Origin: Escherichia coli
GTDB taxonomy: Bacteria; Pseudomonadota; Gammaproteobacteria; Enterobacterales; Enterobacteriaceae
Length of the DNA: 64,000 nucleotides
Direction: 5' to 3' (one strand)
Assembly (NCBI RefSeq): GCF_003334355.1
Contig: NZ_QOWP01000021.1
In this document: positions 1 to 64,000 of the stretch, piece after piece
Position numbering within the stretch: position 1 is the stretch's first letter
How the letters are laid out: each line of letters starts with the position of its first letter
Program-made: the position numbers and the translations under genes
Notes under the pieces: model-generated
What the model was told of the DNA's origin: nothing
The model's input: the letters and a program-made list of their open reading frames with translations, nothing else
The model's database searches: none

Positions 1-71
1 GTAGCTCAGCTGGATAGAGTACTCGGCTACGAACCGAGCGGTCGGAGGTTCGAATCCTCCCGGATGCACCA
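1..71 (+). tRNA. argZ: tRNA-Arg (anticodon ACG), 5' end truncated by window edge (first 6 nt missing)
   Basis: Identical to the full copy at 270-346 from its position 7 onward; ends in CCA at 69-71. Confidence 0.8.
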
Positions 72-206
72 TATTCTCCGAAATCTTCAGCAATGAAGGT
101 ATCGAAGAGGTAGCGGAATTAACCGCAGGCACTAGGGATGATAACGTTGCTTTAGCAACGGCCCGAAGGGCGAGCCGCAAGGCGAGTAATCCTCCCGGAT
201 GCACCA
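72..206. repeat. Inter-tRNA spacer repeat unit 1, ending in a pseudo tRNA 3'-end fragment (aatcctcccggatgcacca, 188-206)
   Basis: Near-identical to spacer 347-479; contains duplicated tRNA-Arg 3' terminus. Confidence 0.7.
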
Positions 207-269
207 TCTCTTAATTGATATGGCTTTAGTAGCGGTATCAATATCAGCAGTAGAATAAGTTTTCCCGAT

Positions 270-346
270 GCATCCGTAGCTCAGCTGGATAGAGTACTCG
301 GCTACGAACCGAGCGGTCGGAGGTTCGAATCCTCCCGGATGCACCA
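270..346 (+). tRNA. argQ: tRNA-Arg (anticodon ACG), complete 77 nt
   Basis: gcatccgtagctcagctggatagagt...ggatgcacca; cloverleaf with ACG anticodon in ggctACGaacc loop; recalled E. coli arg tRNA sequence. Confidence 0.9.
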
Positions 347-479
347 TATTCTCCGTAACCTTCAGCAATGAAGGTATCGAAGAGATAGCGGTATTAACCG
401 CAGGCACCAGGAAGGATAACGTTGCGCCAGCAACGGCCCGAAGGGCGAACGTCAGTGAGTCATCCTCCCGGATGCACCA
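347..479. repeat. Inter-tRNA spacer repeat unit 2 with pseudo tRNA 3'-end fragment (462-479)
   Basis: Direct repeat of 72-206 with a few substitutions. Confidence 0.7.
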
Positions 480-626
480 TCTTCTCCAAAAAATTTCCTT
501 CAAAAATATCTCATTTCTAAATAACTCCTTTATCCATTTCCTGAATTTTCTTCTCCTTCGCCATCAGCGACAAAATCAAGCAATTACGCTAAAGTAGCGT
601 CATATTTTTCGACTTGCGAGAAGACC

Positions 627-1193
627 ATGTACGAGCGTTATGCAGGTTTAATTTTTGATATGGATGGCACAATCCTGGATACGGAGCCTACGCACCGTAA
701 AGCGTGGCGCGAAGTATTAGGGCACTACGGTCTTCAGTACGATATTCAGGCGATGATTGCGCTTAATGGATCGCCCACCTGGCGTATTGCTCAGGCAATT
801 ATTGAGCTGAATCAGGCCGATCTCGACCCGCATGCGTTAGCGCGTGAAAAAACAGAAGCAGTAAGAAGTATGCTGCTGGATAGCGTCGAACCGCTTCCTC
901 TTGTTGATGTGGTGAAAAGTTGGCATGGTCGTCGCCCAATGGCTGTAGGAACGGGGAATGAAAGCGCCATCGCTGAGGCATTGCTGGCGCACCTGGGATT
1001 ACGCCATTATTTTGACGCCGTCGTCGCTGCCGATCACGTCAAACACCATAAACCCGCGCCAGACACATTTTTGTTGTGCGCGCAGCGTATGGGCGTGCAA
1101 CCGACGCAGTGTGTGGTCTTTGAAGATGCCGATTTCGGTATTCAGGCGGCCCGTGCAGCAGGCATGGACGCCGTGGATGTTCGCTTGCTGTGA
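627..1193 (+). CDS. yqaB: HAD-family sugar phosphatase YqaB
   Basis: 188-aa ORF; DMDGTILDTE HAD motif I; recalled E. coli YqaB. Confidence 0.85.
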   Translation: MYERYAGLIFDMDGTILDTEPTHRKAWREVLGHYGLQYDIQAMIALNGSPTWRIAQAIIELNQADLDPHALAREKTEAVRSMLLDSVEPLPLVDVVKSWHGRRPMAVGTGNESAIAEALLAHLGLRHYFDAVVAADHVKHHKPAPDTFLLCAQRMGVQPTQCVVFEDADFGIQAARAAGMDAVDVRLL

Positions 1194-1618
1194 GTGAAGC
1201 GTTATCGCTTTTCTCGTTGTTTGCCAGTAGTTTTCTCAGCGCTACACTATTACCCGGCAACTCCGAAGTCGTGCTGGTGGCAATGTTGCTTTCCGGGATC
1301 AGTCATCCCTGGGTTTTAGTTTTAACAGCAACAATGGGTAATAGCCTTGGAGGGTTAACTAACGTTATCCTTGGGCGTTTCTTTCCATTGCGTAAAACAT
1401 CGCGCTGGCAAGAGAAAGCTACCGGCTGGCTGAAACGCTATGGTGCAGTCACGCTATTATTAAGCTGGATGCCCGTGGTTGGCGATTTACTGTGTCTGTT
1501 AGCGGGATGGATGCGCATCTCGTGGGGACCGGTAATCTTTTTTTTGTGCCTTGGTAAAGCGTTACGCTATGTTGCAGTTGCAACAGCGACCGTTCAGGGC
1601 ATGATGTGGTGGCACTAA
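1190..1618 (+). CDS. yqaA: DedA/SNARE-associated family inner membrane protein YqaA
   Basis: 142-aa hydrophobic ORF overlapping yqaB stop; conserved synteny. Confidence 0.8.
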   Translation: MSEALSLFSLFASSFLSATLLPGNSEVVLVAMLLSGISHPWVLVLTATMGNSLGGLTNVILGRFFPLRKTSRWQEKATGWLKRYGAVTLLLSWMPVVGDLLCLLAGWMRISWGPVIFFLCLGKALRYVAVATATVQGMMWWH

Positions 1619-1663
1619 TTGTAGGCCTGCACATATGGTCACCATTACAGTTATGCTAATTAA

Positions 1664-3247
<1,584 letters not shown>

Positions 3248-3255
3248 CAGAAAAG

Positions 3256-3328
3256 AAAAAGGCCACTCGTGAGTGGCCAAAATTTCATCTCTGAATTCAG
3301 GGATGATGATAACAAATGCGCGTCTTTC
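3256..3328 (-). ncRNA. micA: MicA (SraD) sigma-E-dependent small RNA
   Basis: Reverse complement reads GAAAGACGCGCATTTGTTATCATCATCCCTGAATTCAGAGATGAAATTTTGGCCACTCACGAGTGGCCTTTTT; located between gshA and luxS as in E. coli. Confidence 0.8.
3261..3285. terminator. Bidirectional rho-independent terminator (gshA / MicA)
   Basis: Hairpin ggccactcgtgagtggcc flanked by A-run upstream and T-rich tract downstream. Confidence 0.7.
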
Positions 3329-3396
3329 ATATACTCAGACTCGCCTGGGAAGAAAGAGTTCAGAAAATTTTTAAAAAAATTACCGGAGGTGGCTAA

Positions 3397-3912
3397 ATGC
3401 CGTTGTTAGATAGCTTCACAGTCGATCATACCCGGATGGAAGCGCCTGCAGTTCGGGTGGCGAAAACAATGAACACCCCGCATGGCGACGCAATCACCGT
3501 GTTCGATCTGCGCTTCTGCGTGCCGAACAAAGAAGTGATGCCAGAAAGAGGGATCCATACCCTGGAGCACCTGTTTGCTGGTTTTATGCGTAACCATCTT
3601 AACGGTAATGGTGTAGAGATTATCGATATCTCGCCAATGGGCTGCCGCACCGGTTTTTATATGAGTCTGATTGGTACGCCAGATGAGCAGCGTGTTGCTG
3701 ATGCCTGGAAAGCGGCAATGGAAGACGTGCTGAAAGTGCAGGATCAGAATCAGATCCCGGAACTGAACGTCTACCAGTGTGGCACTTACCAGATGCACTC
3801 GTTGCAGGAAGCGCAGGATATTGCGCGTAGCATTCTGGAACGTGACGTACGCATCAACAGCAACGAAGAACTGGCACTGCCGAAAGAGAAGTTGCAGGAA
3901 CTGCACATCTAG
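3397..3912 (+). CDS. luxS: S-ribosylhomocysteine lyase (AI-2 synthase)
   Basis: 171-aa ORF; HTLEH metal-binding motif; matches recalled LuxS. Confidence 0.95.
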
Positions 3913-3940
3913 TCAGTAAACTATCTTCACAATTAATTGA

Positions 3941-3970
3941 AAAAAGCCAGTTCAAATGAACTGGCTTAGT
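3941..3970. terminator. Bidirectional terminator between luxS and emrB
   Basis: Hairpin agccagttcaaatgaactggct between convergent genes. Confidence 0.6.
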
Positions 3971-3975
3971 TGTAC

Positions 3976-5514
3976 TTAGTGCGCACCGCCTCCGCCGCCA
4001 CCTGCGCCAAATGGCGGTTTAGCAAACCACACCAGCCCCAGCAGGACGAGGAATATCCCGGCTGACATCCAGAAGATCTCATTGGCGGAAATAATCAGCC
4101 CCTGATTGGTGATCTGCTGGGCAATCCAGCCTGATGCCTGCTGTTGCGTCATCCCAAGCCCTTCCAGTTGACTGTACATCGCCTGGGCATTCGGGTTGAA
4201 CGGGTTTACCGACTCAGTCAACTGCGCATGGTGCATCGACTCGCGGTTGGTCCACATGGTCGTGGTTATCGACGTGCCGATAGACCCCGCCAGCGTTCGC
4301 GTAAAGTTAGAGAGGCTCGATGCCGCCGCCAGTCGTTCCGGTGGCAAACCAGACAGCGTAATGGTGGTCAGCGGCATAAAGAAGCAGGCCACCGCAAACC
4401 CCTGGATAAACTGCGGCCAGGCCGACGCGCCAAAATCCATACCTGGTTCAAAGGTATAGGCACGCCAGTAGAAGCAGACGGCATACATAATAAAGCTGAA
4501 GGTTACCAGCCGCCGCATATCCAGTTTATGCGCGAAGCGGCCGATAATCGGCGACAGGATCACCGGAATAATCCCTACCGGCGCAGAGGCCAAACCTGCC
4601 CAGGTCGCCGTGTAACCGTAGACCTCCTGCAACAACTGCGGCAGCAGAACAATAGCGCCGAAGTAGAGCATATACGCGAGGCTGATACACAAGCAGCCGA
4701 TGGTGAAGTTGCGCGACTTAAACAACGACAGATCGACTATCGGGTTATCGTCGGTCAGCTCCCAGACAATCAGGAAGCAGATAGCCACCACCGCCACCAC
4801 GGTAAGGATGATAATTTCCTGTGATGAAAACCAGTCCAGCTCTTTACCGCGGTCGAGCATAATCTGCAGGCTGCCGATACCAATAACCAGCAGTGCCAGC
4901 CCCACGGCATCAATCCGCCGCCGTTCGGTGCGGGTTTCACGTCCGCGCAGAGTTTGCAGTGTCATCAACACCACCGCCACGCCAATCGGCACGTTGATGA
5001 AGAATATCCAGCCCCAGTGGTAATTATCGCTGATATAACCGCCGAGGATCGGGCCGCAAATTGGCGCGACAATCACCGTCATCGACCACAGTGCCAGCGC
5101 GATCGAGCGTTTGGCTGGCGGGTAGTTATTCAGCAATAGACTTTGCGAAAGCGGGATCAACGGCCCGGCGACAATCCCCTGAATCACGCGGAAGAAGATC
5201 AGCATATTCAGGCTGCTGGAGACACCACACGCCCACGACGCAATAGCAAAGGCGATGGTGGACCAAAGGAACAGTTTCACTTCCCCGACGCGCTTTGCCA
5301 GCCAGCCGGTAAGCGGGATCGAGATGGCATTCGCCACCCCGAAAGAAGTGATTACCCACGTTCCCTGGCTGAGCGATGAGCCCAGATTCCCGGCGATAGT
5401 GGGGATCGCCACGTTAGCAATGGTGGAGTCCAGCACCTGCATGAATGTCGCCAGTGACAGCGCAATCGTCATAATGACCAGTTGCGCGCCTTCCAGCGGT
5501 TTTTGCTGTTGCAT
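3976..5514 (-). CDS. emrB: Multidrug efflux MFS transporter EmrB
   Basis: ORF 515 aa; conserved start MQQQKPLEG gives 512 aa; 14-TMS MFS. Confidence 0.9.
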   Translation of the reverse strand: MQQQKPLEGAQLVIMTIALSLATFMQVLDSTIANVAIPTIAGNLGSSLSQGTWVITSFGVANAISIPLTGWLAKRVGEVKLFLWSTIAFAIASWACGVSSSLNMLIFFRVIQGIVAGPLIPLSQSLLLNNYPPAKRSIALALWSMTVIVAPICGPILGGYISDNYHWGWIFFINVPIGVAVVLMTLQTLRGRETRTERRRIDAVGLALLVIGIGSLQIMLDRGKELDWFSSQEIIILTVVAVVAICFLIVWELTDDNPIVDLSLFKSRNFTIGCLCISLAYMLYFGAIVLLPQLLQEVYGYTATWAGLASAPVGIIPVILSPIIGRFAHKLDMRRLVTFSFIMYAVCFYWRAYTFEPGMDFGASAWPQFIQGFAVACFFMPLTTITLSGLPPERLAAASSLSNFTRTLAGSIGTSITTTMWTNRESMHHAQLTESVNPFNPNAQAMYSQLEGLGMTQQQASGWIAQQITNQGLIISANEIFWMSAGIFLVLLGLVWFAKPPFGAGGGGGGAH

Positions 5515-5530
5515 CACACGCACCTCTGGA

Positions 5531-6703
5531 TTAGCCAGCGTTAGCTTTTACGATATCGTCGATCAGTTTATTGACAGGTGCCAGGCTGATTTCACGCGCG
5601 GTGCTTACCGCTACCGGAGTGGAACGTACTTTATTTGCCAGTACCTGACCGTCACGGTTAGTGGTATTGACGCTCACCAGCGTGGACAAACCGATACGCA
5701 GCGGATATTGCTCCAGCTGTTTCTGGTCCAGTTCGATACGCACAGGCAGACGCTGAACGACTTTGATCCAGTTACCGGTCGCATTTTGCGCTGGAAGCAG
5801 TGAGAACGCGCTACCTGTGCCCATATCCAGACCAACCACTTTACCGGTGTATTTCACATCATCGCCGTAAATATCCGTGGTGATAGTGACCGGCTGACCG
5901 ATACGCATATTGGCAATCTGCGTCTCTTTAAAGTTGGCATCCACCCACATATTGGTGGCTGGAACGACCGCCATCAGCGGCGTCGTTGGGCTAATTTGCG
6001 CCCCAGGCTGTACCGCGCGGCGGGAGACATAACCGGTCATCGGACTGACAATACGAGTACGCTCCAGCGCCAGCCAGGCGTTACGTACTTCGGTGGCAGC
6101 CTGTTGCACGGCTGGCTGATCTTCCAGTTTAGTCCCCAGAATCATCGCCTGATTGGCATTGTATTGTTGAATCGCGACGTCCAGTTGCGCCTGGGCACTG
6201 GTGACGGCGTCGCGGGCGTGTTGCAGCTCTTCGCGACCAATCAGGTTGGCATTGCCCAGCGGCACACGGCGGTTGTAGTCGCTTTGTGCTTTCGCGAGGG
6301 CGATTTTCTGCACCTCAATATTCGCCTGCAACTGCTTGCTGTTAATCATCAGCTGGTGGGTTTGGCGAACGCTGGAAGCCAGTGCAGTTTTGGCTTTTTC
6401 AAACGCCTGGCGAGCATCTGTCGGGTCGAGAGTGACCAGCACGTCGCCTTCTTTTACAAAATCGGTGTTATCGGCCCAGACTTTCGTCACGCTGCCAGAC
6501 ACCTGAGACATAATTTGAATTTGATTCCCTGCCACGTATGCGTCATCGGTTTCTTCGAAGTGACGCAGTACCAAAAACCAATAAATCCCTATCGCTACGG
6601 CAATAATTATAAAGAGCAAGGTGAGAAGGAGGAGCAGACGCTTACGTTTGCCGCTCTTCTTTACCGGTTGCTGCGGGGTTTGAGTCTCCGCATTTGCGCT
6701 CAT
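5531..6703 (-). CDS. emrA: Multidrug efflux membrane fusion protein EmrA
   Basis: Start taken at MSANAETQTP; HlyD-family periplasmic adaptor; synteny emrR-emrA-emrB. Confidence 0.9.
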   Translation of the reverse strand: MSANAETQTPQQPVKKSGKRKRLLLLLTLLFIIIAVAIGIYWFLVLRHFEETDDAYVAGNQIQIMSQVSGSVTKVWADNTDFVKEGDVLVTLDPTDARQAFEKAKTALASSVRQTHQLMINSKQLQANIEVQKIALAKAQSDYNRRVPLGNANLIGREELQHARDAVTSAQAQLDVAIQQYNANQAMILGTKLEDQPAVQQAATEVRNAWLALERTRIVSPMTGYVSRRAVQPGAQISPTTPLMAVVPATNMWVDANFKETQIANMRIGQPVTITTDIYGDDVKYTGKVVGLDMGTGSAFSLLPAQNATGNWIKVVQRLPVRIELDQKQLEQYPLRIGLSTLVSVNTTNRDGQVLANKVRSTPVAVSTAREISLAPVNKLIDDIVKANAG

Positions 6704-6829
6704 ATTGTTCTCCACGATCTTCTTAACTCATCGGCTGAGCCGACCTGCTTGCCAAAAAGGCCAGCATGTTGCGATGCTGGCCAGTCATTTTTTCTTTTAT
6801 AAATCTGGATTTTTGAGCGAGATGACGCG

Positions 6830-7360
6830 TTAGCTCATCGCTTCGAGAACCACACCGTCTTGTTCCATCTGGTCGAGACGGGAGAGCAATTTGCGGGTGA
6901 TTTGCTCGAGCTGATCTTTTTCTGTTGTGCTGAGCGCGGACCAGAGTTGATGCAGGCAGTTATGCTGCGGTGGTAAAACCTCGCGCAAAAACTCGTGACC
7001 TTTTTCCGTTAATTGCAGATGCAGGCAGCGGCGATCGTTATCGCTTTCACGACGTTCGATCCAACCGCGTTTTTCCAGTTCATCGGCAATACGCGTCGCG
7101 TTGGTACGGGATGATCCAAGAGCACAACTTAATTCAGAAGGCTGAATACTGTGGTTTTCCTGAGACTCCAGCGTAATCAACGCCATAAACAACGTCTCGT
7201 TAATCCCCTGAGCCTTCAGCATTTTATTGCGGTTCTCCAGCAGCTTGCTTTGCATGTGCATGCAAAGACGAGTCAGAAGGATCTCCTGATAAGGAAAATC
7301 TTCGTGGCGGCTGGCGCGAAATTTTAGCATTTGTTCAATGGGCGTAAACGAACTATCCAT
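6830..7360 (-). CDS. mprA: MarR-family transcriptional repressor MprA/EmrR
   Basis: 176-aa ORF upstream of emrAB; MarR wHTH. Confidence 0.9.
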
Positions 7361-7450
7361 TTGGGTATGACCTCATTAATTTCAGCCGATATAGTAACGA
7401 CAGTGACAAATAAAGTAAATGTATTGTTTTAGAAAAATGATTCTTGTGGG

Positions 7451-7786
7451 TTATATAATCGCCATCACTTTCCAGACGAGCCCGTAGGTCAGCGCACTAA
7501 GCAGTGTTGGGATGATAATGCTGCGTGTTTTATAGAAACTGGCACCCAGTACCGCGAAGCCGACCAGCGTGGGCACGAAACGGCGTGTATCGTGCATCAC
7601 TTCTGGTGCGGTAGAGACAACCAGCAGAGCGCATATCGAGGCGATGCCAATGGTGTCGAGCAAAATACCTACCGCGCCACGTTTGGTTGGGCGGGCATTA
7701 CCCACACGCAGGCGCAGCGGCAAATAGCGGAAGCAATAATTCGCCACGCCAACCAGTAACCCAAGCAGCAGAACCTCATAGCTCAT
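7451..7786 (-). CDS. ygaH: AzlD-family branched-chain amino acid (L-valine) exporter subunit YgaH
   Basis: 111-aa hydrophobic ORF overlapping ygaZ end. Confidence 0.8.
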
Positions 7787-8513
7787 CGGGCGCTCCTTGC
7801 CAGAATGCCTGGATTAACGCAGTGAGGCAGCCACAGACAATGCCTGCCAGAATGGCGACGGGAATAGAAAATAGCGTTACGCCTGCAAGGGCACCAACTA
7901 ACGCTGCGGTAACGCAAAGAGATTGTTTGCGCTGGAAAGAGGCGAGCAGGAAACTCATAAAGAGTGCCGGAAGCATAAAACCTAATGCAGCTTCAACGGC
8001 GGGATAACCTTGCAGCAAGCCGCTGCCGGAGAATGCCCCTATTACCGTACCAAATACCCACGATGACCATGAACTGAAGGCAATGCCGATCATCCAGTTC
8101 TCGCTCCAGCGGCGATTATTGCGTACCAGTTTTGCGGTTGCGGCGGCAAAAACCTCATCCGTCAGGCCAAATGCCCACAGGGCGGTTTTCGATTTTTGCA
8201 GACGCTGAATAATACGGCTACGCAGTGACGGGCCATACAACACATGGCGAACATCCATTGCCATGACGGTCAGTGCAGCAACCCACAAACTACTCCCGGC
8301 TGCCAGCATCGCGGTAATGACGAACTGGCTCGCGCCTGCATAAATGATGCAGGAGAAAAAAACGCTTTCGAGAGGAGAGAATCCCAGACGGGTCGCATTC
8401 AGACCGAACGCAAAGGCCACCGGAATATAACTAATAACAATCGGTAAACTGTCTTTGCATCCTTCCATGAAGGTCGCCGAACCAGGAGCAGGCTGTGGAG
8501 TAGGGCTTTCCAT
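7776..8513 (-). CDS. ygaZ: AzlC-family exporter subunit YgaZ
   Basis: 245-aa membrane ORF, operon with ygaH. Confidence 0.8.
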
Positions 8514-8636
8514 AGAGTGTACGCTTAACGATTGTTAATATTATAAATAGACTGAATGAATATCTTAACCTTATCAGACTGATGGGCTTCTTAACACCCT
8601 TATAAGTGTAAAGCCACGAAAACGGTTGCTGATTGC

Positions 8637-9821
8637 TTAATTTGCGGCTTCCTGACGATGAAAACCTCGCCACCAGACCAGTAAGTTAACCAGGGCAATT
8701 GTCGCGCCAGCCAGACAAACGCCAGCCCAACCGCCATGTTGCCAGGCTGAGGCTGAAATTAGCGAACCGGCGGCACCGCCAATAAAGTAGCTAGTCATGT
8801 AACCTGCGGTCAGGCGATTGCGCGCATCAGGATGTATCCGATAAATTACCGTCTGGTTAGTGATATGCACGCCCTGCACGGTGAGATCCAGCACCAGGAT
8901 TCCGATAATCAACGCCAGTACGGAAGTGTGACCAAACCAGATCGCCAGCCATGAAAGTAATAGCAGCAGCAGACCGAAAGTTGTGGTGTGGTGCGATTTG
9001 CCCTTATCGGCAAAACCGCCCGCCGGACGAGCGCCCAACGCTCCGGCAGCTCCCGCAAGTCCAAACAGACCAATGACACCATCGCTGTAGTTAAAAGGTG
9101 GAGCGGCAAGCAAAAAGGCCATTGAGGTCCAGAGAATGCTGAAATTGGCAAAGGTCAGGCAGCCCAGCAACGCGCGGGTACGCAGAATTTTATCGCTGAT
9201 AAACATACTGAAAACGGAACCCAACAACTGTGGGTAGTTGAGGTGGGTTTCTGATTTCATTTGTGGCAGACCACGCCATAATGCCAGCGCCATCAGTGCC
9301 ATTAACACCGAAGCAACCCAAAAGACGGTGCGCCAGCCGCCGAGATTCGCCAGCAATCCGGCAACTGTCCGTGCCAGCAAGATCCCCAACAGCAGACCGC
9401 TCATAATAGTGCCAACCACTTTGCCGCGTTTGTCCGGTGAAGCCAGCGTCGCTGCCAGCGGAACCAGAATTTGTGCCACGACAGAGAATAAACCGGTTAA
9501 TGCCGTACCGAGGATCATCATCGCCAGCGACTGACTGCTGGCAGTGATTAACATGCCGCCTGCCGCCAGTAAGGTCATCGAGACAATCAGGCGGCGGCGT
9601 TCAAACATATCACCGAGGGGAACAAGAAACAGCAGACCTGCTGCATAGCCCAATTGCGCGGCGGTAACAATAAAGCCTGCCGAACTGGCGGAAAGGGAAA
9701 AGTTACGCGCGATGGTGTCGAGCAATGGCTGAGCGTAATAGTTACTGGCGACCGCCAGACCGGTGGCGATAGATATCAGCACGATCAGCGCCGGGCTAAG
9801 CTCATGATTAGGTTTAGTCAT
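8637..9821 (-). CDS. ygaY: MFS transporter YgaY (intact reading frame here)
   Basis: 394-aa uninterrupted 12-TMS-like ORF. Confidence 0.75.
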   Translation of the reverse strand: MTKPNHELSPALIVLISIATGLAVASNYYAQPLLDTIARNFSLSASSAGFIVTAAQLGYAAGLLFLVPLGDMFERRRLIVSMTLLAAGGMLITASSQSLAMMILGTALTGLFSVVAQILVPLAATLASPDKRGKVVGTIMSGLLLGILLARTVAGLLANLGGWRTVFWVASVLMALMALALWRGLPQMKSETHLNYPQLLGSVFSMFISDKILRTRALLGCLTFANFSILWTSMAFLLAAPPFNYSDGVIGLFGLAGAAGALGARPAGGFADKGKSHHTTTFGLLLLLLSWLAIWFGHTSVLALIIGILVLDLTVQGVHITNQTVIYRIHPDARNRLTAGYMTSYFIGGAAGSLISASAWQHGGWAGVCLAGATIALVNLLVWWRGFHRQEAAN

Positions 9822-9921
9822 TATTTTTGTTCATCAGGTGATGATTAAGCTGGAAATCAATAATAGCGGATGTTGATGAATATGGGATGAAAGATAGCTT
9901 GTTGAAATGTGCGATGTGGTT

Positions 9922-10103
9922 TGTAGGCATGATAAGACGCGCCAGCGTCGCATCAGGCATTGTGCACAGAACGGCGGATGCGGCGAAAACGCCTTATCCG
10001 CCATACGGAATGAGTGTATTTTGTAGGCATGATAAGACGCTCCAGCGTCGCATCAGGCATTGTGTACAGAGCGGCGGATGAGGTAAAAACGCCTTATCCG
10101 CCC
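9922..10103. repeat. REP/BIME palindromic elements (two tandem units)
   Basis: Repeated gtaggcatgataagacgcgccagcgtcgcatcaggcat and cggatgcggcgaaaacgccttatccgcc motifs. Confidence 0.8.
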
Positions 10104-10112
10104 GAATAAAAA

Positions 10113-11105
10113 TTACTTCTGCGCTGCCAGCGCCTCATTCACCCAGCCATCGAACTGCTGCTGGTGGGCTTTGATCCAGCCATCAACATGGCCCTGAATA
10201 TCGCCTTCTGAGGCTTTGCCGTCATGCATAATGGCGTTCTGGGCGTTAATATCTGCCACTGGCAACTGCATAATGGCAAACAGTTTCGCTGCTGCCGGGT
10301 TTTTCTCGGCCCAGGCTTTGTTGGCAACGATATGCATGGTGCTGACCGGGAAGCCATAATTCGCACCATTCGGCAGTTTGGTATCGGCGTTTTTATCGCC
10401 CGGCAGTGCGGAGAACGGCACCTGCAACCAGACGACATCTTTGCCCGGCTTCAGTTCGTTACTCACCCAGTACGGCGTCCAGGTGTAGTAAAACACCGGT
10501 TTGCCCTCTTTGTAGCGACTGATGGTGTCGGCCATCATCGCCGCGTAGTTCCCCTGATTATGCGTCACGGTATGGGTCAGTTCATACGCGGCAAGCTGGT
10601 GGTTGATCGCACCTTCGCAGCCCCAGCCAGGGTTACAACCGGTTAAATCCGCTTTTCCGTCGCCGTTGGTATCGAACAGTTTGGCGATCTTCGGATCTTT
10701 CAGTTGTGCGATGTTGGTGATTTTGTACTGGTCGGCGGTTTTCTTATCGATCAGGTAACCCTGTGCCGCGCCGTTAACAAATACCCCTTCACGATAAAAT
10801 TTCTTATCGCCACCGGCAGCTTCGTACATGTTGTCATGCAGTGGCGTCCAGTTCACGGCGGTGAAGGTTGCATCGCCGGAAGCAAGCGAGGTGTAGCCAA
10901 CGTTGTAATCTACTTCGCTGGGTTTGTTGACGGTATAACCTAATTTCTCCAGCGCACGACTGACCAGCAGCGTCTGGAAGGTTTCTTCAGTGATGGTGCT
11001 CTGAACTGGATTAACAGTAATGCCTTTGCCCGGCAGATCGGCAGCAAAAGTTTGTGTAGAGATAAGCGTGGCAAACGCTGTCGCAAAAAGTACGCTATGT
11101 CGCAT
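10113..11105 (-). CDS. proX: Glycine betaine/proline ABC transporter periplasmic binding protein ProX
   Basis: Start taken at [11 protein letters not shown] signal peptide; ORF extends 14 codons upstream. Confidence 0.9.
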
Positions 11106-11162
11106 TGTTATTCCTTTTTTTGGCAGGGTGATAATGCCCGGCGTCACCGGGCAAGTGCAGAG

Positions 11163-12227
11163 TTACTTAATGAATGGGCGGGTCAGCAGACCAACAGGGC
11201 CAGTGGTGTACCAGCGACGGTTGCCGCGACTGCGTGAGTCGCGCCCAACGGCCTGCGTCAGACGATCGAGGATAATGGCGAGGATCACAATCCCGACGCC
11301 GCCAACGGTGGCAAGCCCCATATCCAGACGACCGATACCGCGAAGTACCATCTGACCCAACCCGCCGACGGCAATCATCGAGGCGATGACCACCATAGAA
11401 AGGGCCAGCATCAGCGTCTGGTTAACGCCCGCCATAATGGTCGGCATCGCCAGCGGTAACTGAACTTTGAACAGCATCTGGCGCGGGCTGGCACCGAATG
11501 AGCGCGAGGCTTCAATCAGATCCGCCGGAACCTGGTTAATCCCCAGAATGGTCAGACGGATAATCGGCGGCAGAGCAAAGATGATCGTCACCACCACGCC
11601 CGGCACGTTACCGATACCAAATAGCATGACGATTGGCACCAGATAAACAAACGCTGGCGTGGTCTGCATGGCATCAAGCAGTGGACGAATAATTTTCGCC
11701 GCTCGCGGACTTCTCGCCAGCCATATCCCCAACGGCAAACCGATGACGATACAGAACAGCAGGGCGGTTAACACCAGCGCCAGAGTCACCATTGCCTGCG
11801 ACCAGGCACCGATTGCGCCGATGGCAATCAGCGAAACCAGCGTCGCCACACCCATTCCGACCCCGGAAATCTGCCAGGCGATGAGAGCGAAAACGATAAT
11901 CGCCACCGGTGCGGGCATACCCAGCAGCAATTGCTGGAAACCGTTGAGGATATAATCAACCGGAACGCGCACGCCCTGGAAGACGGGACGGAAATGGGTA
12001 ACGACCCAGTCGATCCCTTCAGTGACCCAACTGTCGAGCGGGATCAGCGTTTTATGGAACGGATCGAGAATATTAAAATGCTCGACGTTTGGCGCAGGCG
12101 TACTGGTCAGCCAGTCAGCACCACCGCCGTCAGTCGGTGCAGTCGTCGGTGTACCCCAGGCGTCTGCGGATTGCGCGGCACTGTCCGCCGCTGGCGTGGT
12201 ATCCCACGGATTATTTTGATCAGCCAT
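11163..12227 (-). CDS. proW: Glycine betaine/proline ABC transporter permease ProW
   Basis: 354-aa ORF, ABC permease EAA-like region. Confidence 0.9.
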
Positions 12228-13422
12228 TATTTACCCCCTCACGATCTAAAGCGCGCAGCAGCATTCCTTTCGAAATGATGCCGACATACTGTTGGTCCTC
12301 GTCGACCACGGGCACCGCACAGGGTGCCTGTCCGACATGAGAGAGCAACTCGCTAAGAGGCGTTTGTGCATCGACTGCTAACGGCGCATCAATCAGCGCC
12401 GCATCAAGACCTTGCTGCTGCGTTAACGCGGTTTTAAGCGAATCGATGGAGACTGCGCCGACAAACTTATTACCGCGTTCGATAACGTAGCCATATTCGC
12501 GATCTTCATCCTGCAATAATTTCAGTGCCGAACGTGGGCCGAAGCCAGGGGTTTTACGAATTAAGCCATTCGGTGTCCGGCGGGCAATATCTTTCGCACT
12601 GAATACCTGACTAATATCAACGCCACGGAAGAAGGTACGGACATAATCATTCGCCGGATTATTGAGAATTTCATCCGGTGTGCCGACCTGTACCACTTCA
12701 CCATTTTGCATAATGGCAATTCGGTCGCCAATACGCATGGCTTCATCAAGATCGTGGGAAATAAAGACAATGGTGCGCTGATGTTTCGCCTGTAATTTTA
12801 CCAGCTCATCCTGCATCTCGGTGCGAATTAATGGATCGAGCGCCGAGAAGGCTTCGTCCATTAATAATATATCCGGATTAATCGCTAACGCGCGGGCTAA
12901 TCCCACACGTTGACGCATCCCGCCAGAGAGTTCATCCGGGTAGCTGTGGGCATAATTTTCCAGCCCGACCTGACGCAGTGCATCAAGGGCTTTTTCCCGG
13001 CGTTCTTCGGCATTAATTCCGGCCAATTCCATACCGAACGCAGTATTGTCCAGCACGGTCATATGCGGCATTAAGGCAAAGGACTGGAAGACCATCGCAA
13101 TCTTTTTTCTGCGCACCTCACGGAGTTCGGCGTCGGATATTTTGGCAATATCCACACCATCAATCAGCACTTGCCCGCGGGTGGGTTCAATCAGGCGATT
13201 GAGAAGGCGTACCATTGTGGATTTACCCGAGCCGGATAATCCCATGATGACAAATATCTCGCCTTCTTCAATGGCCAGACTGGCGTCTTTTACGCCAAGC
13301 GATAGCCCAGTTTTTTCCAGAATTTGTTCTTTTGAAAGTCCTTGTTCGATATATTTGAACGCTCGCTGTGGATGCTCGCCAAATATTTTATAAAGATTTT
13401 TAATTTCTAATTTAATTGCCAT
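12220..13422 (-). CDS. proV: Glycine betaine/proline ABC transporter ATPase ProV
   Basis: Start at [16 protein letters not shown] (ATG 13420-13422); Walker [10 protein letters not shown]; tandem CBS domains; ORF track extends 91 codons upstream. Confidence 0.9.
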
Positions 13423-13775
13423 GCAATAGAAAGATTCCTTTATTTGTCTATGTCGATATATTACCCAATGGAAATAGTCACTTTTTTCTACCCTAACATA
13501 CTGAGAATCTGAGGCAACCCCTGATGGCAAATGTGGCATGAATATTGATGCGAGCAAATCGCCGGAATTTCCCGTGATATAAGGGCTGAGAGCAAATCGA
13601 GAAAGTTGATATTTTTTGTCAAAGATAGCGAAAAAACGCCTGAATATTGTGGTTTCAGGCGAATAATGCAACAGAGTATCAGTGTAGATCACCACAAATT
13701 ATTTGCGTGATAAAAAGCTATTTGGCGGGAATTATTTCCCTGCTGCGGGTAGTGATATTTTTGAAAATAACACCC

Positions 13776-14744
<969 letters not shown>

Positions 14745-16889
14745 TTAAAGTGCACAGGAGACGCAGCCTTCAATTTCAGTGCCTTCCAGCGCCATCTGAC
14801 GCAGGCGGATGTAATAGAGCGTTTTGATACCCTTGCGCCAGGCGTAAATCTGCGCTTTGTTGATATCGCGAGTGGTGGCGGTATCGGGGAAAAAAAGCGT
14901 CAGCGACAGCCCCTGATCGACATGGCGAGTCGCTTCCGCGTAGGTGTCGATGATCTTTTCTGCGCCAATTTCGTAAGCGTCCTGATACAGCGCCAGATTC
15001 TCGTTAGTCATAAACGGGGCAGGGTAGTAAACGCGTCCTGTTTTGCCCTCTTTGCGTATCTCTACTTTCGCCACAATCGGATGAATACTCGACGTAGCAT
15101 GGTTGATATAAGAGATAGAACCGGTTGGCGGCACCGCCTGAAGATTCTGGTTGTATATGCCGTAGCGCATCACGTCGTCGCGCAGCTGCGCCCACATCTC
15201 ACGGGTAGGTAACGTAATACCGCTACGGGTAAACAGTTCGCCAACTTTCGCCGTTTTCGGCTGCCAGTTCCCTTGCAGATATTGGCTAAAATATTCACCA
15301 CTGGCATAGCGTGACTGTTTGAACCCGGCGAAGGTTTCACCGCGTTCGCGTGCCAGCAACATCGAGGTACGCAGTGCATGCCAGGTGATGGCATAGAAAT
15401 AGAGATTGGTGAAATCCAGTGCTTCCGGCGAACCATAAGCGATGCCTTCTCGCGCCAGATAGCCGTGTAAATTCATCTGCCCCAGTCCGATGGCGTGCGA
15501 GGCGGCATTTCCGGCTTCGATGGACGGCACGCTGCGGATATGACTCATATCTGATACTGCCGTTAAACCGCGCACGGCAGTCTCTACCGTGCGGGCAAAA
15601 TCGGGGGAATCCATGGTGTGCGCAATATTCAACGAACCTAAATTGCAGGAAATATCATGGCCTGTGCGGGTATAGTCGAGATTCTCGTCATACTCTGAGG
15701 CGCTGTTAACCTGCAAAATTTCTGAGCAGAGATTACTCATATTTATGCGCCCGGCGATAGGGTTAGCACGGTTTACCGTGTCTTCATACATGATGTAGGG
15801 ATAGCCGGACTCAAACTGGATTTCTGCCAGTCGCTGGAAGAAATCACGGGCGTTGAGGTATTTTTTGCGAATGCGTTCATCGGCAACCAGTTCGTCATAG
15901 TGTTGGCTGATGGCCACATCGGCAAACGGCTTGCCATAAACTCGCTCTACGTCATAAGGCGAAAACAGCGCCATCTGCGCATTCTCTTTTGCCAGATGGA
16001 AAGTGATATCCGGGATCACCACGCCAAGCGACAGTGTTTTAATGCGGATTTTTTCGTCGGCATTTTCCCGTTTCGTGTCGAGAAAACGCAGAATATCGGG
16101 ATGATGAGCATGTAAATAGACTGCACCAGCCCCCTGACGAGCGCCGAGTTGGTTGGCATAGGAAAATGCGTCTTCCAGCATTTTCATCACCGGAATTACG
16201 CCAGAAGATTGATTTTCAATACGTTTAATTGGCGCGCCCGCTTCTCGCAGATTCGACAGCAAAAATGCTACGCCGCCGCCGCGTTTCGACAGCTGCAGTG
16301 CGGAATTTACCGCCCGACCAATCGACTCCATATTGTCTTCAATACGCAGCAAAAAACAGGAAACCAGTTCGCCGCGCTGCTGCTTACCGCAGTTGAGGAA
16401 TGTTGGCGTGGCTGGCTGAAAGCGTCCTGACAGCATTTCATCGGTCAGTTGCAACGCCAGCGTCTCATCGCCTTGTGCCAGCGTCAGCGCCACCATCGTT
16501 ACTCGATCGGCAAAATCTTCCAGATAACGTTTACCGTCGAATGTCTTCAACGTATAGCTGGTGTAAAACTTCCATGCCCCGAGGAATGTCTGGAAACGAA
16601 AACCGCTGGTGTGTGCGTGGGCAAACAGCGTAATGACAAAGTCGCGAGAGTAGCGATTAAGAACGCTTTCATCATAGTAACCTTCGTTGACCAGCCAGTT
16701 CAGGCGCTGCTGCTGGCTACTGAAGGTCACACTGTTCGGACGCACATGCGTCGCAATAAAGGCGTCAACGGCCTGGCGGTCTTTATCGAACTGAATGCGA
16801 CCTGCGCTATCGTAGAGGTTAAGCATCGCATTCAGCGCGTGGTAATCCATCGTTTCCTGCGTCAGGCATTCTGCGGTTGTCGTTGCCAA
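14745..16889 (-). CDS. nrdE: Class Ib ribonucleotide reductase alpha subunit NrdE
   Basis: 714-aa ORF; nrdHIEF operon order. Confidence 0.95.
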
Positions 16890-17272
16890 AATTCGGTTAC
16901 TCCTTTACGAACGTTTTCGATATCGCTTTGCGTACCCATGAGTTCAAAACGGTACAGCCACGGCACGCCGCATTTCCGGGCAATCACATCTCCGGCGCGG
17001 CCATACGCCTCACCAAAGTTGCGATTACCAGAAGCAATAACGCCGCGAAGCAACGCCCGGTTGTGCTCGTCGTTTAAAAAGCGAATTACCTGTCGTGGCA
17101 CCGCGCCAGCCGTACCGCCGCCGCCGTAAGAGGGCACGATCAGGATGTAAGGCTCGTCTACCTGAATCCGTTCCCGCTCATTGAGCGGGATGCGCACCGC
17201 GGGCAGACCTAAACGTTCGATAAAACGCTGCGTGTTTTCGGAGCTGCTGGAGAAGTAGACGAGCTGGCTCAT
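16862..17272 (-). CDS. nrdI: Flavodoxin-like NrdI
   Basis: 136-aa ORF overlapping nrdE start. Confidence 0.9.
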
Positions 17273-17514
17273 GCACTGGCCGCGTGTGGCGCTGGATGCA
17301 GACGGTTAATCATGTCCGGACGGAAACCAGACCAGCTAAGATCGCCAGCAATCACTACCGGCAACTGACGAAAGCCCTGAGCACGCAACGCTTCTGCCGC
17401 TTCAGGAACGCGATCGACATTAATCATTTCAAAATCAAAGCCCCGGTTTTCCATCGCCCGTTTGGTGGCGTGGCACTGAACGCAATCGTTACGAGTGTAA
17501 ATAGTAATGCGCAT
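17269..17514 (-). CDS. nrdH: Glutaredoxin-like protein NrdH
   Basis: 81-aa ORF with CVQC redox motif. Confidence 0.9.
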
Positions 17515-17761
17515 GATTCGTATTTCCGTTTAAAATGAAGATACGGCGCGATGATACGCGTCGGGTTGTCTCTCTGTTGATACAGAGATACTAGATGTAG
17601 TTGAAAAAAGATTCAACCACACAATATATAGCAAATAGTGGTCGAAATTACCCTGGATATGAGCGTGACGGGGTAGGGGGATTTTTGTGATTCACCAGGC
17701 AAAAAGAAACCCCGAAGACAGGCTTCGGGGTCAAAGACGCGTATTTATTATCATTTTTGCA

Positions 17762-18103
17762 CTACGATTTGCGCATGCTTAACAGTGCGCCGATAAAAAT
17801 ACCTACCGCAGCTGCTGTACCCACGCTACACCAGGGTCTTTCACGAACAAAAGAATCCGCGCAGCCAACGGCATCGCGCGCGGCTTGCTGGACGCGAGTA
17901 CGACCATGCATTCGCGCCCTGGTTTCTTTCAGCAATGCCTGAGCTTTACTGCGTGCGGCTTCAGCTTCCCCTTTGGCGTCGCTGCCCCAGGACTTCAATA
18001 CAGATTCGAGGCTGTCAGCTAATTGATTGACATCATTCTGGATATCCTGCACGCCATCATCAACGTCGTTGCGGTTCGGTCGGTTAAACATATGATCCCC
18101 CAT
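17762..18103 (-). CDS. ygaM: ElaB/YqjD-family ribosome-associated membrane-anchored protein YgaM (true start may be MFNRPN at 18091)
   Basis: 113-aa ORF with C-terminal TM anchor. Confidence 0.75.
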   Translation of the reverse strand: MGDHMFNRPNRNDVDDGVQDIQNDVNQLADSLESVLKSWGSDAKGEAEAARSKAQALLKETRARMHGRTRVQQAARDAVGCADSFVRERPWCSVGTAAAVGIFIGALLSMRKS

Positions 18104-18242
18104 TAGAATTCGATGTAATTTTCAGTGTAGACCATAATTTTCTTAACTGAGGTTCATCGCGGCTTTATGGACTTTTCTGAAAGCGTTGTGAATGCGCAAT
18201 CAGGTAAGGTAGGCCCGCGGTTGATAATAACGAGGATCAAAT

Positions 18243-18587
18243 ATGTATTTACGACCAGACGAGGTGGCGCGCGTACTTGAAAAAGTCGGTTTTACTGTCG
18301 ATGTGGTAACCCAGAAAGCGTATGGTTACCGCCGTGGGGAAAATTATGTCTATGTTAATCGCGAAGCGCGAATGGGACGTACCGCTCTGGTAATTCATCC
18401 AACATTAAAAGAACGCAGTTCGACACTGGCTGAACCCGCTTCCGATATTAAAACTTGCGATCATTACCAGCAATTTCCGCTCTATTTAGCAGGCGAGCGA
18501 CACGAGCATTACGGTATCCCGCATGGCTTTAGTTCGCGTGTTGCGCTTGAACGTTATTTGAATGGTTTATTTGGCGAAGCCAGTTAA
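18243..18587 (+). CDS. ygaC: Uncharacterized protein YgaC
   Basis: 114-aa ORF, conserved synteny. Confidence 0.8.
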
Positions 18588-18590
18588 AGA

Positions 18591-18613
18591 CGCGACTGGC
18601 GATGCCAGTCGCG
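18591..18613. terminator. Bidirectional terminator between ygaC and alaE
   Basis: Hairpin cgcgactggcgatgccagtcgcg followed by A/T runs. Confidence 0.6.
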
Positions 18614-18623
18614 AAAAGAAGAG

Positions 18624-19073
18624 TCAGGCTTTTACCTGCTGGTAACGGCTGACTTTAAACAGTCGGCGGCAATAATCGAGGAAGTAGCCATAAACCGCCC
18701 CCATCAACATCGAAACAACGATGTTTGAACTGACCGCCGCCATAATCTGATGCCAGTCTGCGCCCACCACTAACAAGATCGCCACATACACCGGTGACTG
18801 GAACGTCACATAAGCCAGGATATCCGCCAGATTTTTTATCCAGCCCGACGGGCTAACTTTGCGTGCCGCGCGCATAAACAGATCACGGTACATACCGTAT
18901 GGCCATGCAATTAAGATGTTCACCGGAATCGCTACCAATCTGGAATAAAAAGACTGTTCGAAGCTCATTCCGGAGAGGAAAACTTCAATACACATGTTCA
19001 CGACAGAACAGTAAACAACCATCGCGAACGTATCTGCAACTGCATGACGCAAGCGTGACTGCGGTGAGAACAT
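18624..19073 (-). CDS. alaE: L-alanine exporter AlaE
   Basis: 149-aa membrane ORF. Confidence 0.85.
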
Positions 19074-19741
19074 GCTAATGCTCCTTAATAAAAGCGTAAT
19101 GGGATGTTAATGGAGATGAAAGCAGTGGATCTCATTGCCATCTGCATTTTCGCATAGAGTATATCGCTGGCTATGACTAATCAATTAGTGAAAAATTTTT
19201 ATTTAGTCAGTTTTTGTAGATAAAATATTCCGTAACGGCTCGTTTTTTGTACATTGTGGATTTTTACATGCCGATATGATTTATTTTTAATTAAATCAAT
19301 TAGATATGGCCTTACCTTTAATATCACTAATGAAAGTTTGGGGGTGAGGTAACGCTATAAGCGTAGAGAATTCGGTGTATGTAGTAGCTGGGTCATTTTC
19401 AGCATTTTTTATGCCAGACAATGTACATTAACAGCAGAAAGCACCAGTGATGGATGTTTTCTTTTATTCTGTTATATTGCATTTTTATTCACTTTGATTT
19501 TGTCAGGCTTGCGGAATTAGCGAGCAGAGAGCGCCGCTCTGTTCACCAATAATCTAAATTACTCATCAAAATGGCTAATATATAATCTTGAAATTATTCT
19601 GAGAGTTTCAGAAAATAACAGCTGAAATAATCTCGCGCAGGACTGTAAATAGATTAAATTTTGTGGAAATATAATAAGTGATCGCTTACACTACGCGACG
19701 AAATACTTTTTTTGTTTTGGCGTTAAAAGGTTTTCTTTATT

Positions 19742-20146
19742 ATGTCCGTAATGTTACAAAGTTTAAATAACATTCGCACCCTCCGTGCGATGGCTCGCGA
19801 ATTCTCCATTGACGTTCTTGAAGAAATGCTCGAAAAATTCAGGGTTGTCACTAAAGAAAGACGTGAAGAAGAAGAACAGCAGCAGCGTGAACTGGCAGAG
19901 CGCCAGGAAAAAATTAGCACCTGGCTGGAGCTGATGAAAGCTGACGGAATTAACCCGGAAGAGTTATTGGGTAATAGCTCTGCTGCTGCACCACGCGCTG
20001 GTAAAAAACGCCAGCCGCGTCCGGCGAAATATAAATTCACCGATGTTAACGGTGAAACTAAAACCTGGACCGGTCAGGGCCGTACACCGAAGCCAATTGC
20101 TCAGGCGCTGGCAGAAGGTAAATCTCTCGACGATTTCCTGATCTAA
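19742..20146 (+). CDS. stpA: H-NS paralogue DNA-binding protein StpA
   Basis: 134-aa ORF; H-NS-like C-terminal TWTGQGRTP motif; long AT-rich upstream region. Confidence 0.95.
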
Positions 20147-20192
20147 TTACTGAGGCCGGATGTCGCTGCTAGGGCGCGTCCGGCGTCGCTTC

Positions 20193-20717
20193 TCAAGCTC
20201 GTTGGTTCCACGGCATCTTATCTAACAACCTTGCCATTCCACAAAAACCGCTGATTCCTGCAAACAGTAACCCGGCACCAACAAAGCCACTTAATAAGAA
20301 GAAACCGCTATTTACGGTATAACCCAGTACAACGCCGATTAATATTAAACCACCCGCAGCGATCTGCACCTGGCGCATTAACGGCAAGGGTTGAGATTTA
20401 TTTACCGCTACTGGCAATCCTGCTTTTTTCCAGCCATCAATCCCATCTTCGAGTAAAAAGATTTCTGCGGGGGCGGCAATCGCTGCTAATTTATCGGCAT
20501 TATTACTGGTGCGTTTACCTGCCTGGCAGTGGAATATAATTTGCTCGTGACGTAATTTAGCCGGAAGAACTGACTGTTCCAGCACGGATAATGGAGCCAG
20601 ATCTGCTTCAGGAATATGTTCACGAAGATATTCATCAGCATCACGAATATCGATTAACTTTGCGCCGCGTGCGATTAATTCTTGTGCATCATGCGGCGAA
20701 ATGGTTGTCAAAGCCAT
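20193..20717 (-). CDS. ygaP: Rhodanese-domain inner membrane sulfurtransferase YgaP
   Basis: 174-aa ORF; active-site Cys in CQAGKR; C-terminal TM helices. Confidence 0.85.
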
Positions 20718-20726
20718 AGTGACTCC

Positions 20727-21026
20727 TTACGGACAATAGACATTTTTCAGGGTGGCGATAATGGCATTTACCGCCTCATTTTTAATGGAATATAGAATGC
20801 GTTGGGCATCCCGTTGGCTGTCGATAAGCCCTTCGTCCCGCATACGAGCGAGATGCTGTGATGTCGCAGAGGCACTCAGTCCGGTAATGCGCGTCAGCTC
20901 TCCCGCGCTGGTGCCGGGGGAACCGCTAAGCATGCACAGAATCAGCAATCGTTTAGGGTGGCTCATTGCTTTCAATAAGGCCGCTGCCTGTTCGGCACTG
21001 GCCTGTAATTGCGCGAGTTCAGTCAT
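20727..21026 (-). CDS. ygaV: ArsR/SmtB-family transcriptional regulator YgaV
   Basis: 99-aa wHTH ORF directly upstream of ygaP. Confidence 0.85.
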   Translation of the reverse strand: MTELAQLQASAEQAAALLKAMSHPKRLLILCMLSGSPGTSAGELTRITGLSASATSQHLARMRDEGLIDSQRDAQRILYSIKNEAVNAIIATLKNVYCP

Positions 21027-21208
21027 ATTTATTTAAGTATTTTCTAAATTAAGTAAACTCTAAACTAAAAATGCAACATATACCAGCCTCAGCAGCGTAA
21101 ATGAGAGTAAAAGCGTAAGCTGAAACTGGCAGGCTCCGCTAAAATTACTACGCTTAAGAGATAAAATCTCTTTTTAAACAATGAGTAATTTTCTTATAGG
21201 GAGTACAT

Positions 21209-21367
21209 ATGGGTTTCTGGAGAATCGTCATCACCATCATTCTGCCGCCGCTCGGCGTGCTGCTCGGTAAAGGGTTCGGTTGGGCGTTCATTATTAATAT
21301 TCTGTTGACACTGCTTGGGTATATCCCCGGTTTGATTCACGCGTTCTGGGTGCAAACCCGCGATTAA
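21209..21367 (+). CDS. yqaE: Small membrane protein YqaE (Pmp3/UPF0057 family)
   Basis: 52-aa ORF MGFWRIVITIILPPLGVLLGKGFGW...; below ORF-track size cutoff, read directly from sequence. Confidence 0.8.
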   Translation: MGFWRIVITIILPPLGVLLGKGFGWAFIINILLTLLGYIPGLIHAFWVQTRD

Positions 21368-21450
21368 ACCTGTGCTCATCCCCGCGGCGTTAACGCGCCG
21401 CGTTCCTCTGCTACACTTTCTGAGTGTTTCCGTTAACGAATGAGGTAGCT

Positions 21451-21900
21451 ATGGGTCTGTTCAATTTTGTGAAAGATGCCGGAGAAAAACTCTGGGACGC
21501 GGTTACAGGTCAGCACGATAAAGACGATCAGGCGAAGAAGGTGCAGGAGCATCTGAACAAAACCGGTATACCGGATGCCGATAAAGTGAATATTCAAATT
21601 GCCGACGGCAAAGCGACGGTCACTGGTGACGGCCTGAGTCAGGAGGCGAAGGAGAAAATCCTTGTTGCGGTGGGGAATATTTCCGGTATTGCCAGTGTCG
21701 ATGATCAGGTGAAAACGGCGACACCAGCCACTGCCAGCCAGTTTTATACCGTTAAGTCTGGCGACACTCTGAGTGCCATTTCCAAACAGGTCTACGGTAA
21801 CGCTAATCTGTACAATAAAATCTTCGAAGCGAATAAACCGATGCTAAAAAGCCCGGATAAAATTTATCCGGGGCAAGTGTTGCGTATTCCGGAAGAGTAG
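21451..21900 (+). CDS. kbp: Potassium-binding protein Kbp (BON + LysM domains)
   Basis: Start at [15 protein letters not shown]; C-terminal Lys[20 protein letters not shown]. Confidence 0.9.
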
Positions 21901-22563
21901 TTAATTGCCAGCCATCGCCTGCTGGATAATGGGAATTGGCGTCAGTAAATGCTGGCGCATTAACTCACTGGCGCGCGCGGTATCTCGCGCCAGTACCGCC
22001 GCAGTCAGGGTCTGGTGCTGATCGTGTTTATCCTCCAGCATTTCCACCGAAAGCACCGTTCGCCGCAGCCAGATAAATCGATAACGCGCCGCCAGATCAA
22101 ACAACCGTTCACGCATTTGCAGCAAATAGTGAGAACCACAGCCCGCCACAATTGCCGTATGAAACGCCTGATGACGCAGATCCCACTCATCAAGCATTTT
22201 CTCGCTGGCGTCACAGGCCTCAAGCTTACTCAGCAGATGCGCTTTTGCGAGAACGTCTGCCTCCCACTCATCGCCACCGCGGGCAATCGCCAGACTCACT
22301 AACATCGCTTCCATATTGGCGCGGGCGTCGAAAATATCGAGCAGCTCCTGCTCTGACATAGACGCCACCCGATACCCTTTTTGATTCACCACCGTGACCA
22401 GCCGTTCCGCCACCAGTTGCGAAAGAGCTTCCCGTAACGGCCCAACGCCAAGTGCATAACGCGATGTCAGCAAACTCATTCGTAATTTTTCATCCGGTTG
22501 AAAATTACCGCGAATAATATCGTTCTTCAGCCAGCGATAGCCATCCAGAGACGTAATGGTCAT
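21901..22563 (-). CDS. csiR: GntR-family transcriptional regulator CsiR
   Basis: Start taken at MTITSLDGYRWL; downstream of gabP. Confidence 0.85.
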   Translation of the reverse strand: MTITSLDGYRWLKNDIIRGNFQPDEKLRMSLLTSRYALGVGPLREALSQLVAERLVTVVNQKGYRVASMSEQELLDIFDARANMEAMLVSLAIARGGDEWEADVLAKAHLLSKLEACDASEKMLDEWDLRHQAFHTAIVAGCGSHYLLQMRERLFDLAARYRFIWLRRTVLSVEMLEDKHDQHQTLTAAVLARDTARASELMRQHLLTPIPIIQQAMAGN

Positions 22564-22583
22564 GGTGTGACTCCTGATCATGA

Positions 22584-23984
22584 TCAGCGCGTATTATGAA
22601 CGGGTGTTTTTTGCCACAATACCAGCTTTTTCCAGCGAGCCATAATTGGCACGGTACAGATAATCCCTATCGCTAATAAGCCGGTGGAGATCACTTCTAA
22701 CTGTTGCGCCGGACGGAATAGCATCACTACCAACACAAAGGTAATAAAGCCGATGACTAGCCAGGTGAGCCACGGATAAAGCCACATTCGCAAGCGAATT
22801 TCGCTTCCTTCTGCTCGCAGAATTTTGCGCATCCGCAACTGTGAAACGGCGATGACTAAATAAACCAGCAGGGCGATAGCGCCGGAGCTGTCGATCAGAA
22901 ATTTAAATACCTTCGCAGGCGCGTAATAGTTCACCACCACCGTTAAGAATGCCGCGCCGGTGGAGAGTAACACCGCCACGTACGGGGTTTTACTGCGGTT
23001 GATTTTACCCATTACCGCGGGAGCATCACCGCGACGACTTAAGGAGTAGAGCATCCTTGACGCGGTATACAGCGCCGAGTTCAGGCAACTGGTTACGGAA
23101 AGTAATATCACGCAGTCCATGATTAATTTCGCATGGGGAATATTGAGCAATTCCAGTACCGAGCGATAAGAACCGACGGCTTTTAGTCCGGGCATATTCC
23201 ACGGAATTAATGCCACGACGACAAAAATAGAACATAAATAGAAGATAGAAATACGCCAGATAACCGAGTTGGTGGCGCGGACAATATGTTTTTCCGGCGT
23301 GTCGGATTCCGCGGCGGCAATGGTGACAATTTCTGCGCCCATAAACGAGAACATGGTGATCAACATCGCGCTTAATACCGCACCGAAACCGTTGGGCATA
23401 AAGCCGCCGCTATCCCACAATCTTGAGATCCCGCTCACTTCGGCATACGGGTAAAAACCGCTAATTGCGACTGCACCAAGGAAAATAAAGGCCAGGATAG
23501 CGATGACTTTGCACAGCGCCAGCCAGAACTCAAATTCGCCGTAGTTTTTAACGCTTAATAAGTTACTGCCAGTTAAGGCGAGGGTAATGACGAGGGAAAA
23601 TAACCAGATGGGAATGCCTGGAACCCATGAGTGCAGGATCATGGCGGCGATGTTGGCTTCCAGCGGGATAACCAGTACCCAAAACCACCAGTACAACCAG
23701 CCGATGGTATAGCCCGCCCAGCGACCAATGGCTTTATCGGCATAGGTGGAAAACGAACCGGTATCGGGCGTGGCAACCGCCATTTCCGCCAACATCCGCA
23801 TAATCATAACCACCAGTAGCCCGGCGAACAGATAGGCCAGTAATACCGCCGGGCCCGCTTCGGCGATGGCGACGCTGGAACCGACAAACAGACTTGCGCC
23901 GATAACACCGGCAATAGACAACATGGTGACGTGGCGTGACTTCAGCCCGCCGCCTAACTCATGTGGTTGCGATGATTGCCCCAT
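22584..23984 (-). CDS. gabP: GABA permease (APC family)
   Basis: Start taken at MGQSSQPHELGGGLKSRHVTMLSIAG; 12-TMS amino acid permease. Confidence 0.9.
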   Translation of the reverse strand: MGQSSQPHELGGGLKSRHVTMLSIAGVIGASLFVGSSVAIAEAGPAVLLAYLFAGLLVVMIMRMLAEMAVATPDTGSFSTYADKAIGRWAGYTIGWLYWWFWVLVIPLEANIAAMILHSWVPGIPIWLFSLVITLALTGSNLLSVKNYGEFEFWLALCKVIAILAFIFLGAVAISGFYPYAEVSGISRLWDSGGFMPNGFGAVLSAMLITMFSFMGAEIVTIAAAESDTPEKHIVRATNSVIWRISIFYLCSIFVVVALIPWNMPGLKAVGSYRSVLELLNIPHAKLIMDCVILLSVTSCLNSALYTASRMLYSLSRRGDAPAVMGKINRSKTPYVAVLLSTGAAFLTVVVNYYAPAKVFKFLIDSSGAIALLVYLVIAVSQLRMRKILRAEGSEIRLRMWLYPWLTWLVIGFITFVLVVMLFRPAQQLEVISTGLLAIGIICTVPIMARWKKLVLWQKTPVHNTR

Positions 23985-24123
23985 CCTGAATCCTCTCGAA
24001 AGTGTGTCACTTGGGAGAGCGCCCCGACATTTCCCGCGCCGGGTCACGCGTATAATTGTTATTGATTCTTTTTGCCGGAGAGCGGCTCCGCCTTACCCGG
24101 CCAACATAGATTTCTTCCTGTTC

Positions 24124-24200
24124 ACGTACAGATTGTCGGATGCGGCGTAAACGCCTTATCCGACCTGGATCCCCGTAGGCCGGACAAGACGCGCAGCGTC
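24124..24200. repeat. REP palindromic element between gabP and gabT
   Basis: gtcggatgcggcgtaaacgccttatccgac and gtaggccggacaagacgcgcagcgtcgcctccggcat. Confidence 0.75.
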
Positions 24201-24221
24201 GCCTCCGGCATAGGAGCGGCG

Positions 24222-25502
24222 CTACTGCTTCGCCTCATCAAAACACTGGCTGATGATCTCCAGACCCTGACGGATCTGAGCGTCTTCAATGGTGAGCGGT
24301 ACAAGGATGCGCAGCACGTTGTAATACGGGCCGCAGGAGAGAAGAATCAGGCCTTTATCGCGGGCGCGAGCCACGATCTCGGCGGTGAGTTTGGCGTCCG
24401 GCTTGTTGTGATCGCCGTCTTCAAACAGCTCAATGGCGATCATCGCCCCCAGCCCGCGTACGTCGCCGATCTCCGGGTGTTTTTCGGCTATCGCCAGCAA
24501 TCCGTCTTTCAACTTCTGCCCCAGATCGTTGGCTTTTTGCAGCAGATTTTCCTGCTCAAACACCTTCAACACTTCCAGCGCAGCCACGCAGGCAATCGGG
24601 TTACCCGCATAGGTGCCGCCCAGACCGCCTGGAGCGACGGCATCCATTACTTCCGCGCGCCCGGTGACGCCCGCCAGCGGGAAGCCGCCCGCGATCGATT
24701 TCGCAAAGGTGGTAAGATCCGGCGCAACGCCCATCTGCTCCATCGCAAACAGCGTGCCGGTACGCCCCGCGCCGCTCTGCACTTCATCGGCAATCAGCAT
24801 GATCCCGTGCTCGTCACACAGAGCGCGTAAACGCTGCATAAAGGCTGGCGACGAGGCGTAGAAACCGCCTTCGCCCTGAACCGGCTCAATCACGATGGCG
24901 GCGATATCTTCCGGCGCGGCATCATTTTTGAAGATCCGGTGGATGCTGGCGATAGCGTCATCCTCGCTTATGCCGTGCAGCGGGCAAGGATAAAGCGCGC
25001 GATAAACATGACCCGGCATCAGCCCCATGCCCGCAGAGTACGGATTCACCTTGCCGGTCAGCGCCAGCGTGTAATGCGTGCGCCCGTGATACGCGCCGCT
25101 AAAAGCGATGGTGCCGCTACGTTTGGTGGCGGCGCGGGCGATTTTTACCGCGTTTTCCACCGCTTCGGAACCGGTCGTAACCAGCAGCGTTTTCTTGGCG
25201 AAATCGCCCGGCACCTTCTGATTCATAATCTCGCACAGCTCCAGATACGGCTCGTAAGCCAGCACCTGGAAGCAGGTGTGCGACAGTTTTTTCAACTGCG
25301 CTTCCACCGCGGCCACCACCTTCGGATGCAGGTGCCCGGTATTGAGCACCGCAATCCCGCCCGCGAAATCAAGATACTCACGGCCTTCAACGTCCCACAC
25401 CCGGCAGTTTTCCGCGCGGTCAGCGAAAATCGGGTGAATTTGCCCAACGCCACGGGGAATCGCCTGACTGCGGCGCTGCATTAACTCTTTATTGCTGTTC
25501 AT
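24222..25502 (-). CDS. gabT: 4-aminobutyrate aminotransferase (PLP-dependent)
   Basis: Start at MNSNKELMQRR; class III aminotransferase. Confidence 0.95.
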   Translation of the reverse strand: MNSNKELMQRRSQAIPRGVGQIHPIFADRAENCRVWDVEGREYLDFAGGIAVLNTGHLHPKVVAAVEAQLKKLSHTCFQVLAYEPYLELCEIMNQKVPGDFAKKTLLVTTGSEAVENAVKIARAATKRSGTIAFSGAYHGRTHYTLALTGKVNPYSAGMGLMPGHVYRALYPCPLHGISEDDAIASIHRIFKNDAAPEDIAAIVIEPVQGEGGFYASSPAFMQRLRALCDEHGIMLIADEVQSGAGRTGTLFAMEQMGVAPDLTTFAKSIAGGFPLAGVTGRAEVMDAVAPGGLGGTYAGNPIACVAALEVLKVFEQENLLQKANDLGQKLKDGLLAIAEKHPEIGDVRGLGAMIAIELFEDGDHNKPDAKLTAEIVARARDKGLILLSCGPYYNVLRILVPLTIEDAQIRQGLEIISQCFDEAKQ

Positions 25503-25515
25503 TCGCATTCTCCAG

Positions 25516-26964
25516 TTAAAGACCGATGCACATATATTTGATTTCTAAGTAATCTTCGATGCCATACTTCGAACCTTCACGACCCAGACCCGAGGCTTTG
25601 ATGCCGCCGAACGGGGCCACTTCATTGGAAATAATGCCGGTATTGATGCCGACGATGCCGTACTCCAGCGCTTCGCCCACGCGGAAGACGCGGCTTAAAT
25701 CACGGGCGTAGAAATAGGCGGCAAGGCCAAACTCGGTGTCATTGGCTTGCGCAATCACATCAGCTTCATCTTTAAAGCGGAACAGCGGGGCGAGGGGGCC
25801 GAACGTCTCTTCTTTCGACACTTTGGCGTTGGCCGGAACGTCCACCAGAATGGTCGGCTGGAAGAAGTTGCCGCCGCGTTCGTGCGCTTTACCGCCGCAA
25901 ACCACGCGCGCGCCTTTCTCCAGCGCATCGGCAATATGCTCTTCCACTTTTGCTACCGCTTTTTCATCGATCAGCGGCCCGATGGTGACGCCGTTATCCA
26001 GCCCGTCGCCGATGTGCAGTTTGCTCACTGCCTGCTGCAATTTTTCGGCAAAACAGTCATACACGCCGTCCTGCACATACAGGCGGTTGGCGCAGACGCA
26101 GGTTTGCCCGGCGTTGCGGAATTTCGAGGCCAGCGCGCCTTCCACGGCTTTGTCGAGGTCGGCATCGTCAAAGACGATAAACGGCGCGTTACCGCCCAGC
26201 TCCAGCGACACTTTCTTGATGTCTTTCGCGCACTGTTCCATTAACTGGCGGCCAATTTCGGTCGAACCGGTAAACGACAGTTTCCGCACCAGCGGGTTAC
26301 TGGTCAGTTCGTTACCGACCGCGCCCGCCGAACCGGTGACCACGTTAAATACCCCAGCCGGAACGCCCGCGCGGATCGCCAGCTCCGCCAGCGCCAGCGC
26401 AGAGAACGGCGTCTGACTGGCGGGCTTCAGCACCATGGTGCAGCCTGCTGCCAGCGCCGGACCGGCTTTGCGGGTAATCATCGCCGCCGGGAAGTTCCAC
26501 GGCGTGATAGCCGCGGTGACGCCAATCGGCTGCTTGATAACAATCAGGCGTTTATCGGCCTGATGACCAGGAATGGTGTCGCCATAAATGCGTTTGCCTT
26601 CTTCGGCAAACCACTCAATAAAGGAGGCGGCGTAGCTGATTTCGCCTTTCGCTTCGGCCAGTGGTTTACCCTGTTCGAGGGTCATCAGGCGCGCTAAATC
26701 GTCCTGATGCTCCATCATCAAATTGAACCAGTTGCGCAGAATGGTGGCGCGTTCTTTGGCGGTGAGCGCGCGCCAGGCGGGCAGGGCGCGGTTGGCGGCG
26801 TCGATAGCGGCGCGGGTTTCATCCGCGCCCATTTTCGGCACGCTACCCAGCTTGTCGCCGTTCGCCGGATTGGTGACGTCGATGGCTTCACCATTGTTGG
26901 CGTCCAGCCATTCCCCGTTAATCAACGCCTGCTGGCGGAATAAGTTACTGTCGTTAAGTTTCAT
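25516..26964 (-). CDS. gabD: Succinate-semialdehyde dehydrogenase (NADP+)
   Basis: 482-aa aldehyde dehydrogenase ORF. Confidence 0.95.
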   Translation of the reverse strand: MKLNDSNLFRQQALINGEWLDANNGEAIDVTNPANGDKLGSVPKMGADETRAAIDAANRALPAWRALTAKERATILRNWFNLMMEHQDDLARLMTLEQGKPLAEAKGEISYAASFIEWFAEEGKRIYGDTIPGHQADKRLIVIKQPIGVTAAITPWNFPAAMITRKAGPALAAGCTMVLKPASQTPFSALALAELAIRAGVPAGVFNVVTGSAGAVGNELTSNPLVRKLSFTGSTEIGRQLMEQCAKDIKKVSLELGGNAPFIVFDDADLDKAVEGALASKFRNAGQTCVCANRLYVQDGVYDCFAEKLQQAVSKLHIGDGLDNGVTIGPLIDEKAVAKVEEHIADALEKGARVVCGGKAHERGGNFFQPTILVDVPANAKVSKEETFGPLAPLFRFKDEADVIAQANDTEFGLAAYFYARDLSRVFRVGEALEYGIVGINTGIISNEVAPFGGIKASGLGREGSKYGIEDYLEIKYMCIGL

Positions 26965-26986
26965 CGCTACATCCTGTTTTCAAAGG

Positions 26987-28255
26987 TTATTGATTAAATG
27001 CGGCGTGTAAGGCATCCACACTACGTGCCGCTCGCAGCGTGCGTCCGGGGTTACTCTGGCTTGCCAACAGCGTTTGTACCTTGCTGACAATATGCGCACC
27101 AATAGGAATTGCTGATGTCGCTGCCGGGGAGGGCGCATTGCAGGTGTGGATCGTGCGCGGGGTGGTGACAAACAGAAAATCGTCAATCAGCTTGCCGTCC
27201 GGCGATACCGCCTGCGCCCGCACACCGGCGGGCCAGGGCTGGAGATCGCTTAACGAAAGCCGGGGACAATACTTTTGCACCAGCCGCAGATAGCCGCTTT
27301 TGCACAGCGAGTTTTTCATCTCGCCCAGTCCTGAGCGTAGATGGTTTTGCAGCACCCGGCGAATCCCCGACGAGCCCAAAATCTCCAGCGTGTCGCTAAA
27401 TGAGAAGTCGCGCTTGCGATAGCCTTCGCGTTTGAAAGCCAGCACCGCGTTTGGCCCGACGGTCACGCTGCCGTCGATCATGCGGGTGAGATGAACGCCC
27501 AAAAACGGCATTGCCGGGTCGGGAATGGGGTAAATCAGGTGGTTAACAATCTGGTTATGCTCCGGCGCAAGGCGGAAATACTCGCCACGGAACGGGCAGA
27601 TGATAAAGCCCGGTTCGAGTCCGAGCATTTTCACCAGCCGGTCAGCCATCAGCCCGGAACAGCTAATCAGCGTTGATGCTTCATATTCGCCGCCCTGACG
27701 GGTACGTATCACCACGCCGTTTTTATGCTCATTAAGCCCGCTGACTTCGGCGTTATAGATAATTTCACCGCCTCTGGACTGGAAGATTTTTGCCATCGCC
27801 GCCGTCACGTCGCGGTAGCTGACAATGCCGCTGGACGGCACAAAAATGCCGCCGAGCCCGGTGATATTCGGTTCGCGCTCGCGCAGTTCGTCGGCGTTAA
27901 GCCATTCGCGCTCGATACCGTTCGCCGCTGTGCGTTCCCATAAGGCGCGCATCCGTTCCATTTCGAGATCGGACGTGGCAACCAGCATCTTGCCGCAGTT
28001 GTCGTAGCGAATGCCGTTTTGATCGCAAAAGGCTTTGGTGGCGCGGTTTCCCGCCAGGCAAAACTGCGCCTTCAGGCTGCCGGGCGTGTAATAGACCCCG
28101 GCATGGATCACGCCGCTGTTGTGGCCCGTCTGGTGACAGGCCGGGCCGGACTCTTTTTCCAGCAACGCAATGCGGGCGTCCGGATAGACATCAATTAGTT
28201 GCATGGCGGTCGACATGCCGATGATGCCGCCGCCAATAATCACAAAATCATACAT
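26987..28255 (-). CDS. lhgO: L-2-hydroxyglutarate oxidase/dehydrogenase
   Basis: Start at MYDFVIIGGGIIGMSTA (FAD GxGxxG); ORF extends 22 codons upstream. Confidence 0.9.
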   Translation of the reverse strand: MYDFVIIGGGIIGMSTAMQLIDVYPDARIALLEKESGPACHQTGHNSGVIHAGVYYTPGSLKAQFCLAGNRATKAFCDQNGIRYDNCGKMLVATSDLEMERMRALWERTAANGIEREWLNADELREREPNITGLGGIFVPSSGIVSYRDVTAAMAKIFQSRGGEIIYNAEVSGLNEHKNGVVIRTRQGGEYEASTLISCSGLMADRLVKMLGLEPGFIICPFRGEYFRLAPEHNQIVNHLIYPIPDPAMPFLGVHLTRMIDGSVTVGPNAVLAFKREGYRKRDFSFSDTLEILGSSGIRRVLQNHLRSGLGEMKNSLCKSGYLRLVQKYCPRLSLSDLQPWPAGVRAQAVSPDGKLIDDFLFVTTPRTIHTCNAPSPAATSAIPIGAHIVSKVQTLLASQSNPGRTLRAARSVDALHAAFNQ

Positions 28256-28274
28256 CCGCTCAATTCCTTTGCGC

Positions 28275-29366
<1,092 letters not shown>

Positions 29367-29587
29367 TTATTGTGATCAAAAGCAACAAATTAGTAACATT
29401 TAACGTAGGGTATTAAGGCAAAGTGAGACAGGAAATGAATAACTAAAGCAACAGGTTAGGGGGAGTTAACATTAGAGAACAGATTATCTGGTCGATAAAA
29501 AACAGTAAATGGCTTCACTGCAAAATGACCGTTAGTAAACTAAACATATTATCTGCCCCGTTTTATCGGGGCAGATATAACATTAAA

Positions 29588-31840
29588 TTATAAATAGAGA
29601 TAGTTCGGCGGTTCTCCTGTTTTCCCTAAAAGAAGAGCGCTACGCCCAGGAATATTGATATTTAGAGTTCCGCCTCTAAGCGTAAATACTTTACCAGGAG
29701 GGATAATTTTTCGGGTATTATTAATAATAATGTTAACGCTATTACTCCCCATGTTTTTGTATATTCCAGGTTGCAATTTGTTAGGCCAGGTACCTTCAAC
29801 TTCTTCGTTTCCTTTATTTATTATAACTAGTCCATCATGAGGAGAGTGATTAATGTTCACAGAATCCCCACGACTAAAGGCCAGAACGTTTTTAGTTGCA
29901 GATACACCCTCAAATGCGCTCCATATTCCTGCTTTATCTATATATAATGCGTGGAATTCATTGTAGAGCTGCTGATAGGTAGAGCAACCTTTATTAAGCT
30001 ACGCCTCACCGCCGACACGCGTGGACCCATCATAATTTTTAATTTCAGTCGTTGATTTTAATACTTGGCCATCCCAGTAAACTAAAGGCCTGCTGAACGG
30101 CAGAGCGGCTATATATGCCATTGCTAATTGTTCATCTTGTTGATGGTTAAATAGAAAGTCATTGAAAAGATTACCATTGTTAGGAAAATCGTGGTTAATG
30201 TTAATCAATATCCGTCTTTCTGATGGGATACTTGAGATTGTGGAACCCGGTTTTGATGCAAGGGTTTGAAGATCTCCACCAAATGAAAAGGCTTTTATCG
30301 TTTTCATGAGCAATGAAAAATCAATGGCGCTTAAATCATCTCTTTCATAAAGCAGTGATGACATTTGTTGTTCATCCAACTGACAAGTTACCAGATATTC
30401 CATGTAATTCATAACGGCTTTTTTATGATATTTTGGGTTAAATAAGTTAGTATTGTGTAACCGCTCATTATAATTTTTAAGCGGTGGGGTTATTGATCTT
30501 TCTATTTGTTCATGTTTTGAGTGTTTTGCCGCATCATAACGTAAACCTCGTACGCCATATTTTCGCATTTCACGAACGTATTGATTTTGCAACATAATAA
30601 CCTGGTCACTTTTGGGTGTTGTTTTAGGCATTCCATTTAAACGCTTTTCTTTTAATGCATGGAGGTTTTCCCATTCATCCTTAGAGATGTTATCTTTACT
30701 TGCTTCGAAGTCTTTTGCAGTGAGATGTATATCTTCTGGATGGATTTGTTTACGTTCTTTTGTTACTGGATCTTTAATGAATGGAATCAAAACCTGACCT
30801 TGCTAATAGCCAGGGATACCACCTTCTATATCTTTACTGATCTTCGCTCGTATATCAGCAAAGGGATAATCCAGGTCATTTTTACCACTACCCCCAATTC
30901 CCATAAAGTTAAAGGTATAATCAGGAATGATATCGATACCAAATTTTTTAGCATCTTTAACCAATGCAATAAAATCCTGCAAATCTCCCATTGGATTATG
31001 GATGGTACAAAGATCTTCGGATTGATAAGCATGAAACCAGTAACCCTTTTCTTCTTCGGGAGTTTCTGGTCCGTCGGCGCGGAAAGTTGTCACTGGAGGG
31101 ATTTGTATATACCCATAATGGCAACGTGCAAATTCAGACATATTTTCTCTGATCTGCTGGTAGGTGGCATTAAAAGCATGAAGAATCGCTTCGCCAGGTT
31201 TTTTGGGGGTGATGATTTCACATTGTGATTTCTGAACAGCAGTAAGAGATTTACGCTCAAGTGTTTGCCGTAGATGTTCTAGATTGATTAATATTTTAAA
31301 TGTTTCTTGCTGTCCGGAAGGTGACGTCACGTTAATATTATATACATCGGCTGCCAGCTCATAGTCAGGAATGTTAATAGCATATGCAACATATTTATCT
31401 TTTGGGGAAGGTTTGTCAGATATAATGTGGGTGAAATTTTCAGCACGACCATACTGATAAACACCGCTGTTATCACCTCTTTCAATCATTGTATCTCGTT
31501 GATAAACCTATGTTTTTCTTTCTCCTATCCTGTCTGGCGCTGTAATGCTACGCTGTGCTGCTTTATTCAACTCTCGGTAAGTTGTATCTGGAGAAAGGGA
31601 AATTTTATAATCGTTTTTTAACAGATCATTAATAACTTTTTCTGCGTGAAAAGTTGATATAATTTCTCTGTCTTTTAATCCTTGAGGGTAAACTCCACAA
31701 GAATTAATAATATTTGTTATACAGTTTAGATATTCTAATGTATTTAATTTGGAATTTAGATCCCCGTCAGTAATGTTCCATGATAACAATGTGGGGTTGT
31801 CGATAGGTAAATTTCTGGGTCCTGGTTTTATAGAAAACAT
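29588..31840 (-). pseudogene. ygaQ: ygaQ-like glycoside hydrolase (alpha-amylase-like) gene interrupted by three in-frame TAG codons (31508-31510, 30803-30805, 29999-30001), no frameshifts
   Basis: Four consecutive minus-strand ORFs share one reading frame; GH13-like GIDIIPDYTFNFMG segment. Confidence 0.7.
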
Positions 31841-32388
31841 AATAAAGTTCCTCTAATGGTAGAGTAATATGATGTATACGGAAACATAAAAATGTTTAAT
31901 TGTTGTGAAAGTAATTGCAAACAGATGTCCTACTTTTATCCAATATTTATATGGAAAAGGATAATGCTTAAATCTGTTTTATTAATTATCGATGTGGTCT
32001 GGAGAGGCAACTGTCAAAAATCGCTCATACGAAACTAATGATTAGCAGAATAAGATCTATGAAAGAATATATTGCTATACGAAGTTTATTTTTATGGAGT
32101 GAAAAGTAACAGATATCATAATGATGCGAAAACTCTTCAGCTAATGTAATAAAGTTATATTATTAGATACAAAGTATCATTGAATCGATGATAACTATAG
32201 ATAGTGCTAATTATTAACATTTGCTTGTTGACTGCGAGTATCGACTTTGCGAATGGAGGCGGTGTCGGGTTTTATGTCGCGTGTAATCACGACCCAAGGT
32301 GAATGGGAACGCATAAAAATCTGTTATTTACATCATATGATCATCATGTTTATTGCGTGGTTTATAAGTATTGTTATTGCACACTCAA

Positions 32389-32464
32389 GGCCCTTTAGCT
32401 CAGTGGTTAGAGCAGGCGACTCATAATCGCTTGGTCGCTGGTTCAAGTCCAGCAAGGGCCACCA
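32389..32464 (+). tRNA. ileY: tRNA-Ile2 (anticodon CAU, lysidine-modified type)
   Basis: ggccctttagctcagtggttagagcaggcgactCATaatcgc...gggccacca; recalled ileX/ileY sequence. Confidence 0.85.
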
Positions 32465-33213
32465 AATCATTATTTACGTATCAGGAAGAGTTAAGGGTAC
32501 AAGGGGTACTCGATGGCGGTCTATATTTCATGACTAACGCCATTTCAAGGAAGAAGTGCGGTGGGTGGTTTCGAATGAGGGCTGGTGTTTTGGTACGTGG
32601 CACGCCACTGCAATGTATTTATCCATCAGTACTCATTCAAAAGTACCTGGAAAAAATGCCTGCTATGCCAAGCGGGCAAATTGCTTACATGTGGAATTAA
32701 GTAATTAACGATAAAGCCAGAGTATTATCATTTATTATACCCCTTCATTTAATCAGGTTAATTACTCAAATCACTGAACTATTCTCTGTTCGCTCACTGA
32801 TGATAAGTGAGTACCACAACCAATGTATGTAGAACAATGCCGTAGAGTAAGGATGAAATGTCTCTGCCACGCCTTAAACATCTACTACTGACCAGAACAC
32901 CCGCCGCAGGCAGATGAGTTTTGTGAGCGTTACAGGAGCGTGGCTATGCTCATTAACCAACGCTATTGAGATATAAATTTCTAACACTTGAAAAACGATT
33001 TTCACTAATAAATTATAACGGTTTTTTTTATCATACAGCGAAATAACCTTTTGTTTATTAAATTTAACATTCCTGTGCTAATTTAATTAAAAGTTCCATG
33101 CGTAGCAAGTGAAGCAGTTAATGTCAGTAATTGTCTCAAATGAGCGTTTTTTATAGTGACAAACAGTAATAACATTAAAAATAGCCATGTAGACATTAAT
33201 TGAGGAATAGACA

Positions 33214-33696
33214 ATGTTAGTTAGTAAAAGCAACGGATTTAACGCTAGCGCAGTTTTGGGTAGTGGAAGTTATAATGAAAATAAATCTTCTAAACACATG
33301 GAGCTACTAGCTCATAGTATTTTAAAATTAATTTGTAAGGAAGCTGCATCAGAGACGTATCGCGGTGCTCTTGAAACTTTACAAAAAATGATGTCTGAAT
33401 GTATATATCAAGAAGGCAACGCCTTTGTCATTATGGGAGCTGGAGAACAATTAAAACGTATTAAATATGAAGTTGGTGAAAATAACTTAAAGGTATTCAA
33501 CGTACACTTTAATAATAATCACGAGTTAGTTAGTTCTGGTGAGCCTGACGTAATATGTTTAAGCAAGCAGGTCTGGGAAAATCTTCTCATTAAACTAAAG
33601 CTGGAAAACAATGAAAATGTGTTTTCTGAAACTAAAAAATTATCGAATAAAAATAATGCCGATCAGTTTTTTGAATGCGCTAAAAGAAATGAATAG
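33214..33696 (+). CDS. Hypothetical protein (AT-rich island gene)
   Basis: 160-aa ORF in AT-rich DNA next to tRNA-Ile; no recognisable motifs. Confidence 0.4.
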   Translation: MLVSKSNGFNASAVLGSGSYNENKSSKHMELLAHSILKLICKEAASETYRGALETLQKMMSECIYQEGNAFVIMGAGEQLKRIKYEVGENNLKVFNVHFNNNHELVSSGEPDVICLSKQVWENLLIKLKLENNENVFSETKKLSNKNNADQFFECAKRNE

Positions 33697-33795
33697 AACC
33701 TTTTCGATAATATAAGAAAAAGTGATTTTCATGTTGGTTTACTTAAGCCAAGTAGTACGCGTAGTGTTATTTTAGAAACGCCGCCAAATGTCTGT

Positions 33796-34587
33796 ATGGA
33801 ATCACGTAATTCATATGAAAACAAAATAGATGAGATTTCATCTTTGTCAGAGTCAAAGGAACACCCCATAGATATTCAAGAAAAAAAAGATGCGTTTGTG
33901 AATGAGTTCAAGGGGGTATTATTTGATAAAAATACAAGGTCTTCAGAGCTTCTGTTTAATTTTTATGAGTGTTGCTATAAGTTTTTACCAAGAGCTCAGC
34001 CTCAAGATAAAATCGATAGCTATAATTCAGCACTGCAAGCTTTTTCCATTTTTTGTTCATCTACGTTGACACATAATAATATAGGCTTTGATTTCAAATT
34101 ATTTCCTGAAGTCAAGCTGTCTGGAGAACATCTTGAAACGGTATTCAAATACAAAAATGGCGATGATGTCCGGGAGATAGCCAAAATTAACATTACTCTC
34201 CAAAAAGAAGAGGGTGGTTTATATAATTTACGTGGATTGGATTTTAAGGGGTGCTTCTTTTCTGGACAGAACTTCAGTAACTATGATATTCAATATGTGA
34301 ACTGGGGAACGTCATTGTTTGATGTTGATACTCCGTGTATTTTTAATGCGCCTGCTTACAACAAGAGTAATGAAAAATCATTAAAACCTGTGAGCGAAAA
34401 CGGTTTAAGTGGAGTATTGACTGATCGTAATAATAAAATAAAACTCATCACGGGCGTGGCACCATTCGATGATATTTTATTTATGGATGATGACTTTGAT
34501 GATAGTTCCTCTGAGGATGATCCCGTTGAGAATAGTCCTGTTGTGACTAGTCCCGTTGTATCAAGTTCTAAAAGCAGTTTTCAATGA
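33796..34587 (+). CDS. Hypothetical protein (AT-rich island gene, acidic Ser/Pro-rich C-terminus)
   Basis: 263-aa ORF in AT-rich DNA. Confidence 0.45.
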   Translation: MESRNSYENKIDEISSLSESKEHPIDIQEKKDAFVNEFKGVLFDKNTRSSELLFNFYECCYKFLPRAQPQDKIDSYNSALQAFSIFCSSTLTHNNIGFDFKLFPEVKLSGEHLETVFKYKNGDDVREIAKINITLQKEEGGLYNLRGLDFKGCFFSGQNFSNYDIQYVNWGTSLFDVDTPCIFNAPAYNKSNEKSLKPVSENGLSGVLTDRNNKIKLITGVAPFDDILFMDDDFDDSSSEDDPVENSPVVTSPVVSSSKSSFQ

Positions 34588-34920
34588 TTAATAAATGGCA
34601 ATTTTTACAAAGAGATAATAACGTAGATTGAAACAATATGTATTATTGATTGAGTAAACGGGATTATTCTTCACACTACATCCATTTTAGTGTCACTACC
34701 AAAGAAAAAGGGGCTACGTTTTCATGTAACCCCTTGATTTATTTGGTGGGCTGGCAGTGACTGAATTGGTGCTGTAATTGGTTGAAATATTTCATCTAAT
34801 GTCTGGTTCAACTTTCCTTAGCTGCCTGAAAGTTTTTTGATCTTACCCAGCAATAACAGCGTTACGGTGCACCACGCCTGACTGAAGAACTGCGTGCTCA
34901 GGGTTACCACTTCAACGTAA

Positions 34921-35160
34921 AACCGTGGCAGGAGGTCCGGACTGAAAAAACTGGTCAGGACATCATCGGCAGGGAACGCACTGCTAGTCTGTAAACTGAA
35001 CCGACTGGGGCGCAGTATGTGGCATCTTGTCGTGCAGTTGGAGGAGCTGTGCGAACGTGGTATTAACTTTCGTGCTCTGGCCCAATCTATATTTGCCCAA
35101 CAATGGGGGGACGAATGCTGTAAAAGTAAAACAATCTGCGATCTCAAAGTTATTGTGTGA
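34921..35160 (+). pseudogene. Fragment of a Pin/Hin-type serine DNA invertase (pinH-like remnant)
   Basis: Frame reads [37 protein letters not shown], matching the serine recombinase catalytic core; no start, truncated both ends. Confidence 0.6.
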
Positions 35161-35489
35161 TTTTTATGTGAGCAGAAGATATTCATCAGAAACGATTATG
35201 TAAATCATTTTATTTTGCCAACGGCCTCATTGTCGAAAGAAAAGAATACGCCCGTATTTCCTGAATGGATTGACTTTTTTATCCAACCACACTTCAGCGC
35301 ACTGCGTTTAAAAAATGCCTCATTCTTATGCGGAATATCATCATTTCATCATGATGTCTTTGATGAGCGGTGAACACAATACACTTGCGCTGTCTCTTCA
35401 GGATGAATCCCCTGGTCTGGTGCCTGTGGGCTGATGTTGCAGCAAAGCTAAGGTCGCTTAAACGCTACTCAGTATTCACTTTTCAGAGG

Positions 35490-38400
35490 ATGAAATTTAT
35501 GAACAGGACCAGTCCCTATTATTGTCGCCGCTCAGTACTTTCCTTATTGATATCTGCCTTGATATATGCCCCGCCCGGGATGGCTGCCTTCACTACTAAT
35601 GTTATTGGTGTGGTAAACGATGAGACTGTAGATGGCAACCAAAAAGTGGATGAACGAGGTACAACAAATAACACTCATATTATCAACCATGGCCAGCAGA
35701 ATGTTCATGGCGGGGTATCTAATGGAAGTCTTATTGAATCTGGTGGATATCAAGATATAGGAAGTCATAACAATTTTGTGGGGCAGGCTAATAATACAAC
35801 CATTAACGGTGGCAGACAGTCAATTCATGACGGGGGTATTTCCACAGGTACGACAATCGAGAGTGGCAATCAGGACGTTTATAAAGGGGGTATCAGCAAT
35901 GGAACGACAATTAAGGGCGGTGCTTCACGCGTAGAGGGAGGGAGTGCGAATGGAATACTCATTGATGGTGGTAGCCAGATAGTAAAAGTTCAAGGGCATG
36001 CTGATGGTACAACGATAAATAAGTCTGGCTCTCAGGACATCACGCAAGGAAGTCTGACAACGAACACAACCATAAATGGTGGTCGACAGTATGTTGAACA
36101 GAGCACAGTAGAAACAACCACCATTAAAAATGGCGGTGAGCAAAGAGTATATGAGAGCCGTGCGCTGGACACGACGATTGAAGGCGGAACTCAGTCTCTG
36201 AATAGTAAGTCAACGGCAAAAAATACGCATATCTATTCTGGTGGCACGCAAATTGTTGATAACACCAGCACCTCGGATGTTATTGAAGTTTATTCTGGTG
36301 GCGTGCTTGATGTTAGTGGTGGTACGGCAACAAATGTTACCCAGCACGATGGTGCAATTTTAAAAACTAACACTAACGGTACGACGGTGAGCGGTACGAA
36401 TAGTGAAGGTGCATTCTCCATCCACAATAAAGTGGCAGACAATGTGTTGCTGAAAAATGGAGGCCATTTAGAAGTATCTCATTCCGCAAACAAGACGATT
36501 ATTAAAGATAAAGGAACAATGTCAGTTTTAACCAATGCTAAAGCTGATGCGACCCGAATAGATAATGGCGGGGTTATGGATGTTGCAGGAAACGCGACAA
36601 ATACCATAATTAATGGTGGCACACAGAATATTAATAATTATGGCATAGCCACAGGCACCAATATCAACAGCGTAACGCAAAATATCAAAAGCGGCGGGAA
36701 AGCTGACACAACAATTATATCCTCCGGGAGCCGGCAGGTTGTTGAGAAAGATGGTACGGCAATTGGCAGCAATATTAGCGCCGGAGGCTCGCTGATTGTC
36801 TATACCGGCGGTATTGCACATGGGGTTAACCAGGAGACGGGCAGTGCTTTAGTTGCCAACACGGGCGCAGGGACTGATATCGAAGGATACAACAAGCTCT
36901 CTCACTTCACTATTACCGGAGGGGAGGCTAATTATGTTGTGCTGGAAAATACCGGCGAACTGACGGTAGTGGCTAAAACCTCGGCGAAAAATACCACCGT
37001 TGATGCTGGCGGTAAACTGATCGTCCAGAAGGAGGCCAAAACAGATACCACCAGACTTAACAATGGCGGCATTCTGGAGGTTCAGGACGGTGGAGAGGCT
37101 AAGCATGTAGAGCAACAATCCGGCGGCGCATTAATTGCTTCCACGACTTCCGGAACACTTATCGAAGGAACCAACAGTTATGGTGATGCTTTCTACATCA
37201 GGAATTCAGAAGCTAAAAATGTAGTGCTGGAAAACGCTGGCTCATTAACAGTCGTCACTGGTTCCCGGGCAGTTGATACGATTATTAATGCCAACGGCAA
37301 AATGGATGTTTATGGAAAAGATGTTGGCACTGTACTTAATAGTTCTGGCACCCAAACAATATATGCCAGTGCCACTTCTGATAAAGCAAATATCAAAGGT
37401 GGCAAGCAAACGGTATATGGTTTAGCCACTGAGGCAAATATCGAAAGTGGTGAACAAATTGTTGATGGTGGGTCAACAGATAAAACACACATCAATGGTG
37501 GCACGCAAACCGTTCAGAATTATGGTAAGGCGATCAATACCGATATCGTCTCTGGCCTACAACAAATTGTGGCAAACGGGACAGCGGAAGATTCCATTAT
37601 TAATGGCGGTTCACAGGTAGTTAATGAGGGCGGTCTGGCTGAAAACTCGGTGCTTAATGACGGCGGCACACTCGATGTGCGGGAGCAAGGCAGCGCAACG
37701 GGGATACAGCAGAGTAGCCAGGGCGCGTTGGTTGCAACCACCAGGGCGACGCGGGTCACAGGGACACGCGCTGATGGCGTCGCGTTCAGCATCGAGCAGG
37801 ATGCGGCGAACAATATCCTGCTGGCAAATGGCGGCGTGTTAACCGTGGAGTCAGACACCACTTCCGCCAAAACACAGGTCAATGCGGGCGGTCGGGAGAT
37901 CGTCAAAACAAAAGCCACTGCGACAGGCACGACGCTCACCGGCGGCGAACAAATCGTCGAGGGGGTGGCGAATGAGACAACAATTAACGACGGCGGAATA
38001 CAAACAGTTTCAGCTAACGGAGAGGCAATAAAAACAAAGATCAATGAAGGCGGTACGCTGACAGTCAACGATAATGGCAAAGCGACAGATATCGTCCAGA
38101 ACAGCGGTGCCGCTCTCCAGACGAGCACGGCTAACGGTATTGAAATCAGCGGTACTCACCAGTACGGTACTTTTTCCATTTCCGGCAATTTAGCGACCAA
38201 TATGTTGCTGGAAAATGGCGGTAATTTATTGGTATTAGCAGGTACCGAAGCTCGCGACTCCACGGTTGGCAAGGGTGGGGCAATGCAAAACCTGGGTCAG
38301 GACTCCGCCACAAAGGTTAACTCTGGCGGGCAATATACCCTTGGGCGGTCAAAAGATGAGTTTCAGGCTCTGGCCCGGGCAGAAGATCTCCAGGTCGCTG

Positions 38401-47171: not shown

Positions 47172-48113
47172 ATGGATGCACTGCATGTCGCGCTTGAAAA
47201 TCTGATTAGAGATGATGGTCAAACACTAAATAGTTATTTTAGTGAAGTTAAAGTTAATTCATTGATTGAAAATACAAATGCAACTTGTCATTTTCATTGC
47301 CTTAATCTTGATGGCAATGGACGTCCTCGGGTAGACGCGTTAATCCAATTCTTGAACGATAAAGTAGTTGATTATGCTATTCCAAGGAAAAAAATCAATG
47401 AGGCAGTGCAATATTTTAATGAAACACAATCAACAGCGAAAATAACAAAATTAGCAAATCAAGCAAAAAGATTATTTACTAGGCTTGCAAATAGTGGCGA
47501 AGGCGGTGAATTTATCCTTTTTTTATTTGCAGAGCAATTCCTTAGATTTCCACAAATTATTTGCAAAATGAGCCTGAAAACGAGTTCTCAAATGCATTAC
47601 CATGGTGCAGATGGAATACATATAGGCGTAGATAAAGATAATAAAAAATTATGTTTATACTGGGGCGAGTCTAAACTCTATTCCAGTCTGAGCAAAGGTA
47701 TTTCTGAGTGTATGGATAGTATAGCTCCATTACTTCAAAGTTCTATGGGAATAGAAGGCGCTGAGACACGTGATATGCAGTTGCTGGAGTCGCACTTAAA
47801 TGTTGATGATATAGAACTAGAACAAGCGTTGAAAAGATTCTTAGATCCTGATAGCCCGGATTTTAATAAATTGGAATACAGAGGAATATGCTTAGTTGGG
47901 TTTGATCTTAAAGATTATCCACAAGGGCCCAGTTCAATTGATATCAGTGAACTAGTTGCTTTGATTAATACTAAAGTCGGGAAATGGTCAACTAGTGTGC
48001 AAGGTGGTATAGTTAATAAAAAACTTGATCGCTTTGCTATGCATGTTTTTATTCTTCCTTTTCCTTCAGTAAAAGCATTTAGGGCTAGTTTAATTAAAGC
48101 ATTGGAGAGTTGA
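47172..48113 (+). CDS. Cargo gene 1: putative PD-(D/E)xK-like nuclease-fold protein, HamA/DUF1837-like candidate (313 aa)
   Basis: AT-rich ORF; E(110-113)...D147 (GADG)...E166-S-K168 (GESK, 47667-47675) arrangement; no P-loop; coupled to downstream helicase. Confidence 0.45.
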   Translation: MDALHVALENLIRDDGQTLNSYFSEVKVNSLIENTNATCHFHCLNLDGNGRPRVDALIQFLNDKVVDYAIPRKKINEAVQYFNETQSTAKITKLANQAKRLFTRLANSGEGGEFILFLFAEQFLRFPQIICKMSLKTSSQMHYHGADGIHIGVDKDNKKLCLYWGESKLYSSLSKGISECMDSIAPLLQSSMGIEGAETRDMQLLESHLNVDDIELEQALKRFLDPDSPDFNKLEYRGICLVGFDLKDYPQGPSSIDISELVALINTKVGKWSTSVQGGIVNKKLDRFAMHVFILPFPSVKAFRASLIKALES

Positions 48114-48114
48114 A

Positions 48115-50697
48115 ATGTCGTTGCGAGATTTATCTGGGTGGTTGATTAAGAATCAAGGATTCTTAAGAAAATATCAGGCATTAGTCGCTAACTCGATAAA
48201 AGATCAATTTCCAGAGTTAAAATCAGATGTAATCCCACAGATTAGTTCTGAGGATGTCGGCTATCTTTTAACATGTGCTAGTTCTTTGGCTTTCTCAAGT
48301 GATGAGAAATGCCAAGATGCAGCCTTAAGGATTGCACAGTATTGCTTATTGAATGAAAAAAGTGAAGCAAGAAAAGATAGTGCTGCATTAATTCTTGATT
48401 CATTATCTAATAATCCAGCAATACAACTTGCTGAAAATAGGGGGTATCTTAACCCTGATTTCGAAGAAAGATTACCCTTAAAGGCTCAGTTAGAACTAAC
48501 TAAAAGAAAAATTCTATATACAATTGAAATAGATGCTGATAAGCATATTTATGCTAATAGGTTTCAATCAGAGTTTTGGGATGCGGTACAAGAAAACTCA
48601 TGGGTTAGTGTCTCTGCTCCCACCTCTGTAGGAAAATCATTTATCCTGGAATCTTGGGTGGAGCAGTTTGTAAAAAGAAATAAGAATTGCTTAGTTATTT
48701 ATATCGTACCAACAAGGGCATTGATTTCAGAAGTATATTCTGAGTTGCAAAAACGTTTGGATCCTAATTTAACAAATATAGTTAATATTCAGACACTACC
48801 ATTGAGTAATGTATACCAGAGCGAAAAATCTAATGTCTTCATATTTACACAGGAAAGATTAAATTTATTCTACAATCATTTCTCACAAATTCCAAAGATA
48901 GACGTCTTAGTTGTTGATGAAGCACACAAGATCGGTGATGGTGGAAGAGGTGTTATTCTTCAACATGTAATTGAACTGACTTGTCTAAATAACCCTGATT
49001 CAAAAGTTATCTTTGCAAGTCCTTTCACCTTAAATCCTGAAATATTGCTCAGTGATGCTCCAATATTAAAAAACAAAAGAACTATAAAAAGTGACTATGT
49101 TACAGTTAATCAAAATTTAATATGGGTAGAACAAAAACCACGCAAGACCAAAGATTGGTTGATGTATTATTTTGCAAACGGTGAAAAACGCGAGTTAGGA
49201 AACTTTTCTTTAGAAAATGCACCATCTCCTGAAAGTAAAAGATTGCCTTTTGTAGCTCTTTGTTTAGGTAAGGGGGCTTCTGGTAACGTAGTTTACGTAA
49301 ATGGAGCCGCTGAAGCAGAATCTACTTCCAAGCTAATATCTGCAAGTATAGAAAATGAGACTGAGGATGAAGAAATTTTAGCTCTCGTTGAGCTTAGTGA
49401 GACAATTATACATAAAAATTTCGCATTAAATCGCACTCTAAAAAAGAGAGTCGCTTTTCATTATGGCAACATGCCTTTAATAATAAAGGGCGAGATTGAA
49501 CGATTGTTTAGTAAAGGTAAGATTGATTTTTTAATTTGTACCTCAACTTTAGTTGAGGGCGTAAACATGGCTTGTAAAAATATTTTTATAAGAGGCCCTA
49601 AAAAGGGTAATTCAACCCCGATGCGAGAAGAGGATTTTTGGAATCTTGCTGGCAGAGCTGGTCGTTGGGGAAAAGAATTCCAAGGTAATGTCATCTGCAT
49701 CGATAGCGACAATGAAAAAATTTGGAATGGAGAGCCTCCAAAAACCAAAAAAAATATATTTATAACTCGCGCCACGGATGCTATTTCCCATGACATGGAT
49801 AAGTTGGTTTCCTATATTTTTTCAGAGCATCATTTTGGTATGTCTGAGCGGAATCCTAATCTCCAGAGTCTATTTAGTTATTTATGTTCATCATTTTATT
49901 TTTATAATGGCTTGGATAATAATCCTTACATGGAAAAGTACAATATAAAAAATATCGATGTTTTAAATGAAGCAATATTTGATGTTTTTGATTCTTTAAC
50001 TTTTCCACACGAATTGGTTGTGCGGCATCCTGGTATAAGCCCGCTTTTAATGCAAAACCTTTGGGATAGATTTTCGCGGGATACAAACAAACCTGTAGAG
50101 AGATTACTGCTTTCTGAACCTGGTAGTAATGATGCGTTAGATTCATATGTATCCGCATTCTCTAGAATTAGTGATACTCTGAGTAAGAAGCTAGGTTATA
50201 ATTCAAAAGGAGCTTACGTACAGGCCTTGCTAGTTTCCAAGTGGATGAAAGGTTATCCCCTAGCAAGATTGATCTCGGATAGAATAAGATATAACAAAAA
50301 GAAAAATATTGTTTTCAAAGAAGCGACTTTAATACGAGGGGTTATGAAGGATGTTGAAGAGATCGCTCGCTATCAAGCTCCAAGGCTTTTAGGATGTTAT
50401 AATGATTTATTAAAAAGCTTTTATCTTTCGATAGATCGCACAGACTTAGCAAAAGATGTTGAAGATATCGGTGTTTATTTAGAACTAGGTGTAAGTTTAA
50501 AAACTCAGATTTCACTAATAGGGCTTGGCTTTTCAAGAACTGCTGCTGTAATGATTTCAGAGCTTATTCCTAATGATAGTTTAGATGAGGAAGAATGCAT
50601 TAATTGGATTAAGGACAATAAAGTTGACATGGAAGAACTGCCACAATTAGTTCAAAACGAAATACATAATATATTTCGTAACTTTTGGGTACAATAG
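48115..50697 (+). CDS. Cargo gene 2: SF2 DEAH-box helicase with about 340-aa C-terminal extension, HamB-like candidate (860 aa)
   Basis: Walker A APTSVGKS (GKS 48631-48639), DEAH (48916-48927), TSTLVEGVN, motif VI AGRAGR (49648-49665); ATG 1 nt after upstream stop. Confidence 0.6.
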   Translation: MSLRDLSGWLIKNQGFLRKYQALVANSIKDQFPELKSDVIPQISSEDVGYLLTCASSLAFSSDEKCQDAALRIAQYCLLNEKSEARKDSAALILDSLSNNPAIQLAENRGYLNPDFEERLPLKAQLELTKRKILYTIEIDADKHIYANRFQSEFWDAVQENSWVSVSAPTSVGKSFILESWVEQFVKRNKNCLVIYIVPTRALISEVYSELQKRLDPNLTNIVNIQTLPLSNVYQSEKSNVFIFTQERLNLFYNHFSQIPKIDVLVVDEAHKIGDGGRGVILQHVIELTCLNNPDSKVIFASPFTLNPEILLSDAPILKNKRTIKSDYVTVNQNLIWVEQKPRKTKDWLMYYFANGEKRELGNFSLENAPSPESKRLPFVALCLGKGASGNVVYVNGAAEAESTSKLISASIENETEDEEILALVELSETIIHKNFALNRTLKKRVAFHYGNMPLIIKGEIERLFSKGKIDFLICTSTLVEGVNMACKNIFIRGPKKGNSTPMREEDFWNLAGRAGRWGKEFQGNVICIDSDNEKIWNGEPPKTKKNIFITRATDAISHDMDKLVSYIFSEHHFGMSERNPNLQSLFSYLCSSFYFYNGLDNNPYMEKYNIKNIDVLNEAIFDVFDSLTFPHELVVRHPGISPLLMQNLWDRFSRDTNKPVERLLLSEPGSNDALDSYVSAFSRISDTLSKKLGYNSKGAYVQALLVSKWMKGYPLARLISDRIRYNKKKNIVFKEATLIRGVMKDVEEIARYQAPRLLGCYNDLLKSFYLSIDRTDLAKDVEDIGVYLELGVSLKTQISLIGLGFSRTAAVMISELIPNDSLDEEECINWIKDNKVDMEELPQLVQNEIHNIFRNFWVQ

Positions 50698-50789
50698 TCT
50701 TATTTAGACGATTTTTTAAACAATCAATAGAGAAGTTTTTGAATTTTATCATTCTTCCAGTAACAAAAACTTCTCTTTTATAACACCGC

Positions 50790-51248
50790 TCAGGCTATTC
50801 CAGAATAGGCTTTGCTTACTTCACTATGCCTTGTGCCGCAATGCCTCAAAATAACAAGGCCATGTTGCAGTAACGCCTCACTACGTTCAGGTTCAAACCA
50901 TTTCCCGTTAAATTTTCCTCCGTGAAAAAGATTGTTTCTTACACGGCGGATTAACAAAAAAAGAAATTTTGCTAAATCTTTTTCTTGTGGTAAAGAATCA
51001 TCCCAAACTAAAGAGTCATCTTCTATGATTTGTTTTTTGGGTGGGTGTTCTTTAAAGTAGGTGATAGCAGCAATTAGCTCTGGATCAGTTGTGTTATTTA
51101 TGATTTCAGAAACTTGCTTTGCATACTCATCCCAGTTCGCTTTAGCATCTTTTATTTTATGATGAAGTCCACATGCCTTAAGGCAATATTCGTAACGTGA
51201 AAACTCTCTAAAGAATTCATAACATAAATTATCTAGATTATTCTCCAT
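50790..51248 (-). CDS. Hypothetical protein (152 aa), AT-rich cargo ORF between helicase and integrase
   Basis: Clean ORF convergent with the helicase operon; no recognisable motifs. Confidence 0.45.
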   Translation of the reverse strand: MENNLDNLCYEFFREFSRYEYCLKACGLHHKIKDAKANWDEYAKQVSEIINNTTDPELIAAITYFKEHPPKKQIIEDDSLVWDDSLPQEKDLAKFLFLLIRRVRNNLFHGGKFNGKWFEPERSEALLQHGLVILRHCGTRHSEVSKAYSGIA

Positions 51249-51277
51249 GAACTATATCTCCATGTATAACAAGTTAA

Positions 51278-52477
51278 CTAATATTGATTGCGCTCGTACA
51301 CTTTTTGGCCCCACCAATTCATAAGTCCTATTCGTTGCTCAAGGTAAGTTGAACGATTATATGCTCTGCGCACTTCATTTTTATCACTATGTGCAAGAGC
51401 AGCCTCAATTACATCTGCATTAAAACCCGCTTCATTTAATGCGGTGCTGGCAATTGAACGCAATCCATGAGCAACCAATCTACCACCAAATCCAATCCTT
51501 TTTAAAGCAGCATTTGCCGTCTGGCTATTCATTGGTTGCTTTGGGTCATTCCGACTCGGGAAAACATGTTCACGATGGGCACTGATTAGCTTCATCACAT
51601 CAAGAATCTCTAATGCCTGAGGAGATAGAGGGACTATGTGTTCCCGCTTAGCCTTCATTCGTTCAGCTGGGATAGTCCAGAGCTTTGCATCGAGATCGAG
51701 CTCAGCCCACCTAGCACCGGAAGCCTCAGAAGGACGAACTAGAGTCAGGAGTTGCCACTCAATGAGGCAGCGAGTCGGAACAGACAAATTTGACATGACG
51801 AGAGAACGCATCAGCATAGGCAATTCTTCTGGGCGCAACGTAGGCATATTTTGTTTTTTTGGCTTCTCAAAGGCCATTCCAATGCCTGATGCTGGATTGG
51901 CATCAATAAGACCAGTATTTACGGCATAAATCATTATCTCGTTAACACGCTGCACCAACCGGCGCACCGTCTCCAGCGCCCCACGAGCTTTGATCGGTTC
52001 AAGGGCTTCAACCAGTGTTCGGGCTTTGATTTGCTGGACAGGGATCTCCCCGATGGTGGGGAATACGTCTTTTTCCAGTGAACGCCATATATCTTTAGCG
52101 TAATCATGGGTAACGCTTTTGCTTTTGAGCTGGAACCAGTTAGCGGCGACCGTCGAAAAAATACTGTCCAGAGCGATTTGCTGCTGTTCCTCTGCAACTT
52201 CAGCTTGAATTTGCGGGTCGATTCCGTTGGCTAATAGGGCAAGGTAATCTGCTCTTAACCCTCGGGCATCAGCAAGAGAAAGGGCAGGAAAAGCACCAAG
52301 TCCCATCATAGTCCGCTGTTTTGTTGCTGGGCGTTGATAGCGAAAGCGCCAGAGTTTCTTGCCGCTAGTTTTCACTATCAGGAAAAGCCCATCGCCATCA
52401 TGCAGCGTTAGATCCTTCTCTAACGCTTTCGCGCGCAGAACTTCGGTGTTGGTCAGGGGGCGTGTTGTCCGTGCCAC
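51278..52477 (-). CDS. int: P4-type tyrosine integrase
   Basis: 399-aa ORF next to tmRNA 3' end; C-terminal catalytic region with HGLRSIAST and RAYNRSTY (His/Arg/Tyr). Confidence 0.85.
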   Translation of the reverse strand: MARTTRPLTNTEVLRAKALEKDLTLHDGDGLFLIVKTSGKKLWRFRYQRPATKQRTMMGLGAFPALSLADARGLRADYLALLANGIDPQIQAEVAEEQQQIALDSIFSTVAANWFQLKSKSVTHDYAKDIWRSLEKDVFPTIGEIPVQQIKARTLVEALEPIKARGALETVRRLVQRVNEIMIYAVNTGLIDANPASGIGMAFEKPKKQNMPTLRPEELPMLMRSLVMSNLSVPTRCLIEWQLLTLVRPSEASGARWAELDLDAKLWTIPAERMKAKREHIVPLSPQALEILDVMKLISAHREHVFPSRNDPKQPMNSQTANAALKRIGFGGRLVAHGLRSIASTALNEAGFNADVIEAALAHSDKNEVRRAYNRSTYLEQRIGLMNWWGQKVYERNQY

Positions 52478-52498
52478 TGTGGCCGCTCCTTCATGAAT

Positions 52499-52551
52499 TG
52501 GTATACGCTTTTAGGTATACATCCTACCGTATACCTAAACGTATACCAATA
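52499..52551. promoter_or_regulatory. Cluster of four GTATAC-containing repeats including the direct repeat gtatacctaaacgtataccaata (52529-52551), candidate integrase arm-type sites / int promoter
   Basis: GTATAC at 52501, 52515, 52529, 52541; 23-mer matches 40306-40328. Confidence 0.55.
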
Positions 52552-52661
52552 ATCATCGGATTTAGCCGGATGTTCTCGGACAACGACAAACACAAAAAAG
52601 CCCGCAGGGCTTGTGCCATGCGGGCTTTCTGTACTTCACCGGACGTATCCGGATCATTATT

Positions 52662-53024
52662 TGGTGGAGCTGGCGGGAGTTGAACCCGCGTCCGAAATTC
52701 CTACATCCTCGGTACTACATGCTTAGTCAGTCTTTACATTCGCTTGCCAGCTGCGGACGGACACGCCACTAACAAACTAGCCTGATTAAGTTTTAACGCT
52801 TCAACCCCAGGCAGGGCTTCCACGCGATCTCTTTTGGGTTTGACCTCTCTTGATCCCCGTCCTAAGAGCGGAGGCTAGGGAGAGAGGGCTCTAAGCAGGT
52901 TATTAAGCTGCTAAAGCGTAGTTTTCGTCGTTTGCGACTATTTTTTGCGGCTTTTTACGAGGCCAACCGCCCCTCGGCATGCACCTTGGGTTTCGCAAAT
53001 CCCGTCGAATCCAGAATCAGCCCC
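52662..53024 (-). ncRNA. ssrA: tmRNA (SsrA), 363 nt
   Basis: Reverse complement begins GGGGCTGATTCTGGATTCGACGGG and ends ...GGGTTCAACTCCCGCCAGCTCCACCA; tag ORF region present. Confidence 0.95.
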
Positions 53025-53238
53025 AATGTGTAAAGGTAAGTATACCAGATTTATGAGCGCCATGACCAGCCTCAATGGCGTTATCGTTAAAGATTTAGCA
53101 CCCATGTAGCCTGATTTTTATTCGATTAAGCAATGGGATGGCAACATTTGTGTCGGATGTGATAGCCAATAAGATGTTCATTCGCGCCGCCGGAGAGGGA
53201 GGCGCGGTGAGGAACTGGTCAATAATTGGAGTGCAGGT

Positions 53239-53721
53239 TTAACGGTGGGCGTTTTTCATGATACGCGCTTTATCCACCTGCCATTCGCGCTCTTTGATAT
53301 CTGAACGTTTATCGTGCTGTTTCTTACCTTTGGCGACGCCGATTTTCACTTTGCACCAGGCATTTTTCCAGTACAGGGAGAGCGCCACTACGGTATAGCC
53401 TTCTCGATTGACGCGACCGTACAATGAGTCCAGTTCGCGCTGGTTGAGAAGTAACTTGCGGGTACGGGTAGGATCGCACACCACATGCGTGGAGGCCACT
53501 GCCATTGGCGTGATGTTTGCGCCAAACAGGAACGCTTCTCCGTCACGCAGAAGGACATAGCTGTCGCTGATATTGGCTTTTCCTGCGCGCAGGGATTTAA
53601 CTTCCCAGCCTTGCAGGGCAAGTCCCGCTTCGAACTCTTCTTCGATAAAGTATTCGTGACGGGCGCGCTTGTTAAGCGCGATGGTCGCTGAACCAGGTTT
53701 ATGTGCTTTTTTCTTCGTCAT
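53239..53721 (-). CDS. smpB: SsrA-binding protein SmpB
   Basis: 160-aa ORF immediately upstream of ssrA. Confidence 0.95.
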
Positions 53722-53852
53722 AAGCGTCGTGAATCATCGGTAATCTGAAATCGAAAACACCCCATATCAATCCTGCGGGGGACAAGGCTCTATCTTAGCA
53801 TGAACCCGATGTTACCCAGCGCCGGGATAGCGTTTTTTTTACAGCAGGATAA

Positions 53853-54329
53853 ATGATATTATTTGTTGGATTTTTGTTGATGGAAATTGTTATGCCTCAG
53901 ATTAGCCGGACCGCACTGGTACCCTACAGCGCGGAGCAAATGTATCAGTTAGTGAATGACGTTCAGTCTTATCCTCAGTTTTTGCCGGGTTGTACCGGAA
54001 GTCGGATTCTGGAGTCCACTCCTGGGCAGATGACTGCGGCGGTAGATGTCTCTAAGGCTGGGATCAGCAAAACGTTTACTACCCGCAACCAGTTGACCAG
54101 TAACCAAAGTATTCTTATGAATCTGGTGGATGGGCCGTTCAAGAAATTGATTGGTGGATGGAAGTTTACGCCGCTGAGCCAGGAGGCGTGTCGTATCGAG
54201 TTTCATCTCGACTTTGAGTTTACCAATAAGTTGATTGAACTCGCCTTTGGTCGCGTGTTTAAAGAGCTGGCGGCTAATATGGTCCAGGCTTTTACGGTTC
54301 GTGCGAAAGAGGTTTACAGTGCCAGGTAA
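53853..54329 (+). CDS. ratA: Ribosome association toxin RatA (PasT, SRPBCC family)
   Basis: 158-aa ORF, conserved synteny. Confidence 0.85.
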
Positions 54330-54609
54330 AATTGCCGTTGAGGTGGCTTATGCGCTACCTGAGAAGCAGTACCTGCAGCGCGTGACGCTGCAGGAGGGCG
54401 CGACGGTTGAAGAAGCTATTCGCGCCAGTGGCTTGCTGGAATTGCGTACCGATATCGATTTAACTAAAAACAAAGTCGGCATTTACAGCCGTCCGGCAAA
54501 ACTAAGCGATAGTGTGCATGATGGCGATCGGGTGGAGATTTATCGCCCTCTCATTGCCGATCCGAAAGAGCTTCGCAGGCAACGAGCAGAAAAATCAGCG
54601 AATAAATAA
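54319..54609 (+). CDS. ratB: RatB (UPF0125), GTG start overlapping ratA end
   Basis: 96 aa from GTG 54319; sequence (M)[18 protein letters not shown]. Confidence 0.75.
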
Positions 54610-54670
54610 CAGACAGAAAAAAGGTGCTCATTGAGCACCTTTTTTAACGTCTTTGAGAGCAACTTTATTA

Positions 54671-55012
54671 TTAGTTACCACTCAGCGCAGGTTTGTTATC
54701 AATATTGGTCAACACACCGCTACTGTTAAAGGTCAGCGTCAGCGTTTGCTGCGTTACACCTTCATGACCTGGTTGCTGGCGGAAGACATAGAACCAGGTA
54801 TTCGTACCAAATGGATCGGACATCAGCGGTGTACCCAATGCGTACGCAACTTGTTGTTGCGTCATGCCAACACGTATTTTGGATACGTCGTTAGCGGTCA
54901 GATAGTTCCCCTGGTTGATGTCAGGACGGTAAACCACTCGCTCCAGAGTGGAACAGCCTGCGGTCAACATCAATAGTACTGCTGCTGCAGCAGTCAGCGT
55001 TTTACAGCGCAT
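54671..55012 (-). CDS. bamE: Outer membrane protein assembly factor BamE (SmpA) lipoprotein
   Basis: 113 aa; lipobox LTAGC. Confidence 0.9.
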
Positions 55013-55160
55013 AGTGATTTGATTCCTTTTCGGGCCCGAGCAGTACGTGGCTCATCTGTAATATGCCGATGATAATAGACCTTTCATCACTTTAAAACCT
55101 TTTGCTTTCCGGTCTTACGGCGTTTTGCTGTTTACTCTGACCGTGAAGCAGGAAAAAAGT

Positions 55161-56822
55161 TTACGCTGCAAGCAGTTCTTTCGCATTCGCCAGTGTATTA
55201 CGTGTGACTTCACTGCCACCAAGCAGGCGCGCCAGCTCTTGTAACCGCGCTTTTTTATTCAGGGATTGCATATGCGTTTCTGTCATCGCACCATCGGTTT
55301 CTTTGCTGACAAAATAGTGTTGATGACCACATCCCGCGACTTGTGGCAGGTGGGTAACACACATCACCTGAGTTGATTCGCCGAGTTGACGCAGCAGTTT
55401 GCCGACAACTGCCGCTGTTGGACCGCTAATCCCTACATCCACTTCATCAAAAATCAGTGCCGGGGTTTCCATTTTACGCGCCGTGATGACCTGGATTGCC
55501 AGTGCGATGCGGGACAATTCACCACCGGATGCGACTTTGGCAATAGGCTGCATTGGCTGACCTGGGTTGGTGGTTACCCGAAACTCAATACGATCGGCAC
55601 CGTCAGCGCCCAGGTGATGCTCGTCAAATTTAACATCGATCGTAAACTGCCCATGCGGCATTGAGAGCGCATGCATACTGTCGGTGATCAGCTGTGCAAG
55701 TTCTTCTGCATATTGCTGGCGTTGTTGGTGTAATGCGCGCGCGATTTCCAGTGCCTGCTGATGATGTTTCGTTACCGCCAGCGCAAGCGTTTCTTGTGAG
55801 TCGGCCTGATCGTCCAGTTGCTGCTGTTCTTCCAGTAGCGACTGGTAATACTGTGGCAATGCCTCAGGGCTGACGTGATGTTTACGTGCCAGCGAAATCT
55901 GTTTTGAGATGCGCTGTTCAAGTTCAAATAGTCGGTTGGGATCGAGATCCAGACGATCGCAGTAGTGGCGCAGTTCATCGCTGGCTTCAGCAATCTGGAT
56001 GGTAGCTTCTTCCAGCATATCAAGTACGCCGGACAGTTTGCTGTCCATGCCAATCAATTCGCTCACCAGTTGTTTAGCCGTGTAAAGCTGACTTTGCAGG
56101 TTTGCGTCTTCACCGTCGGCCATTAATGCCAATGCATTCTGGCTGGTGGTCAGCAATTGACCGCTGTTCGCCAGACGTTTGTACTCTTCGTCGATTTGTT
56201 CAAACTCTCCGGGCTGCGGATTAAATTCGTTAAGTTCTTTTAATTGGTATTGCAGCAGTTCCGCACGGGCGGCGCGTTCCTGACTTAACTGTTGATGATG
56301 CGCGAGGTCACGGCAGCTTTGATGCCACAACTGATAACGTGCGGTCATTTCCTGCAGTAGAGAGGTTTCATTGGCATAGCCATCAAGCAGGAATTTTTGG
56401 TGCTCAGGTTTGGTGAGTAATTGATGAGCGTGCTGACCATGGATCTGAATCAGCAACTGACCCAGTTCGCGCAGTTGTGACAGAGGAACAGCTGTACCGT
56501 TGATGAAACCACGGGAGCGACCATCGCTGCTGATCACGCGACGAAGCAAACATTCATGCCCGTCTTCAAGCTGGTTTTCTTCCAGCCAGCGCAGAGCCGC
56601 TGGCGTATCTTTCAGAGAAAAACGGGCGCACAGGTCAGCGCGAGCAGCGCCGGTACGCACCATGTCGGCTTCAGCGCGACCACCGAGACAAAGACCGAGG
56701 GCATCTATTGCAATAGATTTACCCGCGCCGGTCTCGCCAGTTATTACGGTCATGCCGCTATGAAAATCAATCTCAAGCTCACGAACGATAGCAAAGTTGC
56801 TGATGGTCAGTTGTGCCAACAT
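55161..56822 (-). CDS. recN: DNA repair protein RecN (SMC-like ATPase)
   Basis: 553 aa; Walker A GETGAGKS. Confidence 0.95.
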
Positions 56823-56907
56823 AGTCGTTTTCCTGTATGAAAAACCATTACTGTTATTGTGTACAGTATAAACTGGTTTTATATACAGTAAAGAGGCTGG
56901 CGTAAAA

Positions 56908-57786
56908 TTAGAATAATTTTTTTGACCAGCCGAGCTTGGTGCTTAATGTGTTGAAATAACTGTAATCTTTCGGATGAATCAGATTCAGATGGTAATCACA
57001 GCGACGAATCAGGACATCTTCACCTTCCTGAATCGGCAGTGCTATCTGGCTGTCGCAACTGATTTCCAGGTCGTTACGGCGATGCGAAAAACGCAGACGG
57101 ATCGTGCTGCTGCTGTTTATGACCAGTGGTCGTGCTGACAACGTATGCGGGAACATGGGCACCAGGGTAATCGCATCCAGAGAGGGGGTCAGAATAGGAC
57201 CGCCTGCAGAGAGGGAATAGGCGGTGGAGCCTGTTGGCGTCGAAATAATTAGTCCATCAGATCGCTGAGAAAACGCAAAGATCTCGTCGATATACACTTC
57301 GAACTCAATCATATGCGCCACTTTGCCTGGATGAAGCACCACTTCATTTATCGCGGTGCTGATGCGTTTCTGGCAATCTTGCTGACAGACTTGCGCTTCC
57401 AGCAAAAAACGTTTCTCGCTGATGTAGTGGCCTTCCAGCACATCGGCTAACTGTTGCTGGGCGTTATCGGGGTCAAGGTCAGTCAGGAAACCCAGGTTGC
57501 CACGGTTGATTCCAATAACTTTAATATCGTAACGGGCGAGTGTGCGTGCCGCGCCCAGCATATTACCGTCGCCACCAACGACTACCGCGAGATCAGCTAG
57601 TTGCCCAATCTCCGCGAGCGTGCCAGTTTTCACATTCTTCAGTTGCAGTTCGTGAGCGATTTGTTGCTCAACGATGACCTCGTAACCTTTTGTGCACAGC
57701 CAGCGGTAGAGCATTTCATGTGTTGTCAGTGCAGTGGGGTGCCGTGGGTGTCCCACAATGCCAATACACTTGAAATGATTATTCAT
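56908..57786 (-). CDS. nadK: NAD kinase
   Basis: 292 aa; GGDG motif ([11 protein letters not shown]). Confidence 0.95.
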
Positions 57787-57875
57787 TTTTCCGAGGTCCT
57801 TGTTGCGAAGATTGATGACAATGTGAGTGCTTCCCTTGAAACCCTGAAACTGATCCCCATAATAAGCGAAGTTAG

Positions 57876-58502
<627 letters not shown>

Positions 58503-58556
58503 TTTCTGTTTTCGTAATAATTCACGGCCCTGCATGCGAATGCAGGGCCGTTTTCG

Positions 58557-64000: not shown

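Follow-up and report, generated by a model that had tools for sequence, protein, structure and literature searches.

The DNA analysed here, a stretch of 64 kb (hereafter, the window), starts inside the E. coli serV-argVYZQ tRNA operon, whose promoter lies upstream of serV. The operon's 3' part and its trailer are laid out as follows.

1 to 71, plus strand: the 3' 71 nt of a tRNA-Arg(ACG) gene, argZ in K-12 naming, cut by the window start (Rfam tRNA model 50.5 bits, 5'-truncated)
72 to 206, plus strand: unit B, an RtT-like spacer element of the short (Arg) form, 135 nt (Rfam RtT, nhmmer, fold z-score)
207 to 269, plus strand: plain spacer, 63 nt
270 to 346, plus strand: complete tRNA-Arg(ACG) gene argQ, the final tRNA of the operon (ARAGORN, Rfam)
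347 to 479, plus strand: unit C, an RtT-like trailer element, 133 nt (Rfam RtT, nhmmer, fold z-score)
480 to 626, plus strand: trailer, C-rich and poorly structured, holding a Rho-dependent termination region near 580
586 to 600, plus strand: weak hairpin in the trailer
627: start of yqaB

The naming of the truncated gene as argZ is backed by an identical locus (L001) and by the K-12 annotation, and ARAGORN and Rfam gave the same sequence for it as for the complete copy at 270-346. The units of the operon (A, B and C) start at the first base past the CCA of argV, argZ and argQ. The sequence of the 63-nt spacer is also found directly 3' of the argY CCA, where no unit sits.

A repeat search of the window paired 1-173 with 276-448 at 94% identity, and found four copies of ATCCTCCCGGATGCACCAT (starting at 54, 189, 329 and 462). 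In a global alignment, units B and C were identical at 118 of 135 positions (87%, one 2-nt indel), with the differences clustered in loops and in the third small hairpin; 1000 shuffles reached a mean of 56% and a maximum of 64%. The similarity of the two units described in an earlier note is thus far above chance, although "near-identical" was generous wording for 87%. That each unit ends in the last 18–19 nt of tRNA-Arg was confirmed, with 19/19, 19/19 and 18/19 matching positions in units A, B and C, respectively. In unit C the 18 tRNA-identical nucleotides are contiguous (462-479), and position 461 is C where the tRNA has A. The same note placed units of about 135 bp between the tRNA genes: the unit length is right, but the real distance is 198 nt, made up of the 135-nt unit and the 63-nt plain spacer, and the second unit does not separate tRNAs at all but trails the last one. 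The units are not tRNA pseudogenes, given that only these terminal nucleotides match and that neither ARAGORN nor the Rfam tRNA model calls a tRNA in them. Antisense Rfam matches on the tRNA genes (Plastid-ycf2 and similar) were discarded as mirror images of the tRNA far below threshold.

The fold predicted for the units has the following parts.

83 to 100, plus strand: unit B 5' hairpin AUCUUCA-GCAA-UGAAGGU, lineage-specific
113 to 126, plus strand: unit B second hairpin GCGG-AAUUAA-CCGC
129 to 142, plus strand: unit B inner strand GCACUAGGGAUGAU, complement of the pseudo tRNA end
145 to 160, plus strand: unit B hairpin P4, CGUUGC-UUUA-GCAACG, the conserved RtT core
161 to 171, plus strand: unit B hairpin P5, GCCC-GAA-GGGC
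174 to 183, plus strand: unit B hairpin P6, GCC-GCAA-GGC, co-varying
188 to 206, plus strand: unit B pseudo tRNA 3' terminus AATCCTCCCGGATGCACCA, matching the tRNA at all 19 positions
404 to 417, plus strand: unit C inner strand GCACCAGGAAGGAU
420 to 446, plus strand: unit C hairpins P4 (420-435) and P5 (436-446)
461 to 479, plus strand: unit C pseudo tRNA 3' terminus CATCCTCCCGGATGCACCA, 18/19

Fold z-scores ranged from -4.3 to -5.4 (unit B, -4.3; unit C, -4.8). In an alignment of 34 Arg-type units drawn from about 14 species, pairing held in 96.7% of the cells, compared with 29–52% when the partners were slid, and two-sided changes occurred at 6 pairs in 24 cells, numbers matched by 6/500 and 0/500 shuffles. 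The closing helix of inner strand and pseudo-end has 13 bp and two single-base bulges; 95.7% of its cells were paired in the 34 units, with G-U pairs on the tRNA-sense strand, and it encloses the three hairpins P4–P6 and leaves an ACCA tail free. The P6 pair 110/119 occurs as GC in 20, CG in 9 and AU in 2 units. The P4 stem showed zero co-variation among the aligned Arg-type units; its invariance is silent on RNA structure and could instead reflect a constraint at the DNA level or from protein binding. The 5' half of the alignment is variable, and its hairpins differ from lineage to lineage. In the 3' half, the copied tail AUCCUCCCGGAUGC is modelled as pairing with the inner strand GCACCAGGGAGGAU, by which it would mimic the stacked acceptor and T stems of tRNA-Arg; the inner strand is identical at 10 of 12 positions to the tRNA acceptor 5' strand joined to the T-stem 5' strand.

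Knowledge of RtT elements goes back to the tyrT sequence of 1978, that of rtT RNA to 1991. The Rfam family RF00391 is the rttR/rtT RNA and corresponds to the 178-bp repeats of the E. coli tyrT-tyrV operon. Boesl and Kersten reportedly described rtT RNA in 1991 as a discrete, stable RNA of 171 nt released from the precursor, and we know of no function of RtT elements that has been accepted so far. The RF00391 model matched unit B over its full length (79-206; 31.0 bits, E 5.6e-4), unit C at 354-479 (22.8 bits, E 0.058) and unit A with 29.2 bits, whereas the tyrT RtT units score 133–137 bits. At the curated gathering threshold of 45 bits no RtT was called in the whole window, the units reaching 23–31 bits. 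An nhmmer profile was built from 104 RtT units of non-Arg type after their final 14, tRNA-specific nucleotides had been trimmed; in the 64 kb it matched two places only, 138-192 (E 2.2e-13) and 411-465 (E 5.9e-10). Because the units score below the Rfam threshold and miss two canonical 5' hairpins, it is the 3' half only that is demonstrably homologous to RtT. The Arg units carry no annotation in RefSeq or in K-12, and our literature searches found no mention of the arg-operon spacers.

Like canonical RtT elements, the Arg units lie on the same strand directly behind a tRNA gene inside a tRNA operon, end in the last 18–19 nt of the upstream tRNA including the CCA, and occur singly or in tandem with varying copy number. 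They share the core AACGTTGC-loop-GCAACGRCCCGAAGGGYGAG, the third hairpin and GAGTMATCC, so that the canonical hairpins CGUUGC/GCAACG, GCCC-GAA-GGGC and the third one, followed by GAGUMAUCC, are all present, as is the closing helix of inner strand and pseudo-end. They differ in that the Arg helix encloses P4–P6 only, whereas the helix of the RtT model encloses five inner hairpins. In place of the canonical 5' hairpins (GAACC..GGUUC and CGAGCG..CGAG) the Arg units have lineage-specific hairpins outside the helix, and at the positions of the model's 5' hairpins the Rfam alignment shows non-canonical pairs or gaps. The Arg helix also reaches the discriminator base with only ACCA free (about 8 nt are free in Tyr units), and the tpr ORF is missing. 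The short-form units of the lysT operon (lysY-lysZ and lysZ-lysQ spacers) have the same short layout, with a 5' hairpin followed by inner strand, P4, P5, P6 and pseudo-end; in them the end and inner strand fit tRNA-Lys, and their 55–61 bits exceed the Rfam threshold only in alignments that borrow upstream tRNA sequence. The repeats of about 135 bases are a variant of the known RtT kind and no new kind of element. We consider it likely that they are diverged short-form relatives of RtT elements, that is, structured RNA modules transcribed within the serV-argVYZQ precursor.

In several gammaproteobacterial orders, genes for tRNA-Tyr, -Lys, -Pro and -Glu and for 5S rRNA are followed by the same core, mostly with an end that matches the gene in front, although the conservation of the core is partly by construction because loci were gathered by an exact core 19-mer. 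Of 128 core copies with an upstream tRNA, 110 match the final 19 nt of that tRNA at 17 or more positions, and lineage-specific tRNA substitutions were mirrored in the pseudo-end in 27 of 27 cases. The inner strand follows the local gene too. In a register-fixed test, which replaced a whole-unit duplex-energy test that was too noisy because G+C-rich ends pair anywhere, it paired better with its own end than with other ends for Arg (5.8 of 8 vs 3.1–4.1), Tyr (5.8 vs 2.3–4.1) and Lys (5.0 vs 3.3–4.1); for Pro-type ends the test is confounded by their likeness to those of Arg and Tyr. In the 5S-linked class the inner complement reads GGCAGTT. Arg-type units are retained in five Enterobacterales families, and both Arg-linked and 5S-linked units fall under the Rfam threshold and are unannotated even in K-12.

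In the 5' part of Arg units the longest word shared with the own tRNA averaged 5.6, against 6.4 for other tRNAs. Each unit might carry the local T-stem 5' strand plus TTCGA and so amount to the 3' half of a tRNA into whose T-loop the core has been inserted. This idea was retained as a lead and no more, as only GGTTCGA proved general and the word shared with the own tRNA was barely longer than with others (8.8 vs 8.0 for Tyr, 7.6 vs 7.2 for Lys). The sole exception is a unit of Yersinia nurmii (L078), which shares a 23-nt word with its own tRNA.

RtT-type modules may belong to a superfamily far larger than its annotated part, in which one conserved three-hairpin core joins highly expressed stable-RNA genes of Enterobacterales, Orbales and Alteromonadales (those for 5S rRNA and for six or more tRNA isoacceptors), each copy with an end taken from the local gene and an inner strand complementary to it. 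The matching would then be an active one, the end being either re-templated or selected for identity; we regard this reading as rather doubtful. Re-templating might proceed by gene conversion or by an unknown enzyme that recognises the invariant CGTTGC/GCAACG palindrome; selection might act because the module rivals the gene's own 3' strand for the tRNA 5' acceptor strand, as in an alternative fold, or for 3'-end maturation enzymes. If the reading is true, the module would tune stable-RNA output.

Published Term-seq data from E. coli K-12 (Adams et al. 2021, PMC7815308) place RNA 3' ends inside both units, which supports the suggestion of the earlier note that they could be processed fragments. 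The dominant 3' end of unit B lies at window position 171 (2817959, minus strand), at the base of P5, and that of unit C at window position 446 (2817684, minus strand) in all three conditions; an end at 118, in the loop of the second hairpin of unit B, appears in one condition (PMC7815308). The dominant ends in the Arg units fall at P5, upstream of the closing strand. In the same data the tyrT-tyrV RtT unit ends 4 nt past its pseudo-CCA, the same offset as in genuine tRNA precursors, and the argY precursor ends at CCA+4 (PMC7815308). For the Arg units no end is on record at or just past the pseudo-CCA in this dataset, which contains 3' ends only and from which multimapping reads were discarded; the end of unit C should be partly unique, and CAGTGAGTCATCCTCCCGGATGCACCA is a k-mer specific to unit C. 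Termination of the operon is Rho-dependent (Rho score 39.8 at 2817550, minus strand, window position about 580; Adams et al. 2021, PMC7815308, supplementary file 2), about 100 nt past the last unit.

In K-12, transcription starts at the promoter in front of serV, reads through every tRNA and unit and is ended by Rho. Since the end of a unit resembles a tRNA end and is followed by a U-rich trailer, the nucleases of tRNA maturation probably cut the unit from the precursor as they do a tRNA, by analogy with canonical RtT: an RNase E-type cut a few nucleotides past the CCA would be followed by exonuclease trimming, and the products would be discrete spacer-derived RNAs.

The array differs widely among strains. 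Its length classes in 59 sampled genomes are spaced by steps of about 135 bp, and natural E. coli strains have 0 to 4 units at the same operon. All four tRNA sites are filled in some strains and empty in others, with precise or hybrid junctions; strain BH100 has no units but all four tRNAs, whereas some strains have three tRNAs, and partial deletions between short repeats also occur. Two hybrid empty-site junctions read CCA-TATTCTCCAAAAA (L126) and CCA-TCTTCTCCAAAAA (L128), and the unit gained at site 2 in strain R18 is a near-copy of the neighbouring unit. In Salmonella Paratyphi A, a 175-bp rtT VNTR distinguishes two strains. As natural strains without units exist, the units are dispensable. 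They turn over by recombination: a unit is flanked by long direct repeats (the 77-nt tRNA on one side, the pseudo-end and spacer on the other), so units would be gained, copied and lost through homologous recombination and gene conversion, which, as the junctions suggest, would also hold the pseudo-end identical to the tRNA. The recombination invoked by the earlier note therefore applies to changes of the array, with four sites each seen with and without a unit. Its further idea that the ends are footprints of tRNA gene duplication falls short, since the pseudo-end is a conserved, base-paired part of a structured element whose core is common to RtT units behind other tRNA and 5S rRNA genes. 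Recombination accounts well for loss but not for the first origin of a matched end and inner strand behind many genes.

As to function, we think most likely, with about an even chance, that the units are passengers tolerated by an operon with very high expression. Less likely, though possible, is a role in trans or in modulating processing, as proposed for rtT RNA.

That the units are inert scars, left by unequal crossing-over or partial tRNA-Arg duplication and without any selected structure or product, seems improbable; this reading takes up the second suggestion of the earlier note. The array is highly recombinogenic, with dispensable units, filled and empty sites, partial deletions and strains with three tRNAs or no units, and its 275-bp higher-order repeat fits duplication. 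Against such scars stand the compensatory changes in the closing helix and P6, the retention of Arg-type units in five families and the recurrence of the same core and terminal architecture behind other stable-RNA genes in several orders; moreover, the base module already has a pseudo-end, which simple tandem duplication would not give for a single unit.

We likewise see little likelihood of a small non-autonomous mobile element (MITE-like or integrase-mobilised) that makes a 17–19 bp target duplication at the 3' ends of stable-RNA genes, the pseudo-end being the target-site duplication or an attR-like repeat. The unit does sit between direct repeats of the target (13–19 nt, specific to the local gene), filled and empty junctions are exact, many different stable-RNA genes are followed by a unit, usually with the local end, and P4, palindromic and invariant, could be a site that a protein recognises. 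Yet no transposase or integrase travels along, and phage, IMG/VR and genuine plasmid records are practically free of the element; with no such carriage, a phage, plasmid or prophage origin was rejected. Nor does the distribution resemble that of a MITE: there is no third copy in the 64-kb window, and copies elsewhere all lie behind tRNA or 5S rRNA genes. The inner strand fits the local gene as well, which a target-site duplication cannot bring about, while the hybrid empty junctions point to deletion by recombination within repeats and gains such as that in R18 are what gene conversion predicts.

A cis-acting signal for processing or termination, whether an RNase entry platform, an insulator against misfolding or a part of a Rho terminator as at tyrT, appears about equally improbable. 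Rfam types RtT as "Cis-reg", Rho-dependent termination occurs just past unit C, intrinsic terminators come straight after many Lys-type and 5S-type units, and in an alternative fold the tRNA 5' acceptor strand is able to pair with the pseudo-end. However, argY in this strain and all four tRNAs in BH100 are made with no unit behind them, the Rho site lies downstream in a trailer that unit-less strains also have, and the units lack any hairpin plus U-tract of the terminator kind. A small basic protein like tpr, the "protamine-like protein" annotated inside the K-12 tyrT repeat, has next to no chance of being encoded, and we rejected the protein-coding reading on the ORF evidence: the matching place in the Arg units is ATGAAGGTATCGAAGAGGTAG, six codons and then a stop, and on the tRNA strand neither unit contains an ORF of at least 20 aa, nor do the two share one.

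Taken as diverged short-form RtT relatives, the Arg units offer a minimal form of RtT, a closing helix with three hairpins, and a clear rule by which end and inner strand follow the local gene. They indicate that standard annotation misses whole RtT subfamilies (Arg-linked and 5S-linked). The repeats explain the length polymorphism of the operon, likely problems in assembly and mapping, and orphan Term-seq peaks upstream of yqaB. Strains with 0 to 4 units are ready-made controls for studies of tRNA-Arg supply, precursor processing and the stringent response.

Three further systems invite comparison. Acceptor/T-arm minihelices are model substrates of RNase P, and tmRNA has a tRNA-like domain. 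The Arg units would share with them a helix of 12–13 bp ending in single-stranded NCCA, and differ in that a 55-nt insert of three hairpins replaces the T-loop and that the helix has two single-base bulges. Integrases that target the 3' ends of tRNA genes leave attL/attR direct repeats (Williams 2002). As with those repeats, the intact tRNA gene is followed at some distance by a second copy of its 3' end, T-loop to CCA. In contrast to them, the "cargo" of about 115 nt (114–116 nt between repeats) has no integrase or ORF, recurs behind many tRNA genes and 5S rRNA genes, has an inner strand that co-varies with the end, and has no counterpart in phage records. 3'ETS-leuZ, as summarised in PMC7815308 (citing Lalaouna et al. 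2015), arises when a tRNA precursor is processed and survives as an RNA species of its own. By that account it is a short Hfq-bound sponge that pairs with sRNAs and bears no mimic of a tRNA end, unlike the Arg units; what the two would have in common is a discrete, spacer-derived RNA released from a tRNA precursor.

Many complete E. coli chromosomes match the first 1200 bases of the window at 100% identity. The gene order, both in K-12 and in the identical strain RM14721 (locus L001; subtract 2500 from an L001 position to obtain the window position), is csrA, serV, argV, argY, argZ, argQ, yqaB, yqaA. The full operon comprises argV, unit A (134 nt), a 64-nt spacer, argY, a 62-nt spacer, argZ, unit B, a 63-nt spacer, argQ, and unit C, and a consensus scan places its promoter upstream of serV. 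The window begins within argZ:

1-71, argZ, last 71 nt
72-206, unit B
270-346, argQ, complete
347-479, unit C

The RefSeq and K-12 annotations hold no feature in the arg-operon spacers. The near-identity of spacers 72-206 and 347-479 reported in the earlier note was confirmed, at 118/135 positions (87%; 1000 shuffles gave a mean of 56% and a maximum of 64%), and a repeat search aligned 1-173 with 276-448 at 94% and found ATCCTCCCGGATGCACCAT in four copies. Both units close, as had been described, in a copied tRNA-Arg end (the pseudo-end), matching at 19/19 nt in 72-206 and 18/19 nt in 347-479. The description of ~135-bp units separating the tRNA genes applies in part: a 135-nt unit does lie between argZ and argQ, but together with the 63-nt plain spacer, and 347-479 trails the last tRNA, argQ, rather than lying between two. 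argY has no unit, and its CCA is directly followed by TCTCTTACTTGATATGGC..., the sequence that units A and B have after their pseudo-CCA, so each unit is flanked by two direct repeats of the tRNA tail.

The units are homologous to RtT (Rfam RF00391), the repeat elements of the tyrT operon. Permissive Rfam searches aligned the full 130-position RtT model to all three units with 31.0, 29.2, and 22.8 bits, short of the curated threshold of 45 bits, at which no RtT was reported anywhere in the window. The K-12 tyrT operon, where rttR and tpr are annotated, has the same design, with a single unit separating tyrT from tyrV and three in tandem behind tyrV, each closing with the last 19 nt of tRNA-Tyr (133-137 bits). 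In the alignment of Arg and Tyr units the 3' ~55-75 nt are homologous, consisting of AACGTTGC-loop-GCAACGRCCCGAAGGGYGAG, a third hairpin, and GAGTMATCC, after which the terminal 14 nt change over to the local tRNA; the 5' halves could not be aligned. A profile of 104 Tyr, Lys, Pro, and Glu units, built with the tRNA-specific end removed, had just two matches in the whole 64 kb, at 138-192 (E = 2.2e-13) and at 411-465 (E = 5.9e-10).

The Arg units also share a conserved fold that mimics the tRNA end. Single-sequence folds of the three units had z-scores of -4.3, -4.8, and -5.4, with the pseudo-end paired to an inner strand in all. For 34 Arg-type units from E. coli, Enterobacter, Kosakonia, Phytobacter, Citrobacter, Klebsiella, Pluralibacter, Silvania, Pantoea, Brenneria, Hafnia, and Serratia, RNAalifold recovered this closing helix and the enclosed hairpins P4, P5, and P6. 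Across the resulting 25-pair structure 96.7% of cells were paired, versus 29-52% with partners slid by 1-3 columns, and both-side changes occurred at 6 pairs (reached by 6/500 shuffles) and in 24 cells (0/500). The closing helix spans 13 bp (95.7% paired) and leaves only ACCA as a free tail; G-U pairs fall on the tRNA-sense strand. The tRNA-Arg 3' strand, the pseudo-end, and the inner strand change together between lineages: Hafnia and Yersinia pair AATCTTCCTGGGTGC with inner strand GGGAAGAT, and Serratia and Pantoea pair AATCCTCCTGGATGC with AGGAGGAT. No co-variation was seen in P4, where 4/6 pairs are invariant, which speaks neither for nor against the structure; the invariance hints at a sequence-specific partner. 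The inner strand GCACCAGGGAGG has 10/12 identity with the tRNA acceptor 5' strand joined to the T-stem 5' strand (GCAUCCG+GGAGG), which makes the modeled 3' domain look like an acceptor/T-arm minihelix with P4-P6 in place of the T-loop. When window 270-500 was folded as tRNA plus unit, the minimum-energy structure kept the two separate; the centroid structure joined the pseudo-end to the tRNA 5' acceptor strand and the inner strand to the true 3' strand, a swap that predicts a competing fold of the arg precursor.

The inner strand follows the tRNA type for Arg, Tyr, and Lys. In a fixed-register test counting pairs beyond the common GGAU/AUCC, Arg units formed 5.8/8 pairs with their own end versus 3.1-4.1 with other tRNA ends, Tyr units 5.8 versus 2.3-4.1, and Lys units 5.0 versus 3.3-4.1; Pro units have short helices only, and this test does not cleanly separate the Pro(UGG) end from those of Arg and Tyr. 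Each of 27 lineage-specific changes in a tRNA 3' strand recurs in the pseudo-end next to it, including the change at tRNA-Tyr position -7, which lies outside the unit's own helix, indicating that identity to the tRNA end is maintained as such, by gene conversion or selection.

Scanning a 19-base core in one genome per species yielded at least 120 loci. Among the matches listed, the core lies mostly 50-125 nt behind a same-strand tRNA gene for Tyr(GTA), Lys(UUU), Arg(ACG), Pro(UGG/CGG), or Glu(UUC), and the 19 nt after it equal the last 19 nt of the upstream tRNA at no fewer than 17/19 positions in 110/128 tRNA-linked cases; the listed matches outside Gammaproteobacteria lack a tRNA in their vicinity and are apparently fortuitous. 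A further class, located behind 5S rRNA genes, copies the 5S 3' end (AACTGCCAGGCAT) at its terminus, continues into the same CAAATTA trailer, and has an inner GGCAGTT complementary to that end. These units are unannotated and occur in 1280/5426 complete E. coli genomes (comparison loci L008, 99-221, and L048, 7794-7917; also L042, L044, L045, L054, L055, L076, L077, L084, L085, and L109). Rfam scores already place the Pro, Lys, and Glu units in RtT (91-95, 55-86, and 44-52 bits, respectively), whereas the Arg and 5S-linked units, at 28-30 bits, stay under the threshold of 45. In the E. coli lysT-valT-lysW-valZ-lysY-lysZ-lysQ array (L046, 1900-3100), short-form units built like the Arg units occupy the lysY-lysZ and lysZ-lysQ spacers; they reach 55-61 bits only when Rfam borrows part of the upstream tRNA-Lys as the model's 5' part. 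A long-form unit follows tRNA-Arg in Yersinia nurmii (L078), where 23 nt identical to tRNA-Arg (GAACCGAGCGGTCGGAAGTTCGA, anticodon loop to T-loop) immediately precede the core, and the trailer and terminator are duplicated as well. Judged by its sequence, this unit resembles the 3' half of a tRNA whose T-loop has received the core, a possible clue to the origin of such units.

Unit content varies among E. coli strains. Queried by unique flanks, 59 genomes sampled of 5426 fell into array-length classes of ~503, 638, 680, 743, 777, 909, and 1045 bp.

Occupancy of the positions behind the four arg tRNA genes (sites 1-4)
R18: unit at all four
This window's strain: unit, none, unit, unit
Strain 203740: none, none, unit, unit
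O157: none, none, partial, unit
BH100: none anywhere; exact junctions CCA|TCTCTTAC and CCA|TCTTCTCCAAAAA
ECCTRSRTH03: three tRNAs; hybrid junction CCA-TATTCTCCAAAAA
Strain 961: deletions between the inner GCACCA and the terminal GCACCA

Units thus turn over by recombination, and the extra unit at site 2 of R18 is a near-copy of its neighbor, as expected from gene conversion. For loss, homologous recombination would suffice, acting between the 77-nt tRNA and the repeats made of pseudo-end plus spacer; plausibly it could by itself also produce gain within the array. Other species show the same patchwork, and a 175-bp rtT VNTR tells apart two Salmonella Paratyphi A strains (PMC2658671).

Because E. 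coli strains have empty sites, and BH100 has no unit at all, the arg-operon units are dispensable. That natural strains do without them favors reading the units as passengers tolerated in a highly expressed operon rather than as a regulator the cell needs; the strong conservation of the core, the way the end follows the neighboring gene, and the existence of 5S-linked units leave room for a more interesting reading. The earlier note had suggested processed fragments or recombination footprints of tRNA gene duplication for the copied ends, and recombination does turn the units over; given their RtT homology and conserved tRNA-end-mimicking fold, they are better classed with the known RtT elements, as a new and short form of them, than as a scar. 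Carriage on mobile DNA was rejected on core scans of IMG/VR (5 stretches), a phage collection (four matches, namely three Salmonella enterica genome contigs and a partial match in one short unannotated phage record), and a plasmid collection (16/16 non-mobilizable, many of them multi-megabase, chromosome-sized records). A tpr-like protein-coding role was rejected, as there is no conserved ORF and the tpr frame closes after six codons, and a tRNA pseudogene was ruled out for the Arg units.

Several other RNA features lie in the window:

3257-3328 (-), MicA sRNA, adjoining luxS/gshA
9926-10003 and 10026-10103 (-), two tandem matches to naRNA4 (REP-derived nucleoid-associated RNA), one exactly at threshold (59.6 vs 59.5 bits)
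32389-32464 (+), tRNA with anticodon CAT, called Met by ARAGORN and presumably ileY, tRNA-Ile2, going by the K-12 map
43690-43777 and 43846-43923 (-), adjacent C4 antisense RNA (84.6 bits) and isrK (76.7 bits)
52662-53024 (-), tmRNA gene ssrA, tag ANDENYALAA

C4 antisense RNA and isrK characteristically belong to prophage immunity regions (P1/P7-like or P4-like), so the interval from the 32.4-kb tRNA to the tmRNA gene probably contains a prophage or island.

Published dominant RNA 3' ends of MG1655 in three growth conditions (Adams et al. 2021, eLife, PMC7815308) bear on processing. Its supplementary file 1 gives minus-strand ends at 2817684 (3/3 conditions; window 446) and 2817959 (two conditions; window 171), each the C closing P5, of units C and B, respectively, and an end at 2818012 (window 118) in one condition; none is listed near 2817651 in that study, which discarded multimapping reads. 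The argY precursor ends 4 nt past CCA (CCAUCUC|UUAC), as do the genuine tyrT and lysZ precursors (tyrV, +2), and the tyrT-tyrV RtT unit, the sole uniquely mappable canonical one in this Term-seq comparison, has an end at +4 from its pseudo-CCA (CCAUCUC|AAGC) (PMC7815308). This shared offset shows that the processing machinery treats the canonical RtT pseudo-end as a tRNA end, and we infer the same for the Arg units. Supplementary file 2 of the same study places a Rho-dependent termination region at 2817550 (minus strand; window ~580; Rho score 39.8) (PMC7815308). This very strong region falls within the C-rich trailer that separates unit C from yqaB, where the only hairpin present is a weak one (window 586-600). 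In this the arg operon parallels tyrT, at which Kuepper and colleagues reportedly described a Rho-dependent terminator in 1978.

Follow-up and report, generated by a model that had tools for sequence, protein, structure and literature searches.

The minus strand of positions 3253..3328 in the 64,000-nucleotide stretch of E. coli DNA analysed here (the window) carries micA, which encodes MicA, the Hfq-dependent small RNA of E. coli formerly called SraD; we put the probability of this identification at about 98%. The hairpin at which the RNA ends is built to terminate transcription in the MicA direction only and is not a canonical bidirectional terminator: RNAs read from the opposite strand, which carries gshA, end in or near it, but not as an intrinsic terminator would have them end. 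MicA itself has been known since 2001, at first as SraD, and its characterisation goes back to 2005 (review PMC4618604); its presence in the usual location between gshA and luxS is already known and brings no new biology.

A cmscan search of the whole 64-kb window matched the Rfam MicA family RF00078 at 3328..3257 (-), with a score of 83.9 bits against a gathering score of 41 (E = 1.4e-11), and the match is complete, covering model positions 1–75 of 75. The initial annotation had recognised MicA in the minus strand of 3256..3328, GAAAGACGCGCATTTGTTATCATCATCCCTGAATTCAGAGATGAAATTTTGGCCACTCACGAGTGGCCTTTTT (also given as GAAAGACGCGCAUUUGUUAUCAUCAUCCCUGAAUUCAGAGAUGAAAUUUUGGCCACUCACGAGUGGCCUUUUU), and had placed it between gshA and luxS on the strand opposite to both. 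The sequence and the full-length Rfam match agree with the first of these claims, and the open reading frames, the RefSeq annotation and identity to K-12 with the second; the covariance-model search that it had put forward as the means of refutation was run, and RF00078 scored well above its gathering score. The proposed coordinates, 3256–3328, are to the base those of the reference annotation: K-12 b4442 (micA; 2814802..2814874) projects precisely onto window 3328..3256, within a segment (3150..3401) that is 100% identical to K-12 MG1655. We found no evidence against the identification. All of the experimental evidence on micA comes from K-12 and is carried over here by sequence identity in the micA locus.

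The 5' end of MicA is the G at 3328 (-), which is both the published +1 and the position at which the Rfam model begins. The 3' end lies at 3256 in the K-12 annotation of b4442, at 3257 in the Rfam match and at 3253 in published Term-seq data, the gene being given here as 3253..3328 (-) on the combined basis of RF00078, K-12 identity and annotation, and Term-seq. The Term-seq coordinates were taken from supplementary file 1 of Adams et al. 2021 (PMC7815308), and their mapping to the window was checked with the luxS-terminator and thrL entries. The MicA 3' end, K-12 2814877(+), corresponds to window 3253 (GGCCUUUUUCUU), three nucleotides past the annotated end, and falls within the U-tract in all three conditions reported (PMC7815308).

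In its sequence, its coordinates relative to gshA and luxS, its promoter, terminator and predicted structure and its ompA-pairing region, the RNA is the same as K-12 MicA (RF00078, b4442), and the micA locus as a whole is without differences from that of K-12. The host strain, however, is not K-12, as it carries a different integrative element in the interval from an ileY-like tRNA (CAT anticodon, 32389..32464) to ssrA/tmRNA (52662..53024). The stretch between the two (32500..52600) comprises ypjA and a P4-like integrative element, whose genes encode primase-helicase, DEAD/DEAH helicase and integrase-domain proteins, and two Rfam matches lie within that element at 43690..43777 and 43846..43923 (-), C4 antisense RNA at 84.6 bits and isrK at 76.7 bits. 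At least 80% of this stretch is found in only 18 of 5426 E. coli genomes, which identifies the strain as something other than K-12. Elsewhere in the window, two tandem matches to naRNA4 (RF02564, nucleoid-associated ncRNA 4 / CssrE) lie at 9926..10003 and 10026..10103 (-), scoring 73.4 and 59.6 bits, respectively, the second barely above the gathering score of 59.5.

The micA region is near-universal in the species: a 401-bp segment (3100..3500) was found in 5424 of 5426 complete E. coli genomes, 5271 records having it at 99% identity or more. The K-12 MG1655 annotation includes micA. The one PGAP-annotated RefSeq feature table that we examined, that of E. coli NZ_CP025913.1, has gshA and luxS annotated but not micA, and in the summaries of features for the ten best genome matches gshA and luxS are the only two named; micA may thus be widely unannotated despite being present in 5424 of the 5426 genomes.

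On the plus strand, gshA (glutamate–cysteine ligase) occupies 1691..3247, with a TTG start codon, and luxS (S-ribosylhomocysteine lyase) 3397..3912, both from the list of open reading frames and from RefSeq annotation of identical DNA. Accordingly, micA converges with gshA and diverges from luxS, whose ATG lies 68 nt past the MicA 5' end. Only 6 nt separate the gshA stop codon from the 3' end of MicA, so that formation of the gshA 3' end and micA are physically entangled. Further upstream, before yqaB-yqaA-gshA, are a tRNA clipped by the start of the window (1..68 (+), seen by Rfam only) and tRNA-Arg(ACG) at 270..346 (+).

To compare the locus across other Enterobacterales, an exact-pattern scan was made with one genome per species, giving at least 120 loci from Citrobacter, Enterobacter, Klebsiella, Yersinia, Serratia, Pantoea, Erwinia, Pectobacterium, Dickeya, Edwardsiella, Hafnia, Rahnella and other genera. 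The search pattern fixed MicA nt 2–27, so that conservation of the 5' end and seed in this set is partly forced. Among the matches listed, 110 of 120 micA loci have gshA downstream and convergent and luxS upstream and divergent, and the remaining ten are clipped at one end.

MicA folds into an open 5' region, a first stem-loop, a linker and a terminator hairpin followed by U residues, and this two-hairpin minimum free energy structure has an energy of -20.5 kcal/mol (z = -2.98). Stem-loop 1 (nt 23–44; 3285..3306 (-)) is seen in the minimum free energy fold, in the Rfam consensus structure and in covariation, and is followed by the AU-rich linker AAUUUU (3279..3284 (-)), a published Hfq-binding site (PMC4618604). 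The terminator hairpin proper, GGCCACU-CACG-AGUGGCC (nt 51–68; 3261..3278 (-)), has a stem energy of -11.0 kcal/mol, and the U-tract behind it, UUUUUCUU (3253..3260 (-)), contains the Term-seq 3' end. In an alignment of 95 sequences from the matches listed, the pairs of the Rfam-type structure form in 98.7% of cells, against 28–52% in slid controls, with compensatory changes at four pairs and a covariation score that none of 500 shuffles reached. Three of the pairs with compensatory changes are in stem-loop 1, which is 98.3% paired among the matches listed; the terminator hairpin, in the same set, has five invariant pairs and one that covaries.

The mechanical list of open reading frames includes one of 48 codons at 3330..3184 (-), its ATG lying over the MicA 5' end, and the region might on that account be read as coding for a small protein. 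We rejected this candidate and give it practically no credence. Transcription begins at the G of that ATG, leaving the start codon outside the RNA; the reading frame has no Shine–Dalgarno sequence; MicA ends at 3253, well short of the stop codon; and MicA homologues carry indels of 1, 2 and 5 nt in the loop and linker regions, none of them a multiple of three.

Upstream of micA, a match to the sigma-E pattern GAACTY-N15-17-TCNRA, in the form GAACTC-N16-TCTGA, lies at 3335..3361 (-), with the -35 box at 3361..3356, a 16-nt spacer and the -10 box at 3339..3335. Six nucleotides, GTATAT, lie between the promoter and the MicA 5' G (3328). As a stand-alone statistical signal the motif is to be rejected, there being two matches in the window against 1.4 expected; with the count so close to expectation, only position and conservation are informative. 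Among the matches listed from other Enterobacterales, all 107 distinct upstream sequences have TCnnA at -11..-7, with the C of the -10 box invariant, and all 107 have RAACY at -35; the region from -60 to -38 is 81% A+T in the same sequences. In the window this AT-rich element, ATTTTTTTAAAAATTTT (3364..3380 (-)), lies upstream of the -35 box and adjoins the luxS ribosome-binding site on the opposite strand. Such an arrangement is as published, the micA promoter having been described as bearing a sigma-E signature with an AT-rich element upstream (PMC1851643). The same study (Udekwu and Wagner) found, with the same E. coli sequence, that overexpression of rpoE induces MicA and that a delta-rpoE strain is without it. 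The sigma-E promoter that the initial annotation had suggested looking for around 3335–3370 is thus there, at 3361..3335 (-), with its boxes kept in 107 of 107 sequences among the matches listed.

The target-pairing region of MicA, nt 8–24 (3305..3321 (-)), is single-stranded and pairs with positions -21 to -6 of the ompA mRNA, over the Shine–Dalgarno sequence. This strain's own ompA lies outside the window and that of K-12 was used instead; with K-12 ompA as proxy, RNAduplex gives the duplex an energy of -21.7 kcal/mol, and shuffling the 5' 24 nt of MicA 1000 times gave only four sequences that paired equally well. The nt 8–24 columns are invariant in the 95 sequences among the matches listed, partly as a forced result of the search pattern. 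The computed pairing agrees with the published interaction (PMC4618604), which has been validated by compensatory mutations and is Hfq-dependent. Other trans targets in the literature include lamB, ompX, phoP and fimB, among others, and binding of MicA by Hfq is likewise established there (PMC4618604); here, the AAUUUU linker and U-tail are present in the sequence. The promoter boxes, the ompA pairing and the two published accounts (PMC1851643, PMC4618604) together bear out the description of MicA, in the initial annotation, as a sigma-E-dependent regulator of outer membrane protein mRNAs.

Put together, these elements give the following course of events. Under envelope stress, the sigma-E promoter would drive synthesis of MicA (the dependence being that reported in PMC1851643), and transcription stops at the canonical intrinsic terminator, after hairpin 3261..3278 and UUUUUCUU, as both computation and Term-seq show. 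The unstructured 5' region (nt 8–24) of the resulting RNA of ~72–76 nt pairs, by computation, with the ribosome-binding region of ompA and, according to the literature, in similar fashion with further envelope-related mRNAs (lamB, ompX, phoP and others). In the published regulation, pairing blocks translation and leads to decay of the mRNA, and hence to less synthesis of outer-membrane proteins under envelope stress. The present analysis provided the sequence identity, the structure, the signals of the promoter and terminator and the potential for pairing, while sigma-E dependence, Hfq dependence, target repression and processing by RNase III are taken from the literature.

RybB, the other sigma-E- and Hfq-dependent omp-repressing small RNA of the enterobacteria, has no known cis-antisense partner; MicA, in contrast, overlaps the luxS leader. 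Both RNAs are made from a sigma-E promoter, carry a single-stranded seed at the 5' end, stop at an intrinsic terminator and repress omp mRNAs (PMC1804206; PMC4618604), but they differ in sequence family and locus.

The luxS leader brings a second, cis-acting role for MicA into view. A published sigma-S-type promoter, P1, starts luxS transcription inside gshA, giving a long 5' leader at 3065..3396 (+) (PMC2956633), and window position 3065 is a G, as published for the P1 start (-332). Since the long leader begins inside gshA, MicA is a perfect cis-antisense partner of it, and the P1 leader is indeed reported to be antisense across all of micA and to be processed, in a MicA- and RNase III-dependent manner, to a shorter species, R3 (PMC2956633). 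Both P1 and P2 luxS transcripts overlap MicA, and production of R3 needs RNase III and MicA (PMC2956633); going by the literature, the duplex of MicA with the luxS leader would be cut by RNase III. A sigma-70-like match, ATGATA-18-TATACT, also lies on the luxS strand at 3306..3335 (+), over the MicA 5' end and discriminator. As a promoter it was rejected, there being one match against 1.0 expected and a misfit with the published 5' end of R3 luxS, which overlaps MicA by 14–15 nt (PMC2956633).

A perfect palindrome between convergent genes invites the further suggestion, made in the initial annotation, that gshA and micA share one bidirectional terminator. As far as a canonical intrinsic terminator is concerned, this is very unlikely. 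Several observations are in its favour: the stem has an energy of -11.0 kcal/mol whichever strand is read; gshA ends just 13 nt upstream of hairpin 3261..3278; Term-seq assigns the 'primary' gshA 3' end to a position inside the hairpin; and no polycistronic gshA-luxS message is reported (PMC2956633). The terminator scan, however, called hairpin 3278..3261 on the minus strand only, with the tail TTTTTCTTTT, and left uncalled the plus-strand (gshA-strand) tail, AAAATTTCAT or, as also given, AAAAUUUCAU. On a d'Aubenton-Carafa-type scale, the MicA strand scores d = +43.6 and the gshA strand -25.1, the stem energy being the same for both and the difference residing in the tail (nT 5.59 on the minus strand versus 1.80 on the plus strand). 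This asymmetry is general: among the matches listed, at least five T residues occur in the 8-nt tail of the MicA strand in 113 of 113 species and in that of the gshA strand in none of the 113, where the tail begins with A or AA in most species. The gshA strand has no U-tract right after the stem because its tail complements the AU-rich Hfq linker (AAAAUU on the plus strand).

The mapped 3' ends and the known transcripts point the same way. MicA ends a few nucleotides past its stem, at 3253, while the gshA-strand end maps to the loop, at 3269, rather than 0–10 nt past the stem, and no plus-strand 3' end past the stem (after 3278) is listed in PMC7815308. Nor does the hairpin block read-through in both directions: luxS P1 transcripts, starting at -332 (3065), cross 3261..3278 (PMC2956633). 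In the literature searched, MicA and the term 'bidirectional terminator' occur together only where the term has nothing to do with this locus and refers to synthetic terminators on reporter plasmids. Of the claim of a shared terminator there is left, then, that gshA-strand ends map in or near the hairpin; the absent U-tract, the d value of -25.1 and the documented read-through speak against the remainder, and the statement that the same hairpin terminates gshA, taken to mean a canonical intrinsic terminator, falls with T-rich tails in 0/113 species among the matches listed and a 3' end in the loop.

A second hairpin in the window, at 3944..3971 between the convergent genes luxS and emrB, has a T-tract on the emrB side only (d = +21.3, versus -16.8 on the luxS side). 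A luxS-strand 3' end with 208,906 reads maps 4 nt past that stem (K-12 2814159, window 3971; PMC7815308), and of the two hairpins it is this one, rather than that of micA, that seems the likelier to be shared by convergent genes.

Where, then, do gshA-strand RNAs end? The 'primary' 3' end on this strand, at 3269 (+) (K-12 2814861), lies in the hairpin loop, practically at the dyad centre (3269.5) of stem 3261..3278, and is listed for LB OD 0.4 and one other condition (PMC7815308). In LB at OD 2.0, in stationary phase, the plus-strand end is instead at K-12 2814914, window 3216, with 305,886 reads, more than MicA has in the same sheet (PMC7815308). This second end falls within the coding sequence of gshA: the stop codon is 31 nt further on, and the luxS P1 start is 152 nt away. 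On the gshA sense strand, no Rho-dependent region is listed in supplementary file 2 of PMC7815308. The sole gshA entry there, K-12 2815245(+) with a Rho score of 4.87, is antisense to gshA, at about window 2885 (-) (PMC7815308). On the MicA strand this is ~370 nt beyond the 3' end of MicA, and the entry may reflect Rho clearing MicA read-through or other antisense transcription.

One account of the two ends, which we hold only tentatively and at less than even odds, is that they are processing products: gshA mRNA and the luxS P1 leader would read into micA, pair with MicA and be cut by RNase III, with trimming by a 3' exonuclease leaving the ends at 3269 and 3216. No signal for termination is present on the gshA strand, and MicA- and RNase III-dependent conversion of P1/P2 luxS transcripts to R3 has been demonstrated (PMC2956633). 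The shift of the end to 3216 in stationary phase, with its very high read counts, also fits, stationary phase being the time when there is more of the sigma-S-dependent P1 transcript (PMC2956633) and when MicA is reported to accumulate (PMC4618604). In E. coli, moreover, 3216 is 5 nt beyond a stem (3065-3075 / 3201-3211) that closes the 152-nt segment 3065..3216, giving a 5-nt 3' overhang. Against this, the account assumes that the two ends need MicA or RNase III, and an exonuclease would be expected to halt on the 3' side of the stem and not in its loop. The 3065..3216 fold is itself not significant (z = -1.25), and the stem that closes it is not kept in other genera, with 59% of cells paired versus 27–45% in slid controls and all 11 pairs present only in the window sequence. 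The idea that 3065..3216 is a conserved structured RNA made from luxS P1 is, on these two counts, unsupported.

Convergence itself could instead be the cause. Overlapping bidirectional terminators have been reported for convergent gene pairs of E. coli by Ju et al. in 2019, from SEnd-seq. One such pair, ynaJ-uspE, has been studied by the Liu laboratory (bioRxiv 10.1101/2022.10.23.513370), and in the model terminators need neither look intrinsic nor be Rho-dependent. Applied to the present locus, pausing at the hairpin together with head-on collision between polymerases on the gshA strand and on micA would end gshA, the hairpin being a non-canonical 'overlapping bidirectional terminator'. In favour of this, gshA and micA are convergent, their 3' ends overlap by 17 nt (3253..3269) in a region centred on the hairpin, the gshA strand is without intrinsic features, and the sense strand of gshA has no listed Rho region (PMC7815308). 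We nevertheless consider this explanation unlikely. Transcripts in the model end after crossing the hairpin, whereas the gshA-strand end is in the loop, at the centre; the MicA side, unlike the published cases, has every feature of a canonical intrinsic terminator; transcription of micA is weak in the absence of stress, but exponential-phase cells show the 3269 end; and read-through is documented, P1 transcripts of luxS passing through the hairpin (PMC2956633).

The 3269 end might also be a library artefact, produced (for example by template switching or snap-back) at a palindrome next to the abundant MicA, in which case the real gshA 3' end would be heterogeneous. Its position at the dyad centre (3269.5) of stem 3261..3278 is what such an origin would predict, and MicA reads at this hairpin outnumber those of the gshA strand ~4-fold (143109 versus 34625). 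The end was, however, curated from two biological replicates and seen in two growth conditions, and the loop and flanks differ by strand and make the reads distinguishable; an artefact is accordingly a rather doubtful explanation.

Recognition of MicA in this stretch mainly shows that a reader of sequence alone could name a known small RNA and place it exactly to the base. That a palindromic hairpin between convergent genes should serve both as a terminator is intuitive and, as a canonical mechanism, wrong here. How the gshA transcript ends is a small question in its own right, with the U-tract absent, no Rho region listed and the mapped end at the dyad centre. One speculative answer, which we regard as improbable, is that the MicA hairpin doubles as a non-canonical 3'-end site for the gshA strand in a way that depends on micA transcription or on MicA itself, whether by collision or by MicA-guided RNase III cleavage, and that sigma-E would thereby tune gshA 3' ends and stability as well as read-through into luxS. 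If so, envelope stress would be coupled to glutathione synthesis and to AI-2 production through a single 18-bp palindrome conserved in the Enterobacterales.

Follow-up and report, generated by a model that had tools for sequence, protein, structure and literature searches.

The ygaY locus and its genomic surroundings

We analysed a stretch of 64,000 nucleotides from Escherichia coli (contig NZ_QOWP01000021.1 of assembly GCF_003334355.1), hereafter called the window. The ygaY coding sequence lies on its minus strand at 8637..9821, coordinates that include the stop codon. It consists of 394 codons followed by a TAA stop and encodes a predicted 12-TM MFS transporter, classified as TC 2.A.1.36.3. 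In the ORF listing, it appears as a single uninterrupted frame with an ATG start. A first-pass annotation of this DNA had described one unbroken 394-aa frame without naming its strand; the description held, and the strand is the minus one. The 1501-nt stretch around the gene (8500-10000) is 100% identical in DNA sequence to E. coli strain L73, where the ORF is annotated in RefSeq as WP_000165673.1, an 'MFS transporter'. Each of the 5,426 complete E. coli genomes in the collection matched the same stretch, 5,414 of them with a coverage of at least 80%. Homologues of 394 aa, at 93-100% identity, occur throughout Escherichia, Shigella and Citrobacter. With Pfam MFS_1 matches in both of its halves, an annotation as a 394-aa protein across genera and its identity to the L73 sequence, the ygaY ORF is far beyond a chance reading frame.

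All 17 ygaY alleles that we translated encode 394 aa each, without internal stops. The protein of the window differs from the common intact E. coli YgaY (WP_000165699.1, 394 aa, annotated as 'MFS transporter' and surrounded by the same neighbours as in the window) by a single substitution, M16I. This residue, encoded at window position 9774 and located within TM1, is Ile (ATA) in the window and in L73, and Met (ATG) in every other allele examined, including those of K-12, BL21, O157, E. fergusonii and Citrobacter. The change is conservative and probably neutral.

The flanking ORFs, all on the minus strand, are proX (10113-11147) on the upstream side of ygaY, and ygaZ (7776-8513) and ygaH (7451-7786) on the downstream side. 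The resulting order, proX-ygaY-ygaZ-ygaH, is that of K-12 read in reverse. The 291-bp spacer between proX and ygaY (9822..10112, minus strand) contains two units of the REP/BIME type in its distal part, at 9926-10003 and 10026-10103 on the minus strand, which scored 73.4 and 59.6 bits, respectively, against a gathering score of 59.5 for the Rfam naRNA4 model. The 291-bp form is also present in BL21(DE3). According to the alignment, the spacer is 100 bp shorter in K-12, O157:H7 and E. fergusonii, with only one REP unit, so that the window carries one additional 100-bp REP unit relative to K-12. The approximately 100 nt adjoining the ygaY start are conserved within Escherichia. A promoter and terminator scan found no consensus sigma-70 promoter upstream of ygaY, and no obvious Shine-Dalgarno sequence was seen on reading the upstream DNA. 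For K-12, an H-NS/StpA-associated bridge between ygaY and the proU downstream regulatory element has been reported, together with low-level transcription of ygaY (PMC10656529). On the other side of the gene, the 123-bp spacer between ygaY and ygaZ (8514..8636, minus strand) holds a promoter-like site predicted for ygaZH, TTAAGA-17-TATAAT at 8568..8540, which is a consensus match only. No terminator-like hairpin was predicted between ygaY and ygaZ.

Other features of the window were recorded in passing. Its left end starts inside a tRNA-Arg(ACG) array, of which one tRNA-Arg gene lies within the window (270-346, plus strand); the repeated tRNA units, which correspond to argQ/Z/Y/V in K-12, give rise to a secondary, 94% self-similar BLAST match to K-12. 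Further along, an autotransporter adhesin of the ypjA type is encoded on the plus strand at 35370-40073 as an intact ORF of 1567 aa. It differs from its K-12 counterpart by a cluster of small indels near 36041-36486, which add up to a net change of -6 nt and, therefore, keep the frame. A 12.3-kb element located by the tmRNA gene ssrA (52662-53024, minus strand) occupies 40283-52590 and replaces the 21.9-kb CP4-57 prophage of K-12. It encodes a tyrosine integrase (51278-52477, minus strand; NF007246, 587 bits), a P4-family primase (40552-42936, minus strand) and an Icd-like protein (43444-43995, minus strand). It also carries the Hachiman anti-phage pair, HamA (47172-48113, plus strand; E-value 2e-135) and HamB (48115-50697, plus strand; 1135 bits). 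The element looks like a P4-like satellite with defence cargo.

The K-12 lesion and its distribution in E. coli

In the MG1655 reference genome of K-12 (NC_000913.3), ygaY (b2681; UniProt P76628; TC 2.A.1.36.3) is annotated as a pseudogene of 1178 nt at 2808316-2809493, and in NZ_CP010445, PGAP marks the CDS as 'frameshifted'. It is the same gene at the same locus as in the window, with flanks in the same order, proX upstream and ygaZH-emrRAB downstream. The first-pass annotation had stated that the locus is interrupted in K-12, which proved accurate: the alignment against K-12 returned no identical intact frame. It returned a gene that lacks 7 bp and stops after residue 88. In the global alignment, the window and K-12 genes are separated by 12 SNPs and one 7-nt gap, located at gene nt 255-261 (window 9561-9567), which is the only indel relative to K-12 within the first 10 kb of the window. 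As a result of the gap, the K-12 frame shifts at codon 88 and ends in '...LLAAC*', with the stop at codon 89 in TM3. From M90 onward, the other 305 codons are open in another frame. Since the deletion falls in TM3 (helix 75-94 of the model described below), no product of the K-12 gene would extend beyond TM1, TM2 and the first half of TM3. Once its frame is restored, the K-12 protein differs from that of the window by one amino-acid change. The status of the K-12 gene is reflected in the literature, where the 'crypticity of ygaY' has been named (PMC10656529) and where ygaY figures among 'two pseudogenes, agaA or ygaY', its deletion being used as a neutral control (bioRxiv 10.1101/072470). Several metabolic-engineering papers that mention pseudogenes also name K-12 ygaY.

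The gap falls within a tandem direct repeat formed by two copies of the 7-bp unit GGCGGCA (9554..9567, minus strand; gene nt 255-268, codons 85-89, in TM3), one of which is missing in K-12. The junction of the K-12-type pseudogene thus contains one 7-bp unit (...ACTGGCGGCATGTT...) and is frameshifted at codon 88. The window allele, with its two copies (GGCGGCAGGCGGCA) and its open frame, is, therefore, not a pseudogene allele of the K-12 type. The nearest intact relatives of the K-12 gene belong to the HS30-1 type (protein WP_000165680.1), in which the repeat is a perfect tandem of GCGGCAT and differs from that of the window by the substitution G88C. When 7 bp were removed from the HS30-1-type allele in an exhaustive placement test, the K-12 allele was obtained with no other difference over 1178 nt. 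Because of the repeat, the deletion has no unique position: the removal of any 7 nt that begin within nt 256-264 of the HS30-1 allele gives the K-12 sequence. K-12 has, therefore, lost one repeat unit. The complete lack of further differences from the HS30-1 allele indicates that the event is so recent in K-12 that no second mutation has accumulated.

The most likely cause of the lesion is replication slippage. Slipped-strand mispairing between the two adjacent GCGGCAT units, in an immediate ancestor of K-12 that carried an otherwise identical allele, would have removed one 7-bp copy in codons 85-89, shifting the frame at codon 88 and leading to the stop at codon 89 in TM3. The K-12 deletion arose in an allele with the G88C polymorphism (codon 88 in TM3, window 9558-9560), to which the perfect GCGGCAT tandem repeat, with a 7-nt periodicity over 15 nt, is due. 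G88C is common: no fewer than 789 out of 5,426 genomes carry it (685 of the HS30-1 type and 104 of the MDR_56 type).

We used three junction-spanning megablast queries to classify the complete E. coli genomes at the repeat site, and 5,399 out of 5,426 could be assigned. The K-12 query also matched intact genomes, either with a gap at 87% identity or as a partial match of 29 nt, and the counts were, therefore, made by match class together with representative sequences. The K-12 deletion junction was present, at 100% identity over 47 nt, in 353 genomes, a figure obtained by subtracting the 685 gapped matches at 87% identity from the 1,038 full-coverage matches of the K-12 query. The site was undeleted in 5,046 genomes, distributed among the window type (2,111), the O157 type (GGCAGCGGGCGGTA; 2,146), the HS30-1 type (685) and the MDR_56 type (104). 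Among the 27 genomes left unclassified, 12 lack most of the ygaY locus. These counts refer to the deletion site only, and lesions elsewhere in the ygaY of unsampled genomes do not enter into them. The sampled members of the deletion class, with genomes of 4.58-4.70 Mb, include MG1655, BW25113-like strains, ER1709, MFDpir and transconjugant recipients, among others, and all of them are, or look like, K-12 or laboratory derivatives. We also sampled 15 non-K-12 genomes, spread evenly down the similarity ranking and supplemented with representatives of the haplotypes; an intact ygaY CDS of 1185 nt is annotated in every one of them. The BL21(DE3) gene (ECD_RS13210) is likewise an intact CDS of 1185 nt and encodes WP_000165699.1.

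The ygaY lesion is private to the K-12 lineage. Given 353 deleted against 5,046 undeleted genomes and intact genes in 15 out of 15 non-K-12 genomes, the intact form is the species norm and K-12 the exception. The strain of the window is, consequently, typical rather than special in this respect. The position of the lesion, exactly within a tandem repeat of the slip-prone kind, could also bring to mind a phase-variation switch, with intact and broken forms interconverting within lineages. Such a switch has next to no probability, as only two repeat copies are present and the deleted form is confined, as far as sampled, to K-12 derivatives (353 assemblies carry it; none of the 15 sampled non-K-12 genomes does, and the site is undeleted in 5,046 genomes). 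The same holds for a sequencing or assembly artefact as the source of the K-12 frameshift, given that hundreds of independent K-12 assemblies agree with the curated reference. We, thus, rejected both explanations and retained the loss of one repeat unit in the K-12 lineage.

Family, fold and selective constraint of intact YgaY

Profile searches place YgaY in the MFS across both of its six-helix halves. Pfam MFS_1 matches residues 17-289 (E-value 2e-32) and 218-385 (E-value 3.7e-11), and Sugar_tr and MFS_4 match as well. The AlphaFold2 model of the window protein (pLDDT 95.2, pTM 0.93) has the twelve TM helices, in two pseudo-symmetric bundles, that are expected of an MFS member, and a linker helix. 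Its helices span residues 10-40, 45-71, 75-94, 99-126, 129-161 and 163-184 in the first half, followed by the linker at 196-209 and by 211-239, 247-272, 276-298, 301-329 and 331-393, the last segment comprising two helices. Motif A of the superfamily (G-x3-D-R/K-x-G-R-R/K), located in the loop between TM2 and TM3, is present in YgaY as 68-PLGDMFERRR-77, degenerate at the second Gly (E74).

A search of 1.84 billion cluster representatives (50% level) retrieved 1,142 relatives of YgaY at an E-value of at most 1e-30, most of them collinear and of approximately 400 aa. Conservation was assessed in an alignment of 75 full-length members with 35-55% identity, which also served as input to AlphaFold2. 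Within motif A, G70 and D71 are conserved in at least 90% of these 75 members, and R75 and R76 in 75-83%. The conserved positions of the family comprise Y28, Q31 and P32 in TM1; Q56 in TM2; P68, together with G70 and D71, in motif A; R151 in TM5 (99%); D312 (89%) and N322/Q323 (88%) in TM10; and D272 and R336 in loops. All of these residues are present in the YgaY of the window.

The assignment to a named family is less straightforward than that to the superfamily. None of the 25 NCBIfam matches reached its curated cut-off. The best partial matches were to an aromatic-acid/H+ symporter subfamily and to efflux models of the Bcr/CflA, Cmx and EmrD types, and the best scores against DHA1-type models were 50.6 bits for Bcr/CflA (cut-off 200.9) and 38.5 bits for EmrD (cut-off 479). 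With no match above the cut-off, a named family cannot be assigned from this source. In addition, direct reading of TM5 (137-GTIMSGLLLGILLARTVAGLLANLGGW-163) revealed no G-P and, thus, no antiporter motif C (G-x3-G-P-x2-G-G), a hallmark of the DHA1 drug:H+ antiporter family (TC 2.A.1.2). TCDB lists YgaY (P76628) as 2.A.1.36.3, in the YnfM ('acriflavin-sensitivity') family, with the function 'Unknown' (quoted in PMC5417439). Our comparison agrees with membership of TC 2.A.1.36, as YgaY and K-12 YnfM (b1596), the namesake of the family, share 26% identity over 376 columns (BLASTP, E-value 2e-20) and are collinear end to end, with residues 28-390 of YgaY aligned to residues 53-414 of YnfM. Both proteins have the Asp of motif A, which in YnfM reads GPLSDAIGRK, and the Arg of TM5 (R151). 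The TM10 signature of the YgaY subfamily (D312...N322-Q323), in contrast, is unmatched in the alignment with YnfM, and ynfM lies in a different genomic context, ynfL-ynfM.

Sequence searches against the PDB gave weak matches only (GlcP, 3e-8; SotB, approximately 4e-4), and a fold search was, therefore, needed to place YgaY. The top Foldseek matches in the PDB were the DHA1 exporters SotB (6kkk, 6kkl), MdfA (4zp0, 6euq) and NorA (8ttf), whose 12-TM fold superposes on the YgaY model over approximately 385 columns with TM-scores of 0.80-0.85; YajR, VMAT, SPNS2, FLVCR, DgoT and GlpT followed with slightly lower scores. The identity to SotB, MdfA and NorA is 15-18%, and YgaY differs from them in lacking motif C and in scoring below the cut-offs of the DHA1-type NCBIfam models.

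The selective regime was evaluated by the Nei-Gojobori method in 28 pairwise comparisons involving E. coli haplotypes, E. fergusonii and Citrobacter. In 27 of these pairs, dN/dS ranged from 0.015 to 0.063; in the remaining one, HS30-1 against the repaired K-12 allele, the ratio is undefined, as the two sequences have no synonymous differences. Relative to Citrobacter, ygaY shows a dS of approximately 1.1-1.2 and a dN of approximately 0.045, corresponding to 27 amino-acid differences against approximately 184 synonymous ones and to 93% amino-acid identity. Synteny extends to Citrobacter and E. fergusonii, with an identical order nrdF-proVWX-ygaY-ygaZ-ygaH-emrR-emrA-emrB. These patterns argue strongly that purifying selection maintains ygaY across Escherichia, Shigella and Citrobacter. 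They also provide strong, if indirect, evidence that YgaY would be a working protein in nature. The suggestion of the first-pass annotation that the strain may retain a functional transporter gains indirect support from the low dN/dS, the synteny, the presence of the family-conserved residues and the confident 12-TM model.

A different view would be that the intact ORF is a silent, H-NS-repressed 'cryptic' gene whose intactness reflects inertia, with K-12 merely at the onset of a decay that would be neutral in all lineages. The upstream region, in which neither a consensus promoter nor a clear Shine-Dalgarno sequence was found, agrees with this view, as do the H-NS/StpA-associated bridge and low transcript levels of K-12 (PMC10656529) and the use of the K-12 deletion as a neutral control (bioRxiv 10.1101/072470). 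Apart from mentions of K-12 ygaY as a pseudogene or neutral site and the TCDB listing, the literature searched also yielded no published ygaY phenotype, nor any study of substrate, expression or transport for the intact gene. However, inertia cannot keep dN/dS at 0.015-0.06 across a dS of up to approximately 1.2, or hold the differences from Citrobacter to 27 amino acids when some 184 synonymous changes have accrued. Nor does it fit with full-length frames in 17 out of 17 translated alleles and an undeleted sequence at a slippage-prone site in 5,046 out of 5,426 genomes. Real shared decay looks different and can be seen nearby in ygaQ (K-12 b4462; window 29588-31840, minus strand), where the window and K-12 have the same three internal stops and differ by only 5 SNPs. 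Unlike ygaY, whose lesion is private to K-12, ygaQ is a pseudogene of old, shared origin. We, thus, consider a silent gene preserved by inertia to be improbable. The window very probably carries the ancestral intact allele of a 394-aa, 12-helix MFS transporter under purifying selection, of which the K-12 pseudogene is a recent and private lesion.

Probable transport direction, candidate substrates and significance

By analogy with its fold relatives and family, intact YgaY would be an MFS carrier of the rocker-switch type, powered by the proton motive force, and most probably an exporter. According to the helix boundaries in the model, D312 in TM10, R151 in TM5 and the pair Q31/Q56 are candidate sites for protons and substrate. 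YnfM has been reported to be a CCCP-sensitive, and so proton-coupled, exporter of glutarate in BL21(DE3) (PMC12622518), and anthocyanin export and acriflavine sensitivity change when it is overexpressed (PMC11026601). We considered transferring glutarate export from YnfM to YgaY and rejected it: at an identity of only 26%, the substrate of YnfM is not transferable, and membership of the family is silent on substrate.

On the basis of the model and of these comparisons, we hold with moderate confidence that YgaY would more likely be an exporter than an importer, although the exporter assignment itself is weak. It is possible, but rather unlikely, that YgaY is functional as an importer, a symporter or a facilitator instead of an H+-antiport exporter. 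The absence of motif C from TM5 would fit such a protein, and so would the best partial NCBIfam match, to the aromatic acid/H+ symporter subfamily, albeit well below the cut-off. Likewise, the symporters and importers among the Foldseek matches (DgoT, GlpT, G6PT and FLVCR), with TM-scores of 0.75-0.82, come close to the exporters. Nevertheless, the top structural matches are the DHA1 exporters SotB, MdfA and NorA, the TCDB namesake YnfM behaves as an exporter and the neighbouring ygaZH and emrAB encode exporters, the last point being one of context only.

Going a step beyond export as such, YgaY might have physiological relevance as an exporter of an endogenous metabolite, a role hidden by the private lesion of K-12. 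We regard this proposal as doubtful. Under it, an organic anion or a dicarboxylate may be one candidate substrate, as suggested by the YnfM family and by the invariant, membrane-embedded Arg151, and the role of the protein would have gone unseen owing to the almost exclusive use of K-12 in E. coli genetics, Keio-type screens and transporter surveys.

The pseudogene status of ygaY in K-12 is already known from the reference annotation and the literature, and thousands of genomes carry routine annotations of the intact orthologue as an 'MFS transporter'; nothing reported here is new in kind. The additions made by this analysis are small: it defines the lesion exactly, shows it to be private to K-12, identifies the ancestral haplotype and gives a measure of how strong purifying selection is. 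Their significance goes little beyond bookkeeping. It does have practical consequences. As the K-12 gene lacks one 7-bp copy and is otherwise the same as its nearest intact allele, the wild-type gene would be restored by a 7-bp knock-in. Since ygaY is broken in K-12 and yet is under strong purifying selection elsewhere, K-12-based screens are blind to YgaY. The right backgrounds for its study are BL21(DE3), which has an intact copy, or wild isolates. Should YgaY indeed export an endogenous metabolite, a transport phenotype would set K-12 apart from BL21 and wild E. coli.

Follow-up and report, generated by a model that had tools for sequence, protein, structure and literature searches.

Three Trp-to-amber transitions in ygaQ, a decayed Escherichia coli gene for a protein with a predicted GH13 fold

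The ygaQ reading frame of Escherichia coli raises the question of why a long gene should be interrupted by amber codons only, and whether such a frame is an ordinary pseudogene or one that is still read. The window analyzed here is a 64,000-nucleotide stretch of contig NZ_QOWP01000021.1 (assembly GCF_003334355.1), in which positions 29588 to 31840 of the minus strand translate into 750 codons followed by a terminal TAA. The frame contains exactly three internal stops, every one of them TAG, at codons 111, 346, and 614. The initial annotation had described four minus-strand ORFs (31840-31508, 31489-30803, 30790-29999, and 29860-29588) in a single frame, broken only by TAG at 31508-31510, 30803-30805, and 29999-30001 and open from 29861 to 29998. 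The mechanical ORF list has exactly those coordinates, and translation of the minus strand bears out both the TAG-only interruption and the open segment. The identification of the region as ygaQ, a GH13-like gene of about 750 codons with three amber codons and no frameshift, was also right. By chance, about 52 stops would be expected in 750 codons of a random frame of the same composition (probability of three or fewer, ~5e-19); 39 and 86 stops are found in the two remaining frames of the strand. The 2,253-nt frame has the length of the intact orthologues and aligns with them without an indel, and the alignment reveals no additional frameshift or deletion in the window allele. The first translatable product covers 110 of the 750 amino acids, and the catalytic domain is split by the stops. 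The features of the frame are as follows.

29588..31840, minus strand: the ygaQ pseudogene as a whole, 750 codons and the terminal TAA, colinear with the intact orthologues of 750 aa; annotated in RefSeq K-12
31508..31510, minus strand: amber 1, codon 111, TGG (Trp) to TAG, probably the youngest of the three; among sampled alleles found only in K-12-like ones
30803..30805, minus strand: amber 2, codon 346, TGG (Trp) to TAG, between GH13 regions I and II
29999..30001, minus strand: amber 3, codon 614, TGG (Trp) to TAG, probably the oldest and the first inactivating lesion; takes off the C-terminal beta domain
31511..31840, minus strand: codons 1 to 110, the sole part translatable from the native start, equal to the 110-aa "YgaQ" ORF of the ASKA library
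31849..31854, minus strand: Shine-Dalgarno-like AGAGGA, 8 nt upstream of the ATG, read from the sequence

The most probable reading, to which we assign a probability of about 0.9, is that the region represents the ordinary decay of the known ygaQ pseudogene, whose ancestral gene was killed by three stepwise TGG-to-TAG transitions, with no readthrough. The pseudogene status of ygaQ is already known: K-12 and thousands of RefSeq genomes carry annotations of the gene with internal stops. The K-12 entry in RefSeq reads [quoted passage not shown] and merges the former ORFs ygaQ and ygaR with two further fragments. The strain represented by the window is not K-12, because the surrounding 24 kb reaches at best 98.7% identity to any complete RefSeq E. 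coli genome.

That the TAG codons are sequencing or assembly errors has a practically negligible probability. The same three TAGs are present in K-12 and in complete genomes sequenced independently, which number from hundreds to thousands, and two unrelated public assemblies contain the window allele without a single difference: GCA_002190165.1 matches the window sequence with 0 mismatches over 6,687 nt, and SRR3951466 with 0 mismatches over 4,622 nt. Exact 61-mer counts for each TAG, given below, and these two identical independent assemblies rule out an assembly error, and no evidence in favor of a sequencing or assembly error at the three codons was found.

The gene order at the locus is ileY, ygaQ, glaH, and ygaQ is AT rich (37% GC) within a low-GC stretch beside ileY. 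Its neighbors are the following.

32389..32464, plus strand: ileY tRNA gene, flanking, at the edge of the AT-rich island; anticodon CAT by ARAGORN, tRNA-Ile in RefSeq, not an amber suppressor
28275..29252, minus strand: glaH (csiD), intact downstream gene of normal GC content, from the ORF list and annotation
29550..29577, minus strand: intrinsic-terminator-like hairpin just after the TAA, with an 11-bp stem (7 GC pairs) and then a T-rich tail

A scan of the region for promoters and terminators found fewer promoter-like sites than in shuffled sequence, and only the terminator after the gene was informative. ygaQ has been used as a case of a horizontally acquired gene that is silenced by H-NS and has spurious promoters inside it (PMC7229825), and H-NS is marked at the spacer between ileY and ygaQ (PMC3946193). 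The neighboring pseudogene ypjC is likewise interrupted by a TAG, which derives from CAG.

In 9 of the 23 sampled genomes, the locus between ileY and glaH carries an intact 750-aa allele, and every intact allele has TGG at codons 111, 346, and 614. The initial annotation had left the source codons to a comparison with orthologues, and this comparison gives TGG (Trp) for all three TAGs of the window, each of which is a G→A transition. The sampled alleles form a nested series: L013 is intact; W614* is the sole lesion in L008, L011, and L012; L010 and L021 carry W346* and W614*; and the window and K-12 carry all three. Exact 61-mers for the TAG of W614* occur in at least 2,383 of 5,426 complete genomes, those for W346* in at least 1,073, and those for W111* in at least 893, which puts W614* in no fewer than 44% of the complete E. 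coli genomes. About 4,250 ygaQ alleles are present among these complete genomes. The nested distribution indicates that W614* was probably acquired first, followed by W346* and then by W111*. A sewage metagenome contig (L028) with W111* and W614* but an intact W346 would break the series. No match above 99.0% to the L028 segment exists among complete genomes, and for this reason the haplotype is treated as a probable chimeric assembly or rare recombinant. Other decay lesions are common among sister alleles. An added TGA stop, R115*, is found in L002; 1-nt indels occur in L004/L016, L020, and L023; and IS903B, ISEc33, and IS1A insertions and partial deletions occur in further alleles. ET210 carries a further stop at codon 115 on top of W111*, which would leave the 110-aa product unaffected, and O157 has an independent Q413* (CAG to TAG) at a CCAGG Dcm site (GACCAGGTT; GAC CAG GTT).

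Among intact ygaQ alleles, dN/dS is 0.08 to 0.22, so the intact form is a real gene, still under purifying selection in other lineages. The few changes on the window lineage (8 synonymous, 9 nonsynonymous, and 3 nonsense) give a dN/dS of 0.30 to 0.40, a value higher than that of the intact alleles and yet not clearly 1.

The product of the ancestral gene is predicted to adopt a GH13 alpha-amylase fold with domains A, B, and C and a catalytic triad of Asp436, Glu481, and Asp551. An AlphaFold model of the intact protein, built on a 46-sequence alignment, has a pLDDT of 83.6 and a pTM of 0.86; an earlier 8-sequence alignment gave an unusable pLDDT of 48.8. In a Foldseek search against the PDB, the top 50 matches were GH13-type enzymes, nearly all alpha-amylases, with a best E value of 1e-22 and a target TM score of 0.75 to 0.77. 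D436, E481, and D551 (in the NHD motif) are invariant or nearly so across 46 homologues, and the conserved regions can be placed on the window as follows.

30905..30934, minus strand: GH13 conserved region I, DIIPDYTFNF, aa 303 to 312, with Asn311 conserved and Phe in place of the usual His
30521..30556, minus strand: GH13 conserved region II, GVRGLRYDAAKH, aa 429 to 440, with the predicted nucleophile Asp436; G432, R434, D436, and A437 invariant in 46 sequences
30389..30409, minus strand: GH13 region III, NYMEYLV, with the predicted acid/base Glu481; E481 invariant
30188..30205, minus strand: GH13 region IV, ININHD, with His550-Asp551; H550 and D551 retained by 90% or more of the sequences

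An N-terminal extension of about 215 aa precedes the predicted amylase domain, the catalytic domain starting near residue 215. Pfam matches are weak (PF00128, i-E value of 1.2e-3 and 18.7 bits; PF02806, 3.5e-5), and the alpha-amylase matches in NCBIfam score 16 to 21 bits, all below the cutoffs of 749 to 1,269. Close relatives are almost wholly confined to Escherichia, and a few relatives with 33 to 39% identity occur in metagenomes. A literature search found no biochemical data for intact YgaQ.

The remaining question is why all three stops are amber. The window lineage has 20 derived substitutions, of which 14 are G:C>A:T transitions; in the clade, such transitions make up 21 of 34. The stops would be amber because these transitions dominate the lineage and few routes other than TGG to TAG lead to a stop by transition. 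Among the 20 substitutions, 0.7 to 1.1 nonsense changes are expected, against 3 seen (P of at least three, 0.04 to 0.10); after the first hit, the probability of at least 2 nonsense changes among the other 19 is 0.16 to 0.29. The absence of an indel from the window allele has a probability of ~0.17. The view of the initial annotation that such a frame is unusual for a decaying pseudogene is therefore not upheld, as the stops were acquired stepwise, the nonsense count lies within expectation, and sister alleles carry other decay lesions. On the transition-based expectation, TAG, TAA, and TGA stops would arise at a ratio of about 21:20:15, TGG to TAG making up about 16% of events. The probability that three of three stops are TAG is 0.05 under a transition-only model and 0.01 to 0.04 under other models, and the all-amber pattern, recognized post hoc, is considered a mild oddity. 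Of the nine Trp codons in ygaQ, three were turned into stops, and the location of every stop at a Trp codon is regarded as a coincidence that is not fully explained.

The amber-only pattern might instead be nonrandom, produced by a C>T hotspot in the CCA context (the opposite strand of TGG), by selection preferring tight UAG over leaky UGA, or by selection for progressively earlier truncation of a fragment that is misfolded and costly; together we consider these quite unlikely. All three stops are TGG to TAG (P = 0.004 given a transition to nonsense), and TAG is the stop in 4 of the 5 independent nonsense events of the ygaQ sample (P = 0.07), but every one of these tests was made post hoc and on tiny counts. 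Of the 21 C>T changes found across the pseudogene clade, 7 lie in the CCA context, against a background of 9.4% (P = 0.002). Leaving out the three stops makes this enrichment marginal (4 of 18; P = 0.08), and the C>T polymorphisms of ygaQ taken together do not show it (9 of 88). As a hotspot is suggested only by counting the stops themselves, it was rejected. Successive stops moved in the 5' direction, from codon 614 to 346 to 111; this order has a chance probability of 0.38, and selection for 5'-ward truncation was likewise rejected. Selection on the type of stop cannot act on a gene that is already null, and the amber codon of neighboring ypjC, which might be added to the pattern, came from CAG by another route. 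Deamination at Dcm sites was rejected for the TAGs of the window, as ACATGGGTT, TATTGGCAA, and GCGTGGCTT, in which they lie, are not CCWGG sites; it accounts only for Q413* of O157 and one change in L002.

The TAGs could also be decoded, by an amber-suppressor tRNA, by programmed readthrough, or as a nonstandard amino acid, with the full-length GH13 protein still being made. This reading would fit a frame that is broken by amber codons only, without a frameshift, and that retains intact catalytic motifs in the window allele. In addition, the nucleotide after the stop is C at two of the three TAGs, and a C after UAG is a weaker termination context. Readthrough is nevertheless highly improbable. 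The orthologues carry TGG at all three sites, so TAG is not conserved, and since they encode Trp at these codons, pyrrolysine or programmed recoding was rejected. The TAGs arose stepwise in recent sublineages, in which later disabling lesions include a TGA stop and 1-nt indels, and three low-efficiency readthrough events in series would give a negligible yield. The initial annotation had suggested a search for suppressor tRNA alleles; the 64-kb window contains no amber-suppressor tRNA, and none of its two tRNAs and one tmRNA has a CUA anticodon. Wild E. coli strains are not known to have amber suppressors or pyl genes.

In RF1-deficient laboratory strains, endogenous tRNAs reportedly insert Gln, Tyr, or Trp at UAG (PMC4434889), which would speak for readthrough. 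As a speculation to which we give very little probability, a frame with UAG stops only and intact catalytic motifs may be a suppressor-conditional cryptic gene, which would yield a full-length GH13-like protein with three substituted Trp positions in supE/supF hosts or RF1-deleted recoded strains, or the TGG-to-TAG pattern may reflect a CCA-context C>T process or stop-type selection in AT-rich islands. In amber-suppressing or RF1-deficient laboratory strains, ygaQ would be one of the loci from which a long cryptic protein might be expressed again.

A further alternative concerns the stub upstream of W111*. Bolt et al. 2016 reported that the overexpressed 110-aa fragment confers mitomycin C resistance and has single-stranded DNA (ssDNA) nuclease activity (PMC4725251), so the locus may not be fully dead, the fragment being a functional small protein in DNA repair whose production is made possible or tolerated by W111*. 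In that study, IPTG induction of the 110-aa ORF raised mitomycin C survival of a ruvAB mutant 1,000-fold, a multisite mutant of the ORF lost this effect, and chromosomal deletion of ygaQ in a ruvAB background caused a modest extra sensitivity (PMC4725251). The ORF also retains its ATG and a good Shine-Dalgarno sequence, and residues 33 to 90 are predicted with confidence as a small helical unit. However, residues 1 to 28 and 92 to 110 are of low confidence or disordered in the predicted model, the phenotype rests mainly on overexpression, and the region is reported to be silenced by H-NS (PMC7229825, PMC3946193). W111* was the last of the three hits, in a gene already dead, and the additional codon-115 stop of ET210 is a sign of continued decay. 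The 110 residues fall within the N-terminal extension, outside the amylase catalytic domain, and the rationale of amylase-like acid catalysis offered for the fragment (PMC4725251) therefore does not apply. We regard a functional small protein as unlikely, although the ygaQ locus may retain some function.

The analysis documents the lesions, the codons that they replaced, and their nested distribution, together with the predicted fold of the intact protein. Under ordinary decay, the ancestral AT-rich ygaQ beside ileY would have encoded a 750-aa protein with a GH13 fold behind an extension of about 215 aa. W614* would have come first and truncated the enzyme before its C-terminal domain; W346* and then W111*, arising after the gene was already dead, were probably neutral. 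Translation from the native start would now end at codon 110, and the stops are presumably not read through in a suppressor-free cell, in which a full-length YgaQ of about 85 kDa would not be made. The overall result matters little, ygaQ being an annotated pseudogene already. It adds the Trp-to-amber origin of every stop, the probable order of acquisition, the frequency of the first lesion, and the divergent, GH13-fold nature of the intact form. It also places the published "110-aa YgaQ nuclease" as the N-terminal stub of a 750-aa protein, which weakens its mechanistic rationale.

Among known systems, the closest is the K-12 ygaQ pseudogene, which shares the locus, the length, and the TAG codons 111, 346, and 614 with the window allele (99.8% identity, 5 differences in 2,253 nt). 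Three C>T changes, at gene positions 820, 980, and 2142, are private to the window allele, and one further difference from K-12 is shared with strain PSJ-16. Intact Escherichia YgaQ (WP_000491414.1, WP_033871305.1, and WP_064482904.1) is likewise 750 aa long, colinear, and at the same genomic position, and it differs in having TGG at the three codons and in the signature of purifying selection; the E. albertii homologue is 60% identical. Compared with the alpha-amylases AHA of Pseudoalteromonas haloplanktis (1AQH/1B0I) and AmyE of Bacillus subtilis (1BAG/1UA7), YgaQ has a predicted (beta/alpha)8 barrel, a domain B, and a C-terminal beta domain in common (E values of 1e-22 to 1e-21), as well as the Asp/Glu/Asp triad of regions II, III, and IV. 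It is, however, only 16 to 18% identical to them, with Phe replacing the His of region I and with the additional N-terminal region of about 215 aa. Finally, the classical lacI work of Coulondre and Miller is said to have located amber hotspots at Dcm sites, with CAG to TAG in CCAGG via deamination of 5-methylcytosine. The stops of ygaQ are likewise amber codons produced by G:C>A:T transitions, and Q413* of O157 fits the lacI type exactly, whereas the TAGs of the window come from TGG rather than CAG and lie outside CCWGG.

The minus-strand frame running from window 31840 to 29588 is ygaQ and translates as 750 codons followed by TAA. The four ORFs of the initial annotation are present at its coordinates in a mechanical ORF list, and they do form a single frame with exactly three internal stops, all of them TAG:

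31508-31510, minus strand, codon 111 (W111*), TAG in the translated frame
30803-30805, minus strand, codon 346 (W346*), TAG in the translated frame
29999-30001, minus strand, codon 614 (W614*), TAG in the translated frame

A random frame of the same composition is expected to contain ~52 stops, and the remaining two frames of the minus strand contain 39 and 86, indicating that the ygaQ frame was recently coding. At window 30793-30814 (minus strand), the second amber codon lies in the loop of a terminator-like hairpin, CCTGGCTATTAGCAAGGTCAGG then TTTTGATT, which is probably fortuitous.

Of 23 ygaQ alleles chosen across the identity range, fetched, and aligned, nine are intact, protein annotated, and exactly 2,253 nt each. 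Codons 111, 346, and 614 are TGG in all nine, and each TAG is therefore a Trp-to-amber G>A transition. Against the intact genes, the window allele aligns without any indel, which bears out the claim that no frameshift interrupts the frame. Three C>T changes (gene strand) are private to the window allele with respect to the 5,426 complete RefSeq E. coli genomes, where the closest match has 3 mismatches:

window 31021, minus strand, C>T at gene nt 820
window 30861, minus strand, C>T at gene nt 980
window 29699, minus strand, C>T at gene nt 2142

The same allele recurs with 0 mismatches in two independent public assemblies, GCA_002190165.1 and SRR3951466, over 6.7 kb and 4.6 kb. This recurrence excludes sequencing error, including the possibility that the TAG codons are assembly errors, and indicates that the source strain belongs to a natural lineage missing from the complete-genome set.

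The sampled alleles form a nested series of lesions.

Lesions in sampled ygaQ alleles (L numbers, fetched loci of other strains or contigs)
L013: no lesion (intact)
L008, L011, L012: W614* alone
L004 (O104:H4), L016: W614* and a 1-nt insertion near nt 1641
L010, L021: W346* and W614*
Window, K-12 (L001), PSJ-16 (L003): all three TAGs
ET210 (L002): all three TAGs and R115* (CGA>TGA)
L020, L023: all three TAGs and one 1-nt deletion each, which could be sequencing errors

This series fits an order in which W614* would be the oldest stop and W111* the youngest. Exact matches to 61-mers centered on each TAG agree with it, being found for W614*, W346*, and W111* in 2,383, 1,073, and 893 of the 5,426 genomes, respectively. 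A sewage metagenome contig (L028, ERZ22666108) does not fit the series found in isolate genomes, as it carries W111* and W614* while retaining W346; its ygaQ segment has no match above 99.0% among complete genomes, and it is probably a chimeric assembly, the alternative being a rare recombinant. Other lineages have decayed differently. The O157:H7 alleles (L005 and L017) carry an independent Q413*, CAG>TAG inside GACCAGGTT, which alters the inner C of a Dcm site (CCAGG), a classical amber hotspot through 5-methylcytosine deamination. The C>T change at ygaQ position 17 in ET210 likewise lies within CCAGG. Further strains have IS903B, ISEc33, or IS1A insertions or partial deletions in ygaQ. In an SRR4430015 contig (L029), ygaQ lacks its 5' part and is missing a further 81 nt in frame (gene nt ~1139-1219), leaving a 490-aa ORF that retains the C-terminal domain; this is a further independent mode of decay.

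The initial annotation regarded three ambers without a frameshift as unusual for a decaying pseudogene. With the three Trp codons restored, every single-base change of ygaQ was enumerated, and ~5% of substitutions create a stop. G:C>A:T transitions, which offer 56 routes to a stop (21 TAG, 20 TAA, and 15 TGA), account for 14 of the 20 substitutions derived on the window lineage and for 21 of 34 across the pseudogene clade as a whole, the GC content of ygaQ being 37%. The expected number of nonsense changes in 20 substitutions is 0.7 to 1.1, and the probability of at least three is 0.04 to 0.10; given a first, inactivating hit, that of at least two in 19 is 0.16 to 0.29. The probability that all three are TAG is 0.01 to 0.05, depending on the model, and that all three are of any single stop type is 0.12. 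Scaled from 3 indels per 34 substitutions in the clade, the window lineage would be predicted to carry 1.8 indels, with a probability of 0.17 for none; sister alleles do bear indels. These values do not mark the pattern as unusual. Transition-biased mutation at Trp codons and chance in small numbers suffice to explain the all-amber outcome. The location of all three stops on the nine Trp codons of ygaQ (P = 0.004, post hoc) leaves an unexplained residue that is most likely coincidence. The CCA context is enriched among C>T changes in the clade (7/21 versus 9.4%); without the three stops it is 4/18 (P = 0.08), and no enrichment is found among all 88 C>T polymorphisms of ygaQ.

Intact YgaQ gives weak Pfam matches to Alpha-amylase (1.2e-3, residues 264 to 444) and Alpha-amylase_C (3.5e-5, residues 649 to 738), and a phmmer search of PDB sequences aligns it from ~residue 215 with Ruminococcus bromii Amy16 and Bacillus alpha-amylases. 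Its close relatives all belong to Escherichia (E. albertii at 60%), and an exhaustive representative search brought in full-length relatives at 33 to 39% along with numerous amylase-like proteins of ~450 aa. Across 46 aligned sequences, G432, R434, D436, A437, and E481 show no variation, and K439, H440, H550, and D551 are nearly invariant; by sequence, these residues are assigned to GH13 regions II, III, and IV. The AlphaFold model from this alignment (pLDDT 83.6, pTM 0.86; low confidence at residues 1 to 28 and 92 to 162) has GH13 alpha-amylases as its top PDB matches (E = 1e-22, target TM 0.75 to 0.77). The dN/dS ratio is 0.08 to 0.22 among intact alleles and 0.3 to 0.4, from small counts, on the window lineage. 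Motifs and model support the proposed GH13-like identity, and with dN/dS they indicate that the ancestor was a functional, divergent enzyme with a predicted GH13 fold and a ~215-aa N-terminal extension. W346* falls between GH13 regions I and II; domain C is lost with W614*.

Bolt et al. 2016 (PMC4725251) identified the 110-aa first ORF, recovered from the ASKA library, as a factor conferring mitomycin C resistance. They reported single-stranded DNA nuclease activity for it and argued from an analogy to amylase acid catalysis. This "YgaQ nuclease" (window 31511-31840, minus strand) represents an N-terminal stub of full-length YgaQ (750 aa) and lies wholly inside the extension, since the GH13 domains start near residue 215; the analogy therefore lacks a structural basis. 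Only residues ~33 to 90 of the stub are confidently folded in the model. The reported phenotype stands, and the fragment is retained as a low-probability rival to simple decay.

Programmed recoding was rejected, because the stops are recent, lineage specific, not conserved, and followed by further lesions, the opposite of what recoding predicts. No suppressor tRNA is present among the RNA genes of the 64-kb window (tRNA-Arg, ileY, and tmRNA). Wild E. coli is not known to carry an amber suppressor; UAG is read through at a low basal rate, and the yield after three such events in series would be negligible. Engineered strains deficient in RF1 reportedly decode UAG as Gln, Tyr, or Trp (PMC4434889). 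The full-length product could in principle be resurrected there or in supE/supF hosts, as a laboratory curiosity rather than a natural mechanism.

The frame is flanked by glaH/csiD-lhgO-gabD and a tRNA gene (32389-32464; anticodon CAT by ARAGORN, tRNA-Ile in RefSeq, i.e., ileY). GC is ~0.58 in the gab operon versus 0.34 to 0.38 over ygaQ and past the tRNA gene, which places ygaQ within an AT-rich island. Among horizontally acquired genes silenced by H-NS, ygaQ has served as an example of one containing spurious intragenic promoters (Warman et al. 2020, PMC7229825), and H-NS is marked at the ileY/ygaQ spacer (Shimada et al. 2014, PMC3946193). Elsewhere in the window are a tRNA-Arg(ACG) gene (270-346, plus strand) and the tmRNA gene ssrA (52662-53024, minus strand; tag ANDENYALAA), the usual attachment site of a CP4-57-type island, which occupies the space as far as ileY. 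Across ileY, the AT-rich pseudogene ypjC (ypjCB/DUF5507; 33214-34587, plus strand) has a single in-frame TAG at 33694-33696, replacing CAG (strain M6) or CAA (O157, where ypjC is an intact 449-aa gene); this is another G:C>A:T transition by a different route to TAG.

By megablast, the 2.7-kb ygaQ stretch is matched in 4,249 of 5,426 complete E. coli genomes, with K-12 strains at 99.8% identity. The best complete genome over window 20000-44000, which includes the ypjA autotransporter, a primase-helicase-like gene, and the gab operon, is only 98.7% identical, unlike ygaQ and ypjC, which are 99.8 to 100% identical to K-12. This contrast next to ileY points to a mosaic or recombinant island. The finding is real, and ygaQ is a pseudogene in ordinary stepwise decay whose status was already known: in K-12 it already carries a pseudogene annotation, [quoted passage not shown] The window gene shows five differences from K-12 ygaQ, and the window is E. 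coli but not K-12 itself.

Follow-up and report, generated by a model that had tools for sequence, protein, structure and literature searches.

A probable canonical type I Hachiman system in the cargo slot of an ssrA-integrated P4-like satellite of Escherichia coli

Results

The window, by which we mean the whole 64,000-nucleotide stretch of E. coli DNA that was analysed, contains a P4-like satellite that is integrated at ssrA and carries a pair of genes, hamA and hamB. The satellite genes run in the order primase-helicase, Icd-like, AlpA-type HTH, Sid/Psu-like, Psu, Ogr/Delta, cargo and P4-type integrase, and the integrase end is adjoined by the tmRNA (52662-53024, minus strand) and smpB. The P4-type tyrosine integrase gene (int, 51278..52477, minus strand; phrog_1 integrase, 4e-68) bounds the cargo slot and adjoins ssrA; in orthologous loci its product contains the Arm-DNA-bind_3, Phage_int_M and Phage_integrase domains. 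This gene order, the integrase and the ssrA/smpB neighbourhood bear out the P4-type satellite context that the original prediction had proposed from the sequence. The tmRNA locus is among the established integration hotspots of P4-like satellites, and Hachiman has been reported as cargo of the P4 hotspot, where it is listed for P4 and not for P2. For the putative cos-like site of the original prediction, a search with the canonical P2/P4 cos core gave no match within 3 mismatches, the best local match being 13/19 at 46956. In the phage collection, blastn found nothing resembling the upstream delta/'cos' region, and the hamAB locus had no match among deposited phage and satellite genomes.

The cargo occupies an AT-rich block (~46990-51277), the left edge of which is marked by a fall in GC from ~0.51 to ~0.33 at ~46990-47000. 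The hamA gene has a GC content of 0.351 and hamB one of 0.346, versus 0.484 for both int and the whole window, and the GC3 of the pair is 0.24-0.27 versus 0.44 for int, in agreement with the AT-richness that had been noticed for the two genes. The earlier description of a two-gene cargo is correct as regards the coordinates of hamA and hamB, which are exact, but has to be extended by a third gene, ORF152. All three cargo genes have a GC content of 0.35-0.36.

The hamA gene (47172..48113, plus strand) lies directly upstream of hamB (48115..50697, plus strand) in one operon. The TGA stop codon of hamA (48111-48113) is separated by a 1-nt gap from the ATG of hamB (48115), which is preceded by GGAGAG, so that the two coupled plus-strand genes are found exactly as they had been predicted. 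This junction implies co-expression of hamA and hamB, and the same arrangement is also present in the related loci L002-5, L011 and L017. The AT-rich region upstream of hamA (46990..47171, plus strand) contains a candidate sigma-70 promoter, TTGCAA-16-TATATT at 47105-47132, which is a consensus match only; in our promoter/terminator consensus scan such sites were not enriched over shuffles. Between the convergent hamB and ORF152, a perfect 13-bp inverted repeat with a 22-nt loop (AGAGAAGTTTTTG ... CAAAAACTTCTCT, 50729..50776) was spotted by eye, and its folding was then confirmed, with energies of -13.7 kcal/mol on the plus strand and -15.2 kcal/mol on the minus strand. A short run of T (TTTT when read on the plus strand) comes after it, and we regard the hairpin as a candidate bidirectional terminator.

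The 313-aa HamA matches the PADLOC profile HamA1 (PDLC00163) over residues 2-312 (profile positions 3-312 of 314; E 1.7e-135) and the Pfam family HamA (PF08878, DUF1837) over model positions 2-230 of 230 (4.4e-61). It consists of a single HamA domain with no further Pfam domain, and NCBIfam has no model for it. The motifs GEGGEF, GADG and GESK are located at residues 109-114, 145-148 and 165-168, and G109, E110, G112, E113, D147, E166, S167 and K168 are invariant among 38 homologs of 44-84% identity. The E...D...ExK nuclease motif previously suggested for gene 1 is thereby substantiated as E110/E113, D147 and E166-x-K168, and these five residues are candidates for the catalytic residues of a predicted PD-(D/E)xK-type nuclease. 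Their spacing (110, 113, 147, 166, 168) closely parallels that of D90, E93, D127, E147 and K149, which mutagenesis identified as essential in Streptococcus thermophilus HamA (PMC13064477). The motif also fits the D-E(x)K of ECOR31 HamA, mutated as E138A/K140A (PMC12278908), and the site of DEC14B HamA, mutated as E150A/K152A (PMC11914072).

When the AF2 model of HamA (pLDDT 85.7, pTM 0.87) was compared with the PDB by Foldseek, the confident matches were solved HamA chains only, namely 8vxy_A, 8vx9_A and 8zue_A (probability 1.0, E <= 1e-5, TM 0.45-0.57). The structural comparison that had been advised for gene 1 thus came out in favour of HamA. Structure prediction and Foldseek were needed to tie the protein to these chains because sequence searches fell short: phmmer against the PDB found nothing even at E <= 10, and the profile of 38 HamA sequences reached solely the AbpA-type chains 9wh1_A and 8zue_A, both weakly.

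HamB, a Ski2/Hel308-like SF2 helicase of 860 aa, matches the PADLOC profile HamB1 (PDLC00186) over residues 1-856 (profile positions 1-860 of 864; E 0, 1135 bits). With an open frame of 860 codons in DNA of 35% GC, hamB cannot have arisen as an ORF by chance. Pfam assigns DEAD and Helicase_C to the protein, with a weak ResIII match. Walker A (APTSVGKS, 168-175, with GKS at 173-175 and K174), the DEAH box (268-271), TSTLVEGVN (476-484) and motif VI (AGRAGR, 512-517) are all intact, so that every HamA and HamB motif quoted earlier is present. The C-terminal part of gene 2, formerly described as a domain of unknown function, turns out to belong to the conserved HamB architecture, as the coverage of the HamB1 profile from 1 to 860 demonstrates. 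Among solved structures, the 853-aa HamB-type chain 9wh1_B aligns with residues 115-815 (E 3.9e-58), and the nearest non-HamB structures are Ski2, Hel308 and Brr2. The NCBIfam matches are of the Hel308 type only, and assignment to such a family was rejected.

The likeness of HamB to the Hel308/Ski2 repair helicases, its weak ResIII match and a restriction-endonuclease-like fold of HamA could be taken to mean that the pair serves not defence but the satellite's own replication, recombination or helper exploitation as a helicase-nuclease, or is part of a restriction-modification system. However, the NCBIfam helicase scores of 62-81 bits are far under the curated cut-offs of 887-1216, and therefore indicate similarity at the superfamily level only. 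The restriction endonucleases, which come next in the Foldseek list (ranks 4-13), do not reach significance (E >= 0.02, probability <= 0.28); the HamA chains, by contrast, match with probability 1.0. No methyltransferase is present in the ORF list of the cargo block. Moreover, hamAB resides in the variable cargo slot rather than amid the conserved core of P4, and this slot holds a different allele in other satellites whose integrase is closely related. We find such a non-defence function scarcely credible, and consider the pair as Hachiman in what follows.

ORF152 (50790..51248, minus strand) encodes a 152-aa stand-alone protein. The gene follows int, which has the same orientation, after 29 bp and has a GGAG ribosome-binding site. 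It yields no Pfam match even at E <= 10 and none in PADLOC or NCBIfam, it has no match among solved structures, and it corresponds to phrog_19013, the function of which is listed as unknown in that database. The AF2 model (pLDDT 89.8) matches AFDB50 entries with TM 0.8-0.9 that are automatically labelled as Apea-like HEPN, RiboL-PSP-HEPN and pEK499-p136 HEPN, and an Rx4H motif (R104-N-N-L-F-H109) is invariant in 40 homologs. The predicted all-alpha fold, together with a motif of the Rx4-6H type, places ORF152 in the HEPN superfamily.

Several observations might associate ORF152 with Hachiman as a third component, either as a partner of HamAB acting as a second, RNA-targeting effector or as a regulator of HamAB. 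The three genes share one AT-rich block, and in E. coli the HEPN gene occurs at high identity beside this hamAB only (L001, L018-L021). The trio recurs in satellites of Raoultella/Enterobacter (L002-5) and in a more diverged relative (L011), with identities of 83% for HamB and 67% for the HEPN protein. Accessory modules of Hachiman, PezAT and AbiJ, have also been documented, and PezAT modulates Hachiman in Streptococcus (PMC13064477). On the other hand, L017, a P4-like satellite at ssrA, carries HamAB of the same subclade (63% aa identity) in the identical slot with no HEPN gene, its hamB lying 22 bp from int. All of the HEPN homologs below 67% identity with usable flanks that we examined are without HamA or HamB within 6-7 kb, and they are found in unrelated islands or prophages (L006-9, L012-16, L022, L024-29). 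In addition, ORF152 is convergent to hamAB, is separated from it by the hairpin and is co-oriented with int. Because HamAB of the same subclade exists without ORF152 and the ORF152 family occurs mostly without HamAB, the three-gene variant was rejected as the main reading, and we hold it to be very improbable. ORF152 is not a defining component of Hachiman and has no obligate link to it. It could instead be a single-gene defence or toxin, a so far uncharacterised HEPN RNase that occupies integrase-adjacent cargo slots of mobile elements and is stacked with Hachiman here, a tentative proposal to which we attach low probability; the version in which ORF152 modulates Hachiman seems to be less likely than this one.

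Of 5,426 complete E. coli genomes, 20 contain the hamAB locus at 99.8% identity and 7 a variant of ~67% identity. In three E. coli strains IS5 is inserted in hamB, implying that an intact locus is not maintained in every case. The hamAB-ORF152-int block is 91-98% identical between satellites that share only 44-56% identity in Psu and Delta. The sharing of this int-proximal block agrees with the exchange of modules that P4-like satellites are already known to undergo.

Discussion

We conclude with high confidence that hamA and hamB constitute a canonical type I Hachiman system in the P4-like satellite hotspot at ssrA, the mechanism of which is deduced by homology. The Hachiman hypothesis of the original prediction is upheld by the full-length PADLOC HamA1 and HamB1 matches and by Pfam PF08878, the profile search that had been proposed as a check having placed both proteins under Hachiman models. 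By sequence, the pair is of the PADLOC class HamA1/HamB1 and would be type I-A in the classification by Cui et al., since its HamA is composed of DUF1837 only and retains the conserved D-(D/E)xK residues. AbpAB, or type I-B, does not describe a HamA of 313 aa with a single domain and an intact D-ExK site.

The alternative of an undescribed system was rejected because the standard HamA1 and HamB1 profiles match end to end. For the same reason the suggestion of a divergent or undescribed variant finds no support; the RefSeq records WP_016809718 and WP_016809719 are already named HamA/DUF1837 and DEAD/DEAH helicase. The pair is thus already catalogued and not a new finding, and it leaves no space for a novel reading. 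Our literature search returned no report of this exact hamAB allele being tested.

The mechanism we propose is drawn by homology from the characterised Hachiman systems (PMC12278908, PMC11914072, PMC13064477). HamA and HamB would form a heterodimer, in which HamB surveys DNA as a Ski2/Hel308-like SF2 helicase. The trigger may come when HamB, in the course of phage infection, engages DNA that is damaged or ssDNA with a free 3' end, and the binding and hydrolysis of ATP by HamB, through Walker A K174 and the DEAH box, would license the nuclease of HamA. The putative nuclease residues are D147, E166 and K168, with E110 and E113 as presumed helpers. [quoted passage not shown] For the present allele, phage protection and enzymatic activity are both predicted from this homology.

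The published mechanisms of Hachiman disagree with each other as to whether HamA is released or is active only in the complex. Tuck et al. proposed a release of HamA from HamB (PMC12278908), whereas Cui et al. (PMC11914072) and Tian et al. found HamA to be active within the HamAB complex only.

As one more case of a well-characterised and widespread defence, and one that PADLOC, Pfam and RefSeq already recognise, hamAB carries little weight beyond correct annotation. The hamAB-ORF152-int block, shared across satellites with differing psu/delta, illustrates modular cargo exchange, and the orphan HEPN gene ORF152 is a cheap candidate for defence activity. The subclade with an 860-aa HamB and a 313-aa HamA is rare in E. 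coli and is without a solved structure of its own.

Relation to characterised systems

The locus shows no substantive difference from the P4-like defence hotspot (psu/delta-int): the cargo sits in the same slot, from Ogr/Delta to the integrase, and its GC is likewise below that of the backbone. Hachiman has been reported in >5% of prokaryotic genomes. The characterised systems require HamA and HamB only (PMC11914072, PMC13064477, PMC12278908).

Protection against dsDNA phages, T4 and T7 among them, has been shown for the type I-A Hachiman of E. coli DEC14B. Its nuclease, which is non-specific, acts only when HamA and HamB are in complex and is lost with E150A/K152A, and defence is lost with a Walker A mutation (PMC11914072). 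The two-gene layout of the present locus is the same: the hamA product is DUF1837-only and retains its (D/E)xK site, and an SF2 HamB comes after it. The corresponding positions are E150/K152 of HamA and Walker A 272-274 of HamB in DEC14B, and E166/K168 and 173-175 here. Since the numbering differs, DEC14B HamB seems to have an N-terminal region that is longer by ~100 residues, as compared by residue numbering, and to belong to a different subclade.

The HamA fold of ECOR31 (PMC12278908; PDB 8VX9, 8VXA, 8VXC, 8VXY) is the top Foldseek match with probability 1.0, and in both systems HamA bears the D-E(x)K nuclease motif and HamB is Ski2-like, with a DExH box. Sensing of DNA damage or 3'-ssDNA that leads to abortive infection has been modelled for ECOR31 (PMC12278908). 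By sequence, the present pair stands far from the two best-studied Hachiman systems. The HamB of ECOR31 has 1174 aa with a C-terminal OB-like domain versus 860 aa here, and the similarity is confined to RecA2 (residues 430-528, E 5e-12). ECOR31 HamA has 245-259 aa and is 13-14% identical in the structural alignment (TM 0.45-0.57), and phmmer and profile searches with our HamA did not detect it by sequence. Tian et al. place ECOR31 in another type, III-A (PMC13064477).

The closest solved relative of HamB is 9wh1_B, the complex of which is considered here together with AbpAB/type I-B (E. coli K-12, 8ZUE); a literature search for the paper describing PDB 9WH1 gave spurious matches only. The HamA chains 9wh1_A and 8zue_A are 528-565 aa long and have an additional domain at the N terminus, which is Cap4-like in the case of AbpA, whereas HamA here is DUF1837-only. 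The catalytic residues are missing from the DUF1837 of these proteins, conservation being absent in 9wh1_A where it aligns with D147, E166 and K168, whereas our HamA has the full catalytic set. Since 9wh1 pairs a similar HamB with a catalytically deficient AbpA-type HamA, the details of the activation of HamA by HamB could differ here. With its HamB close to the AbpB-type helicases and a catalytically intact DUF1837-only HamA, the present subclade offers a useful comparison for how HamB licenses HamA.

Identity of the gene pair

The AT-rich cargo contains two plus-strand ORFs, hamA (47172..48113, 313 aa) and hamB (48115..50697, 860 aa), placed exactly as in the original prediction. The two genes are coupled, with a single base between the hamA TGA (48111-48113) and the hamB ATG (48115), and GGAGAG lies just upstream of the hamB start. 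All of the motifs quoted for the pair were found where implied: GEGGEF (109-114), GADG (145-148) and GESK (165-168) within residues 109-168 of HamA, and APTSVGKS (168-175, containing K174), DEAH (268-271), TSTLVEGVN (476-484) and AGRAGR (512-517) within residues 168-517 of HamB. The predicted AT-richness is also borne out, as GC is 0.35 in hamA/hamB versus 0.48 in the integrase gene and in the whole window, GC3 is 0.24-0.27 versus 0.44 in the integrase gene, and the composition shift at ~46990 is sharp.

Profile HMM searches against Pfam (DUF1837 and helicase families) and PADLOC, as had been proposed for checking the Hachiman hypothesis, support it by full-length matches of both proteins to Hachiman models. 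HamA matches PADLOC HamA1 (PDLC00163) end to end (E 1.7e-135), together with 19 more HamA models, and Pfam HamA/DUF1837 (PF08878) at 4.4e-61. HamB contains the Pfam DEAD and Helicase_C domains and matches PADLOC HamB1 (PDLC00186) over residues 1-856 (E 0, 1135 bits). Because this match spans nearly the entire protein, the 340-aa C-terminal domain, previously regarded as of unknown function, is a conserved part of HamB. The only NCBIfam matches of HamB were of Hel308 type and far sub-threshold, implying that the protein belongs to the Ski2/Hel308 branch of SF2, a placement that has already been published for HamB (PMC12278908).

Catalytic residues and fold of HamA

Across 38 aligned HamA homologs (44-84% identity), the invariant residues G109, E110, G112, E113, D147, E166, S167 and K168 fall exactly in the three motifs that had been singled out as nuclease-like. 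Their spacing (110/113/147/166/168) closely parallels D90/E93/D127/E147/K149 of S. thermophilus HamA, in which alanine at any one of these positions abolishes defence (PMC13064477). Likewise, the D-E(x)K triad has its counterparts in two published double mutants, E138A/K140A of ECOR31 (PMC12278908) and E150A/K152A of DEC14B (PMC11914072).

The AlphaFold2 model of HamA is confident (pLDDT 85.7, pTM 0.87). In the suggested comparison with Cap4 and HamA folds, its only significant PDB matches were the HamA chains 8vxy_A and 8vx9_A (ECOR31 HamA) and 8zue_A (K-12 AbpA), with probability 1.0 each; restriction endonucleases and Cap4 rank next, with non-significant scores.

Satellite context and distribution

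The P4-type satellite setting was confirmed. The element reads primase-helicase, DUF5375, Icd-like, AlpA-type HTH, Sid/Psu-like, Psu, Ogr/Delta, cargo and P4-type integrase, adjoining the tmRNA gene (52662-53024), and the flanking core genes smpB, ratA, yfjF, bamE and recN are 100% identical to those of E. coli. The mechanically called Ogr/Delta-like ORF (46372-46746, 124 aa) starts inside psu, whereas the RefSeq call is 90 aa (12475-12747 of comparison locus L001); translation probably begins at an ATG further downstream, directly after the psu stop. A search for the canonical P2/P4 cos core found no site within 3 mismatches (best local match 13/19), and the region of the putative cos-like site gave no match to the phage collection.

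Of 5,426 complete E. coli genomes, 20 carry this 4.3-kb locus (99.8% identity), and a variant ~67% identical at the DNA level occurs in 7 others. Near-identical proteins are found in Enterobacter, Raoultella and other Enterobacteriaceae. In three E. coli strains (AH04, AH02 and CT01), hamB is split by an IS5-family insertion (IS5-like ISKpn26), which in AH04 (L018 2444-6225) leaves fragments of 140 aa and 738 aa; the split copy is a naturally inactivated version of the same Hachiman locus. When window 45900-52477 is compared with Raoultella/Enterobacter satellites (L002-L005), the int-ORF152-hamB-hamA block shares 91-98% protein identity, whereas the neighboring Psu and Delta are only 44% and 56% identical. 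Evidently, the cargo next to int has travelled between dissimilar satellite backbones. In E. coli PF9285 (L017, 1589-4738), an ssrA satellite encoding a 63%-identical HamAB, psu is interrupted by the IS21-family ISEc12; this satellite is probably defective, with its Hachiman cargo intact.

The alternative reading of the pair as an undescribed antiphage system is rejected. Its proteins (WP_016809718, WP_016809719) are already annotated as "HamA C-terminal domain-containing protein" or "DUF1837 domain-containing protein" and "DEAD/DEAH box helicase". A published survey covering P4 and P2 elements in their thousands listed Hachiman among the systems in P4 but not P2, with most P4 defences located between int and Psu-Delta-Sid, and the tmRNA locus is a documented hotspot for integration of P4-like satellites. 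Given this prior annotation, distribution and niche, nothing is new about the HamAB pair: the observation is confirmed, and the locus is Hachiman, a known kind of system in a described niche.

A HEPN-fold gene beside hamAB

The only residual curiosity at the locus is the orphan HEPN gene ORF152 (50790..51248, minus strand, 152 aa), which lies within the AT-rich block (GC 0.36). It shares the strand of int, from which it lies 29 bp downstream, has a GGAG RBS and is convergent with hamB. Between hamB and ORF152, 13-bp arms at 50729-50741 and 50764-50776 form a perfect inverted repeat around a 22-nt loop. This hairpin probably terminates transcription in both directions; its AT-rich stem explains why the scan for consensus terminators did not pick it up.

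ORF152 had no match in Pfam, PADLOC or NCBIfam, and the structure search found no corresponding solved structure. Its family comprises at least 696 proteins; R104-N-N-L-F-H109, the Rx4H hallmark of HEPN, is invariant in 40 homologs, and the confident model of ORF152 (pLDDT 89.8) aligns with TM 0.8-0.9 to AFDB entries that carry Apea-like or RiboL-PSP HEPN labels.

The gene accompanies hamAB in near-identical satellites and one diverged relative (L002-5, L011, L018-21). The PF9285 satellite carries same-subclade HamAB without it, and no HamA or HamB was found within 6-7 kb of any fetched ORF152 homolog at 29-66% identity with usable flanking DNA, these homologs residing in unrelated islands or prophages. 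Therefore, ORF152 is not an obligate Hachiman partner. Members of the family turn up repeatedly beside integrases and in regions resembling defence islands, whether or not Hachiman is there. In our reading, ORF152 is cargo independent of Hachiman; it may encode a small, perhaps undescribed, HEPN RNase that serves as a toxin or in defence.

In Lelliottia (L009 6262-7480, L010 1-1159), a 66%-identical homolog and an unannotated ORF of 229-249 aa overlap at the stop codon of the latter, immediately 3' of an Ogr/Delta gene, pointing to a two-gene module in a further P2/P4-type slot. In icd-integrated E. coli prophages (L012-14), a 51%-identical homolog lies between unknown 212-aa and 425-aa ORFs.

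Comparison with known Hachiman systems

By homology to characterized systems, HamA and HamB would form a heterodimer in which HamB surveys DNA. Upon meeting damaged DNA or 3' ssDNA, HamB would drive ATP-dependent activation of the HamA nuclease, and the resulting indiscriminate DNA degradation would abort the infection. Published accounts disagree on the activation step: Tuck et al. (PMC12278908) propose that HamA is freed from HamB, whereas Cui et al. (PMC11914072) and Tian et al. (PMC13064477) report nuclease activity only as the HamAB complex.

The ECOR31 system is distant in sequence, as its HamB aligns with the present one only over RecA2 (E 5e-12) and its HamA was not detected from the present HamA by sequence searches. 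Among solved helicases, the nearest to this HamB is 9wh1_B (853 aa; E 3.9e-58, residues 115-815). In 9wh1, 9whk and 9whu, chain B is deposited as "DNA polymerase theta (Helicase domain only)", a name that seems automatic or misleading for a helicase of the HamB/AbpB kind, and chain A as [quoted passage not shown]; our literature search found no paper describing 9wh1. Chain A of 9wh1 is a 528-aa AbpA-type HamA that does not conserve D147, E166 and K168 at the aligned positions. The present locus therefore joins an AbpB-like short HamB to a DUF1837-only HamA with intact catalytic residues. Such a pairing agrees with "type I-A" of Cui et al. (PMC11914072), the majority class, to which 86% of HamA sequences belong.

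Follow-up and report, generated by a model that had tools for sequence, protein, structure and literature searches.

A candidate solo HEPN defence gene beside Hachiman in the cargo slot of a P4-like satellite of Escherichia coli

What is the small, AT-rich gene that lies between a defence operon and the integrase of a satellite? In the window of this study, a stretch of 64,000 nucleotides of Escherichia coli DNA (contig NZ_QOWP01000021.1), an open reading frame of 152 codons (ORF152) occupies this place. An earlier note, made from the letters of the sequence, described it as an orphan between a helicase operon and the integrase, and proposed that it may be a third component of the defence module, an independent small defence or abortive-infection gene, or a regulator. 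The features of the window that are relevant to this question are as follows.

43690..43777, minus strand: C4 antisense (immunity) RNA of P4 type
43846..43923, minus strand: IsrK sRNA
45.1-46.7 kb: Sid-like, Psu, and Ogr/Delta genes
47172..48113, plus strand: hamA, Hachiman nuclease with DUF1837 (PADLOC HamA1 PDLC00163, E 1.7e-135)
48115..50697, plus strand: hamB, Hachiman helicase of 860 aa (PADLOC HamB1 PDLC00186, E = 0, 1135 bits)
50729..50776, no strand: 13-bp perfect inverted repeat, AGAGAAGTTTTTG / CAAAAACTTCTCT, with a 22-nt loop, between the convergent stops
50790..51248, minus strand: ORF152, single-domain (solo) HEPN-like protein of 152 aa, with ATG start (459 nt, 152 codons)
50922..50939, minus strand: codons of R104-N-N-L-F-H109, the Rx4H HEPN catalytic motif, which is followed by GGKFN
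51177..51191, minus strand: codons of E20-Y-C-L-K24, the Ex3[KR] motif of HEPN helix 1
51257..51261, minus strand: GGAGA, Shine-Dalgarno-like, 8 nt 5' of the ORF152 ATG, read from the sequence
51278..52477, minus strand: P4-type tyrosine integrase gene (NCBIfam NF007246, E 1.7e-176), the edge of the cargo slot, directly 5' of ORF152
52662..53024: ssrA (tmRNA), with smpB just past it

ORF152 as a gene of the cargo slot

The element that hosts ORF152 is a P4-like satellite integrated at ssrA. The C4 antisense RNA and the IsrK sRNA confirm its P4-like nature, and a search for an att repeat with the 3' end of ssrA returned a single copy only. By their best matches, on the HamA1 and HamB1 models, the genes of the helicase operon are assigned to type I Hachiman. 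The interval between psu and int is a defence hotspot of P4-like satellites (PMC9122126). In a related ssrA satellite, with an integrase gene 85% identical at the DNA level, homology to the window ends about 30 nt inside the 3' end of int, near 51309, and the cargo of the slot is an ABC-three-component system. Therefore, ORF152 is variable cargo and not part of the backbone, and its location inside the cargo slot, as proposed in the earlier note, is borne out.

Two further layouts were noted. The window has a second strongly AT-rich block at 29000-36000 (GC 0.32-0.41), which contains a tRNA-Met gene (32389..32464) and probably represents one more island gained by horizontal transfer. After the satellite integrase of E. 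coli strain 190 (L001 5529-8971) come another integrase and genes of a lambdoid or e14-type prophage instead of ssrA, which suggests tandem elements or another insertion site.

The start of ORF152 lies 29 nt past the integrase stop, with both genes on the minus strand, while hamB ends at 50697 and is separated from the convergent ORF152 by a stop-to-stop spacer of 92 nt. The clean minus-strand reading frame of 152 codons at 50790-51248 and its convergence with the helicase operon are as they had been described; the frame also has an ATG start and a Shine-Dalgarno sequence. The inverted repeat in the spacer is predicted to fold with -21.7 and -18.5 kcal/mol on the two strands (z = -3.0 and -3.6 against shuffled sequences), and is a possible bidirectional terminator. 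A consensus terminator scan called none at ORF152, this repeat included, since the loop exceeds the rule of the scan. A consensus promoter scan for ORF152 also found none.

The AT-rich composition that ORF152 was said to share with the helicase operon is also present. The GC content is 0.362 for ORF152 (GC3 0.28), 0.351 for hamA (GC3 0.24), and 0.346 for hamB (GC3 0.27); the corresponding values are 0.484 (GC3 0.44) for the integrase, and 0.48-0.50 (GC) for the satellite backbone. Therefore, the AT-richness common to ORF152 and hamAB is real, and composition jumps at the int stop.

In AT-rich DNA a reading frame may arise by chance, and ORF152 has no match in Pfam or NCBIfam, as a spurious frame would have none. 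However, when the local 1-kb segment was shuffled 2000 times by mononucleotides, just one shuffle contained an open reading frame of at least 152 aa. Comparison with a 91%-identical copy from satellites of the Raoultella/Enterobacter type gave dN/dS = 0.17 with dS 0.29. Together with the ribosome-binding site, the composition and the shuffles, this value confirms that ORF152 is a real gene, and it is under purifying selection. The confident predicted fold and the 2029 clusters of homologues described below also stand against a chance frame, which the conservation data already refute; the probability left to it is negligible.

The ORF152 family and its predicted fold

The description of ORF152 as an orphan did not hold. 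At E<=1e-3, a profile search of 1.84 billion representatives returned 2029 clusters (50% identity), of which 1528 pass E<=1e-10; at 90% identity the homologues form 696 clusters. Nearly all of the best 150 representatives have lengths of 145-180 aa, and the family is almost uniform in size, with nearly all members at 150-170 aa. The family is spread over Proteobacteria, Bacteroidota, Acidobacteriota, Planctomycetota, Deinococcota, and Chloroflexota. Two alignments were used for the analysis of conservation, one of 116 family sequences (A2) and one of 95 more diverse representatives (A4).

Catalytic HEPN domains are marked by two signatures, an Rx4-6H motif with a polar residue after the R, and an Ex3[KR] motif (Anantharaman et al. 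2013, PMC3710099). Both are found in ORF152, where Rx4-6H closes a core helix and has the polar N after R, and Ex3[KR] lies in helix 1. In A2, residues R104, N105, F108, H109, G110, K112, F113, and N114 are invariant, as are E20 and K24. In A4, R104 and E20 are invariant, N105-H109 are at least 90% conserved, and so is K24. It had been stated that ORF152 has no recognisable motif; its RNNLFH is the Rx4H motif of HEPN proteins.

The structure predicted by AlphaFold2 from the 116-sequence alignment has a pLDDT of 92.5 and a pTM of 0.88. Apart from a conserved beta-hairpin, inserted at residues 72-83, the model consists of helices. Rx4H closes the helix of residues 92-109, and E20 and K24 are located in the helix of residues 2-25. 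The predicted fold resembles the all-alpha, up-and-down HEPN helical bundle. With this model, Foldseek gave 81 significant matches in the AlphaFold database, nearly all of 150-170 aa and named as Apea-like, RiboL-PSP or pEK499_p136 HEPN proteins, and no significant match in the PDB. Profile searches against the PDB sequences returned only sub-threshold chains of CRISPR-associated HEPN-like proteins (E 0.15-0.24), aligned on RN..HGG. A pseudo-dimer of ORF152, joined by a tandem linker and modelled with AlphaFold2, had a pTM of 0.82; this value suggests that the two domains take up a defined arrangement and is compatible with the usual HEPN homodimer, in which two Rx4H motifs would be brought together.

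Searches with domain and defence models were largely silent. Pfam gave no match for ORF152 even at E<=10, and none above threshold for the 116 and the 95 family members; NCBIfam gave none for ORF152. PADLOC (v2.0.0) returned for ORF152 only two chance-level Cas8c matches (E 0.009 and 0.023), and for ten diverse homologues nothing above chance-level Cas8c. In PHROGs, ORF152 belongs to phrog_19013, to which no function is assigned there. In the literature, no paper was found under the RefSeq accession of the ORF152 family or under the name 'Apea-like HEPN'.

The names given to the relatives raise the question of whether the family belongs to ApeA, a single-gene HEPN anti-phage system in which an anticodon nuclease is activated by deoxydinucleotides. 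UniRef and the AlphaFold database name relatives of ORF152 'Apea-like HEPN domain-containing protein', and HEPN_Apea (PF18739) is the commonest sub-threshold Pfam match in the family. However, PF18739 matched none of the 116 and none of the 95 members at E<=0.001, and three of each set at E<=0.1 (best 5.9e-2 and 8.6e-3, respectively), and PADLOC gave no ApeA match for ORF152. In ApeA, about 300 aa of N-terminal domain precede the HEPN domain, and the protein assembles into large, doughnut-shaped oligomers that have a ligand pocket, whereas ORF152, with 152 aa, consists wholly of the HEPN-like domain. As no HMM match rises above threshold and the N-terminal domain of ApeA is absent, the family is placed outside the ApeA family proper, and we conclude that it forms a new subfamily within the HEPN superfamily, one without a model of its own.

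Most likely, the ORF152 protein acts as a homo-oligomer and is an endoribonuclease independent of metal, an activity that in catalytic HEPN proteins leaves 2',3'-cyclic phosphate ends. Not every HEPN domain is catalytic (PMC3710099), and ORF152 could instead be an RNA- or ligand-binding regulator, similar to MtlR-type HEPN proteins, or serve as a counter-defence for the satellite or its helper phage. Such a non-catalytic or other role is very improbable. The R, N, and H residues and Ex3K are conserved in the manner typical of active HEPN RNases, and the protein has no DNA-binding domain. The regulator suggested in the earlier note is disfavoured on the same grounds, given that no DNA-binding fold is predicted and that the catalytic residues of the HEPN domain vary little or not at all.

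Relation to Hachiman and the genomic company of the family

Hachiman is described as a complex of two proteins, HamA and HamB (PMC12278908). In all of the 20 complete E. coli genomes that carry ORF152, hamAB is located beside it, with 99.8% identity. IMG/VR contains copies of ORF152 with 100% protein identity that are arranged as int-ORF-hamB-hamA, and this order is kept in the 91%-identical copies of the Raoultella/Enterobacter-type satellites. In the same cassette pair, the dS values of hamA (0.24) and hamB (0.22) are near that of ORF152 (0.29), and ORF152 and hamAB have co-diverged as one unit in this cassette lineage.

Outside this lineage, the association disappears. HamAB is found beside copies of at least 91% identity only; it was not found beside the enterobacterial homologues of 49-67% identity, in any of 50 genome loci of the family, or in viral loci at 66% identity or less. 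The 66% homologue comes after ogr and a gene for a 249-aa protein, the 64% homologues follow a resolvase gene and a DUF2188 gene, and the 63% homologue, at a prophage end, is preceded by genes for a large serine recombinase and a DUF2971 protein. The 61% and the approximately 50% homologues are likewise located in non-Hachiman contexts. Homologues of 53% identity follow IetA-IetS, and one of them occupies a P4-type slot at ssrA, opposite to the orientation of int. A 49% homologue of E. coli lies between icd and a prophage integrase gene, and homologues of 49% and 38% are carried by plasmids of 4.9-6.1 kb without a known defence system.

Additional genes do cluster with hamAB at times, namely HamC of type II, and PezAT or abiJ at the type III-B Hachiman of Streptococcus (PMC13064477). 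ORF152 shares with these accessories the place beside hamAB, and AbiJ is also a HEPN protein. In contrast, the HamA and HamB of the window are of type I, ORF152 has no HamC, AbiJ or Pez match in PADLOC, and its association with Hachiman is confined to one cassette lineage. Further, ORF152 is convergent with hamB, and it has no match to the Hachiman accessory model in PADLOC. Taken as a property of the family, a role of ORF152 as the third component of Hachiman is therefore not supported: the co-occurrence is seen in one cassette lineage at 91% identity or more, homologues at 67% identity or less are never accompanied by HamAB, and Hachiman is itself described as a two-protein system (PMC12278908). 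Since the dS values are similar and the genes are present together in 20 of 20 genomes, ORF152 and hamAB may nevertheless be functionally coupled inside their own cassette.

Several observations were made on the Hachiman genes themselves. Identity of the HamAB of the window with the structurally studied ECOR31 system is ruled out, as neither protein has a close relative in the PDB: HamA has none at E<=1e-10, and for HamB a single chain passes E<=1e-30, namely 9wh1_B (E 3.9e-58), a distant match of a helicase domain. In NZ_CP081706.1, NZ_CP081701.1, and NZ_CP081791.1 (hits H36-H38), the Hachiman genes are interrupted by the IS5-like ISKpn26, and the copy of ORF152 is intact. In one cassette copy from IMG/VR (L083 6001-9132), single-base indels shift the frame of both ORF152 and hamB, which may reflect either draft sequencing error or early decay.

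To describe the company of the wider family, the neighbours of its members were compared. When the neighbours in 54 loci were set against each other by all-versus-all blastp, no partner family proved to be conserved, and only sporadic recombinases recurred. A strong PADLOC match in the adjacent genes was present in 19 of 31 genome loci, a count made on hand-picked nearest large open reading frames with no background set. The defence neighbours cover at least 18 system types, which include the following.

HmaC and an AbiJ-like gene: same strand, gap to the AbiJ-like gene -4 nt
Short pAgo with its APAZ-nuclease partner: 1-nt overlap with pAgo
Type II R-M: gap 24 nt, with the HEPN gene after the type II R-M genes (L038)
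Type III R-M: HEPN gene between Mod and Res, gaps 2 and 18 nt (L064)
SIR2-HerA: -10 nt
Orf5/HEC-06 protein
AbiEi/AbiEii (AbiE)
PDC-S06, PDC-S31, and PDC-S32
PD-Lambda-3_B and PD-Lambda-4_A
Gabija
DRT UG10 and Drt8
ThsA-like SIR2 protein and SoFic-like protein
IetAS

Very often the family gene is packed against defence genes of the same strand, with gaps of -10 to +25 nt, and its GC content is usually lower than that of the surroundings. Low GC and defence neighbours together form the classic pattern by which mobile defence genes are recognised, while the operonic packing fits an accessory role and hitch-hiking alike. Since the anti-phage neighbours of the family are so varied, ORF152 is most likely a separate small defence gene and not a part of Hachiman.

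The same neighbourhoods can be read in another way, in which ORF152 is a plug-in or back-up effector that is coupled to the adjacent defence system, here HamAB, and acts as a second-line RNase when the primary system is triggered or inhibited. The model for such an effector is PrrC, which is kept in check by the EcoprrI R-M system. The overlap or near-abutment with same-strand defence genes in many loci, and the co-divergence of ORF152 with hamAB and their constant joint presence in E. coli (20/20), agree with this reading. Anantharaman et al. (PMC3710099) have proposed just such a role for HEPN proteins encoded inside R-M operons, in at least 16 clades, and documented precedents for promiscuous effectors are the trypsin-MBL and nuclease-protease pairs that Hachiman, Argonaute, and AVAST have repeatedly acquired. 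Nevertheless, the partners belong to at least 18 unrelated types with no common protein that could serve as an interaction surface, and no neighbour family is conserved. In the window, ORF152 is convergent with hamAB and co-oriented with int, and other copies of the family are found on tiny plasmids and in loci without a recognisable defence neighbour. Regulation of the PrrC type also uses a large ABC ATPase domain, which ORF152 lacks. We hold a back-up effector to be the main rival reading, though a rather unlikely one.

A broader form of this reading, that the whole family is a universal plug-in effector, a HEPN RNase of 150 aa which unrelated immune systems such as Hachiman, pAgo, Gabija, SIR2-HerA, R-M, Iet, and DRT have repeatedly captured as a shared back-up arm, is somewhat more doubtful. 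In that case, the trigger would be a generic cue of failed first-line defence or of host takeover, and not a system-specific partner.

Some of the loci are of interest in their own right. In two Bacteroidota loci (L058 7926-9266 and L062 7929-9257), the HEPN gene lies 3 nt 5' of a PD-Lambda-3_B homologue, in the place expected for PD-Lambda-3_A. The family was considered as PD-Lambda-3_A and this identity was rejected, as the PADLOC match is absent; the main text of the Vassallo paper has no description of PD-Lambda-3_A. A mini-cassette of resolvase, DUF2188, HEPN, and a 51-aa open reading frame is conserved in Pantoea and Phytobacter (L002/L003 5724-7699; L021 6725-8696), and stands behind varied cargo, which consists of ABC-3C-like genes, a gene pair of unknown function, or a DRT UG10 reverse transcriptase gene. 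The plasmid-borne homologues of 49% and 38% identity (L077 970-1443 and L078 684-1151) are carried by Citrobacter/Enterobacter plasmids of 4.9-6.1 kb and by a Klebsiella plasmid of 5.5 kb, where the other genes are solely those of replication, mobilisation, ccdAB or resolvase.

A homologue of 170 aa and 29% identity is encoded within the tail/baseplate module of Escherichia phage vB_EcoM-689R2 (L020 4926-5438), and such a homologue occurs in four E. coli phages. As satellites and phages do carry counter-defences, its place in a tail module is in keeping with the counter-defence role mentioned above; however, most loci of the family are chromosomal defence islands or operons.

Proposed function and likeness to known systems

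The reading that we prefer, with a confidence somewhat better than even, is that ORF152 is an autonomous solo HEPN RNase, a defence or abortive-infection cargo gene that is independent of Hachiman. Among the three options that had been offered for ORF152, the independent small defence or abortive-infection gene is thus best supported, and the third component and the regulator are set aside. What the analysis shows is a real gene under purifying selection, a predicted HEPN-like fold with both motifs conserved, a solo family architecture, and a cargo context with many unrelated defence systems and no fixed partner; RNase activity, latency with a trigger, an abortive outcome, and independence from HamAB within the cassette are what we infer for it. 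A possible scheme can be described as follows. ORF152 would have entered the slot between psu and int together with Hachiman, both on one AT-rich cassette. The protein would be made constitutively at a low level, possibly via read-through from int, and would remain a catalytically latent dimer or tetramer until a cue from the phage switches it on. The active enzyme would then cut tRNA or other RNA, so that translation would be arrested and the infection aborted.

The closest likeness to this scheme is found in HepS, the 'HEPN Solo' defence element of the Salmonella prophage Gifsy-1 (PMC13043305; structure PDB 9OIK). In the model proposed for it, HepS is a latent oligomer that is switched on by a phage protein and acts as an anticodon nuclease (PMC13043305). 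Both HepS and ORF152 are single small HEPN proteins with Rx4H near residue 100 (R100/H105 in HepS, R104/H109 in ORF152), and both are accessory genes of a mobile element with no partner gene nearby. Among the genes of Gifsy-1 in the LT2 record, none has the R100/H105 motif. By analogy, HepS offers a precedent, as it shows such a mechanism in a HEPN protein that has no partner and carries its motif at nearly the same position, and ApeA shows, in the same analogical sense, a small-molecule variant of the HepS-type logic.

Two other groups of HEPN proteins are less similar. With PrrC/RloC and the HEPN proteins embedded in R-M operons, the family shares its position in defence operons, those of R-M among them, where the gene lies within the operon or closes it, and the logic of a 'multi-pronged defence'. 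However, ORF152 is without the ABC-ATPase regulatory domain of PrrC/RloC, the partners of the family are far more diverse than R-M, and the ORF152 of the window lies outside the operon of its neighbour.

HepT/MntA, a type VII toxin-antitoxin system, leads to the question of whether ORF152 is an addiction or stabilisation toxin with an unrecognised antidote, such as a small RNA, a tiny open reading frame or a host factor, which would stabilise the satellite, plasmid or island without any phage defence. The identity of ORF152 to HepT/MntA is 7-11%, and neither an MNT nucleotidyltransferase nor any other conserved neighbour was found in the 54 loci. In the window, the spacers of only 29 nt on the 5' side and 92 nt on the 3' side leave no space for a protein antitoxin. 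The Citrobacter plasmid already has ccdAB, and the gene for a 157-aa protein next to its homologue is unrelated to the family. An addiction toxin is accordingly quite unlikely, and together with the non-catalytic and counter-defence readings it is less likely than the solo RNase and the back-up effector.

It is well known that HEPN RNases occur in defence islands, and databases already tag some of the relatives as 'HEPN domain-containing'; therefore, ORF152 is an uncharacterised example of a familiar type. Its family is large and is absent from Pfam, NCBIfam, and PADLOC. If the proposed function is confirmed, ORF152 would add a very compact single-gene candidate of 152 aa to the anti-phage systems, and a family of about 2,000 clusters (50% identity) would have been missed by current defence-system censuses, since Pfam, NCBIfam, and PADLOC v2.0.0 cannot see its members. 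In the hotspots of P4-like satellites, a gene of the ORF152 type would be counted as 'unknown' cargo. With at least 18 system types as neighbours, the family may serve as a test case for independent layers of immunity versus wired-in back-up effectors, and, if the universal plug-in reading were true, few of the known modular immune effectors would be as small and as promiscuous. A rare fusion was also seen in the family: in P0130 (349 aa), residues 61-171 form an Mrr_cat restriction-endonuclease domain (E 5.6e-20) and residues 202-348 an ORF152-type HEPN domain.
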